DNA of 42,077 nt from Polyangiaceae bacterium (GCA_033763455.1 JANRKO010000026.1:1-42077), one strand, 5' to 3'. Counted from the stretch's first letter, positions 1 to 42,077 are shown. Translations and numbers: made by a program. The notes: a model not told the origin generated them from the letters alone.

Positions 1-60
1 GAGCTTGAGCTTGCTGCTGGAGACGAGGTTGACCTCGTAGAGCTGGACTGCGGTGCTCAT
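1..60 (-). CDS. 5' part of a hypothetical protein running off the left edge (MSTAVQLYEVNLVSSSKLKL...)
   Basis: ATG at 60-58 overlaps the TGA stop (59-57) of the upstream minus-strand gene (ATGA coupling); the frame stays open to position 1. Confidence 0.6.
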   Translation of the reverse strand, partial: MSTAVQLYEVNLVSSSKLKL

Positions 61-689
61 GGCTTTACCTGCTCCATGATGCTGATTCTCGGGGATCCTG
101 ACCACAAGGAAAGATGAACTTCCGCGATATCGGCGCGCCCCACCAGAAGTGACGCCTTTCCAGGCACTTTTGGCAATCCCCCCTTGGCGGGTCTGCCATT
201 GCGAACTAGCAGGAGGGCGGACTTGCCGCCGGCGGAGCGCCCGGCGGTCTCTACTCCTCTCAGTGCTCCGGGCGCGGGATCGAGCAGGATGTCTGGCGCA
301 GAGCCCTTGCGAAACGCCAGCGCGCGTCGCCCTGGCAGGAAGACCGAGATGGCTACAAGGGTCAGTGCATAGGCGGCCAACTCGGTGATGTGTTCCCGCT
401 GAGCAGAGCGACCGGTCTGCAGGCGTCGCACCTGATCGCGGAGCCCTGGGATGGCGCTTTCCAGCGCGGTCATGTCCCAAGTGAGATCGAGCTGAACACG
501 GGCGCGCTGCGGGCCCGCAAGGTGCTCTACCTCGAAGCGGAAGGGCTGCTTGCGTTTCGCTTTCCCCTGCCCCGGAATCCACGCCAACGCCGCGGCGATG
601 GTATCGTGCACCAAGTCTCGATCCTGGTCGACGAACAGCTGTTCGAGGGCGTACGGAACCACGCGTGGAATCACGTTACTTTTGGTCAT
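57..689 (-). CDS. Hypothetical protein, possible PD-(D/E)xK-like nuclease fold
   Basis: ORF 57..764 with a likelier ATG at 689 (MTKSNVIP). It contains E(x)n-PDILLD-(x8)-VETAG, reminiscent of the restriction-endonuclease-like motif, and its stop is coupled to the next gene. Confidence 0.55.
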   Translation of the reverse strand: MTKSNVIPRVVPYALEQLFVDQDRDLVHDTIAAALAWIPGQGKAKRKQPFRFEVEHLAGPQRARVQLDLTWDMTALESAIPGLRDQVRRLQTGRSAQREHITELAAYALTLVAISVFLPGRRALAFRKGSAPDILLDPAPGALRGVETAGRSAGGKSALLLVRNGRPAKGGLPKVPGKASLLVGRADIAEVHLSLWSGSPRISIMEQVKP

Positions 690-1252
690 GACTCGGAGAA
701 GAGTAGGCTCCAAACCACACTGGTGACAGGGCCCGCGCGCGAAAGCCGATGCGCATTGGTCCACTGGCTGACACCGTTGGCTTTTCGTGGACGAATCTGT
801 TTTATCCGGCAGCCACCCGATGCAGTCGCGGCCCCTCCGCGCTAGACTTGACCTGTCGCGTATGCCCGGCCACGGTCAACGCTCGGAGGATTCTGGTGAT
901 GCGGGTCATGTGGGTGTTGGGGATCATTGGCTTAGCGAATGGATGCCACCGTTACCGAGCAGCTGAGGTTGGGAGAGAGCATCATGTGCGAAACCTCGCA
1001 CCGCGAATCGTACGCGGACGGGAACCACCACCGCCTGCGAAAGGCTCAGAGCTACCCATCTTCGATAGCTGAGCCTCCCCTTGGTTACACGAAACAAGAA
1101 AGACTTTGCAAGGTTGGCCAAGGTTTCTGGAGTCGATTTGCATCTCTTGGATTGGACTAAACCGACCAGACATTCGGTACGGTGAAGCTCAGGCAAGGGG
1201 GCAAACCGAGCGCTGTCATGCGAGCCGTGCTTCAGATAGACTGGTCGTGAGT

Positions 1253-1507
1253 ATGGAGAAAGTTCGCTTCGGCAATTTCCGCGATCAAAGCGAGGAGCAA
1301 GCGCGTTTTTGGTTGGCTCGCTCATGCCGTGCCCGGGTTGACGCTGCTCTCGCCCTCCACGCATTCTGGTTAGACGCTCATAGCCAAACTTCACGAGGAT
1401 TGGATCGCGTTCTTGAAGTTGCTGAACGCCCGTCGCGCTCGCTACCTCATAGTGGGCGCGCACGCAGTAGCCGCTCACGGCCGGCCCCGGCTCACCGCCG
1501 ATCTTGA
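1253..1507 (+). CDS. Small putative antitoxin-like partner of the nucleotidyltransferase remnant (possibly decayed)
   Basis: MEKVRFGNFRDQSEEQARFWLARSCRARVDAALAL resembles the short 'FW..x.ER' proteins found upstream of stand-alone nucleotidyltransferases; it overlaps the downstream gene start. Confidence 0.4.
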   Translation: MEKVRFGNFRDQSEEQARFWLARSCRARVDAALALHAFWLDAHSQTSRGLDRVLEVAERPSRSLPHSGRARSSRSRPAPAHRRS

Positions 1508-1601
1508 TATCTGGGTTGAACCGAGCCTGGAGAACGCAAAGCGAGTCGTAGCTGCGCTCGAATCGTTTGGTTTCAGCGGCTTGGCGCCGCGCCAAGTTTG
1601 A
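1380..1601 (+). pseudogene. Truncated nucleotidyltransferase (DUF6036/AbiEii-like toxin) remnant
   Basis: Frame reads (I)AKLHEDWIAFLKLLNARRARYLIVGAHAVAAHGRPRLTADLDIWV, with the GA...R.T.DLD NTase signature. The apparent start codon is ATA at 1380, just after an in-frame TAG, and the frame stops after about 73 codons. Confidence 0.7.
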
Positions 1602-1701
1602 CGGACGTTTCGCTAAGCTTCGCGGACGAGCCTTGCCAGCGTGAAAACCTGTAGCCTTTCGGCCGCTCGCGCCTAATATGCCGGCCTTCGAAAGGTTAGG
1701 T

Positions 1702-3678
1702 ATGCGCACGCGTCAGGTTCATCTCGATTTTCACACGTCCGAGAAGATTGCCAAAATTGGCGTTGAGTTTGATCCGAAACAGTTTCAGCAAATGCTGAAG
1801 CTTGGGTACGTCAACTCCATCACGGTGTTCTCGAAGTGCCACCACGGCTTGAGCTACCACCCCACGCGGGTGGGGCAGATGCACCCGAACCTGAAGTTTG
1901 ATCTCTTGGCGGCGCAAATCAAAGCCGCTCACGCCATCGACGTGAAGACGCCCGTGTACCTATCGGCGGGAATTGATGAATGGATCTACTGGCGCCATCC
2001 GGAGTGGGCGCGGCGTAGCGAAGATGGCGGAGTGCCCTGGGCGGGGGCTATGCTCGCCCCAGGTTTCCATGAGTGTTGCATGAACACTCCGTATCTGGAC
2101 TATCTGTTGAAGCAGATCGAAGAAGCGCTGAAAAACTACGAGATGGACGGGCTCTTCTTGGACATCGTTAGCCCGCGCGTCTGTTATTGCACTGCCTGCA
2201 CGCTTACGCTGCGCGAGCGTGGCAAAGATCCGAGTGATGTTGGAGCCAGAAATGAGCTCGCCCGCGAAGTGTACCTCAACTACACCAAGAGCGTTCGCAA
2301 GCTGGTAGATAAGCTGCGCAAGGGCTTGCCGATTTTCCACAATGGCGGCCACATTCCGCGCGGGGATCGCCAATTGGTCCAGGAAAATACGCACTTGGAG
2401 CTTGAATCGTTACCGACCGGTGGGTGGGGGTATGATCACTTCCCGATCTCGGCGGGTTATGCGCGCACCCTGAAAATGCCGTTTCTCGGCATGACAGGGA
2501 AGTTCCACGAGAGCTGGGGCGAGTTTGGCGGCTTCAAGCACCCGAATGCCTTGCGTTACGAAGCGCGTGCGGCCGCTGCTTTTGGCGCTTGTGTGAGCGT
2601 GGGGGATCAGCTGCATCCTTCGGGTAGCATGGAGCAAACGACCTATCGTTTGATTGGCCAAGCCTATGCAGAAATTGAAGAACGGGAGCCGTGGCTCATC
2701 CATGCTCAAGGGTTGGCTGATGTTGGCCTGCTTTCGGCAGAAGCCTGTAGCGGTGGGAACGCGGGCGATGCCCAAGCCCCCAAAAATTCCTTAGCCGATG
2801 ACGGCGCCGCGCGCGTGCTGTTGGAGGGTAAGCTCTGTTTCGATGTCCTCGATCTCGAGGCTGATTTTAATGCCTACCGGGTGCTCGTGCTTCCTGATGG
2901 CATTCGCGTGAACAGCGCGCTCCTGAAGAAGTTGAAGGCATACGTGGCCAAAGACGGGCAAATCTTGGCCACGGGCGTGTCTGGCCTTTTGGCAGACAAA
3001 GACGAACCTGCCTTGGATTTCGGCTACAAAGACGCCGGCGCCTGCGAGTTTGATCCCGATTACATTCGCCCCAAGTTTGAGCTGGAAGCGTGGGACACTA
3101 CTTCTTTTTTGGTTTACGGGCAGGGGCGCCGCTGGAGCAAAACTGCAACCGGCAAAGTGTTGGCTACCCGTGATGAGCCCTATTTCAACCGCACATCCGA
3201 ACACTTCTGTAGCCACCGGCACTCGCCGCCCAGTGGGAAAAATGGCGGCCCCGTTATCACCCGTGGCTCCGCCGGCATAGCCTGCACGCATCCGCTATTT
3301 TCTATCTATGCGAGCCGCGGGCAGCAGGTAGCCAGAGACCTGTTGTTGCATTGTTTGGCCGATTTGCTTCCAGATCCCTTGGTGAGCGCAGAGCTGCCAG
3401 CCGCTGGGCGCGTCACTGTGTGCCGACAGGCCAAGGAAAAGCGCGATATTGTGCATCTCCTGTTTGCGCAACCTAGCCGGCGTGGGCAGGGCGTTGAAGT
3501 GATTGAAGATGTGGTGCCGCTCTTCAACGTTGGCGTGAGCCTGCGGAGAAAGTCCAAGCCGAGCCGTGTAGTGCTGGAGCCGGAGGGGCGTGAGCTGCCT
3601 TTTACGTACGCCGCGGGTCGCGTGAATACGGTGGTGCCCACCTTCGAGCTTCATCAGATGGTGGTGTTTGAGGATTGA
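1702..3678 (+). CDS. Glycoside hydrolase, GH151-like alpha-L-fucosidase (GHL6 barrel plus beta-galactosidase trimerisation-like domain)
   Basis: N-terminal RQVHLDFHTS...SITVFSKCHHG.SY.PT, DGLFLDI, HLELESLPTGGWGY and GMTGKFH.SWGEFGGFK motifs. ATG at 1702 follows aaggttagg; no signal peptide. Confidence 0.8.
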   Translation: MRTRQVHLDFHTSEKIAKIGVEFDPKQFQQMLKLGYVNSITVFSKCHHGLSYHPTRVGQMHPNLKFDLLAAQIKAAHAIDVKTPVYLSAGIDEWIYWRHPEWARRSEDGGVPWAGAMLAPGFHECCMNTPYLDYLLKQIEEALKNYEMDGLFLDIVSPRVCYCTACTLTLRERGKDPSDVGARNELAREVYLNYTKSVRKLVDKLRKGLPIFHNGGHIPRGDRQLVQENTHLELESLPTGGWGYDHFPISAGYARTLKMPFLGMTGKFHESWGEFGGFKHPNALRYEARAAAAFGACVSVGDQLHPSGSMEQTTYRLIGQAYAEIEEREPWLIHAQGLADVGLLSAEACSGGNAGDAQAPKNSLADDGAARVLLEGKLCFDVLDLEADFNAYRVLVLPDGIRVNSALLKKLKAYVAKDGQILATGVSGLLADKDEPALDFGYKDAGACEFDPDYIRPKFELEAWDTTSFLVYGQGRRWSKTATGKVLATRDEPYFNRTSEHFCSHRHSPPSGKNGGPVITRGSAGIACTHPLFSIYASRGQQVARDLLLHCLADLLPDPLVSAELPAAGRVTVCRQAKEKRDIVHLLFAQPSRRGQGVEVIEDVVPLFNVGVSLRRKSKPSRVVLEPEGRELPFTYAAGRVNTVVPTFELHQMVVFED

Positions 3679-3831
3679 AGGGGTAGAGAGCTGCGGGCGA
3701 TGTCGCCAGGTGTGTGAGAAAGTTCGAGGCGAAAAGGCAGGGTAAACCCTAAGTTTTTGTCTCGGCTTGCAGAAGGATCGCCTGTGCTCGGGGGCTGACG
3801 CGGCAAGGATCGTCAGATATGTTTTCGCGGA

Positions 3832-6800
3832 ATGGGGCTCTTAAAAGGACCTGAGCGAACGCTTATTCCAGACGATGACACACGCCTGGATGAGATTGAA
3901 CAGCTAGCGCTGGCAGGGCACATGCTACGAGCCTTCCGTTGGCTGGAGGAATTGCGTCAAGGGAACGCCCTGGGTGGTGTTCGTGCGCGCTGCACGGCTG
4001 CCTGGATCGGAGATCACCTCGGTGCCAGTTCGGAGGCTCGGCGCGAGTACGCGCTTCTCAATCGAGTTTCCCGCGAACATCCGAGCGTGCGCTTCTACTA
4101 CGGTTACCTGCTACTTCGTGAACGCGGCGCGGCTTCGGCACTTCGCTACTTGCGCGGCTACACCACCGCACACCTAGCAGAAGCAGATGCCTCCGAACTG
4201 GAGAGCCTCCGGGCTCGCCTCTGGGCATACGTGAGGGATGCCGCTAGCGCGGATGAAGCCCTAGCGCTTGTGAACGTTGAGGCATTGGGTGAGCCCCGCT
4301 GGGTATCGGCGAAAGCCGCACTACTTGAGTATCGGGATGAACGCGGTGCTGCGCTTGAGCTCGTTCAGGAGGCACTTCTAAAACACCCTCACCACCGTCT
4401 TCTGGTTCAGGCTGCAGTGAGTTTGCTGGAGGGGTTAGACCAGCAACAGGAAGCACTTTCGCTTCTGCGCACAACAGAGCCACTGCTCGAAACGCCATCC
4501 TTAGCGTCGCAACGTGCGGGCCTCGAACACAATCTCGGGCTTTTCGACGAAGAAGCCCGTTCGTTGGATCGGTTCGAACAGCTGTCCATCGTTTCCGATG
4601 CTTCGTTTCGTCGTCAACTGAAGGCTCGGCGTGCGCAGAATGCATATCGTCGGGGGGATTGTGGGGAGGTGCTTCGTTTGGCAGAAGACGGCGTCGGTCC
4701 CTACTGGGAGAGGCTTCGGCGTCGCCTGACAGCAACCACAGGGAAACCGCAGCGCACCCAGCTCGACACTCCGGTGGTGATTCAGGATCACATGGGGTGC
4801 GCGCCCACTTCGTTGGCCATTATCTCAGCATTCTTCGGCGACCCCGTGGATCACGTGGATGTAGGGGATCAGATTTGTTATGAGGGAACAGCTGCACACT
4901 CTGAGCGCGGGTGGGTTGAAGGCCGCGGGTGGATATCACGAGAGTTCACCGTTGATTATCAGACGGCGCAAGCCCTGATCGGGCGCGGCATTCCGTTCCT
5001 CTTGGTCACGGTTTCGATTGCGTCCGCACATGCGCAAGTGGTCGTGGGTGTTGATGCTACGATGCAGACGCTCATCATCCGTGATCCCAATACTTCGAGA
5101 TTGCTAGAATTCGACGCTGAGACATTGTTCCAGCGCCATCGAGCCTACGGGCCACGGGGACACGTGCTCCTGCCGCGGGAGCGCGCGCACGCGGTGGACG
5201 GCCTCATTCTCCCCGAAGTTGACCTGCACGACCACGCGCACCAGATCCGAGTAGCGCTTGGGCAAAACGACCGAGCTTTGGCACTAGAGCACTTGAACGC
5301 GTTGGTGGCGGTAGGACCGCAGCACCAGCTCGCGCTCTGGGGTGCCCGCAGCATCGCTGGTTTCGATGGGGATCCCTACGCGATGAAAGAGTGCTCAGAA
5401 CGACTATTGGAGGCGTTCCCCGACGACGTGAACGCTGAGGTAGAGATCTTGGATCATCTCGGATCCATTGGTACCGAGGCAGAACAGCGCACTCGGCTAG
5501 AGAGCTGTCTGGCTAGGAAGGATCCGCCATGGATCTTCTTTGAGCGCCTAGGGGCCTTGCTTAGCACGGACGCGTCGCAGGCGGATCGCGCGCGCAGGCT
5601 TCTGACTCGGGCCCACCGGATGGTGCCCTACCGCGGATGCACACTCGCGTTGCTCGGGAACCTACATCGAAACCTAGGTGATGTTGACGGTGGTATTGTG
5701 GAGAGCAGGCTCGCATCGACGTTGGAGGCAACGGATGATCGCTTGGCCTCGGAATACTTCGACGTGGTGTCACGTGTTGGCAGAAGTGAGGAGGCGTTCG
5801 CATGGCTGCGAACCCGAGCTCAGCGGTTTTGCGCACGTTCGAACGGTCCGGCGCAGGCCCTCTTTCGTGCTTTCGAATGGGCAGATCGCGTGGATGAGGG
5901 ATTTGATGTCCTTAGGGATGGCTTGCTCGCACGCCCCGAAGATCCGGATGCTTTGGCGTTTGCCGCGGAAGCACACGCGCGTTACGGAAGAATTGACGCT
6001 GCCGAAGAGTTACTTGGTCGCGTTAAAACGGGCACAAATTCCATTTTGCTTGAGCAGACTGCCGCTCGCATCGCTGAGCTTGCGTCACGCTTGCCCCTAG
6101 CACTGGAGCGTCACCTCGCTGTACTGAAAGCTTTCCCATTCTCTCTTTACTCCCACCAGTGTGTTGCAGGGCTGCTACTGGATCTCAAAGGTCCAAGTGC
6201 TGCTCGCGAGCATTTGGCGGAAGCCTGCGCAAGGTATCCTACCCACCGGGGGTTGCGTGAGCTCTACTGTACCTGGCTCCGCGGGCATGATCCTGCACAC
6301 GTTCTGCCCGAGCTCGAAGCACTCATTCAGCAACAACCACTTAACGTGTGGGCGCACAGAGAGCGTGCTGGCGTTTTAAGTGAGCTCGGAAGGAATGAGG
6401 ATGCTATTCACGAAGCAGAGCTTGCGGTTCGCCTCGCTCCCAAGCAGGTGGCAAGCCAGGGGGCGCTTCGCTTCGTGCTCCTTGGCGCAGGAAAGCGTGC
6501 TGAAGCTCTGGAGGCAGCGCTGGCAGCATTCGAGCTTGAGCCTGATGCGATAGGGGTCGTTGGTCACGTGTTGCGTTTGGCCAACTCACTGGAGCACCAA
6601 CGTACGCTGCTAGAGCTTACCGATGGCACACTTGCGAGCAAGAGCGTCGACGGCACCGGGATCCTCGAATGGCATGAGTTTGCTTCGGGCCTCTTGCCAG
6701 CTACAGCGCTGGAAAGCCGAGCTGACCACCTCGTGGATGTTCGACCCAACCTTTGGGTTGGGTTCCATCTGAAGTGCCGGTATCTTCTGAATCGCGGTGA

Positions 6801-8949
6801 GGCGGAAAGTGCCCGTGAAGTCGTGGAGCTGGGCCTTCAGCGCTTCCGCTACCTACCACGGCTCGAAATAGATCTTGCTGATGCGTGCCACGCGCTCGGC
6901 GATCTGGAAGGGGAGTGGCGAGCTTCCGAGCGAGCCGTTCAACTGAATCCGGGTTGGATCTTGGCGGTGCTACGCCTTTCTCAAGTTCAGCAGAGAAGGA
7001 GAGACATTCGGGGGGCAGTGAGCGTCTTGGAGCGCGGATTGACGCAGAATCCACGCTCCGCGCAGATCACGCGGGCCTTGGCTCAGATCGCTTGGTCAGA
7101 AGGCAGGCCCGAGGAAGCCTTCAGCAAAATCCGTGAGGCTATCGCCTTCGACCCTGAGGAGCCCGCACTCTGGGAGACATATATCGACTACGCGCAAACT
7201 ACCTCTGCTTTGCCAGATGTAGTGGCTTATGCTCGTTTGCTTGCGGGCGAGCGTCCTTGGAACGTCGGGGTCCTGCTGCAGCTGGCGGAAGTGTTGCGGG
7301 CTCAGTCCGAGAACCTCGCGAGTCTAGAAGTGCTGGAAGCGGCACTCGAGCGGAGGCCAGGTTTGGCTTCTGCCCTAGATGCCTACGTAATGACGTTAGT
7401 ACGGATCGGGAGGAAGAAAGAAGCGCTAGCCGCCTGTGATCGTGCCGTTCACGGCTACTACCCGCACGGGATGATGCGCACCCGTAAGGCCTGGATCCTC
7501 TGGGAATATGGGGAAAAAGCGTCTGCATGCTCGGAACTTGTGAGCGTGCTTAAGGACCATCCTGACCAAGTTTGGGGGCACCAACTGCTCGTGGATTGGC
7601 AGCTTGAACTTGAGCAGGCTGAGCCAGCGATCAAGACGGCAGAAGCCTTGGTTCTGCTTGCACCCCTTCAGGCCATGAGCCACGGATACTTGGCGTCGGC
7701 ATTTAGAGCAGCGGAAAAACCGAAGCAAGCGTGGGAGTCCCTTGGCCGAGCTGCCGCGATCGATCCCACCTATTGGTATGCCGCAGACACGCGCGTTACG
7801 ATGGCTCTCGCCGAGGAACGCGTGGCCGATGCCGAAAGCGTGTTGGCTGCGCAGGGGCCTCACCTGGAGCCCTATGAGCGCGATCTATTGGAATTGAGGT
7901 GCGCGATTGTTCGGAAAGATGAACCCCGCACACTTCAGATATTCGGCAGGCTTGCCAAACACAAGACGACTCCCGGGTGGATCTTGGCGCGGGCTTCTTC
8001 GGAGTTGGCTCGGGGGAATACCATGACCTCGACGCTCGCACGGGGGCTCTATGTGCTTGCACAAGAAGCCGAAATTCACGCCGAAACAGGGGCGCTTTGG
8101 GTGGAAGCTGCTGGTGCTCTCGGCAAACCATCTGCGCTTGCGATAGCCAGGCTCGGGCGCACCAACCCAGACACGCAGGGGACCGCCGCCTATGCGTACC
8201 TCGGGCTCGCGGATGATAAAGCGTTCGGAACGCTGCGCGTACTGTGGGCAATCGGCGTGCTTTGGCGCATCGCGCGACGGAATGACCTCGTTTGGGGAAG
8301 AGTGGGCTACCTCCTGGTGACACGGGGACTGTACGTGCTAGCCGTATGGTGGCTGAGAGATTATCGAAATCGAAGCTCCGTGGAAGCTTGGATGCTTCAC
8401 AATTATCGGGTTGCTGCACTAAATACGCACCAACCAAAAGTGGCGCTCACCGCAGTTGAGGATGCGCTGAAATTGCCAGCGGACGTTACACTTCACCGTC
8501 ACCTGGCTTTTCTGGCTTTCGCTAAGGCCGCCAATCGCGACATCGAAGGTGCTCGGGCGCTCACCTCGACTCTAACACCCAATCAAATCAACACCGCTGA
8601 AGCCTCAATGTTTGAATTGGCAAGGTTGCTTGTCGAGTTGCCAAGCGCTGCTGCAAGCGAGCGCCCGGCATTATTGCAGCAGATTGCCGAGCTTTCTGGT
8701 ACGGCTTGGCAATGCTCACTGTCCCCACTTGAGGGGGGAACCACGGGGCGATGGGCTGCAAAGGCCGTGCTTGCAAGTGGCTGGTCGCTTAGGTTCTTCC
8801 TCCGAAGGTGGGGAGCCTTATGGGTCACGGTGGTCGCCACGATCCGTTTTGCCTACGGGCACGCGCACTCAGATCCGACTGTGTTCGTGGGGAGCTACAC
8901 CGCGTGGGTCGCCGCGATTTACATATTCCTTCGCTTTGTTTCGTCGTAG
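3832..8949 (+). CDS. Large C39-like cysteine peptidase / TPR-repeat protein with C-terminal hydrophobic segments
   Basis: 1705-aa ORF with papain-like C39 motifs IQDHMGC, AHAQVVVG and IRDP, flanked by many A..L.P TPR-like repeats; hydrophobic C-terminus. Confidence 0.8.
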   Translation: MGLLKGPERTLIPDDDTRLDEIEQLALAGHMLRAFRWLEELRQGNALGGVRARCTAAWIGDHLGASSEARREYALLNRVSREHPSVRFYYGYLLLRERGAASALRYLRGYTTAHLAEADASELESLRARLWAYVRDAASADEALALVNVEALGEPRWVSAKAALLEYRDERGAALELVQEALLKHPHHRLLVQAAVSLLEGLDQQQEALSLLRTTEPLLETPSLASQRAGLEHNLGLFDEEARSLDRFEQLSIVSDASFRRQLKARRAQNAYRRGDCGEVLRLAEDGVGPYWERLRRRLTATTGKPQRTQLDTPVVIQDHMGCAPTSLAIISAFFGDPVDHVDVGDQICYEGTAAHSERGWVEGRGWISREFTVDYQTAQALIGRGIPFLLVTVSIASAHAQVVVGVDATMQTLIIRDPNTSRLLEFDAETLFQRHRAYGPRGHVLLPRERAHAVDGLILPEVDLHDHAHQIRVALGQNDRALALEHLNALVAVGPQHQLALWGARSIAGFDGDPYAMKECSERLLEAFPDDVNAEVEILDHLGSIGTEAEQRTRLESCLARKDPPWIFFERLGALLSTDASQADRARRLLTRAHRMVPYRGCTLALLGNLHRNLGDVDGGIVESRLASTLEATDDRLASEYFDVVSRVGRSEEAFAWLRTRAQRFCARSNGPAQALFRAFEWADRVDEGFDVLRDGLLARPEDPDALAFAAEAHARYGRIDAAEELLGRVKTGTNSILLEQTAARIAELASRLPLALERHLAVLKAFPFSLYSHQCVAGLLLDLKGPSAAREHLAEACARYPTHRGLRELYCTWLRGHDPAHVLPELEALIQQQPLNVWAHRERAGVLSELGRNEDAIHEAELAVRLAPKQVASQGALRFVLLGAGKRAEALEAALAAFELEPDAIGVVGHVLRLANSLEHQRTLLELTDGTLASKSVDGTGILEWHEFASGLLPATALESRADHLVDVRPNLWVGFHLKCRYLLNRGEAESAREVVELGLQRFRYLPRLEIDLADACHALGDLEGEWRASERAVQLNPGWILAVLRLSQVQQRRRDIRGAVSVLERGLTQNPRSAQITRALAQIAWSEGRPEEAFSKIREAIAFDPEEPALWETYIDYAQTTSALPDVVAYARLLAGERPWNVGVLLQLAEVLRAQSENLASLEVLEAALERRPGLASALDAYVMTLVRIGRKKEALAACDRAVHGYYPHGMMRTRKAWILWEYGEKASACSELVSVLKDHPDQVWGHQLLVDWQLELEQAEPAIKTAEALVLLAPLQAMSHGYLASAFRAAEKPKQAWESLGRAAAIDPTYWYAADTRVTMALAEERVADAESVLAAQGPHLEPYERDLLELRCAIVRKDEPRTLQIFGRLAKHKTTPGWILARASSELARGNTMTSTLARGLYVLAQEAEIHAETGALWVEAAGALGKPSALAIARLGRTNPDTQGTAAYAYLGLADDKAFGTLRVLWAIGVLWRIARRNDLVWGRVGYLLVTRGLYVLAVWWLRDYRNRSSVEAWMLHNYRVAALNTHQPKVALTAVEDALKLPADVTLHRHLAFLAFAKAANRDIEGARALTSTLTPNQINTAEASMFELARLLVELPSAAASERPALLQQIAELSGTAWQCSLSPLEGGTTGRWAAKAVLASGWSLRFFLRRWGALWVTVVATIRFAYGHAHSDPTVFVGSYTAWVAAIYIFLRFVSS

Positions 8950-8976
8950 GGGATAACGATGCATGCCGCCTGGCAG

Positions 8977-9636
8977 CTAGATCGAATCTCGCCACAGCCT
9001 TTCTGGCTCGCCAGGTGGAGTGACGAATAGTTGAAGGGCAGCGTGCCCGCTTACCTGAAAATAGTGCACGCGAATTCGGTGCCGGCCCGACTCAAGTTGG
9101 GCAATTTCAATCTTACTCACCACTGGATGCACGCCATCATTGTCGACTACTTCGTGATCGTCGATCCAGAGGATCGAGCCGTCATCAGACACTAGTCGAA
9201 AGGTGTAGAATCCAGATCGTTTGAAGGAAAATACCCCGTCGAAGTCGATGGCGATCGCTTCGGCCGGACCGTCGATCCCGGGAAATCCAGCTTCGGATCC
9301 GCCGTCAGCGGTGTTCAGCACCCGCCAGAAGAATAAGCTTTGCGGCCTGCAAGAAGCCAAGCTGCGCAGCGAAGTTGTTGTACGGGGGATGCTACAAACT
9401 TTTGCGCGCAAACGCCGGCTGTTCGGGGTGCTTGGCCAGGGATTAAACGGTAGGATTGGTATATTCGAGGGGGATGTACCGGCGGCGGGTGCGACAGGCA
9501 TACGCGTGTTGTCAGTGGTATCCCACAACCGTGATCCCGCCACGAAGATGGTGAAGGCCGCAAAAGAACCTGCCCCCACAACCGCTAACATGGGCCAGCG
9601 CGAGGCGTAAATACGACGCACTAGGTGCCTCAACAT
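8977..9636 (-). CDS. PA14 domain protein with N-terminal membrane anchor or signal
   Basis: PA14 signature SG.YTFRLVSDDGS.LWIDD..VVDNDGVH...GRHRIRVHYFQ. The start is uncertain (ATG 9636 chosen; the ORF extends to 9681). Confidence 0.8.
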   Translation of the reverse strand: MLRHLVRRIYASRWPMLAVVGAGSFAAFTIFVAGSRLWDTTDNTRMPVAPAAGTSPSNIPILPFNPWPSTPNSRRLRAKVCSIPRTTTSLRSLASCRPQSLFFWRVLNTADGGSEAGFPGIDGPAEAIAIDFDGVFSFKRSGFYTFRLVSDDGSILWIDDHEVVDNDGVHPVVSKIEIAQLESGRHRIRVHYFQVSGHAALQLFVTPPGEPERLWRDSI

Positions 9637-9649
9637 GGTGCACCGTTGG

Positions 9650-10033
9650 CTAGCAGCGTACGATGCGTGGCTTCTTCGCATTCAGTGCTGAAAATAGCGT
9701 GCGTAAATCGGCCGGGTCGCTCGTGTACACAACGTCGACCTGGCGACTTGCCACGATGGCAACCTGAGCGTCGCAGATGTCCTGCGTTCGCGTTTTTCCG
9801 CAAAGCACGCCGACATCTCTTGCGACAGCGTCGAAGGAGGCCACGACGCAATGCTTAAGGGCCATTTGTAGATGAGCTTGGCCGGGGGTACCGCGCCAGG
9901 CCTGAGCTAGCACGGCGCTTGGAACCACAACGTCCGCACCGCTCCGCACCGCTTCCTTCAACGCCGCCCACATAGACCGTTGGTTCCGCTCCAAGGCTAT
10001 CAGCGCCCCCGTATCCAAAACGATTTGATTCAC
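9650..10033 (-). CDS. vapC: PIN-domain toxin (VapC family)
   Basis: IVLDTGALI N-terminus, DICDAQV and YTSDPADL acidic motifs; 127 aa; GTGA overlap with the upstream small gene. Confidence 0.85.
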   Translation of the reverse strand: MNQIVLDTGALIALERNQRSMWAALKEAVRSGADVVVPSAVLAQAWRGTPGQAHLQMALKHCVVASFDAVARDVGVLCGKTRTQDICDAQVAIVASRQVDVVYTSDPADLRTLFSALNAKKPRIVRC

Positions 10034-10260
10034 GAACGCTTCGACCCCCTCAGCTTAACCCTTGCGGCACGGAGCTCAGCCGGAGTTAGCGCTCCATGCG
10101 TTGCTTCCCAACTCTCAATGGCGGCCAAAAGCCCTTCTGCACGCAGTTTTCGCTCAGCAGCATCGGCCAACCATGCTGAGGTGGGCTGGTTTCCAGCAGC
10201 CTTACGCACCGCGCGCGCCAGCTGGGGCTCGAACGACACTGCAAACCTTGCGACCGTCAT
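10030..10260 (-). CDS. Ribbon-helix-helix-like antitoxin (VapB-like)
   Basis: 76 aa, with an alternating beta-strand ARFAVSF followed by helices (SAWLADAAERKLR); coupled to the PIN gene. Confidence 0.75.
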   Translation of the reverse strand: MTVARFAVSFEPQLARAVRKAAGNQPTSAWLADAAERKLRAEGLLAAIESWEATHGALTPAELRAARVKLRGSKRS

Positions 10261-10351
10261 ACGGTAGTATTACCACCGACGTGGCAGCCCGTCAATCCGC
10301 TTGCCCACCCTCGAAAGCAAGGACCGATGTCGTTCGTGTGCGCGACGAGTG

Positions 10352-11416
10352 CTAGCGGCGGATCACTTCGCAGTTAGAGAATTCCACGTTGGTGCTTAGC
10401 TTGTAGTTTGAAGTGGTGGTGGCTCGCTCAGCGTGGAAGACACTGAGGGGGTACTCCTGGCCCACGGTGAGCCCTGAAACGGTGTCCAGATTAACTGATC
10501 CGAAAAGCTGAGGGTGCAATCCTCCCAGGTCAATCACAAGCTGGTTATTGATGAACACCCACAGGTCATCATCTCCGTAGAATTCTAGGGTCTGCCCCTT
10601 TCGGTAAATGAACCGAGTGTTGAGCTCAAACGTAAAGTGGTAATTGTGAAAAGGTGGGAGGTTTCCGGCGGTGGATAATCCGTCTTTGTTCTCCCCATAT
10701 GGTAAATCCAGTGCTTGTGTTCCCCTGCCATCGATGGGGAAGAACTGAGTCGATTCGTAACTGACCTTCTTGGTTATGGGGTCGAAAGTCTTGACCATGT
10801 GCGCGGATACAGGGGGGTTATCCAAGTCCAATTCAAAGGTGGAGCTAGTCGGGTGAGCTGTGCTGTACCAAAGATGAAAGTTCTCCGCTGTGGTGAGTTG
10901 CACATCCCCTGCGGGCTGCGGTTGAGCGAAGACCGGTGCCCCGTCTGCTCCCAGCACTGACGCTACCAATCCTAGCGTGCCTAAGCCTCGGAACGTTTCA
11001 AAATCCGGATGTGGATTAACTGGCGAAAGGTACGAATTAAAATCGCGCACCAGCCCGACCAACTTAGGCTGGCACGGTCCATTGGCCCCTGTGCCGCTCT
11101 GCGCAGCCCCTCCCGCGCCAGAGGCAATCCCCCCGCTTCCCGGCGGAAACGGAAACGGATTCCCGCTTCCTCCCAAACCACCGCTTGGTGTCGACAGAAC
11201 TCCGCCCGTATTCGTATTGCCTCCAGCACCCGAATCCACACCGCCCATGCTGTTCGCTTTGCTCGCCGTGTCATTCGGTGCTCCCGCGCCCGAATTGTTC
11301 AGTGCGTCCGTCCCCAAGCTAATGTCGCTACCTCCCATGCAGTTGGTAACTTGCGATGCAAGGAGGAGCGCTGTAAGCGAAAGCAAGCAAGAGCGAGTGT
11401 ACGCATTTGAATTCAT
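10352..11416 (-). CDS. Fibro-slime domain protein (PA14-related), exported, Gly-rich linker
   Basis: HPDFE, FFPID, HNYHFTFE and F.GDDDLWVFIN..LVIDLGGLH...FHAER motifs; N-terminal hydrophobic signal with Cys. Confidence 0.88.
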   Translation of the reverse strand: MNSNAYTRSCLLSLTALLLASQVTNCMGGSDISLGTDALNNSGAGAPNDTASKANSMGGVDSGAGGNTNTGGVLSTPSGGLGGSGNPFPFPPGSGGIASGAGGAAQSGTGANGPCQPKLVGLVRDFNSYLSPVNPHPDFETFRGLGTLGLVASVLGADGAPVFAQPQPAGDVQLTTAENFHLWYSTAHPTSSTFELDLDNPPVSAHMVKTFDPITKKVSYESTQFFPIDGRGTQALDLPYGENKDGLSTAGNLPPFHNYHFTFELNTRFIYRKGQTLEFYGDDDLWVFINNQLVIDLGGLHPQLFGSVNLDTVSGLTVGQEYPLSVFHAERATTTSNYKLSTNVEFSNCEVIRR

Positions 11417-11516
11417 TGTGTTGGCCTTTCAAGTAACCGTGTGCTGAGTGAGTGCCCGGCCGCTGTAGGATCCATTTAGGAAAATGATGGCCGAAGGGCT
11501 GCCGCAGCACGGCCCG

Positions 11517-12395
11517 CTATTTCCCATTGCAAGCGCTAGCAACCTTGGGGCGCAAAGGGGAGCGCGGATAGGTGTTCAAGAATGTTCGCGCCGCACTTTG
11601 ACCTTCGGCAATGTGCCCTGCGCTACACAGGGCGAAGACGCGGGTGGCGGCGTATTCTTCGGTGAGAACTTGAGGAGGCTTGCTCTGATCCAAAGAGTTG
11701 AGCACTTCTTGCCCCTTGCCGGCACGTAACGCGCGTTGAGCTGAACGGATGGTTTGCAGCTCTTGATCGAGCGCGGGTGTGGAGAAGCTTCCCACCGAGG
11801 GCAAAGGAGCCGTGGGCCGTGCGCTATCTTGAGCTGTGGGCGGTGCTGCTTCCGAGCGCGTCAACGCAACATTCCCGAGGCTAGCTTTAGGTGCTTGAAC
11901 CGCGCTAACTCTGGCAGTGCCGATGCTGGGCGAAACTGGTACTGGTGCAAACTGAGCCGTTGGAGGGGTCGAATCAGAGCTGCCATACGCGGCCAGCGAA
12001 GGCTCACCTGCTAATCGGCTCCGAGTTGAGGAGGATGTACGTGGAGTGCCTTGAACCTGCACCTGGGCGGAAGGCTGAGGCTTGGCTTCTGGAGGTAAAG
12101 TGGCCACCACTAGGCCGGTTCCGACAGCACCGCCTGTGGCGGCGATGAGCAGCAGCTTTCCAAACGTAAGCTGCACTCCAACGGCACTTGCACTCGACGT
12201 TAGCTGTGCGGCAGATGCAGCAGGAATGGTCGCTGCTGCAGCGTGGCTTGCGGCACCCAGTGCCCCGACTCCGACAGCTCCACCAACCCCTAGCATCACG
12301 CCGCGCTTGAGTTGCTCGCGCCGGCTCGCGTCGAGGCCATCGTGGCGGCGCACGCTGTCTATCAATTGGCGCCCTTCTCGGCTCACTTCGTCCAT
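11517..12395 (-). CDS. Putative membrane anti-sigma factor with Pro/Ala-rich linker and C-terminal TPR-like helices
   Basis: Overlaps the 3' end of the ECF sigma gene; hydrophobic segments; C-terminal L.QE...I..A..AL..G...EE..A..V.ALC..G....A..FL..YP.SP pattern typical of myxobacterial ECF partners. Confidence 0.7.
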   Translation of the reverse strand: MDEVSREGRQLIDSVRRHDGLDASRREQLKRGVMLGVGGAVGVGALGAASHAAAATIPAASAAQLTSSASAVGVQLTFGKLLLIAATGGAVGTGLVVATLPPEAKPQPSAQVQVQGTPRTSSSTRSRLAGEPSLAAYGSSDSTPPTAQFAPVPVSPSIGTARVSAVQAPKASLGNVALTRSEAAPPTAQDSARPTAPLPSVGSFSTPALDQELQTIRSAQRALRAGKGQEVLNSLDQSKPPQVLTEEYAATRVFALCSAGHIAEGQSAARTFLNTYPRSPLRPKVASACNGK

Positions 12396-12970
12396 GAAGA
12401 TCTCCGTGCATCTTGCGCCTCTTGGCGTTTGATGGCTTCGTTGAATTGTTGCCGAGCGGCGCGTAGGCGCGTGTAGATGGTGTTGGCGTTCACCCGCAAA
12501 GCCTCTGAAATCTCGGGAACGCTGAGCTCTTCGAGCTCCACCATCACGAATACGGTGCGGCGTTCATCGTCCAGCTGATCGAGCAGCGCGTAGAGGCGCC
12601 GTAGATCTTCTTTGAGCACGGAAGCTGCGAGGGGGCTCAGGTTGCCCGTGTCCGCTAAGAGCTCGGGCAAAGCTTCGGTGGGGCGGCGGCGCGCGCTCCT
12701 GAGGTAGCCTAGACACACGTGATGCGCGATGGAAAAAAGCCATGTTTTGGTGCTGGAGCGGCCTGCAAATTCGGCCAACCTGCGGTGCACCACCACAAAC
12801 ACGTCCTGTGTGGCGTCATCTACCAGCGCTTCTGGGACACCGAGGCGACGCAGCGTGCGCCACACGAAATCAACGTGTGTGTCGTACACGTCCTCAAACG
12901 ATGGCAGCGGGGACGGCATGCGTGGTGCCACCCAGGGCTCCGCATGCTCGTATTCCACCGTTTGATTCAT
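12383..12970 (-). CDS. ECF RNA polymerase sigma factor
   Basis: Region 2 DDATQDVF...F.GRSS.KTWLFSIA and region 4 R.VFVMVELEELS..EI...L....NTIYTRLRAAR; 195 aa. Confidence 0.95.
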   Translation of the reverse strand: MNQTVEYEHAEPWVAPRMPSPLPSFEDVYDTHVDFVWRTLRRLGVPEALVDDATQDVFVVVHRRLAEFAGRSSTKTWLFSIAHHVCLGYLRSARRRPTEALPELLADTGNLSPLAASVLKEDLRRLYALLDQLDDERRTVFVMVELEELSVPEISEALRVNANTIYTRLRAARQQFNEAIKRQEAQDARRSSWTK

Positions 12971-13067
12971 CGCTCCACCCTAGTGTCCGGGGCCTCGCCA
13001 ACCCGTTGCGAAATCAACCTACCATCAAAAAGAACGTCCGCCAGCGGGGATAAACCCTAAAAATGGC

Positions 13068-14156
13068 TCAAAATGTGAGTTGCAATCCGAGGGCGGCCCG
13101 CCCTGAGACAGCCGCGGGCGCGTAGACGCGGCCCGGGCCCTCTACGGTAAATCCCCTCCGAGCGAACGGGACGAGTAGTTCGGGCCGTACCCAGAGCGCC
13201 AAGACCTCGGGAACTAGATCAAGTTCAGCTCGCACCCCGAGGAGCCCTGCCAACCAAAGCGCAGATCCTGTTGCGGGCGTAGTCACATTGAAGCTCTCAG
13301 CCGAAATTTCTCCGGCTTCGAAACCCAGGCTGGCGGCACCGTGCACTTTGGAACCCGTGAACCACGAGAGCCTTGCTTGCGCAGCGGTGAGCGATGCCTC
13401 GACGCGCCCATTGCTATTGGGGACCGCTTGGCTCGTTGCAGGTAACCAAACCATACCCGCTTCCGCGCGAAACGCCGAAAACGAGAGAGCTAAGGCGCCC
13501 CCAAACCCAAGGCGCGGTTTAGGGAGAGTACCTGAGTCCAATATAGGAGCAAGTTCCAAGTGGACAGCGCGCAACAGTGGATCAGGAGTAGCCGTTGGTT
13601 TGGGGCGAATAGGGGCCGCATCGTTCTGCACCGGCACGGGAAAGGACGGTACAACGGGCGCAACATACGGCGGAGGTGGAGGCGGCGGAGAAACTGGTGC
13701 TAAGGGAGCAGTGGGCACCATCGTTCCCGTGGGCTGCCGTGCCCGCGTTTCCGCAACGGCCAGTGGATCGATAGCGAGCGCCACCACGAGGGCGGCGGCT
13801 TCGAGTGCCTGCGCGCAGTCGGGAGCTTCCAGCCGCCGCTCAAAGGACGTAGTTGCCGAGCGGGTGGTAATGAGCACAGCGATCGCGCCGCTCGGGGCTG
13901 CTGAAAACGAAACCTGTGCTTGAAGGTCCTCCTTGAGCAGGCCCTCGGCAGCTTGCCCCAAGAGTTCTGGGATGCGCCGCTCCCAACCCGCGGCAGGTGG
14001 GCAGAACGGTTGGGGTTCCCACTCAACCGAGAGGGTCGAGGCTTCAGCCGAGTGTACTGTGACAAAGAGCACGCCTACTGCGGCAAGGGCGCTGACGAGG
14101 CGTAACTTCAGAGATTGACTCACGCAACTTATGAACACAGCGTTGGCGTTTCCCAC
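13068..14156 (-). CDS. Exported protein with Pro-rich linker and probable C-terminal beta-barrel (ECF-cassette partner)
   Basis: Signal peptide (…VHSAEA), N-terminal Cys pair, poly-Pro linker, amphipathic beta strands and a terminal LGLQLTF ending in Phe. The start codon is uncertain. Confidence 0.65.
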   Translation of the reverse strand: MGNANAVFISCVSQSLKLRLVSALAAVGVLFVTVHSAEASTLSVEWEPQPFCPPAAGWERRIPELLGQAAEGLLKEDLQAQVSFSAAPSGAIAVLITTRSATTSFERRLEAPDCAQALEAAALVVALAIDPLAVAETRARQPTGTMVPTAPLAPVSPPPPPPPYVAPVVPSFPVPVQNDAAPIRPKPTATPDPLLRAVHLELAPILDSGTLPKPRLGFGGALALSFSAFRAEAGMVWLPATSQAVPNSNGRVEASLTAAQARLSWFTGSKVHGAASLGFEAGEISAESFNVTTPATGSALWLAGLLGVRAELDLVPEVLALWVRPELLVPFARRGFTVEGPGRVYAPAAVSGRAALGLQLTF

Positions 14157-14275
14157 AGCGAGGTGTGCGGGGTCTAGTGCGGCCTTTCGATAGCTCGCGT
14201 CCGTGGCTATTCGTCCGAGAAGTACACCCTTCTCTTATGATGTGAGCTCTGGCCCAGCCGGTGCTCCGGAGGCGC

Positions 14276-14920
14276 CTAGGGTAGCTCCAGGGACTTCACG
14301 TAAGGCTGCTTCACCTCGCGCCGCAAGGCTTGCAGCGTGTTCATGGGCCAGCTCTTCTGGATCATGTTGACGAGCCAGGCGGGTAGGGAACCTTTGGGAT
14401 CGGTGTGGATTTCTACAGTTACGTGGGTCCTATCGCCTTTAGGGGTTAATACGTAACGGCTTTCGTAGAGGCGAGCTCGGACTCCCACGGTGGGTGGCGC
14501 CTTGGGGTGAGTTACTGATGAGATCTGCAGTGTTACAACTCCAGTCTTTGGGTTTCGGCTACCAATGGCTCGATAGACGTAGTCCCGGTCGCTTATCAGC
14601 GGCGGAAGCTGGAAGTGTTGATAGAGGATAAAATCAAATGCTGAGCGCTGCTCAAGCACAACGCTGCGTTTGAGCCTATCCACCCAGTTGGTTCGGTGCG
14701 CGTTGTCGGAAAGCACCCACGCAATCTTGCCGAGTGGCGCATCCACCATGCCCGTACCTTTAAAGGCCACCAAGGGCGAACCGGGAACATCCCTTCGATA
14801 GACACGGATGCCTTCGTCGCTGCCGATTTCCTCCCAAGCGGCCGCGTACGCCACGCGACTGATTGCCAGCCACTCCGTAACTAGGGCCACGGTCAAACCA
14901 AAAAATCCCCTGCGTCGCAT
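14276..14920 (-). CDS. START-domain lipid-binding protein with twin-arginine-like signal
   Basis: WEE....GIRVYRR, SDRDYV and DPKGSLPAWLVN START motifs; N-terminus MRRRGFF...AYA. Confidence 0.85.
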   Translation of the reverse strand: MRRRGFFGLTVALVTEWLAISRVAYAAAWEEIGSDEGIRVYRRDVPGSPLVAFKGTGMVDAPLGKIAWVLSDNAHRTNWVDRLKRSVVLEQRSAFDFILYQHFQLPPLISDRDYVYRAIGSRNPKTGVVTLQISSVTHPKAPPTVGVRARLYESRYVLTPKGDRTHVTVEIHTDPKGSLPAWLVNMIQKSWPMNTLQALRREVKQPYVKSLELP

Positions 14921-15129
14921 GAGCGGAGCTTAATCTGGCCGGGGTATCACGGAAAGCCGCGGTGGCGAGGTGGAGCCCCAACCGCACCAAAAACGCGCAG
15001 CCTTGCCCGTGCCGAACCTGCCAGTCTAGGGTCCGCCGCAATGCTTAGCGCGTGGCTCCGCAACTCGGAAGAAGACTCTCGACCGGCGATGCTTTCTCTC
15101 TCTGTGAGGGCGCATATGGCGGGCCCTTC

Positions 15130-16611
15130 ATGAGAGCCCACCTGGGAAGGTTAGCCCGTGGAACCTTGACGTACGGGCTTGGCCGCGTGCTTGGGCGCAG
15201 CCTTTCCGTCATCGCGTTGCCCATCTTCACTCGGTACCTGAATCCAGAGGCATTCGGCATTGTCGCCATGCTCGGGTTGATTGCTGCACTCGCAACCCCC
15301 ATTTTTAGCCTCGGGTTTGGAACGTCGGTGGGCCTCGTGTACTTCGAGCAAAGAGGTGCCGATGCTCGGCGTGCGTGCATTTGGGCTGCAGCGCAGGTGT
15401 TAGCGCTGAGCGTTGCGGTAATGCTAGCGATTGGCCTTTGGTTCACTCAGGAGATTTCTCGCCTTGTGTTGGCCAATGGCAACATGAGCGGCTTCGTGAA
15501 CCTCACCCTGTGGTCAACTGCCTTCGGAATTTTGGCAATTCCATTTCAGCTTTACCTTCAGTTTGAGGAGCGTGCGAAGCAGTTTGTCGTCATCACCGCA
15601 ATCGGCGCGTCGTCCAACGTTGTGGTTGGCTGTGTTTTGGTGGTTTTCCTGGGGCGCGGTGCTGCGGGCTTGGTTGAAGCAACGTGCATCTCGCAGCTCT
15701 TCATGTTGTGCTGCTTCATTGCATCAGCTCTCCCGTATCGCATCACCGGCGGTATGGCTGTAGCCAAAGAAGCTGTGCGTCTTGGGTTGCCTATGATTCC
15801 GGCGTTCGGGTTTCTCTTCTTGTTGGAGCAAACCAGTAAATATGCGCTCACCTATTTCCATGGCCTAAATGCAACTGGCGTTTACGGCGTGGGATACGGG
15901 TTAGGGGGGATTCTCGGTGTGGCTACGGCTGCATTTGGCGCCGCTTGGACGCCGTTCTTTCTGTCCTTTATGGATAAGCAGGCTGAGGCCAAGCCCATCT
16001 TCGGCAGAGTGCTCACCTACTATGTGATGGGCGGCGGGTTTCTGAGCATCCTGTTTTTCGTGGGCAGCCGCTCGCTGGTTTTGGTGTTAACGCAGGCGAA
16101 GTTCCACGAAGCCTTCGCCGTTATCGGTTGGGTGGCCGCAGCGCAGGTTTTTTCTGGAATTTTCGGCGTCCTGCTGCCCCCAGTTTATTTTGCCAAGGAG
16201 GTGCGCCAATCAGCGTTTGTGCAGGGCTCCGCGGTGTTGGTGGGGATGGGGGCCAGCGCCGTTCTCGTCCGTCTGGATGGTGCGCGCGGGGCGGCGATCG
16301 CTTTGGCAGTAGGCTATCTGACCATGGCCGTTTTTATGCACCTCTGGAACCGATATCGCGGCGACGATTACTTCCAGCCGGAATATGAGTGGGGGCGGGT
16401 GCTTAAGATGGCTTTGACGTGGGGTCTCTTTGCCGCCGTATTTATGATTCCGCGGAGTTTTCCCCTTGTGTACGAACTCATGCTCGCCGCGGCTGGAGCA
16501 GTGATGGCTGCTGCCTGCGTCTACTGGCAGCTGACCTTGAGCGAGGTGAGTCTCCTGAAGGAAACCGTTCGCAGGTTCTTCGCCGCGAGCGATCATGGGA
16601 AGGGTGAGTGA
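15130..16611 (+). CDS. Polysaccharide/oligosaccharide flippase (Wzx/MOP family)
   Basis: LPIFTRYLNPEAFG motif, many TM segments, GL.ATGVYG motif; ATG at 15130. Confidence 0.88.
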   Translation: MRAHLGRLARGTLTYGLGRVLGRSLSVIALPIFTRYLNPEAFGIVAMLGLIAALATPIFSLGFGTSVGLVYFEQRGADARRACIWAAAQVLALSVAVMLAIGLWFTQEISRLVLANGNMSGFVNLTLWSTAFGILAIPFQLYLQFEERAKQFVVITAIGASSNVVVGCVLVVFLGRGAAGLVEATCISQLFMLCCFIASALPYRITGGMAVAKEAVRLGLPMIPAFGFLFLLEQTSKYALTYFHGLNATGVYGVGYGLGGILGVATAAFGAAWTPFFLSFMDKQAEAKPIFGRVLTYYVMGGGFLSILFFVGSRSLVLVLTQAKFHEAFAVIGWVAAAQVFSGIFGVLLPPVYFAKEVRQSAFVQGSAVLVGMGASAVLVRLDGARGAAIALAVGYLTMAVFMHLWNRYRGDDYFQPEYEWGRVLKMALTWGLFAAVFMIPRSFPLVYELMLAAAGAVMAAACVYWQLTLSEVSLLKETVRRFFAASDHGKGE

Positions 16612-16687
16612 GTGCTCTTGACCGGAGATTTCTTCTAGTGCATTGTCGGGCTTGCCCGGGCTCTCGCTGAGCTCGAGGTTCTTCACC

Positions 16688-17500
16688 ATGGTCGCTCAGC
16701 AATCTATATTGGACGGGGAAAATGCCAGATTTTGGTCGGAACTTTGTGGTTCCAATCTGGCGGAAGCTGAGGGCATTACCGATAGAAGTCCGGAAGCGCT
16801 GAACCGTTTCGATCGGGCGTATTTCGAGTTCTATCCATACCTCTTGAGTTACGTTCAGCCCGAGCGATTGCGCGGGAAAAAAGTGCTTGAAGTAGGGCTT
16901 GGCTTCGGAAGTGTCGGCGAGCGTTTGGCGGCTTCCGGCGCAGATTATGTTGGGATGGACGTCAGCAGCGGGCCGGTGGATATGATGAATTATCGCCTGC
17001 AAGCGAGGGGCCTGGCGGGGGTGGCGCTGCAGCGTAGTTTCCTCAGCAACGAACTTCCAAGTTCGAGTTTCGACGCGGTGGTATCCATTGGTTGTTTCCA
17101 CCACACGGGTGATCTGGAACGCTGTATCGACGAAGTACACCGGATCTTGAGGCCAGGCGGCACCTGCACGATCATGGTCTACAATCGGTACTCGCTTCGG
17201 CAGTGGTTGAGGTGGCCCGTTCGTACGTTGGCAGCGGCCGTTGGGCGCCCGTTTGCCACGTCTTCTTCGCAGCGGGGAGCGTATGACCAAAACGCGGACG
17301 GTGAGGCTGCTCCCAGCACTGAATTCCGGAGTGCGCGGGAATTGACGAAATCATTCGAGCGGTTTGCGAGCGTCCAGGCGCAGACGGAGAACTGTGACGA
17401 GCTGCGCCTTCTCAAGGTCACGGTTGTTTCTCGTCGACAGCTCTTACCGATTGTTGGCCGACACCTCGGCCTCGACGTCTACGTTCGAGCCACCAAGTAA
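16688..17500 (+). CDS. Class I SAM-dependent methyltransferase
   Basis: VLEVGLGFG (motif I), SFDAVVS and EVHRILRPGG; ATG at 16688. Confidence 0.9.
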   Translation: MVAQQSILDGENARFWSELCGSNLAEAEGITDRSPEALNRFDRAYFEFYPYLLSYVQPERLRGKKVLEVGLGFGSVGERLAASGADYVGMDVSSGPVDMMNYRLQARGLAGVALQRSFLSNELPSSSFDAVVSIGCFHHTGDLERCIDEVHRILRPGGTCTIMVYNRYSLRQWLRWPVRTLAAAVGRPFATSSSQRGAYDQNADGEAAPSTEFRSARELTKSFERFASVQAQTENCDELRLLKVTVVSRRQLLPIVGRHLGLDVYVRATK

Positions 17501-17517
17501 TCGAGGCGTCCACGAGC

Positions 17518-18801
17518 ATGGGAAAGCGTCATGTGCCGGGAGTATTGCTACTCCACCATCAGCCCATTGGGCCCAATGCCTCAACCATCAGCGAGCACGT
17601 GCGGGCCTTTGGTCGACATTCTCGCTTTCCGATATATGAGCACAATACAGAGTTGGGCTTCCCCCCCGCGCTCGCGGATTGGGAATTCGACGCCATAGTG
17701 ATGCACTATTCGCTGTTTGGGACGTCACCTTACACGCTCAATCAGAAGCATCTAGAGTACATTAATCGCGCATCCACCTACAAGGTTGCATACTTCCAGG
17801 ACGAACACAGGTACTGTCAGAAGCGCTTCGCGTTCTTGAATGATCACCGAGTAAACTGCGTGTTTACGCTCCTTGAGCCGACCGAATGGAGCAAAGTCTA
17901 TCAGAAGTATACGCGCGTGGAGAAGTTGATTTACACGCTCACGGGTTACGTTAGTGAGGAATTGTTAAGCGTGTCCAAGCGCGCCCACAAGCCAGATAGC
18001 CTGCGGAATATTGATATTGGGTATCGGGCACGGCGCCTGGATTTCTACATGGGGGCAGGTGGGCAAGAGAAGCACTTGATAGCGGAAGCGTTCGAGCACA
18101 GTTCCGCAGCGCGCGAGCTCGTGTTAGACATTGATACCAAGGAAGAGAGGCGCCTCTACGGCGCGCAATGGGTCAATTTCCTAGCAAATTGTCGAGGGGC
18201 GCTTGGGGTTGAGACAGGCGTATCGGTATTTGACCTGGAGGATGTGGTTCGGCCGGCGTGTGAGCGGTTACTCGCCGAGAACCCGGCAATAACTTTTGAA
18301 GAAGTGTCAGCTCGCGTGTTGAAGCCCTGGGAAGGTCGCGTCTTTTACCGCACGGTGGGTCCTCGGCATTTTGAGGCGGCCGCTCTCCGCGTTTGTCAGA
18401 TCATGTTTGAGGGGAAATATTCAGGTGTGATGCAGGCTGGAAAGCACTACTTGTCCTTGAAGAAAGACTTCTCGAATCTAGATGAAGTTATTCGGCTGTT
18501 CAAAGACGCCGATGTTCGAAGGCAAATTTCAGATGCGGCGCATGAGGATCTTATCGCATCCCGGCGATTTGAGTACTCTGCATTGATTTCAGATTTCGAC
18601 CGAGTACTCGAACAAGCCGGCCTGGGCGTTGACTCAACTCAGCCGGATGCCCGGGTGCAACGGCAGCTGAAGGAAGGGTATTGGCCCCACCGTGTCCGGG
18701 CCGAGCTCCGTGGGCGAGTCATACGCCCCACGCGCGCGCGTATTCGGACTATGATCAATCAGCTCGCTGTACTCGCGCGAATCCGAGCGACGTCAGGCTA
18801 G
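17518..18801 (+). CDS. Putative glycosyltransferase (GT-B, Glyco_trans_1_2/CgeB-like C-terminus)
   Basis: RNIDIGYR, GPRHFEAAA...G.HY...RRQISDAA motifs; last gene of the flippase cassette. Confidence 0.6.
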   Translation: MGKRHVPGVLLLHHQPIGPNASTISEHVRAFGRHSRFPIYEHNTELGFPPALADWEFDAIVMHYSLFGTSPYTLNQKHLEYINRASTYKVAYFQDEHRYCQKRFAFLNDHRVNCVFTLLEPTEWSKVYQKYTRVEKLIYTLTGYVSEELLSVSKRAHKPDSLRNIDIGYRARRLDFYMGAGGQEKHLIAEAFEHSSAARELVLDIDTKEERRLYGAQWVNFLANCRGALGVETGVSVFDLEDVVRPACERLLAENPAITFEEVSARVLKPWEGRVFYRTVGPRHFEAAALRVCQIMFEGKYSGVMQAGKHYLSLKKDFSNLDEVIRLFKDADVRRQISDAAHEDLIASRRFEYSALISDFDRVLEQAGLGVDSTQPDARVQRQLKEGYWPHRVRAELRGRVIRPTRARIRTMINQLAVLARIRATSG

Positions 18802-18804
18802 GGC

Positions 18805-20079
18805 TCACTCGGGCGTGAGTAAGAGCTTGCCGCGCGGGGGCACCCACGGGGGCACAAACTTTGGGCAATCTTTCACGCCTTGGGGCAGGGGGATCTCGGC
18901 AAAGCCGCTGCCTTTTTCCATGTCGTAGCGTAGGTCGCCCACAGCCCACGCTGAGTTGCTCTCAAGTAGAAAAGGCGCACGGGCGAAGCGCAGGAAATCA
19001 CGCGAGATGCAGTTGCTGCTGAAACGCTCGCGGAGCCTGGCAAGCGGAGTGCGCCAGATGGCTCTTAAGAGCGTCGCCTCCGTTTGCACATCCACGGGCT
19101 CCATCGGCAAGCTCGACTCCGTTCGGAGTGCCCGGCAGCTGCGGGGCGATACCCACGCGGGCAACACGGATACGCTGGCGTAGGTGAGCACATAATCGGC
19201 CCCCGCCGTGCCGACGCCCAGCACGTCGTAGCACAAGGGATTGGCAGGGTGAGGGGTGGCCACAACATCTTCAACTTCCATCTTAAGCGTATCGCGCAGG
19301 ACCGTGTCGGTGAGCGCCCGAGCCGAGCGGCTTCCTACCGAAAACACCAAAATGATAAGAACACTGAGCCCCCCCGCCGCGATGACTCGAAATGTACGCG
19401 ACCACGCGTAGCTTAGCCACAGCATGATGAGAGCGAGTGCCGTAACCAACTGCGCCGAAAGGAAGTTGACATAGGGAAAGGCCCAACACGCCGCTACGAT
19501 CAGCAGAATAATTGCGAAAAGCAAACCGCGAGCTACCCGTGTGTGCATGGACCACACCAGGAACGAACACAGTGTGAGGATAAGATACGGCTCAATAATG
19601 AACAGCGTGTCCCCATACACCCATTGATTGCTCATGGGCCAAAACGGATGCACGCCATAATTGTTCAGGAAATCCATGCAAATATGCAGAAACGGCCCAA
19701 GAATTGCTAAGCCTCCGAGGCAGAAGCGCTGTGAAGCGGTGAGGGCAAGCTTCAGCCAACGGGCAAGCAACAGCCCAAGCCCCAGCACCACGAGCCCTTG
19801 AACCAGAGCCAACGGAAACGTGTGGGTGTGGCCCCGGTGGTGCAACAAGTACCCAATTTTACCGTACGTGATGTTGGTGTACAGAAAATCTAAGTCGGGA
19901 AAATTGTTGGCGACGAGGGAGGTGCCGCACAGCAATGCTCGAATCCGCTTTCCGCCTTGGGTTTCAGAAGACCCTTGTACCGGCGTTGGCGTGCTTTCCC
20001 CCGAGGCTTTAGGTTGCAGCCGAACCCAGCAAGCCTCAGCCACGAGCAATCCAACCAAACTGTGTGTGATGTTGTCCAT
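18805..20079 (-). CDS. Membrane metal-dependent hydrolase (YdjM/YbcI, DUF457 family)
   Basis: MDNITHSL, PDLD, HHRGHTHT and HICMD..N.YG..PFWP motifs with TM helices. Confidence 0.88.
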   Translation of the reverse strand: MDNITHSLVGLLVAEACWVRLQPKASGESTPTPVQGSSETQGGKRIRALLCGTSLVANNFPDLDFLYTNITYGKIGYLLHHRGHTHTFPLALVQGLVVLGLGLLLARWLKLALTASQRFCLGGLAILGPFLHICMDFLNNYGVHPFWPMSNQWVYGDTLFIIEPYLILTLCSFLVWSMHTRVARGLLFAIILLIVAACWAFPYVNFLSAQLVTALALIMLWLSYAWSRTFRVIAAGGLSVLIILVFSVGSRSARALTDTVLRDTLKMEVEDVVATPHPANPLCYDVLGVGTAGADYVLTYASVSVLPAWVSPRSCRALRTESSLPMEPVDVQTEATLLRAIWRTPLARLRERFSSNCISRDFLRFARAPFLLESNSAWAVGDLRYDMEKGSGFAEIPLPQGVKDCPKFVPPWVPPRGKLLLTPE

Positions 20080-20103
20080 ACGGGCTTAATAGCGTTGCCG
20101 ACG

Positions 20104-20448
20104 CTACGCTTTTTTCTTGGTTCGTCGACGCTTAATCACGATTTCAGGCAGAACTTCTAGAACCTCACGGCTCTTCGGGTCGACGAAGCGCACCTGTTGA
20201 ATCAGCTTGCCGCCGCCGCCAAGCGCTGCTTCTTCGAAAAACCAGCGTACCTCGCGCAGCCTGCCGTTGGCTTCTGCCTCCAAAGCTTCTGGGGTGCCTG
20301 TTTCCAGCTTCCATTTGCCCAGTTCGGAGGGGAGCTCTTCGTAGACCCCCAACCGATCTTCGGCGGCCCCTGGCACCTGGCTCAGAAAGAAAATGAGGTA
20401 CGCGCCTGCCCCGAGGAGCCCGCAGATCAAGACGAAGACGTACAGCAC
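20104..20448 (-). CDS. Hypothetical membrane-anchored protein
   Basis: 114 aa with an N-terminal TM helix and basic C-terminus; collinear with its neighbours. Confidence 0.65.
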   Translation of the reverse strand: MLYVFVLICGLLGAGAYLIFFLSQVPGAAEDRLGVYEELPSELGKWKLETGTPEALEAEANGRLREVRWFFEEAALGGGGKLIQQVRFVDPKSREVLEVLPEIVIKRRRTKKKA

Positions 20449-20521
20449 GGCACGCGCCTTTTACTAAAGCCTCTCAGAACCTCAACTGTGTACGCCGCGA
20501 TCGCAGAGCTGAGCGCATGAA

Positions 20522-21610
20522 TCAGGGCGGTTTTTCGCACACCATCGCGAGCTTGATTGTGCATTCTGCATCAAACCAGCTAAAGCCGCTGACCGCATTG
20601 GTATCCATGATGGCGCAATCTTCGCCTGGAGCCGGCGAGTTATCGTTGGGTTGGGGGGTTCCAGCGCCGCGTTCCCAGTTGTTGTAGAGGCCAAGAATCG
20701 GCGCGCCGTCGTCGTCCCCGGCCCAAAATTGTGTGCCGTCTTGCCAGATCCACACGCCTTCGCTCGCTTGGTCACTCGCCTGCAACCAGAGGCCGTCGAT
20801 GGAGAGTGAATCGGCGGTGCTGCCAACGAACGTGTTTTCGCCGTCGCTATCAATGCGCACGAGTGTCATGCCGGCAGCTTCACAGGTGGCTTTGGCCGCA
20901 GCTTGTGGCATTGTTTCCTTGTTGGGGCAAAACACGTAGGTGGTGGCGTTGTAGTCGAACTTGCTGCAGGCGACGAGCTCTACGACGCCCGCTGTTCCGC
21001 CAGAACTTGGCCTTCCACCTGTACCTGTGCTTCCGTTCGGTTGACCTCCGGTAGCGTTCTGCCCACCGCTCCCCGCACCTGATGTTAACCCGCCGCTTCC
21101 CGAAGAGGCACCGCCCACGTTACTAGTGCTGCCGTTTCCGCCGAAGCCGGACGTTACCGTGCCTGTGCCGCCCATTGACATGAGTTGCGGCCCGCCACCA
21201 CTCCCGCCGCTCATGCTCGTTTGAGTAAGGGTGAAGGCGCGCTCCAGTGCGGCGCTCTTGCCTTCGGGTGTTACGATGGTGAGCTTGTGGGGGCCGGGGT
21301 TAATCCCGTTTGGGAATTGAAACCTCAATCGCCGAGGTGAATCGATGATTACGTTTGAAGCCGGGACTCTTGCCGCGCCAACGAATGCCCCAAAAGCAGT
21401 GTCGATGTGAACCGGTCCGCTTGAATTGAGATCGACGCTAGCGGCGGCGAAGAAGTTGTCCCCGAGAACCTCGATTTCAGGCGTGGCCCCTGCAGGGAAG
21501 GTGTTCGGCGTCACCGAAAGGATGCTGGGATCTGGGACCTCAAGCCTGCCGCACGCCATCAGCGCCAGCCCCAAACCTAGCGCCGGAAGCTTGCACCCCC
21601 TGGAGCGCAT
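20522..21610 (-). CDS. Lipoprotein with IPT/TIG-like Ig domain, Gly/Ser linker and C-type lectin domain
   Basis: Lipobox LMAC, ILSVTP...G.NF, and CTL motifs A...C...G..LV.IDS..EN.FV, W.W.DG, Y.NW..G.QPN...EDC...W.D..C. The start is uncertain (21610 or 21643). Confidence 0.85.
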   Translation of the reverse strand: MRSRGCKLPALGLGLALMACGRLEVPDPSILSVTPNTFPAGATPEIEVLGDNFFAAASVDLNSSGPVHIDTAFGAFVGAARVPASNVIIDSPRRLRFQFPNGINPGPHKLTIVTPEGKSAALERAFTLTQTSMSGGSGGGPQLMSMGGTGTVTSGFGGNGSTSNVGGASSGSGGLTSGAGSGGQNATGGQPNGSTGTGGRPSSGGTAGVVELVACSKFDYNATTYVFCPNKETMPQAAAKATCEAAGMTLVRIDSDGENTFVGSTADSLSIDGLWLQASDQASEGVWIWQDGTQFWAGDDDGAPILGLYNNWERGAGTPQPNDNSPAPGEDCAIMDTNAVSGFSWFDAECTIKLAMVCEKPP

Positions 21611-21770
21611 GGGGCGGAGCCACGTAAAGGAGCGAGAAATCATGAACAACGCGAGGTGTAGAAGCGGAGGGTAGAACGAATAAGTGTGACGCAGTCCCCA
21701 CTCGCAAGCACGGCCCCGGTTCTCACAAGCGTGGCTTGAATCAACGCTCCGTAGGGGGTATCCACACGGT

Positions 21771-22811
21771 ATGAGTGCGTCTCGGACAAGTACGCTCACG
21801 GAGTACTCGTCCCCAAGCCGCTTGCGGCGGTTCGCTTGGCTTTTGTGTGCAAGCTTGGGTTCTGCCTGTGGTGGCGAAAAAGCGACTCCTCAGGCCGATA
21901 TCGAGACCTCGTGTGTGCCGGAGGCCGAGCTCTTGCCGATTGCAAAGCCTCCACGCCTACTCTCGCAGACGGGGTTGTTTGATGAAACCGGCGCGCTTGC
22001 CTCCTACGTCGAAAGCTTCGAACCGCGTTACAAGCTGTGGTCCGACGGCGCCGATAAGCGCCGTTATGCCTACATTCCGAAGTGCAAGAAAATCGACGTG
22101 GCTGACTTGGACCATTGGGTTTTTCCTGTTGGCTCCCGCTTCTGGAAGGAATTTACGCGTGATGGCGTGCGCGTGGAAACTCGATTGATCCACCGCTTTG
22201 GCGAGGGGCCGGAAGATTGGTTCTATACGGCCTACCTCTGGAACGACACGAACTCGGACGCGCAGATCGTGCCTGATGGCGTGCCGAACGCGAAAGGCAC
22301 CACACACGATGTGCCAAGCCAAAAGGATTGCAAGCTGTGTCACGAACCTCAACCCGAACGCATCTTGGGGTTTGGCGCATTGCAGCTCACGCACGATGGG
22401 CCGGGGCTCACACTGCGCAAGCTGAGTGATGGCCGGCGCCTCTCGGTAGCGCATTCGGAGGGCTTTGAGGTTCCAGGCAGCCCGCTCGCGAAGGAGGCTT
22501 TGGGCTATTTGCACGCTAATTGTGGCGCCTGCCACAATCGGTTTTTTCAAACTGTGAATCTAAGGCTGCGCTTGCATGTTACGGACAAGCGCGTGGAAGA
22601 TACGGACACTTACACTACCACCTTGGGTCAAGAGCCTGTGAGCTTCATGTGCCCCGGGTGTCAGCTCGTGCACGCCGGGCACGCGAGCGATAGCGTGGTG
22701 GTGCACCGCCTTCAAAGCCGCGAGATGGGGCTCGCGATGCCACCGATTGCTAGTAAGGTGGTGGATGAAGTGGGGATGAAAGCGGTGGTTGATTGGATCA
22801 ATTCGCTCTGA
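21771..22811 (+). CDS. Diheme c-type cytochrome lipoprotein (SO2930/HNE_0200-like)
   Basis: Lipobox GSAC; LSQTGLF, LWSDGADKRR, FPVGS.FWKEF and ETRL motifs; two CxxCH (CKLCH, CGACH); distal MPP. Confidence 0.85.
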   Translation: MSASRTSTLTEYSSPSRLRRFAWLLCASLGSACGGEKATPQADIETSCVPEAELLPIAKPPRLLSQTGLFDETGALASYVESFEPRYKLWSDGADKRRYAYIPKCKKIDVADLDHWVFPVGSRFWKEFTRDGVRVETRLIHRFGEGPEDWFYTAYLWNDTNSDAQIVPDGVPNAKGTTHDVPSQKDCKLCHEPQPERILGFGALQLTHDGPGLTLRKLSDGRRLSVAHSEGFEVPGSPLAKEALGYLHANCGACHNRFFQTVNLRLRLHVTDKRVEDTDTYTTTLGQEPVSFMCPGCQLVHAGHASDSVVVHRLQSREMGLAMPPIASKVVDEVGMKAVVDWINSL

Positions 22812-24087
22812 ATCGGCGTAGCCCCAAGAGCGTGCCCAGGAGCAGGCAGAAACCAAGCACGCCGGCACTTTGGCTCTTAGAAACACCGCAGCCGCAACCC
22901 GTAGCAGCAGGAGCGTTTTCACTCGGGGCCCCGCTGGCGCCAGCCGTGCCCGCGGTAGTCATTGGGTTAGCTCCCACTGAGGCCGCCAACGCGGGCCAAG
23001 CTGGCGCGCACCGCAGCGAATCATGAGGTTCGGTACCTGCGGGGCATTCGAGCGGCCCGCTGAGAACACTGAACCAAGGCATGAAAGCCGAAAAGTGCTC
23101 GTTGTCTACACTCCTGCCGACAACAAACCCGTCTTTTAGCGCGTTCGCACAGACGTAAACGCCGTTTTGATCACTCGCGATGCAATTGGCGCTGGGAGCC
23201 CCCAGAAGCCGAGCAAAGGACTTGCCGCCGTCGTCGGAGCGATACAAGCCAGACACGCCGTCTGAAGCCCAAATCAAGCCGCTTCGCGAATCCACATGAA
23301 ATGCCAGAAGGTATGCACCCGTGGCCAGCACTTCTTGGAAACTACGGCCGCCATCTTCGCTACGCAGCAGTGCATTGTGGCCGTACGTGATTGCAAAAAC
23401 GACATTTGGATCTGTTGGGTGCACCCCAGCAAGCACGAACTCAAAGCCGGCTCCGGTACGAAAAACGTGGCGCTCCCAAGTAAGGCCGGAGTCCCTGGAG
23501 TGGTAGAGGGTTGACGTTTGCGTGCTCGACGCCAGGGCCGCGGCATAGATGTGTTCGGGAGCACTTGGTGCGAAGCGCACCGCACTGAGGCGTTCACCTG
23601 TGACTTCGAGCAACTTTGAATCGAGCGTTTCGCCGCCGTTTTCGGAACGGAAAACCCTACTTACCGGCTCTGCACCAGTCTCCAAACGTACCACCGATAG
23701 CATGCGATTGAGTGCTGCGGGGTGGGGCTCTAGGTCCACCACGAAGCCTCCACCGGGCGGCTCCGGCGCGGGCCACGTGCAACCCCCATCTTTGGAACGC
23801 CGGTAGGGCGCCGCGAACGTGACCGCCAACAGGGTATCATCTTCGAGCCACAACCACTCAGGATCGGCGTCCGCCATTTCCACGGCGGATTCACACAACC
23901 ATTGCCAGGATTTTCCGCCGTTTCGGGTTATCAATGCACCGAAGCTCGCCCCCACGATCAGATGGCTTGGGTTGCTTCTTTTTATGGAAACGGAGAGCGC
24001 GGTGGGGGGCCGACCGTTGGCGTGGGCAGGAAGGGGGAGCGCCCACGCGAAAATGAGCGCAAAAAGCAGGGGGAGGAGGCGTTTCAC
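22798..24087 (-). CDS. BNR/Asp-box beta-propeller protein with MYXO-CTERM-like anchor
   Basis: Repeated S.D/NGG.S/TW/F Asp-boxes, signal peptide (AHA), C-terminal GCGC + TM + RR. Confidence 0.85.
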   Translation of the reverse strand: MKRLLPLLFALIFAWALPLPAHANGRPPTALSVSIKRSNPSHLIVGASFGALITRNGGKSWQWLCESAVEMADADPEWLWLEDDTLLAVTFAAPYRRSKDGGCTWPAPEPPGGGFVVDLEPHPAALNRMLSVVRLETGAEPVSRVFRSENGGETLDSKLLEVTGERLSAVRFAPSAPEHIYAAALASSTQTSTLYHSRDSGLTWERHVFRTGAGFEFVLAGVHPTDPNVVFAITYGHNALLRSEDGGRSFQEVLATGAYLLAFHVDSRSGLIWASDGVSGLYRSDDGGKSFARLLGAPSANCIASDQNGVYVCANALKDGFVVGRSVDNEHFSAFMPWFSVLSGPLECPAGTEPHDSLRCAPAWPALAASVGANPMTTAGTAGASGAPSENAPAATGCGCGVSKSQSAGVLGFCLLLGTLLGLRRFRAN

Positions 24088-25928
24088 GGGAGGCGGACGT
24101 GTACTCCCACGGATGGAATGCCCGAAGCTCCAATCAAAAAGAGCAGATAATCTCCAGGCGGTGCGCGCAAATGGGTGTCCGGCGGGGTAAGCGTGAGCTT
24201 CGTGCCGTTCACGCTATAGTTGAGCTTCACGTAACGGGCGTTTTGATCGATGCTGTGCGTAATCGAGCCTGCGGCCATCAACACGGCGCCCCCGTCGGCC
24301 TTTAATGGAGAGCCATCGTAGTTGAGGGTGACATTGGCGCCGCCCACGCTAAGAGTGAGGGGTTCGGTAACGTTCGAAAGAGCCGGGCGCTTTCCGGGGA
24401 TCCGTAGGTACGGAGGCGTGTAGATCCGAAGGTCGGCGTGCTCGCATCCGATTTGAAACATGGGAGCCGTGGCAACGCCGCCACCCATTAGGATTGTGCC
24501 GTCTTTCAACAATAGGCCAAAGCTATGCACGCCGCGGTCGGTAGCCTCAGGCCACCGCACGTCATCCGTAACGGTGCCTGCGACCGGATCGAATATCTGC
24601 GGGACGAGGCGTTCGGAGATGGTAGCTTCTTCTCCTACGCCGTGGATCAAAAGCACCGTGCCATCGGGCAAAAGCACCGAGCTTGGCTGCCTTCGGCCGC
24701 GCTTGGTGTCGATAGTGCGCCAGGAATCCTTGTAAGGATCGTAGAGGTCGAGGCGCGGGCGGGTTTCGTCGGCATTGGTGCCGCCCATGATCATGATTTC
24801 TCCCGTCGAAACCAAGGTGCCAGTGGAGAGCCCGGCTTGCAGAGGCAGATTGTCAGCCGTGCGGCGTTGCCCATTGGCTGGGTGAAAAATGCGCTCGGCG
24901 CCGGGTACGCCGTCGTCCGTATTGACGAGCAGTACGGCGCCAATGCCGCCCACCGTTGCTAGAGTGCGCGGATGGCCTCCTGCTTTGTCTGCAGGGACGG
25001 GTTCATATAGGAGGTGGGCGCGATTGTAATCCAAAGCATCGGCAGCAAGATCGGGCGTGCTTTCGTCGTGGCTCACTAGCACCTTCCACGGGTTCATACC
25101 TGCGTCGTAGAGTGCTGGTGAAAAGCGCTCAATGCTCAGATTCGTGAGGTGCCCCGTGTCGGCGTATTGGGTAAACCCTCCGATCACTACCACGCTGCCA
25201 TCCGGCATCTTTGTCGCTGAGGGATACCATCTAGCACCGGGCGCCATGGCGGGCCCACCCGTCATTGGATCGGGCACGCGCTCAAATGCCCCCACACTCG
25301 GCTTAAATATCCGAGCGTAGTTGATGCCGCGCTCGATCTCTCCGGGCATCCCCAGCTTCTCGTAACGTGAGCCCCCGGCGTGGAAAATTCGGCCATCTGC
25401 GAGCGGTACGTGTCCTGCGCAGTAAAGAACGTCAGACGGTGGCTCGCTCTTTTCGTCGAGTGGTTGCACGTTGAGCGTGAACGGCTCGCTAACTCGCAAT
25501 ACTTCGGGATCCAGCACCCAACTGGTGCCGTTGTGGCGCTTCTCACCCTGCTTGCATTCTTCGACGCCGGCCCGGCTCCAGCCTGTGATTAATACTTTGC
25601 CCGTATCTGGCATGAGCGTCGCGTGGATGGGAGTGACCACCCAGCCGTCTGCCGGCCGCCCCACTGTCCACGTGTCGGTCTTGTCGCGCAGCTGCACCAG
25701 GGGCGACCAAACTCCTTTGGGGATGCTCAGCACTGCGGGCTTCGTGCGCTGGGCAGAAAACACCTTGGTGGTGACTGACGGTCCCGAACCGCCAGTGGGA
25801 GGTGCAACGGTACTGGTGGCCGTTGGCTCGGGTGTTGCTATGTTCACATCTTTTTTTGTGGAACAAGCTACGATGCCGAGTGTGGCGGCACCAAGTGCCC
25901 AGCTGATTGCGCGACTGTGGGGGATCAT
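24084..25928 (-). CDS. Galactose/glyoxal oxidase-like kelch protein (AA5 copper radical oxidase fold, C-terminal DUF1929), lipoprotein
   Basis: YCAGH, RWYPS, LLPDG kelch repeats, RGVHS, SITHS and APPGDYLLFL...G.PS; lipobox IVAC after ATG 25928. Confidence 0.88.
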   Translation of the reverse strand: MIPHSRAISWALGAATLGIVACSTKKDVNIATPEPTATSTVAPPTGGSGPSVTTKVFSAQRTKPAVLSIPKGVWSPLVQLRDKTDTWTVGRPADGWVVTPIHATLMPDTGKVLITGWSRAGVEECKQGEKRHNGTSWVLDPEVLRVSEPFTLNVQPLDEKSEPPSDVLYCAGHVPLADGRIFHAGGSRYEKLGMPGEIERGINYARIFKPSVGAFERVPDPMTGGPAMAPGARWYPSATKMPDGSVVVIGGFTQYADTGHLTNLSIERFSPALYDAGMNPWKVLVSHDESTPDLAADALDYNRAHLLYEPVPADKAGGHPRTLATVGGIGAVLLVNTDDGVPGAERIFHPANGQRRTADNLPLQAGLSTGTLVSTGEIMIMGGTNADETRPRLDLYDPYKDSWRTIDTKRGRRQPSSVLLPDGTVLLIHGVGEEATISERLVPQIFDPVAGTVTDDVRWPEATDRGVHSFGLLLKDGTILMGGGVATAPMFQIGCEHADLRIYTPPYLRIPGKRPALSNVTEPLTLSVGGANVTLNYDGSPLKADGGAVLMAAGSITHSIDQNARYVKLNYSVNGTKLTLTPPDTHLRAPPGDYLLFLIGASGIPSVGVHVRLP

Positions 25929-26024
25929 GGTGCCATCATATGCCACTTCGCTTCGTTTCGCCTTGGGCACGTTGGCCCGTGTTGAAGGCTCATGGTAGGG
26001 CCTGGTTGGCGGAGTTGGAAAACG

Positions 26025-26531
26025 ATGGTTGTCTCGTCGCGCAAGCGCATCATTCTTGGCTTGGCACCTCACAAGATGTCTTTGATTGGTGGGATCGCTT
26101 GGCTGGTTTGCGCCATTTCTGCCTGCTCAGGGAGCCCATCTGCCCCAGGCGTGACCGATTGCCAGGCGGACCCAAACTTGTTTGATTTCTCGGGGCGTAT
26201 GGTGGCGGCAAGCGAGCAGGGAACGTTTCAGTTGAGGATGCTTGAGCTGGCCCCTGAAGTTCCCACCAAGGGAGACAACCGATGGACCATTGAGCTGCTG
26301 GACACTCAACAAGCGCCACTTGAAAATCCGGAGATACAGGTTACTCCCTTCATGCCTCAGCACGGCCATGGCACTGGGGTAAAGGCTGTGGTTGCCAAGG
26401 GCGAGGTGCTAGGTACTTGGATCGTATCTCCTGTGAATCTGTGGATGCCGGGGCTCTGGGAGGTGAAGCTTACGGTTTCGCACAGGGGGCAAATCGATAA
26501 TCTGGTGATCCGCGCCTGCATTGAGGGGTAG
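26025..26531 (+). CDS. YtkA/FixH-like Ig-fold lipoprotein with MPxHGHG motif
   Basis: Lipobox ISAC; KGDN.W, VTPFMPQHGHG and NLWMPGLWEV motifs. Start is 26025 or 26076. Confidence 0.78.
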   Translation: MVVSSRKRIILGLAPHKMSLIGGIAWLVCAISACSGSPSAPGVTDCQADPNLFDFSGRMVAASEQGTFQLRMLELAPEVPTKGDNRWTIELLDTQQAPLENPEIQVTPFMPQHGHGTGVKAVVAKGEVLGTWIVSPVNLWMPGLWEVKLTVSHRGQIDNLVIRACIEG

Positions 26532-27931
26532 TGGTGGTGTTGGACGATGTTCAATGGAGTGGCGCATCAGGGACAGTAGCTCCCTCCATCCGCCGTTGGG
26601 CGGCTTGCTTTTTAGGCGCTCATGCACTCTTGAGCTGCGGTGCCGACCCACAGCCTGACACATTCTCGCGGGAGCCGTTGCTGGATCCGGCGACGTGCAC
26701 CAGCTGCCATGCCACGCACGTGAAGGAATGGTCGGGCAGCATGCACGCTTACGCCGCAGATGATCCTGTATTTTTGGCGATGAACCGGCGCGGGCAACGC
26801 GAAACGGGTGGCGCCTTGGGAGATTTTTGCGTTCGCTGCCACGCGCCGATGGCCGTGGCAGAGGGGCTTACTACCGATGGCCTCAACTTGAGCGAGTTGC
26901 CGAGCGAAAAGAAGGGCGTCACCTGTTATTTTTGCCACAACGCGCTGGCCGTTCAGGGCACTCACAATAATCCAATCCAACTCGCCCACGACACCACATT
27001 GCGCGGAGCGATCCGCGATCCAATTAAGAATCCCGTGCATGGCTCGGCACACTCAGCGCTTTTGGATCGCGAAAGCCTTGCGTCCTCGGACCTGTGTGGC
27101 GCGTGCCATGATGTAGTGAACGGGCACGGGGTGGCGTTAGAGCGCACGTTCCTCGAATGGAAGGCCACCATCTTCAACAGCCCAGATCCCGAGACGGCCC
27201 TTACGTGTGGAAAATGCCACATGACAGGCAGCCCCGGAGCCGTGGCAACGTTCGAGCGTGCCCCCGTGCGCCGCTTGCACGAACACACCTTTGCCGGTGT
27301 AGATGTAGCGCTTGGTCCTTGGCCTGAGAAGGAAGCGCAGAGGGCCGCCATCCTTAGAGATTTGAATCCGACGGTGTTAGCTAGAATGTGTGTGGCGGCT
27401 GTGGATTCAGGTGTGCGCGTGGATATCTCACTTGAGAACGGGATGGCTGGGCACATGTGGCCAAGCGGGGCCGCCCAAGATCGGGACGCTTGGGTGGAGC
27501 TCGTGGCGTATGCCGGCGGGAAGGTGCTGTTTCAGTCGGGCCTCGTCGCCGAGGGGCAGAGCCTGGCGGAAGTTCCGGGAGAGGATCTGTGGCGGCTGGG
27601 GGACAAGATGTTCGGAGAACAGGGCGAGCCGGTGCATATGTTTTGGGAAGCTAAGAGCGTTGAATCCAATCTGCTTCCGCCCATTGTTACGCGAGATCCG
27701 AGTGACCCTCGCTACTATCACGCGGTAACACGCTACTATCGCATCGCTCAGGCCGTGCCTGATCGTATCACGCTCAAGGTGCACCTACGTCCATTCAAGA
27801 TGGAGCTGCTCGAAAGCTTGATCGCGTCGGGCGATTTGGCGCCCGAGGTGAAGGCCCAAGTGCCAACATTTACGCTGGCAGGAACCGAGCTCGAATGGAC
27901 GCCGGCGGTTGGCTTTCAGTGCGTGCGTTGA
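26531..27931 (+). CDS. Pentaheme c-type cytochrome lipoprotein (cytochrome c554-like N-terminal region)
   Basis: Five CxxCH (CTSCH, CVRCH, CYFCH, CGACH, CGKCH), EW.GSMHA and AGH..PSG motifs; lipobox LLSC; GTG overlaps the upstream TAG. Confidence 0.9.
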   Translation: MVVLDDVQWSGASGTVAPSIRRWAACFLGAHALLSCGADPQPDTFSREPLLDPATCTSCHATHVKEWSGSMHAYAADDPVFLAMNRRGQRETGGALGDFCVRCHAPMAVAEGLTTDGLNLSELPSEKKGVTCYFCHNALAVQGTHNNPIQLAHDTTLRGAIRDPIKNPVHGSAHSALLDRESLASSDLCGACHDVVNGHGVALERTFLEWKATIFNSPDPETALTCGKCHMTGSPGAVATFERAPVRRLHEHTFAGVDVALGPWPEKEAQRAAILRDLNPTVLARMCVAAVDSGVRVDISLENGMAGHMWPSGAAQDRDAWVELVAYAGGKVLFQSGLVAEGQSLAEVPGEDLWRLGDKMFGEQGEPVHMFWEAKSVESNLLPPIVTRDPSDPRYYHAVTRYYRIAQAVPDRITLKVHLRPFKMELLESLIASGDLAPEVKAQVPTFTLAGTELEWTPAVGFQCVR

Positions 27932-29148
27932 GGGGGCTCCACAAAATCTGCGCTTCGCCCGAGCGTGTGTTCAATGGCTAGCGGGATCTCGCGCGGCGGA
28001 AGGCCCCGCCAGAACACGTGCCATTTTTCCGTGCGTACCATGCCAGAGCATACGCGTGTGTACCATGCAGCAATCGGATTGGCCGCACGGGCGCGCCAGA
28101 CTAACCTCGGAAAATCTCGCACGACACATTGCCAGACGTCTTGACCAATACCTTCGCCGCGGGCACGGGGCTCCACGGCAAATTTGCTCAAATACGGTCC
28201 CACCGGGCTGTCGGAAACAACGGCAGCACCCCGATAATCCGATTCCACATACACAGCGAGCACGGGCTCGCGCAGGAAGGTTGGTAAGAGCTGCTTACCA
28301 AAACTGAGCTCCACGAGGGCCTTGAGGCGTTCAATATCGAGGGGCGCATAAGATTCGTAGCGGTGCACCAGCGTGCCTTGCTTCACCAGGGTTCCGGCGC
28401 CCTTGGAGGTGAAGAGTTCCTTCAATAGGTTCAGCGGCGAAGCGATGTTTACCATCAGCCGGGGGCGATTGGCTTGCGTTAATAGCGAACCGATAGCGCC
28501 CACGAGCTTCATATCGTCGGCTCCCAAATAAGCCCCACGGGAGAGCAGCTCCCCTTCGGTGCGCAGGTTGAGAACTGAAATGGTTCCGTGGTTGAGGTCC
28601 AACACGTGCGGTTCTGGGACGTTGTTGGCGGAAGCCTTCGCCCGGAGGCCTCCGGCTCTTCGCAGGTAGACCAGCTTTTGCGTATCCAATTGTCGTGCGA
28701 GCGCTGCAATCTGCCCGATGCGTGCCTCTTGGCCTAGGTGCTGGGCGCGATCGAACCAGATGATAGGGAGGCGTTCGGCCCCCAGATCTGCGCGCATTCG
28801 TTCCACCATGTCTGGCTCGCCGGCGTGGTACAGCACTTGCGTGAGCCCAGCGCCTGGCAGGCGCTTCAGCAAACGATCGCGCAGAGATTCGCTTGATCCT
28901 GGGCCAAAGAGCCCCAAAACGACCGGCGCGTACAGCCCCAGATCCGCCAGAAATCGCAGGTGCTCCACGAAGGAGCCAAGCGCGTAGCGGACCACTGCAT
29001 TATCTACTGCCACCAGGCCAAAGCTTTCCTTAGGAACCTCCCGAAAGAGCTTCAGATAGAATTCGGCCTCAGAGCGTTGCCCGATGCTCTCCAGGAAAGT
29101 GAGCACCGTATCGCTGGCGGTCGAAGAAGGCGGGGAGGAGAGCACCAT
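27916..29148 (-). CDS. N-acetylglutamate synthase-like protein (degenerate amino-acid-kinase domain plus DUF619 acetyltransferase domain)
   Basis: LLKELFT.KGAGTLV linker, YLSKFAV...ARGEGIG, LVWRAR..NPI..WY and WHVFW motifs; ATG 29148 likely. Confidence 0.8.
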   Translation of the reverse strand: MVLSSPPSSTASDTVLTFLESIGQRSEAEFYLKLFREVPKESFGLVAVDNAVVRYALGSFVEHLRFLADLGLYAPVVLGLFGPGSSESLRDRLLKRLPGAGLTQVLYHAGEPDMVERMRADLGAERLPIIWFDRAQHLGQEARIGQIAALARQLDTQKLVYLRRAGGLRAKASANNVPEPHVLDLNHGTISVLNLRTEGELLSRGAYLGADDMKLVGAIGSLLTQANRPRLMVNIASPLNLLKELFTSKGAGTLVKQGTLVHRYESYAPLDIERLKALVELSFGKQLLPTFLREPVLAVYVESDYRGAAVVSDSPVGPYLSKFAVEPRARGEGIGQDVWQCVVRDFPRLVWRARAANPIAAWYTRVCSGMVRTEKWHVFWRGLPPREIPLAIEHTLGRSADFVEPPQRTH

Positions 29149-29305
29149 GAACGGGCCTGGCTTAGTCGGGCGGAGCCCCGGCCTTTTGCCAAATTTTCGG
29201 CGTCGCGTCACCGGCGTTGGCCAAATTCTGGGCAGCCTCACAAGGTGTGAGCTATCTCTAAGTAACAGGCCGTCCCACTTGGTACGGCATAAAGCGAGAA
29301 CCCCC

Positions 29306-30076
29306 ATGAGCAAAGCACTTGGAAAACTAGGGATAATTAGCCTTTTGGGTTTGGCTTTGACCTCCGCGGCCCAAGGCGCGCGTGCAGGAAGTTCGTCCGA
29401 ACAGAACAGCTACCCGTACGATCCCACCTGCCAGTGGGGTCGCATTTCTGACGGCAAAGGCATGCTTCTGCGCTGCTTGAGCGTCAACGAAGCCAAGGCG
29501 CTCGCTGGTGGAAAACTAGCAAAGAGCGATGCTTTGCCGGCCGCTACCCCGAATGAAGGAGCGACTAAAGGCGCGGATAAGCCGAGCGCGACGGGAAACG
29601 AGAAGACCCCTCAGAAGGCCACCGACAAGCTTGCCGAGAAGGCAACCGAAGACGCGTCCACGCCCGTCGCGCCAACAGTCAGTGCCGCCGACCTTGAGGC
29701 ACCCGCTGAAGAAGTGCCTGCGGCCCCTGAACTAGGCGTCGAAGTGGATCCAGTGAAAGCCGATAAGGGAGAATTTCCAAGGGCCAAACTGAACGTTGCG
29801 AGCGCCAAAGCTCGATACCTTGGTTGCATCGATAAGAACGGTGGCATCAGCCAGTCAACGGCGGAGGTTGTGGTGCGCTTTCTGGTGCGTGACCGCGAGC
29901 GCGCCGAGGGCGTGAGTGTGAAGAGTTTCAAAGGCATGTCGAAGCAAGCCGCCAAGTGCGTGGCTGATGTCGTCGACAGGAGACACGTCGGCGACCCGGA
30001 TGGCGCTTTCGTGGGTGCCAGTGTCCGCATTGCGTTTGCCATGAGTCCCAAGCAGACGGCTGCCGAAAAGCCGTAA
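29306..30076 (+). CDS. Exported protein with low-complexity linker and possible AgmX/PglI (TonB-C-like) C-terminal domain
   Basis: Signal peptide, two Cys pairs, and a C...V.VRF.V...G.S......CV pattern at the C-terminus. Confidence 0.55.
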   Translation: MSKALGKLGIISLLGLALTSAAQGARAGSSSEQNSYPYDPTCQWGRISDGKGMLLRCLSVNEAKALAGGKLAKSDALPAATPNEGATKGADKPSATGNEKTPQKATDKLAEKATEDASTPVAPTVSAADLEAPAEEVPAAPELGVEVDPVKADKGEFPRAKLNVASAKARYLGCIDKNGGISQSTAEVVVRFLVRDRERAEGVSVKSFKGMSKQAAKCVADVVDRRHVGDPDGAFVGASVRIAFAMSPKQTAAEKP

Positions 30077-30175
30077 TATCGAGGAGTTCGTCGCGGGACG
30101 CCAGCTGCAGCCGAGCGGCGCCCGCTCAAGATCGTCAGGGGTAGCGTCCCCGGTGCATCAAGGATAAGGGGAAGC

Positions 30176-32044
30176 GTGGCCTCGATCGCTAGCTCCGACA
30201 CTTCGAAACAGACCTATTCCGAGAGAACAGCGCACTATCGAGCTCTCGTGCTCGAGCATGAAAGTCGCTCTCGGCTGATTTCGAACTTTCGCGGCCTAGC
30301 TTTTGGCCTTGCCGTCATCGCTCTCGGCTTTGCTCTGTTCAGAGCGGAAGCGTCGTTCCTTTTCGGTGTATCGATTATTCTCGGCATCGCGTTCCTCCTG
30401 CTCGTGGTGCTTCACGCGCGCGTGATCGCTCGCGAAGAGGATGCACGACGTTTTCTGTGGGTAAACGAGGCCGCTGAGAAGCGGGTAACGGACGCATTTA
30501 GGAGTTTGCCTGACGATGGCTCCGCCTATGCGGTTGAGAACCATCCGTACGCCGACGACATCGACATTCTGGGGCCGGGTTCGCTCTTTCAGAGGTTGTG
30601 TGTCGCCCACACTCGTTTTGGGCAGGCAACTCTCGCACAGTGGCTACTCAAGCCTGCAACTAGCAACGTGATCGCCGAACGCCAGGAGGTGGTGAAGGCG
30701 CTTGCTCCCAAGTTGGCGTTGAGGCAACAACTTGAAGCCGAAAGTTTGCTCGTCGCGGGTATGCGCTCGGGCAAGCCTACGTATAAGCCCCCCGTAGATC
30801 CGGAGCCGCTCCTCGCATGGGCGGAAGGGGCCACTCAGCTGCTCAATAAGTCGCAACTGTCCTGGGTGGCTATCTTTCTTCCCTTGCTGACGCTGACGCT
30901 GTTTGCGCTTTCTAGAACTTTGGGTTGGGCGCCCGTGGCTTGGCTGGTGCCAGCAGCCCTGCAAGTTGGGCTTGCCTTTGCGTTGGGGCCTGCCGCCAAT
31001 CGCGTATTCGGCTCGGTATCGTCCACCGAGGGCGCGTTTGTTCGGTACGGTGGGATGTTAGCCCTGCTTGATTCGATGGGCGTAGGGGGTAAATTTGCCG
31101 AAAAATGGCGAGCGCAGACTACCTCCGAGGGGATAAGCGCCTCGCTGGCCATGAAGGAATTTCGGAGCCGGCTTGGGTGGTTTGATCTTAAGCACAATGG
31201 GCTCATTTACCCGTTTGTGAATCTGATTTTTCTCTGGGACATCAACTGTACGCTGGCGCTTGAGCGCTGGCAGCGGCGTTTTGGCAGCCATGTTCGCGGC
31301 TGGTTTGAGGCTATCGGTGAATTCGAGGCGCTCTCTTCTTTGGCCGGGTTTCTCTACGACGAGCACGGCTTTGTATTTCCAGAGGTGGAGCCGGGTTTTT
31401 CTGGGTTCCTGGCTGAGGGGCTCGGGCACCCGCTGATTTCTCCGGACAAACGCGTGGTCAACGATGTGGCTCTTCCCTCAGGCGGAACAGCACTTCTGGT
31501 TACTGGCTCGAACATGTCTGGCAAAAGCACGCTCTTGCGCTCCATGGGCTTGAGCACCGTGCTTGCCTTGGCGGGCGGCCCCGTGTGCGCACAACGCCTA
31601 AGAATGGGGACGTTCAGCCTGCACACCAGCATGCGCGTTAGGGATTCGCTTCAATCGGGGGTGAGCCACTTTTATGCGGAGCTGCGCAAGCTGAAATCCG
31701 TCGTAGAGGCGGCCCAAGCCAAGGAGAATAACGTTTTCTTTTTGTTGGACGAGATTCTGCATGGCACCAATTCCAAGGAGCGTCAGCTGGGTGCGCGGTG
31801 GGTGATGAGTGAGCTGATTCAGCTTGGGGCCACCGGTGCTGTCTCCACGCACGACCTTGAGCTTTGCCAGTTACCTCCAGATCAGATGGGCCGTGTGGAG
31901 CTCGTGCATCTGCGCGAAAACGTAGAAAATGGGCAAATGGTGTTTGATTTTAAGGTGCGCAAAGGGCCCGTCACCGAAGGCAATGCGTTGCGGTTGATGC
32001 GCCTCCTGGGGTTGGCTGTGCCGCTGGTTGACGAGCCGCGCTAG
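30176..32044 (+). CDS. Membrane-anchored MutS-related ATPase (domain V only)
   Basis: Walker A TGSNMSGKST, DSL..GVSHFYAEL, Walker B LLDEILHGTN and STHD; N-terminal and central TM pairs; no mismatch-binding domain seen. Confidence 0.9.
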   Translation: MASIASSDTSKQTYSERTAHYRALVLEHESRSRLISNFRGLAFGLAVIALGFALFRAEASFLFGVSIILGIAFLLLVVLHARVIAREEDARRFLWVNEAAEKRVTDAFRSLPDDGSAYAVENHPYADDIDILGPGSLFQRLCVAHTRFGQATLAQWLLKPATSNVIAERQEVVKALAPKLALRQQLEAESLLVAGMRSGKPTYKPPVDPEPLLAWAEGATQLLNKSQLSWVAIFLPLLTLTLFALSRTLGWAPVAWLVPAALQVGLAFALGPAANRVFGSVSSTEGAFVRYGGMLALLDSMGVGGKFAEKWRAQTTSEGISASLAMKEFRSRLGWFDLKHNGLIYPFVNLIFLWDINCTLALERWQRRFGSHVRGWFEAIGEFEALSSLAGFLYDEHGFVFPEVEPGFSGFLAEGLGHPLISPDKRVVNDVALPSGGTALLVTGSNMSGKSTLLRSMGLSTVLALAGGPVCAQRLRMGTFSLHTSMRVRDSLQSGVSHFYAELRKLKSVVEAAQAKENNVFFLLDEILHGTNSKERQLGARWVMSELIQLGATGAVSTHDLELCQLPPDQMGRVELVHLRENVENGQMVFDFKVRKGPVTEGNALRLMRLLGLAVPLVDEPR

Positions 32045-32089
32045 GCTCTGTAACCTCTAGGGCTAGATCCCCTGCTCCAAGTTGCGATA

Positions 32090-32605
32090 ATGAGCCTTGA
32101 ACGTCCCAAGTTAACACCTGCTCCACTCGGGCCTGTCCTCGTCAAGCGCTCGGGTCAGGTCAGTTGGGTGTCCGTGGCTGTGTTAGGGGTGGCAGCTGCA
32201 ACGCAGCTCACGCAGTGTGGCGGTGAAGATGAAAGCTCCACTCCCGCCCCGAATACCGGAGGGAGCATGCTGCAACCCCCGATGGCGGCACCAAGCGGTG
32301 GTGCTCGTAACGGCAGTGGCGGTGTGCAAGGCACCGGTGGCGTACCAATCATCGCTCCCATGGTACCTCCCATGCCGGCTCCCATGATCGCTCCCCCGAT
32401 GGATGCCCCGGTCGGTGGAAGTCCGGCCGCATTCGGTGGCAGCGCGGCCCAGGCGGGTGCGGCGGGGGTACTCGCGGGTGGTCAGGCTGCAGCAGCAGGT
32501 GGCAGTGGTGGAGCGCCCGAAGGGGAAGCGGGAGGGGCAATTGCCCCTATGCCGCCCCCTATGCCGCCCCCTATGCCGGCTCCCTTAGTTCCATCCACTC
32601 GCTGA
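32090..32605 (+). CDS. Pro/Gly/Ala-rich exported (lipo)protein with repeated xPM motifs
   Basis: Hydrophobic segment ending in QCGG; eight APM/PPM tripeptides; fills the gap between two + strand genes. Confidence 0.65.
   Translation: MSLERPKLTPAPLGPVLVKRSGQVSWVSVAVLGVAAATQLTQCGGEDESSTPAPNTGGSMLQPPMAAPSGGARNGSGGVQGTGGVPIIAPMVPPMPAPMIAPPMDAPVGGSPAAFGGSAAQAGAAGVLAGGQAAAAGGSGGAPEGEAGGAIAPMPPPMPPPMPAPLVPSTR
32544..32579 (+). repeat. 12-bp tandem repeat x3 (cccctatgccgc/g), in-frame, encoding PMPP
   Basis: cccctatgccgc cccctatgccgc cccctatgccgg, read directly. Confidence 0.9.
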
Positions 32606-32626
32606 TTACTTGAAGCGGAGGGTGCT

Positions 32627-33631
32627 TTGGAGAACGAGGTTCTCTCCGAACTCTGGCTTGAGTGGATCACGGATAACCTGCTCAACGGGGCGGACGAGGC
32701 ATCGCTCGTGGGCGAGCTTGAGCGCCAAGGCGTCGCTAAGGAATTGGCTCGTGAGATGCTCGTCGCCATCCAAGCCTCGCCGGTTTATCGCGCCGCTCGG
32801 AAACACTCAGTTAAAGGGCGTCGGTTGGAGTTGTTGCGCCGGCTGCTGGTTGCGCAGCGATGGTTTGAGCAATGCCCCCCGGAGGCAGAGCGAATAAAGC
32901 TTGGACCTGAACCTTTAGGGTTGGGCAATTGGCTGAGCACCCATACTCCCGTTATCTTTACGGACCTCGTAGCTCGTTGGCCGGGCAAGGACAATTTCAC
33001 TCCCGAGCGGCTCAAAGAACGGTTTGGCGATGTGATTCTGGACGTCGCTTGGGGCAGGCAAACGGAAGTTAACTATGACCGGAAGACGGCCCAGCTTTCG
33101 AGGAAGATGCCACTTGGGAAGTTCGTGGAAGCGCTGCAAAGTGTCGAATCAACTAACGACTTTTATGCGGTGGCTCAGAACAAGAACCTCAGCCTGCCAG
33201 AGCTTCACGCGCTATTCCAAGACATGTGGTTTCCAGAAAGTTGGCTCGATCGCGCTGACCTTGGACGCGGGTCAGCGCTCTGGCTGGGGCCGAAGGGCAC
33301 AATAACTTCGCTCCACCACGACACTTCCAACATCCTTTTCTCTCAGCTTTACGGCAGGAAACAGTTTCTACTCGTGAACCCGCTCGAGCTTGAGCTCGCC
33401 GAAGGAGCCACCGCTATGTACGCGGCACTCGATCCGGAAAGCCCGGAAGGCGAAGGCTGGTTGCAAGGAAAGCTGGTAAAGCGAGTCGTGTTGGAACCCG
33501 GGGAAACGCTACTGATTCCGGCTGGTTGGTGGCATCACGTACGAGCCCTAGAGGTGAGCGTGAGTGTGGCGGTCAACAGCCTCCGCCTGCCGAATAACTT
33601 CGACTGGTATCGTCCGGGAGAAGTAACGTGA
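32627..33631 (+). CDS. JmjC/cupin-like (Cupin_8) Fe(II)/2-oxoglutarate oxygenase
   Basis: LWLGPKGT.TSLHHD (HxD), Q..GRK and LEPGETLLIPAGWWHHV (distal His); RBS ggagg before TTG. Confidence 0.9.
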   Translation: MENEVLSELWLEWITDNLLNGADEASLVGELERQGVAKELAREMLVAIQASPVYRAARKHSVKGRRLELLRRLLVAQRWFEQCPPEAERIKLGPEPLGLGNWLSTHTPVIFTDLVARWPGKDNFTPERLKERFGDVILDVAWGRQTEVNYDRKTAQLSRKMPLGKFVEALQSVESTNDFYAVAQNKNLSLPELHALFQDMWFPESWLDRADLGRGSALWLGPKGTITSLHHDTSNILFSQLYGRKQFLLVNPLELELAEGATAMYAALDPESPEGEGWLQGKLVKRVVLEPGETLLIPAGWWHHVRALEVSVSVAVNSLRLPNNFDWYRPGEVT

Positions 33632-33633
33632 GG

Positions 33634-34170
33634 CTAAAATTCAGGCGTCTTGACAATCACCTTCACCCTGTCCGCCACGCGAATGGCTCCCATGAGTGCA
33701 CGGAAGGGCTCGATGCCAAAGAGGCTTGGTTTGATCTCGAATTCAACTGAGAGCGTGCCAGCTTGCCGTCGACCCTGAGCCTGCAGGTTGCGGCGCACGC
33801 CACGGATTTCGAGTTCACCCTGGACATCGAATGTAGGGGCTTGTGGCGTGGATTCTTGGAGCGTTCCATCAAATCGAATCAGCGGGTGCGAAGCCGCGCT
33901 GAGTACGCGCTCCCGAATGTTGCCCTCGATTTCCCGTCGATTGCTTTCGGTTAGCTGATTGGGTTGGAACACGCCGTTCTCCATGGCGCCGTCCACACGG
34001 ATACTGGTAACGGCGATCTCTGCGTGCACACGTTTTTCCGCGACAAGGTTGGCACTGCATTTCTCAACGCTCAGGCAGAGATCGTGAGCTGCGCGAGCCA
34101 AGAGTCCCTCCTTAAACGTAAAGAGCGAGATCTGGAGCGGGAGGGAGCGGGGTGCAAGAGCTTCGGACAT
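33634..34170 (-). CDS. YceI-like lipid/polyisoprenoid-binding protein
   Basis: AHDL, L.A..HP.IRF, V.G.L.IRGV.R and S.FGI.P motifs; no signal peptide. Confidence 0.8.
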   Translation of the reverse strand: MSEALAPRSLPLQISLFTFKEGLLARAAHDLCLSVEKCSANLVAEKRVHAEIAVTSIRVDGAMENGVFQPNQLTESNRREIEGNIRERVLSAASHPLIRFDGTLQESTPQAPTFDVQGELEIRGVRRNLQAQGRRQAGTLSVEFEIKPSLFGIEPFRALMGAIRVADRVKVIVKTPEF

Positions 34171-34210
34171 GGGGCACTCTAGGGTGCGTTCGGGACCCGT
34201 GGGGAGATCT

Positions 34211-34286
34211 TGGGTTGACCCAACCGGCCTGGGTTTGACCCAACCGGCCTCAAATGGCTTACTAGGGGCTCGGCCAATGGGTCAAA
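34211..34286. promoter_or_regulatory. Tandem ~20-bp repeat with palindromic core plus an inverted partial copy; candidate operator in a divergent promoter region
   Basis: tgggttgacccaaccggcc (34211-34229), tgggtttgacccaaccggcc (34230-34249), and inverted tgggtcaaa (34278-34286). Confidence 0.5.
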
Positions 34287-34446
34287 TGTCGACAAACCTC
34301 GCCTTCGCTCCCACATGTACGCACCTATCCGTCACTGGGAGGGATTTCGGTCGTCCTTCGTTCTGCAAGCTGTGCGACAAATACGGCCCCCGGCGCCCGT
34401 GGGGTCCCTGGCGCCGAATGGTTTTTGCAAACGTGGTGGCATCAAC

Positions 34447-35340
34447 GTGAGTGACTTCGACGACAAAACGAGAGTCACTCAGGTTCTCGAAAATCCGGTA
34501 AGCGAACAGGTTCCGACCACGGACTGCTTGGTTGTTATTTACAGCCAAGAACCAGGAATGCTCGGCAAACGCTTTGTGCTCGACAAGGAACCCGTGGGCG
34601 TTGGGCGCGGCGCCGACTGCGATATTGTGCTCGAAGGCGACTCGGTATCCCGGCGGCATGCTTATTTTACGAGGCGCGGGGCGAATTGGTTTGTGGCGGA
34701 TGCCAATTCAACCAATGGGACTTACCTGAACGAGGAACAGCTCGAAGGAGAGCGCATGCTCACGAACGCCGATAGGGTGAAGATCGGCCCTTCAATCCTC
34801 AAGTTCTTGTCGGGGGCTGACGCCGAAGCCAAGTATCACGAAGAAATTTATCGCATGACGATTGTGGATGGTCTCACCCAGGTCCACAATAAACGCTATT
34901 TCTTCGAAGCCCTCGAGCGCGAAATCGTTCGAGCCCGCAGACACGAACGTTCACTTAGCGTGTTGATATTTGATATCGATTTGTTCAAAAACGTGAACGA
35001 TCAATTCGGGCATCTCGCCGGCGATTACGCGCTTCGCGAGCTGGCCCGCTTGGTTCAAGACAGGATCCGCAGAGACGAAGTATTCGCCCGCTACGGTGGC
35101 GAAGAATTTGTGATTCTCCTCCCCGAAACACCCCTGGAGGGGGCCACTGCGCTTGCCGAAAGTCTTCGGAGCCGCGTAGAAGCGCATCCCTTCGTGTTTC
35201 AAAACGAAAGTATGCCGCTGACAATCAGCATTGGCTGTGCCGAACTCACCGAGCAAAAAACAGCCGAAGAGCTGATCGGGTTGGCCGATCAGAAGCTCTA
35301 CGAAGCAAAGCGCAGCGGTCGCAATCGCGTGTGCTACTGA
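34447..35340 (+). CDS. FHA-GGDEF diguanylate cyclase
   Basis: FHA motifs GR, SRRH and STNGT; DGLT..N, DID.FK.VND.FGH.AGD and RYGGEEF; GTG at 34447 (MSDFDDKTRV). Confidence 0.93.
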   Translation: MSDFDDKTRVTQVLENPVSEQVPTTDCLVVIYSQEPGMLGKRFVLDKEPVGVGRGADCDIVLEGDSVSRRHAYFTRRGANWFVADANSTNGTYLNEEQLEGERMLTNADRVKIGPSILKFLSGADAEAKYHEEIYRMTIVDGLTQVHNKRYFFEALEREIVRARRHERSLSVLIFDIDLFKNVNDQFGHLAGDYALRELARLVQDRIRRDEVFARYGGEEFVILLPETPLEGATALAESLRSRVEAHPFVFQNESMPLTISIGCAELTEQKTAEELIGLADQKLYEAKRSGRNRVCY

Positions 35341-35347
35341 GGGACAC

Positions 35348-36673
35348 ATGCACAGCGATGGCCCTCCGCCCTTCGGGGATCTTGTGGGGAACCAAGGTCC
35401 CCAGATCCGAGTCCGCCCGCCCGGGCAAAGCTCTCGCACCTGGGCGCTCCGGCTACGGCATCGAGCAGCACCCATGGGGCCACCCCGGTCGAGTGATCCC
35501 GCACGGCTGCCAATCGTGTTGTCGCTTGCCAAGGGCGATAATGTTCTTGACGTGGACGGTAACCGTTACGTCGACTTCGCGTGTGGCTTTGGTTCCCTTC
35601 TGCTAGGGCACGGGCACCCTAGCATCCTTCGCACGTTGGAGCTCCAAGCCCCGCGCATGTTGCAGGCCCTGGGGGATATGCTCTCGGCCGACGCAAAAGT
35701 GGGCCTGCTCGAACGGTTGGCGGCACTTTACCCCGGTGATGCTCAAGTAATCCTGGGGCAATCGGGTGCAGATGCGATCAGCGCCGCACTCAAGACAGCC
35801 AAGCTCTTCACTGGAAAATCTGGAGTGATCGCCTTCGAGGGTGCTTACCACGGGCTCAGCTACGGCCCGCTTGCTATTTGTGGCCTTCGAGAAAGCTACC
35901 GAGAACCATTTCTTGGCGAACTCAACCCGCACGTGGAGTTCTTGCCCTATCCGGAAACGGAGCCTCAGGCCGCTCTGGTGTACGATCGGCTGCGTAAGCG
36001 CCTGTTAGCGAACGATATTGGTGCGGTTGTGGTGGAACCACTCCTCGGTCGTGGTGGTTGTGTGGTGCCCCCTGTTGGGTTTGTGGGTGAGCTCTTGAAG
36101 CTGTCCCATGAGGCGGGTGCGCTTTTGGTGAGTGATGAGGTGTGGACGGGGCTTGGAAGAGCTGGAAAAATGCTGTTTTCGATCGGGCCGGGGGTCGTGC
36201 CAGACCTCATTTGTTTGGGCAAAGGGCTTGGTGGCGGCTTGCCGATTTCGGCTTGCCTGGGGCCCCGCGAGATCATGAACACATGGGCTCGTTCTGCCGA
36301 GGTAGTACACACCGCGACGTTTGCTGGAGCTCCGCTTGCGTGCGCTACGGCGATTACCCTGTTAAGTGAGATTGAGCGTGGGCAGCTTGTGGAGCGTTCG
36401 CAGCAGCTTGGCGAGCAATTTCGAAGTCGCTTGCAAGAGCGCCTTGGGGAGCGTGCGCGAATTACTGGAGCTGGCCTGATGATTGGCATTGATCTCGGGC
36501 AGGAACCTGGCGTGGGGTGGCGAATATCTCAGGCTTTGCTGGAGCGAGGCTATCTGGTAACAAGCGGCGGCACCCACCGTGATTCGTTGGTGCTGACGCC
36601 GGCCCTAAACGTACACGCTGATTTGTTCGAGGGGTTCGTTACAACACTCAGCAGTATTCTGAGGGGCGCTTGA
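35348..36673 (+). CDS. Class III PLP-dependent aminotransferase
   Basis: DVDGNRYVDF, F.GAYHG, VEP..G.GG, DEVWTGLGR and PDLICLGKGLGGG (PLP lysine). Confidence 0.93.
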   Translation: MHSDGPPPFGDLVGNQGPQIRVRPPGQSSRTWALRLRHRAAPMGPPRSSDPARLPIVLSLAKGDNVLDVDGNRYVDFACGFGSLLLGHGHPSILRTLELQAPRMLQALGDMLSADAKVGLLERLAALYPGDAQVILGQSGADAISAALKTAKLFTGKSGVIAFEGAYHGLSYGPLAICGLRESYREPFLGELNPHVEFLPYPETEPQAALVYDRLRKRLLANDIGAVVVEPLLGRGGCVVPPVGFVGELLKLSHEAGALLVSDEVWTGLGRAGKMLFSIGPGVVPDLICLGKGLGGGLPISACLGPREIMNTWARSAEVVHTATFAGAPLACATAITLLSEIERGQLVERSQQLGEQFRSRLQERLGERARITGAGLMIGIDLGQEPGVGWRISQALLERGYLVTSGGTHRDSLVLTPALNVHADLFEGFVTTLSSILRGA

Positions 36674-37791
36674 GCAACGCAGGCTTTGTTGAGCGATCTG
36701 AGGGATTACATCGCCGTGTGCGAGCGTTTGCGAGGGGGGAAAGCCAAGAATCGTTCGATAGCCTGGCGCTCGAACTGGCTCGATTTCAGGCCGAAAATAT
36801 TCCTGGTTTTGCCAATTTGGTCGAACGTTCGGGCTCCGCGCTCGATAGTGCAGCTACTATCCCGGCCGTCCCGAGCGAAGCTTTTCGGCTGACGCGTGTA
36901 GCCGTGCACCCACCCGAGCTCGATGTTGTTCGGTTCGAAACGAGTGGGACTTCCACTGAGGCCAAAGGGGTGCATCCCATGCGTACCACCGCGACGTACC
37001 GAGCGCTCTCCACGTCCTTTGGACGTGAAGCGCTGATGGCAGAAGATGCTGCCGTAGTAGTGGCTCTTGCCGCGGAGCCCGGAGAGCCAGTGCCTTCGTC
37101 GCTGATGTTCATGATGCGGCAATTCATGGAAGAGTTTGACCCAGCCTTTGGTAGACACATGGGTTTGCACGTCGACGCACCTTATGAGCGTTGGTTGTTG
37201 AGCTCAGCGGGGGTTAATCTTGTAGAGTTGCAACGCGCCTGCGCTTTTGCGGCTCAAATGGGGCGCCCGCTGCTCGTGCTTGCAACTTCCTTGGCTCTTG
37301 CTCGCTGCTTGGAGCAGCTACAGGGTCGCTCTTTTCTGCTTCCGGAAAAGAGCGTGGTGATGCATACGGGCGGGCCAAAAAAGCGCGGGGGCGAGCTCAA
37401 TCTTTCGGAACTGCGAACGCGTGCTGTCGAACAATTGGGCCTCGCCGCGGGCCAAATTGTCGGAGAATATGGCATGACGGAGCTTTCGAGCCAGCTTTAC
37501 GAAGGTACCGTTCGGGGCGCTCATTTGAGCGGCCCTAAAGGAGTGTTCATTCCGCCTCGCTGGCTGCGGGTGACGCCCGTAGATTCCATAACGCTGGAGC
37601 CTGTGGAGCCCGGCGGCATTGGTCTTGCTCGTTTTATGGATCTCGGCAATGTGGATTCAGCGGTGTGCGTACTCACCCAAGATCTGATCCGTGAGAGGGA
37701 TGGAGGTATTGAGCTCTTGGGGCGCAGCCCAGGAGCTGTGCCCCGAGGTTGCTCAATGGCGGTCCAGGCTTTGTTGGAAGGGGCCCAATGA
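36670..37791 (+). CDS. LuxE-like acyl-protein synthetase
   Basis: F.TSGTS P-loop, HTGG.K, EYGMTELSSQ.Y, DL.N.DS...TQD, LLGR and C-terminal RGCS; TTGA overlap with the aminotransferase stop. Confidence 0.88.
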   Translation: MSNAGFVERSEGLHRRVRAFARGESQESFDSLALELARFQAENIPGFANLVERSGSALDSAATIPAVPSEAFRLTRVAVHPPELDVVRFETSGTSTEAKGVHPMRTTATYRALSTSFGREALMAEDAAVVVALAAEPGEPVPSSLMFMMRQFMEEFDPAFGRHMGLHVDAPYERWLLSSAGVNLVELQRACAFAAQMGRPLLVLATSLALARCLEQLQGRSFLLPEKSVVMHTGGPKKRGGELNLSELRTRAVEQLGLAAGQIVGEYGMTELSSQLYEGTVRGAHLSGPKGVFIPPRWLRVTPVDSITLEPVEPGGIGLARFMDLGNVDSAVCVLTQDLIRERDGGIELLGRSPGAVPRGCSMAVQALLEGAQ

Positions 37792-38834
37792 GTCCACGCG
37801 AACGGGTTCAGGCTCTTATCGCCGCCGCCGCCGACGTGGCTCGCCCGGACACTCCGCTGGGAGTGAAGGCACGTGCTGCATGGGTTAGCACCACAGGTCT
37901 CTCTCCCGAAGGCATTGAGCTTGCGATTGAGCACTGTCTAGAGACGCACCCGAGTGAGGCGGAGATCGAGCAATTGTTGGCCAGTGTGCAACCCGCTAAA
38001 CGCGCCCTCGTGCTATTGTCCGCCAACGTGTTCGTGGGTGCATCGCGCGCCTTGGCGCTTGCGCTCGCGAGCTCCGAACACGTGATGGTGCGCGTCTCGC
38101 GCCGCGATCCGGTGCTTGCCCGCGTGCTCTTGGAAGCTTGCCCCGGCCTCTTCGAGCTTACAGATGAGCTCGCTCCAAAGGCAGAGGATGTGTTTTGGGC
38201 CTACGGCAAGAAGGAAACCCTGCGTACGGTGCGCGCGAAGTTGCCGGCTGGCGTGCACTTCATTGGGCATGGCCCGGGTGCGGGCGCGGCCCTCGTAGAG
38301 TTGCCGGAGGCGTCCCCCGAAGTTCTGATCGCGCAGGCGAAAAACCTGGTGCTGGATACTGTGCTCTTTGAACAACGCGGTTGCCTGAGCCCGCGGGCCT
38401 TTCTGGTGACTGGCTCGAAAGGCGCAGCCGAAGAGTTCACCCAGTGCGTGGTGAGTGAACTGACGCGCATGGGTGGCGAAGTGCCACGCGGAGAGCTAGC
38501 CCGTGAGGAGGAAGCCGAGTTAGTTCGCTTTCGAGACACAATGGCATACGTGGGCCGTGTGATGGACACCAAGGCAGGCCTGGTTGCTTTCTCGGAAAGC
38601 ACATCACTGAGCAGTATCACGCCCGTGGGGCGTGCGATCCATATCCAGCACTTAGCAGATCCCATCTTGCCGTTGGCGCGGATTGGCCATGTGCTCACGA
38701 ATATCGGATTTTTTGGCTCCGACGTAACGAAGGCGGAACTTCTGCGGGCCCTTCCCCATGTACGTATCGCCCCACTAGGCCAGATGCAAAGTCCACCTTT
38801 CGACGGCCCCGTGGACCGCCGCCCGCATCTTTAG
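37788..38834 (+). CDS. LuxC-like acyl-CoA/acyl-protein reductase (ALDH fold)
   Basis: SANV, AYG..ET..VR, F.GHG, D..LFEQRGCLSP (catalytic Cys region) and G.MQ.PP...DG motifs; ATGA overlap with the luxE-like stop. Confidence 0.82.
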   Translation: MSPRERVQALIAAAADVARPDTPLGVKARAAWVSTTGLSPEGIELAIEHCLETHPSEAEIEQLLASVQPAKRALVLLSANVFVGASRALALALASSEHVMVRVSRRDPVLARVLLEACPGLFELTDELAPKAEDVFWAYGKKETLRTVRAKLPAGVHFIGHGPGAGAALVELPEASPEVLIAQAKNLVLDTVLFEQRGCLSPRAFLVTGSKGAAEEFTQCVVSELTRMGGEVPRGELAREEEAELVRFRDTMAYVGRVMDTKAGLVAFSESTSLSSITPVGRAIHIQHLADPILPLARIGHVLTNIGFFGSDVTKAELLRALPHVRIAPLGQMQSPPFDGPVDRRPHL

Positions 38835-38838
38835 CGTT

Positions 38839-38876
38839 GCCGCCGGAGGCGTTTCGGGTCGCAGCGCTTCGGCGGC
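38839..38876. terminator. GC-rich hairpin between convergent genes; possible terminator
   Basis: gccgccggaggcg...cgcttcggcggc inverted repeat; no clear U-tract. Confidence 0.4.
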
Positions 38877-38904
38877 GTGTGCTGAGGCACGGCGTTGGAA
38901 CGGG

Positions 38905-39288
38905 CTAGACCTTGCTTGCCAGCTTCGAAGCTCGGTCACGCGCATTCAAAATGATGGGCTTTGCTTGTTCCGGAGTGAGCGCCAGCTGCTTAACGAGAGC
39001 CATCAACACCTTCTGCTCGCCGGAGGTCTGCTTTCCATCAGCGTGAGTGAGAAGGGCTGCGTGAGCCACGAGAGACTCCTTCTCAGCGGGCGAGAACTCC
39101 TTGGCGTTGATCTCCCCGATAGTTCTCTTCTTGCTGGCGAAGTCCTGGAGCGCTGCTTCTTCTTCTTCACTCGCGCCAAATGCCCAAAGCAAGGCTTCGA
39201 TCATTCCCTGTTCAGGCTCGGTGAACTTTCCATCAGCCCATGCCACTGCCACTAGTGCCTTGAAGAGATTTGTTTCTGATGGGGTCAT
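38905..39288 (-). CDS. TerB-family protein
   Basis: LVAVAWADG.F...E and ADG.....E duplicated motif; ATG 39288. Confidence 0.85.
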   Translation of the reverse strand: MTPSETNLFKALVAVAWADGKFTEPEQGMIEALLWAFGASEEEEAALQDFASKKRTIGEINAKEFSPAEKESLVAHAALLTHADGKQTSGEQKVLMALVKQLALTPEQAKPIILNARDRASKLASKV

Positions 39289-39512
39289 TGCCAATGAGAA
39301 GGGTAACGCCCGGGCCAACAGCTGACTAGGGGTTACCGGCGGACCTCGGATAGGCCAAGAGTCAGGGGGCCGGCCGCGGCAAGATTGCCACGTCGGAGGG
39401 CCCTGCGCGACGCAGGGACCGTACTTGCTATGACAAGTATCTGCTGTCGTCAGGCGACGTTGGGGTCGGAGCGTGCGCCGCTGCTGTAGCGTTTGGGGTG
39501 AGCGCGTAACGC

Positions 39513-41792
39513 TCAGCCCGCCCTCATCCGATTGGCGCGCGCGACAGTGATGGCTGTCATGTGCACGATGGTGTCCACGCTGGCTCCTTGCTGAAGCACG
39601 TTGATGGGCTTTTTGAGTCCCAACACCATCGGCCCCACGACATCCACATTGCCTGTGGCCGCCAATATCTTGTACGCGGCATTGCCAGCGTCCAGGTTGG
39701 GGAAGATCAAGACGTTGGCCGACCCCTTGAGGCTTGAAAAAGGGTAAGGTGTGCGGTCGTCCTCGTTCAAGGCTACGTTGGCTTGCATCTCCCCATCAAT
39801 GATCAGATCTGGCATCTCGGCCTTCACGAGCGCGGTAGCCTTGGCCACCTTGGTGGATTGACTGTGCGGAGCATCTCCAAAGTTTGAGAAGGAAAGCATC
39901 GCGACGCGAGGCTCAATGCCCAGGTCGCGAACGGCTTTGGCAGCAAGGATGGCTATTTCTGCTAGTGTTTCGGCATCTGGGTCGATGTTGATGGTGGTGT
40001 CCGCGAAGAACTTTACGCCGGTTTTGCTCACAATCATGTACATGCCGGCCGCTCGATGAGCACCATCGCGCATTCCGATAATCTGCAGCGCTGGGCGGAT
40101 AGTGGCGGGGTAATCTTGACGATAACCTGCAACGAGTCCGTCAGCGTCGCCAAGCTCGACCATCAACATGCCAAAAGTGGTGCGTGATTGGCGAACAACC
40201 TTTTCCGCCTGGTGAAGGGTTACTCCACGGCGTTGCCGCTTCTTCCAGAACGCCTCCACGTAGAGCTCCAACTTGGGATCTTCCCGTGGCTCCAAAATAG
40301 TGACGCCATCCAGATCCAAGCCCAGCTCCTGCTTGAGCCGCAAGATGCGGTCTTTGGAGCCCAAAAGAATGGGCTCGGCAATTTTTGACTCAATCACGAG
40401 CTCTGCCGCCCGCAAGATGTTGGCCTGATCTCCTTCTGGGAACACGATCCGCGCGGGGCGTTCTTTGGCAGCCTCGGTGATGTGCCAGAGCACACGCCGT
40501 GTGGGAGAAATCTTATGGTAGAGGCGCGCGGTGTATTCCTCGATATCCAGCGTTTCACGCGCCACGCCGCTTTCCATCGCGGCTTTGGCGACGGCGGGCG
40601 CTACCCAGTAGAGCACGCGGGAATCGAAAGGTTTCGGGATAATGTACTTTTTGCTGAAGCGCAGGCGGGTCCGCCCGTACGCTCGGAGAACATCGTCGGG
40701 TACTTCTTCTCGCGCGAGCGCTGCCAGTGCGCGCGCCGCTGCCACTTTCATCTCTTCGTTGACAGTGCTGGCGCCCACGTCCAAGGCGCCGCGGAAAATA
40801 TACGGGAACCCAAGGACATTGTTCACCTGGTTCGGGTAATCGCTACGACCTGTAGCGGCAATGGCGTCAGGCCGTGCCCGAATCACCGCTTCGTAGTCGA
40901 TTTCTGGGTCGGGATTGGCCAGCGCAAAGACGATGGGATCCTTGGCCATGGTAAGCAGCATCTCCTCGGTTACCAAGCCTGAAGTGGAAAGCCCGATCAT
41001 CACATCCGCACCCTTTAGGCAATCCGCGATAGTGCGCCGAGGATCCGAAGCTGGGCGGGCAAACGGCCGCCGAAAATCATCCAGATCGGCGCGCCCGTGG
41101 ATAATGATGCCATTCAAATCCAGCATCGTAATGTTTTCGATCTTTACGCCGATCCGCGTCCACATGCGCATGCAAGAGGTGGCGGCAGCGCCGGCGCCGA
41201 TGCAGGTGACCTGAAGATCCTCCAGCGCTTTTTCCTGGAGTGCTGCGGCGTTAATCAGCGCGGCACTCGAAATGATCGCAGTGCCATGCTGGTCATCATG
41301 CATCACGGGGATCTTCATTTGATCGCGCAGGGCTTGCTCGATATAGAAGCAATCAGGCGCTCGAATGTCTTCGAGGTTGATGCCGCCAAACGTGGGCTCT
41401 AGCGATCGCACAATCTCCACAAAGCGAACTGGATCCGTCTCGTCAATTTCCAGATCGAAGACGTCAATGTCCGCGAAGCGCTTGAAGAGCACGCCTTTGC
41501 CCTCCATCACGGGCTTGGCCGCGCGTGGCCCAATATTGCCAAGGCCGAGCACCGCCGTGCCGTTGGTGATCACGGCTACGAGATTGCGGCGCGCTGTGTA
41601 GCGATCCACCGCGTCCGGATCGTCGCGGATTGCCAAGCATGGCACCGCAACGCCTGGTGAATAGGCGAGCGATAGATCAAATTGGCTAGCAACAGGCTTG
41701 GTGGGAACCACCTCGATTTTTCCGGGGCGGCCCTCCGCGTGGTAAGCGAGCGCTTGTTCTCTTTGTCTGAGCTTCGACCAATCCGGTTGCAT
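39513..41792 (-). CDS. maeB: NADP-dependent malic enzyme with C-terminal phosphotransacetylase-like domain
   Basis: [44 protein letters not shown] and [15 protein letters not shown]-like domain RIVFPEG...DGEMQ...PNLDAGN; 759 aa. Confidence 0.97.
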
Positions 41793-41823
41793 AGCTTACG
41801 TTAGCTGGTCTGCCCCGAGTGGC

Positions 41824-41839
41824 ACAAATGATCATGTGT
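41824..41839. promoter_or_regulatory. Near-perfect 16-bp palindrome upstream of maeB; candidate operator
   Basis: acaaatga|tcatgtgt (one mismatch), about 30 bp upstream of the maeB ATG. Confidence 0.4.
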
Positions 41840-42077
41840 TATAAGCACGAGCGAAGCGAGCTTCAGCGTTTCCCCCGCCGGAGCGGAGCGACCGGCCAGG
41901 GGGAGACAAGCCGCGCAGAGCGCATGGCGCGAAGCCCGGAGATGTCATGGGGTGGCTCGCGACCTGAAAAGTAGTGGTCACCTTTCGGCTATAGAAAGCC
42001 CAAGGGTATTCGGCCCGATTGACGCATCCGCAGCGCCGGTGAGGGCCGTTTGGACCCGTGCTGCTCGAAACTTCGGA

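Follow-up and report, generated by a model that had tools for sequence, protein, structure and literature searches.

PigE, TamH and MxcG/MxcL are relatives in a common logic in which a thioester is reduced to an aldehyde that is then transaminated; in carboxylic acid reductase (CAR, A-T-R) a phosphopantetheine carrier domain sits between the adenylation and reductase domains. In the LuxC-LuxE fatty acid reductase of Photobacterium phosphoreum (PDB 7XC6), a cysteine near the C-terminus of the adenylating enzyme (Cys364 of LuxE) carries the acyl group and passes it to the active-site cysteine of a reductase with the aldehyde dehydrogenase (ALDH) fold (PMC12041015). A combination of such a reductase with amination was reported in 2025 for tambjamine BE-18591 of Streptomyces, where an ACP-dependent LuxC-like reductase (TabE), which groups in the LuxC-containing cluster of the ALDH superfamily, and a stand-alone omega-transaminase (TabA) yield dodecylamine (bioRxiv 10.1101/2025.08.11.669332). 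In queuosine synthesis, QueC converts 7-carboxy-7-deazaguanine (CDG, the QueE product) to the nitrile preQ0 and QueF reduces this to the amine preQ1 (7-aminomethyl-7-deazaguanine), a net change that corresponds exactly to acid to aldehyde to aminomethyl group (PMC13740343).

The window (the whole stretch of 42,077 nucleotides analysed here, from a Polyangiaceae bacterium) was confirmed to contain consecutive open reading frames for a class III aminotransferase (AT), a LuxE-like and a LuxC-like protein (Table 1). This triad resembles LuxC-LuxE in that both cysteines are conserved and the model of the LuxC-like protein matches 7xc6_A best; it differs in its remote sequence similarity, in the size of the LuxC-like protein (348 versus 477 residues, with a PF05893 match spanning profile positions 87-333 of 401), in having a dedicated AT as the putative aldehyde user in place of luciferase, and in a substrate that is probably no fatty acid. 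The original prediction had noted that luxA, luxB and luxD are missing from the window; for the luciferase genes this extends to the whole 6.56-Mb assembly (93.7% complete), in which no PF00296 (Bac_luciferase) match was found; a bacterial lux operon was rejected on this basis. CAR was also rejected, as Pfam shows only LuxE and LuxC domains in both proteins and in their fused forms. With TabE/TabA the triad would share reduction of a thioester to an aldehyde and then omega-transamination of this aldehyde, which yields a primary amine; unlike TabE/TabA and its kin, which use acyl-ACP, acyl-CoA or carrier-bound thioesters to make lipid-like tails in secondary metabolism, it has a LuxE-type, putatively self-acylating activator instead of a carrier and behaves as a core gene set of the phylum. 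The original prediction knew of no characterised example, a statement that now has to be qualified in view of the LuxC-like reductase and omega-transaminase of TabE/TabA.

Table 1. Features of the AT-LuxE-LuxC locus, with positions counted from the first nucleotide of the window.
Feature	Position	Strand	Evidence
FHA-GGDEF diguanylate cyclase gene	34315..35340	+	Pfam GGDEF 160 bits, FHA 68.8 bits
Class III (fold type I) PLP aminotransferase, distinct subfamily	35348..36673	+	PF00202 275.7 bits (cut-off 30.5)
Codon of Arg235 (EPLLGRGG), subfamily signature residue	36050..36052	+	Arg in 58/58 sequences
Codon of PLP-binding Lys292 (GKGLGGG)	36221..36223	+	Lys in 58/58 sequences
LuxE-like adenylate-forming enzyme, TTG start	36670..37791	+	PF04443 23.4 bits, below 24.9 cut-off
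Codon of Cys361 (RGCS), 13th residue from C-terminus	37750..37752	+	Motif position and conservation
LuxC-like thioester reductase, aldehyde dehydrogenase superfamily	37788..38834	+	PF05893 69.7 bits (cut-off 21)
Codon of catalytic Cys199	38382..38384	+	Invariant in 17 sequences; at least 95% conserved in 54

Conservation of the three genes as a unit

Both 4-bp stop/start overlaps proposed originally are present, TTGA between the AT and LuxE-like genes (36670-36673) and ATGA between the LuxE-like and LuxC-like genes (37788-37791). A longer LuxC-like frame, from a TTG at 37749, is also possible. In the neighbourhood survey the collinear AT-LuxE-LuxC triad was seen at 17 of the 29 non-Bacteroidota genome loci and again in 30 of 40 regions taken from across the phylum. 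Of the 23 loci holding both the AT and the LuxE-like gene, 11 retain the 4-bp overlap between them (with start codons chosen by us), overlapping stop and start codons of the triad persist in distant lineages, and LuxE-LuxC fusion proteins occur in two loci (L009 and L144). The alternative order LuxE-LuxC-AT is also found. The LuxE-like gene is near-universal in the phylum and mostly single-copy, being present in 319 of 401 genomes. This arrangement is far from chance, and because order and overlaps are conserved and LuxE-LuxC fusions exist, the sequences support the AT, LuxE-like and LuxC-like genes as one functional unit. LuxE-like genes of Bacteroidota are solitary, with unrelated neighbours, a point against the CDG to preQ1 reading given below.

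The FHA-GGDEF gene ends 7 bases 5' of the AT start and possibly belongs to the same operon, but is outside the enzyme chemistry of the triad. In Polyangia-type loci this gene is conserved upstream of the AT (14/29 non-Bacteroidota loci, 61-72% identity), whereas distant triads lack it.

Catalytic residues and predicted folds

Aminotran_3 and LuxC were both matched above their Pfam cut-offs, whereas the LuxE match fell just below and was restricted to the C-terminal part of the protein (Table 1). Among 120 listed relatives (51-65% identity) of the LuxE-like protein, a precomputed PF04443 hit is nonetheless present in 91, and the fused relative in L144 scores 103.8 bits to it over profile positions 35-389. 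The motifs originally described as intact were all found and are conserved in relatives: in the LuxE-like protein these are TSGTS (residues 91-95), EYGMTE (266-271) and RGCS (359-362), and an alignment of 118 sequences shows at least 95% conservation of TSGT, YGMTE and RGC. Cys361, of 373 residues, does not vary across 20 sequences and reaches at least 95% conservation in the 118, and the RGCS cysteine is retained at the LuxE-LuxC junction of both fused proteins; its counterpart is the acyl-carrying Cys364 of Photobacterium LuxE (PMC12041015).

The AF2 model of the LuxE-like protein (pLDDT 89.1) has a PaaK-like fold, and this together with TSGT and YGMTE shows that the ANL fold and nucleotide motifs are present. 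Its closest solved folds are AMP ligases of the PaaK family acting on aryl or short acids (Z 21-24; PaaK1/2, ClxA, NatL2 and 2-hydroxyisobutyryl-CoA ligase), led by PaaK2 (2y4o; Z 23.8, rmsd 3.5 over 307 residues); the LuxE structure 7xc6_E is not among the 50 structural matches listed. Unlike these ligases, which transfer the acyl group to CoA or a partner amine, the LuxE-like protein retains the LuxE-type C-terminal cysteine. Its relationship to true LuxE is remote (NCBIfam 15.9 against a cut-off of 550), and PDB sequence E-values of the LuxE-like and LuxC-like proteins to LuxE and LuxC are 0.002 and 0.012 respectively. The LuxC-like protein carries QRGCLSP at residues 196-202, the cysteine of which aligns with that of QQACFS in 7xc6_A, and its AF2 model (pLDDT 93.8) has LuxC 7xc6_A as the top PDB match (E 5.4e-15; TM 0.76, normalised to the query length), with other ALDHs ranking lower. 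Assignment as the lux-operon long-chain fatty acyl reductase equivalog was rejected (NF052251, 27.2 bits versus 750).

In the AT, GKGLGGG occupies residues 291-297, and Asp263, like Lys292, is invariant in 58/58 orthologues; the corresponding aspartate of class III aminotransferases binds the pyridine nitrogen. GabT/ArgD-type enzymes use two arginines for carboxylate binding, which we take to be Arg141 and Arg398 in E. coli GabT numbering. Neither is present in any of the 58 orthologues, which have L/M/V at the first position and Q/V/S/A/T/G at the second (Leu170 and Val415 in the window protein), and the glutamate of EPxQGEGG is replaced by the invariant Arg235, found also in 4/4 full-length AT orthologues that are unlinked. 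ArgD of the same genome retains both carboxylate arginines and the glutamate. With our own HMM, triad ATs score 400-630 bits against 132-302 for the paralogues of the genome, and all NCBIfam equivalogs are below cut-off for the AT (best 257.9 vs 552; argD 250.3 vs 410; GabT 205.6 vs 507; bioA 174.2 vs 405). An ArgD, GabT, BioA or putrescine aminotransferase was rejected on the basis of these scores and the lost arginines; the genome has its own ArgD, BioA, LAT and HemL on other contigs, from which the AT is distinct. Since both carboxylate-binding arginines are absent, the active site fits an acceptor that is neither an amino nor an oxo acid, and we propose that the AT aminates an aldehyde, 7-formyl-7-deazaguanine in our preferred reading.

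Queuosine genes and the candidate substrate

The acid to aldehyde to primary amine chemistry originally predicted gains support from the conserved unit and its catalytic residues, and we consider it reasonably probable that the triad is a carrier-free relay of this kind, most likely taking CDG to preQ1 and bypassing QueC and QueF. The LuxE-like enzyme would adenylate the acid with ATP and load itself as a thioester on Cys361; this arm would then deliver the acyl group to the LuxC-like reductase at its Cys199, the reductase would free the aldehyde with NAD(P)H, and the dedicated PLP aminotransferase would convert the aldehyde to the amine. With CDG as the most likely substrate, 7-formyl-7-deazaguanine would be the intermediate and preQ1 the product, to be inserted into tRNA by Tgt and processed further by QueA; the triad would thus stand in for both QueC, which turns the acid into the nitrile, and QueF, which turns the nitrile into the amine. 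Each reaction of this relay, as well as its substrate, amino donor and reductant, is our inference. The CDG to preQ1 reading is based on the gap in the pathway, the exclusion with QueC/QueF, the queE neighbourhood and the AT active site.

With regard to the pathway gap, this genome encodes QueD (108.6 bits, cut-off 89.25), two Tgt genes and QueA (401 bits), as well as a QueE-like protein whose best five NCBIfam matches are the five QueE models, although it reaches none of the QueE cut-offs (101 bits vs 300); neither QueC nor QueF was found in the assembly at its 93.7% completeness. In the complete genome of Minicystis rosea DSM 24000, which has the triad, a QueD homologue 2.4 kb away, Tgt and a QueE-type protein (273 bits), no QueC or QueF was found either.

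The exclusion was counted in one sample of 401 genomes of the phylum, tallied by hand, with strong QueF defined as E <= 1e-30 and strong QueC as E <= 1e-19. Strong QueF occurs in 0/319 genomes positive for the LuxE-like gene versus 51/82 negative ones, and strong QueC in 9/319 versus 61/82; these genomes are related and not independent, so the counts overstate the number of events. A weaker QueF-family match (54-70 bits, above the Pfam cut-off) is present in 14 of the 319 positive genomes, and 21 of the 401 have neither system. Switches are also seen within families: in family f6, QueC and QueF are confined to G285, the sole genome that lacks the LuxE-like gene, and the same pattern holds for G138 in f35. 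Among the 12 genomes behind the distant loci QueF is found in none, QueC in two and Tgt in all; two genomes (G407 and G408) have an AT-LuxE pair together with QueC.

In 15 of 80 metagenome loci the gene immediately upstream of a member of the AT subfamily, and on its strand, is a QueE-like ORF. NCBIfam scoring of nine of these ORFs placed six above the TIGR04349 QueE cut-off (304-311 vs 300) and three at 256-260. Loci L144 and L145 have the order queE-AT-LuxE-LuxC. Against the CDG to preQ1 reading, our HMMs found no LuxE or LuxC beside the AT in 46 of the 80 loci, in which many contigs are short and some extend more than 5 kb downstream.

Under the CDG to preQ1 reading, the triad would have the same start compound and product as QueC plus QueF, and the same slot between QueE and Tgt, with a complementary phyletic pattern. 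The proteins and chemistry are unrelated: the triad would proceed without an amide or nitrile, via an aldehyde, and its nitrogen would come by PLP-mediated transfer from an amino donor rather than from ammonia. By the usual stoichiometries its route would require one ATP and one hydride versus two of each for QueC plus QueF. We judge it somewhat more probable than the contrary that preQ1 is made nitrile-free in most Myxococcota, and in lineages of several other phyla, by a LuxE/LuxC-type reductase acting on CDG and a dedicated PLP aminotransferase. If true, this is a previously undescribed preQ1 route, QueC and QueF having until now been the sole described one; our literature searches found no description of such a nitrile-free route.

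Alternative substrates, partners and direction

It is highly improbable that the AT merely adjoins an unrelated LuxE/LuxC pair. LuxE-LuxC does occur without an adjoining AT (4/29 loci and 5/40 regions), and in Labilithrix (L013) the genes of the triad are scattered across 9 kb with unrelated genes between them; the stop/start overlaps are, however, kept across distant lineages, the order LuxE-LuxC-AT also exists, and in the five genomes tested in which the AT is not adjacent one signature-bearing orthologue was found elsewhere in every case. Equally hard to credit is a catabolic direction, with deamination of an amine and oxidation of the resulting aldehyde by the LuxC-like protein: transamination is reversible and LuxC belongs to the ALDH superfamily, but an ATP-using adenylating enzyme with a conserved acyl-carrying cysteine would have no purpose in oxidation. 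The fatty acid to fatty aldehyde to fatty amine route of the original prediction, serving an amino-lipid, the envelope or a signal, is very unlikely, although LuxE/LuxC homologues of luminous bacteria use myristic acid (PMC12041015), the Streptomyces LuxC-like reductase and transaminase yield dodecylamine (bioRxiv 10.1101/2025.08.11.669332) and luciferase-free luxE/luxC pairs in flagellin glycosylation islands have been interpreted as lipid-related. Against it, the proteins are remote in sequence from true LuxE and LuxC, the LuxE-like protein comes closest in fold to aryl/short-acid ligases of the PaaK type, no conserved lipid, ACP or thioesterase genes adjoin the triad, and the QueC/QueF exclusion and queE neighbourhood would be left unexplained; nor does its secondary-metabolite flavour suit a gene near-universal in the phylum.

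A different small acid, for instance a dicarboxylate or the side chain of an amino acid, which would give a diamine or omega-amino acid, is a more serious if still unlikely candidate; QueC and QueF would then have been lost, preQ1 salvaged, and QueD and QueE would serve other ends. The nearest characterised relatives of the AT use ornithine derivatives, GABA and putrescine, but both carboxylate-binding arginines of those relatives are missing from all 58 ATs. A member of the YhhQ/Vut_1 family (158 bits), a salvage-type transporter, is encoded in this genome, so that salvage of preQ0 or preQ1 could fill the pathway gap; such a transporter was, however, found in only 3/8 genomes of the family, while a QueD match was found in 8/8, and QueD and QueE-type genes persist without QueC/QueF where salvage alone needs neither. 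Within the phylum, que genes adjoin the triad in only two of 120 loci (L008 and L100; tblastn), leaving it away from them in 118, and no preQ1 riboswitch was found at the Rfam gathering score in the window, eight distant loci or 13 queE-AT loci, both of which favour another small acid. In favour of CDG as the substrate, a QueE-like gene lies directly upstream of the AT in the 15 metagenome loci, and the within-family switches couple loss of the unit with the presence of QueC and QueF.

A conserved unit of three genes

A route to preQ1 that is independent of QueC and QueF is our best-supported explanation for the aminotransferase, LuxE-like and LuxC-like genes and, judged from sequence comparison, a rather probable one. 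The carboxylic acid of 7-carboxy-7-deazaguanine (CDG, the QueE product) would pass through an aldehyde to an aminomethyl group, which is the net change to preQ1. The original prediction of three open reading frames joined by short overlaps was borne out, with matching coordinates and junctions (TTGA and ATGA, read out from the sequence) and every named motif present. None of the three proteins received an NCBIfam equivalog assignment. The absence of luciferase also held genome-wide, with zero luciferase-family matches in the assembly (6.56 Mb, 92 contigs, 93.7% complete), which encodes one true LuxC-type and one LuxE-type gene.

Locations of the features discussed, in the window or in the genome or locus named
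Feature	Sequence	Position	Strand	Remarks
MutS-related gene	window	30176-32044		3 kb upstream of the triad
FHA-GGDEF diguanylate cyclase gene	window	34315-35340	+	ends 7 bases before the aminotransferase gene
Class III aminotransferase gene	window	35348-36673	+	Pfam Aminotran_3, 275.7 bits
TTGA junction	window	36670-36673
LuxE-like gene	window	36670-37791	+	TTG start; Pfam LuxE, 23.4 bits, just below the cut-off of 24.9
ATGA junction	window	37788-37791
LuxC-like gene	window	37788-38834	+	Pfam LuxC, 69.7 bits
Two Tgt genes (L134, L135)	window's genome	C32:828-1883 and C52:37489-38544		TIGR00430
ICMT/PEMT-like membrane methyltransferase	L153	7182-7613
ICMT/PEMT-like membrane methyltransferase	L167	2063-4324		N-terminal part
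ICMT/PEMT-like membrane methyltransferase	L175	7332-7757
Second FHA-GGDEF-like gene	L012	8358-9131		after LuxC
Second FHA-GGDEF-like gene	L017	8477-9250		after LuxC
MutS2-type gene (MutS_V + Smr)	L027	8269-10824		directly after LuxC
MutS2-type gene (MutS_V + Smr)	L028	7735-10980		directly after LuxC
c-di-GMP-I-GGC riboswitch	L028	1131-1205	-	about 3.4 kb upstream of the triad
rpsD-rpoA-rplQ context of the LuxE-like gene	L020	4096-4647
rpsD-rpoA-rplQ context of the LuxE-like gene	L030	3670-5915

Relatives of the LuxE-like protein number at least 1474 in the protein collection, and PF04443 was found in 91 of the 120 listed. From 595 relatives in the genome collection 80 loci were kept, 51 from Bacteroidota and 29 from other bacteria. 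These were mapped by tblastn of the three proteins together with an HMM of LuxC-like proteins, in place of a greedy longest-ORF clustering of neighbourhoods that was dropped for its antisense ORFs and merged frames in G+C-rich DNA. Among the 29 non-Bacteroidota loci, 17 had a collinear aminotransferase-LuxE-LuxC arrangement and two a dispersed or rearranged triad (L013 and L007); four had the aminotransferase and LuxE only (two of them at contig ends), four LuxE and LuxC only, and two LuxE alone. In the 51 Bacteroidota loci the LuxE-like gene (25–33% identity) is solitary beside unrelated genes such as tyrS. The Bacteroidota loci within L029–L082 have no LuxC-like or aminotransferase gene adjoining it, and tyrS is often near; Bacteroides thetaiotaomicron, used as a search control, has both QueC and QueF.

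Within the window's phylum the LuxE-like gene was present in 319 of 401 genomes, mostly in single copy. Forty regions spread over the families of the phylum comprised 30 collinear triads, four pairs of aminotransferase and LuxE, five of LuxE and LuxC, and one LuxE alone. Five genomes of the latter two kinds each have one unlinked aminotransferase orthologue, scoring 477–571 bits versus 271–288 for the next paralogue. The three genes are one conserved unit. Eleven of 23 loci, the most distant included, preserve the 4-bp overlap between the aminotransferase and LuxE genes (with start codons chosen by the analyst), and LuxE-LuxC fusions, in which RGCS marks the junction, occur in L009 and L144. 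Genes inserted within the triad in L013, L014 and L018 (EF-Tu, a Mur ligase, an alpha/beta hydrolase, SIS, GH8 and a trypsin-like protease) are all unrelated and gave no clue to the substrate. In two distant genomes (L020 and L030) the LuxE-like gene follows a ribosomal cluster, a housekeeping context, and in L020 the aminotransferase gene lies between the two.

Properties of the three enzymes

The window's genome has ten class III aminotransferase genes. Its ArgD, BioA, lysine 6-transaminase and HemL are encoded on other contigs, each above its own cut-off, indicating that the triad aminotransferase is a separate paralogue and ruling it out as the housekeeping ArgD. An HMM of the triad aminotransferases scored triad members at 400–630 bits and the genome's own paralogues at 132–302. 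Lys292 and Asp263 are present in all 58 orthologues compared. In the same set the two Arg positions that we take to be the carboxylate-binding sites of GabT/ArgD-type enzymes are occupied by Leu/Met/Val and by Gln/Val/Ser/Ala/Thr/Gly, the Glu of EPxQGEGG is replaced by an invariant Arg235, and the Gln following DEV is aromatic in most. An aminotransferase apparently lacking the usual carboxylate anchors would be consistent with conversion of CDG to preQ1.

The best solved match to the LuxC-like model (pLDDT 93.8) is LuxC from the Photobacterium LuxC-LuxE complex (7xc6_A, E 5.4e-15, TM 0.76), which outranks ordinary aldehyde dehydrogenases; the active-site Cys of that LuxC has its aligned counterpart in the conserved Cys199. 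The LuxE-like model (pLDDT 89.1) has an adenylate-forming fold, and the closest solved folds belong to PaaK-family AMP ligases for aryl and short acids, with PaaK2 (Z 23.8) followed by ClxA, NatL2 and 2-hydroxyisobutyryl-CoA ligase. The LuxE chain 7xc6_E was absent among the listed structural matches, which is no argument against kinship. The protein keeps TSGT and YGMTE as well as a C-terminal RGC motif, with at least 95% conservation across 118 sequences, whose Cys361 is 13 residues from the end; in Photobacterium LuxE, Cys364 near the C-terminus brings the acyl group into LuxC (PMC12041015). An activating enzyme whose modelled fold is nearest to those handling aromatic acids would likewise be consistent with CDG as substrate.

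Queuosine genes and the searches for QueC and QueF

LuxE-like, QueC and QueF genes were counted by hand in the one 401-genome sample of the phylum, with strong QueF defined as E ≤ 1e-30 and strong QueC as E ≤ 1e-19; the QueC count leaves out weak matches in long frames that span the first 60 profile positions only. Strong QueF was present in 0 of 319 LuxE-like-positive genomes versus 51 of 82 negative ones and strong QueC in 9 of 319 versus 61 of 82, counts that overstate the number of independent events given the shared history of related genomes. Of the 30 families at the head of the list, 17 have the LuxE-like gene and QueF occurs in one of these (f6), only in the single genome without the LuxE-like gene; QueF was found in nine of the 13 families lacking it. 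Within-family switches were seen in f6, f35, f38 and f42. Contrary to the pattern, neither system was found in 21 of the 401 genomes. The 12 genomes of the most distant loci had QueF in none, QueC in two, Tgt in all 12 and a QueE-type protein in eight.

Also contrary to it, 14 of the 319 positive genomes, in families f37, f42 and f49, have QueF-family matches of a second, weaker class (54–70 bits, E 1e-14 to 1e-19), which may be a different T-fold enzyme. Weak matches were also present in two LuxE-like-negative genomes, G377 (59 bits) and G138 (72 bits), and that of G138 may be canonical QueF since it lies beside queC.

The window's genome encodes QueD (TIGR03367, 108.6 bits versus a cut-off of 89.25), two Tgt proteins that clear the TIGR00430 equivalog cut-off (424 and 414 bits) and, adjoining one Tgt gene, QueA (401 bits). 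Two Tgt copies are also present in genomes G402, G405, G408 and G409. Its QueE-like protein, a 236-residue radical-SAM protein, is divergent: the five QueE models are its best five NCBIfam matches, the highest a full-length match of 101 bits, short of the QueE cut-offs. Searches for QueC and QueF gave no match in this 93.7%-complete genome and none in the complete Minicystis rosea DSM 24000 genome, where the triad occurs with Tgt, a QueE-type protein (273 bits) and, 2.4 kb from LuxC, a homologue of QueD. No preQ1 riboswitch reached the gathering score in the window, eight distant loci or 13 queE-aminotransferase loci.

A scan of metagenome contigs, using an aminotransferase alignment led by a distant member, yielded 551 relatives, and 80 loci were retained. 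In 15 of them the aminotransferase gene is immediately preceded by a QueE-like ORF of the same orientation; six of nine tested exceed the TIGR04349 cut-off (304–311 versus 300) and three score 256–260. The order queE-aminotransferase-LuxE-LuxC is found in L144 and L145, and three loci have queE-aminotransferase-ksgA. Five other queE-linked loci carry an insert of 1.4–3.5 kb ahead of LuxE; in three of these five (L153, L167 and L175) it contains a gene for an ICMT/PEMT-like membrane methyltransferase. An HMM search found no LuxE or LuxC within the stretch covered in 46 of the 80 loci. Within the window's phylum the triad is rarely beside que genes (2 of 120 loci).

Proposed reaction and operon surroundings

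The acid to aldehyde to amine logic of the original prediction stands; its fatty-acid reading is unlikely, and the QueC/QueF-independent route to preQ1 is better supported. No lipid, carrier-protein or thioesterase gene lies near the triad in the window. A YhhQ/Vut_1 protein is encoded in the window's genome, so salvage is possible; in the family, YhhQ/Vut_1 was found in three of eight genomes and a QueD match in all eight. Possible salvage, the divergence of the QueE-like protein and the negative riboswitch searches weigh against the preQ1 reading. The salvage configurations given in the accessible sections of the YhhQ paper do not include QueD and QueE present with QueC and QueF absent.

Amine formation by reduction and then transamination has precedents in PigE, TamH and MxcG/MxcL. 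TabE/TabA follow the same succession (bioRxiv 10.1101/2025.08.11.669332), and luciferase-free luxE/luxC pairs are likewise known, uncharacterised, from flagellin glycosylation islands (PMC7874193, PMC4875605). A November 2026 review, in its accessible text, places QueC and QueF alone between CDG and preQ1 (PMC13740343), and 7-formyl-7-deazaguanine is described as a side product of QueF mutants. In the literature searched, mostly outside subscription journals and supplements, we found neither an aldehyde route from CDG to preQ1 nor LuxC, LuxE and an aminotransferase as a queuosine route. Queuosine synthesis is currently regarded as solved; if the preQ1 route is correct, a whole phylum scored as non-de novo or salvage-dependent would be re-annotated, genome-based forecasts of how microbial communities share queuosine would shift, many genes annotated as acyl-protein synthetase or acyl-CoA reductase would gain a function, and a compact three-enzyme, carrier-protein-free amination of a heteroaromatic acid would become usable in biocatalysis.

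Consensus scans of 33500–39600 gave promoters (0 versus 1.4 expected) and terminator-like sites (9 versus 7.1 expected) not above chance. Downstream of the triad the window has, on the opposite strand, a TerB-like gene and a malic enzyme-PTA fusion, and farther upstream YceI, a JmjC/cupin protein and a MutS-related gene, among others. The FHA-GGDEF gene is better conserved than the three enzymes (61–72% identity in 14 loci versus about 35–57%), and this conservation, together with a second FHA-GGDEF-like gene (35–37% identity) in L012 and L017, hints that cyclic-di-GMP signalling is tied to the triad operon in Polyangia-type genomes. The MutS-related gene is similarly placed in six Polyangia-type loci, and two distant loci (L027 and L028) have a MutS2-type gene. 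L028 also carries a c-di-GMP-I-GGC riboswitch (70.3 bits versus a gathering score of 59).
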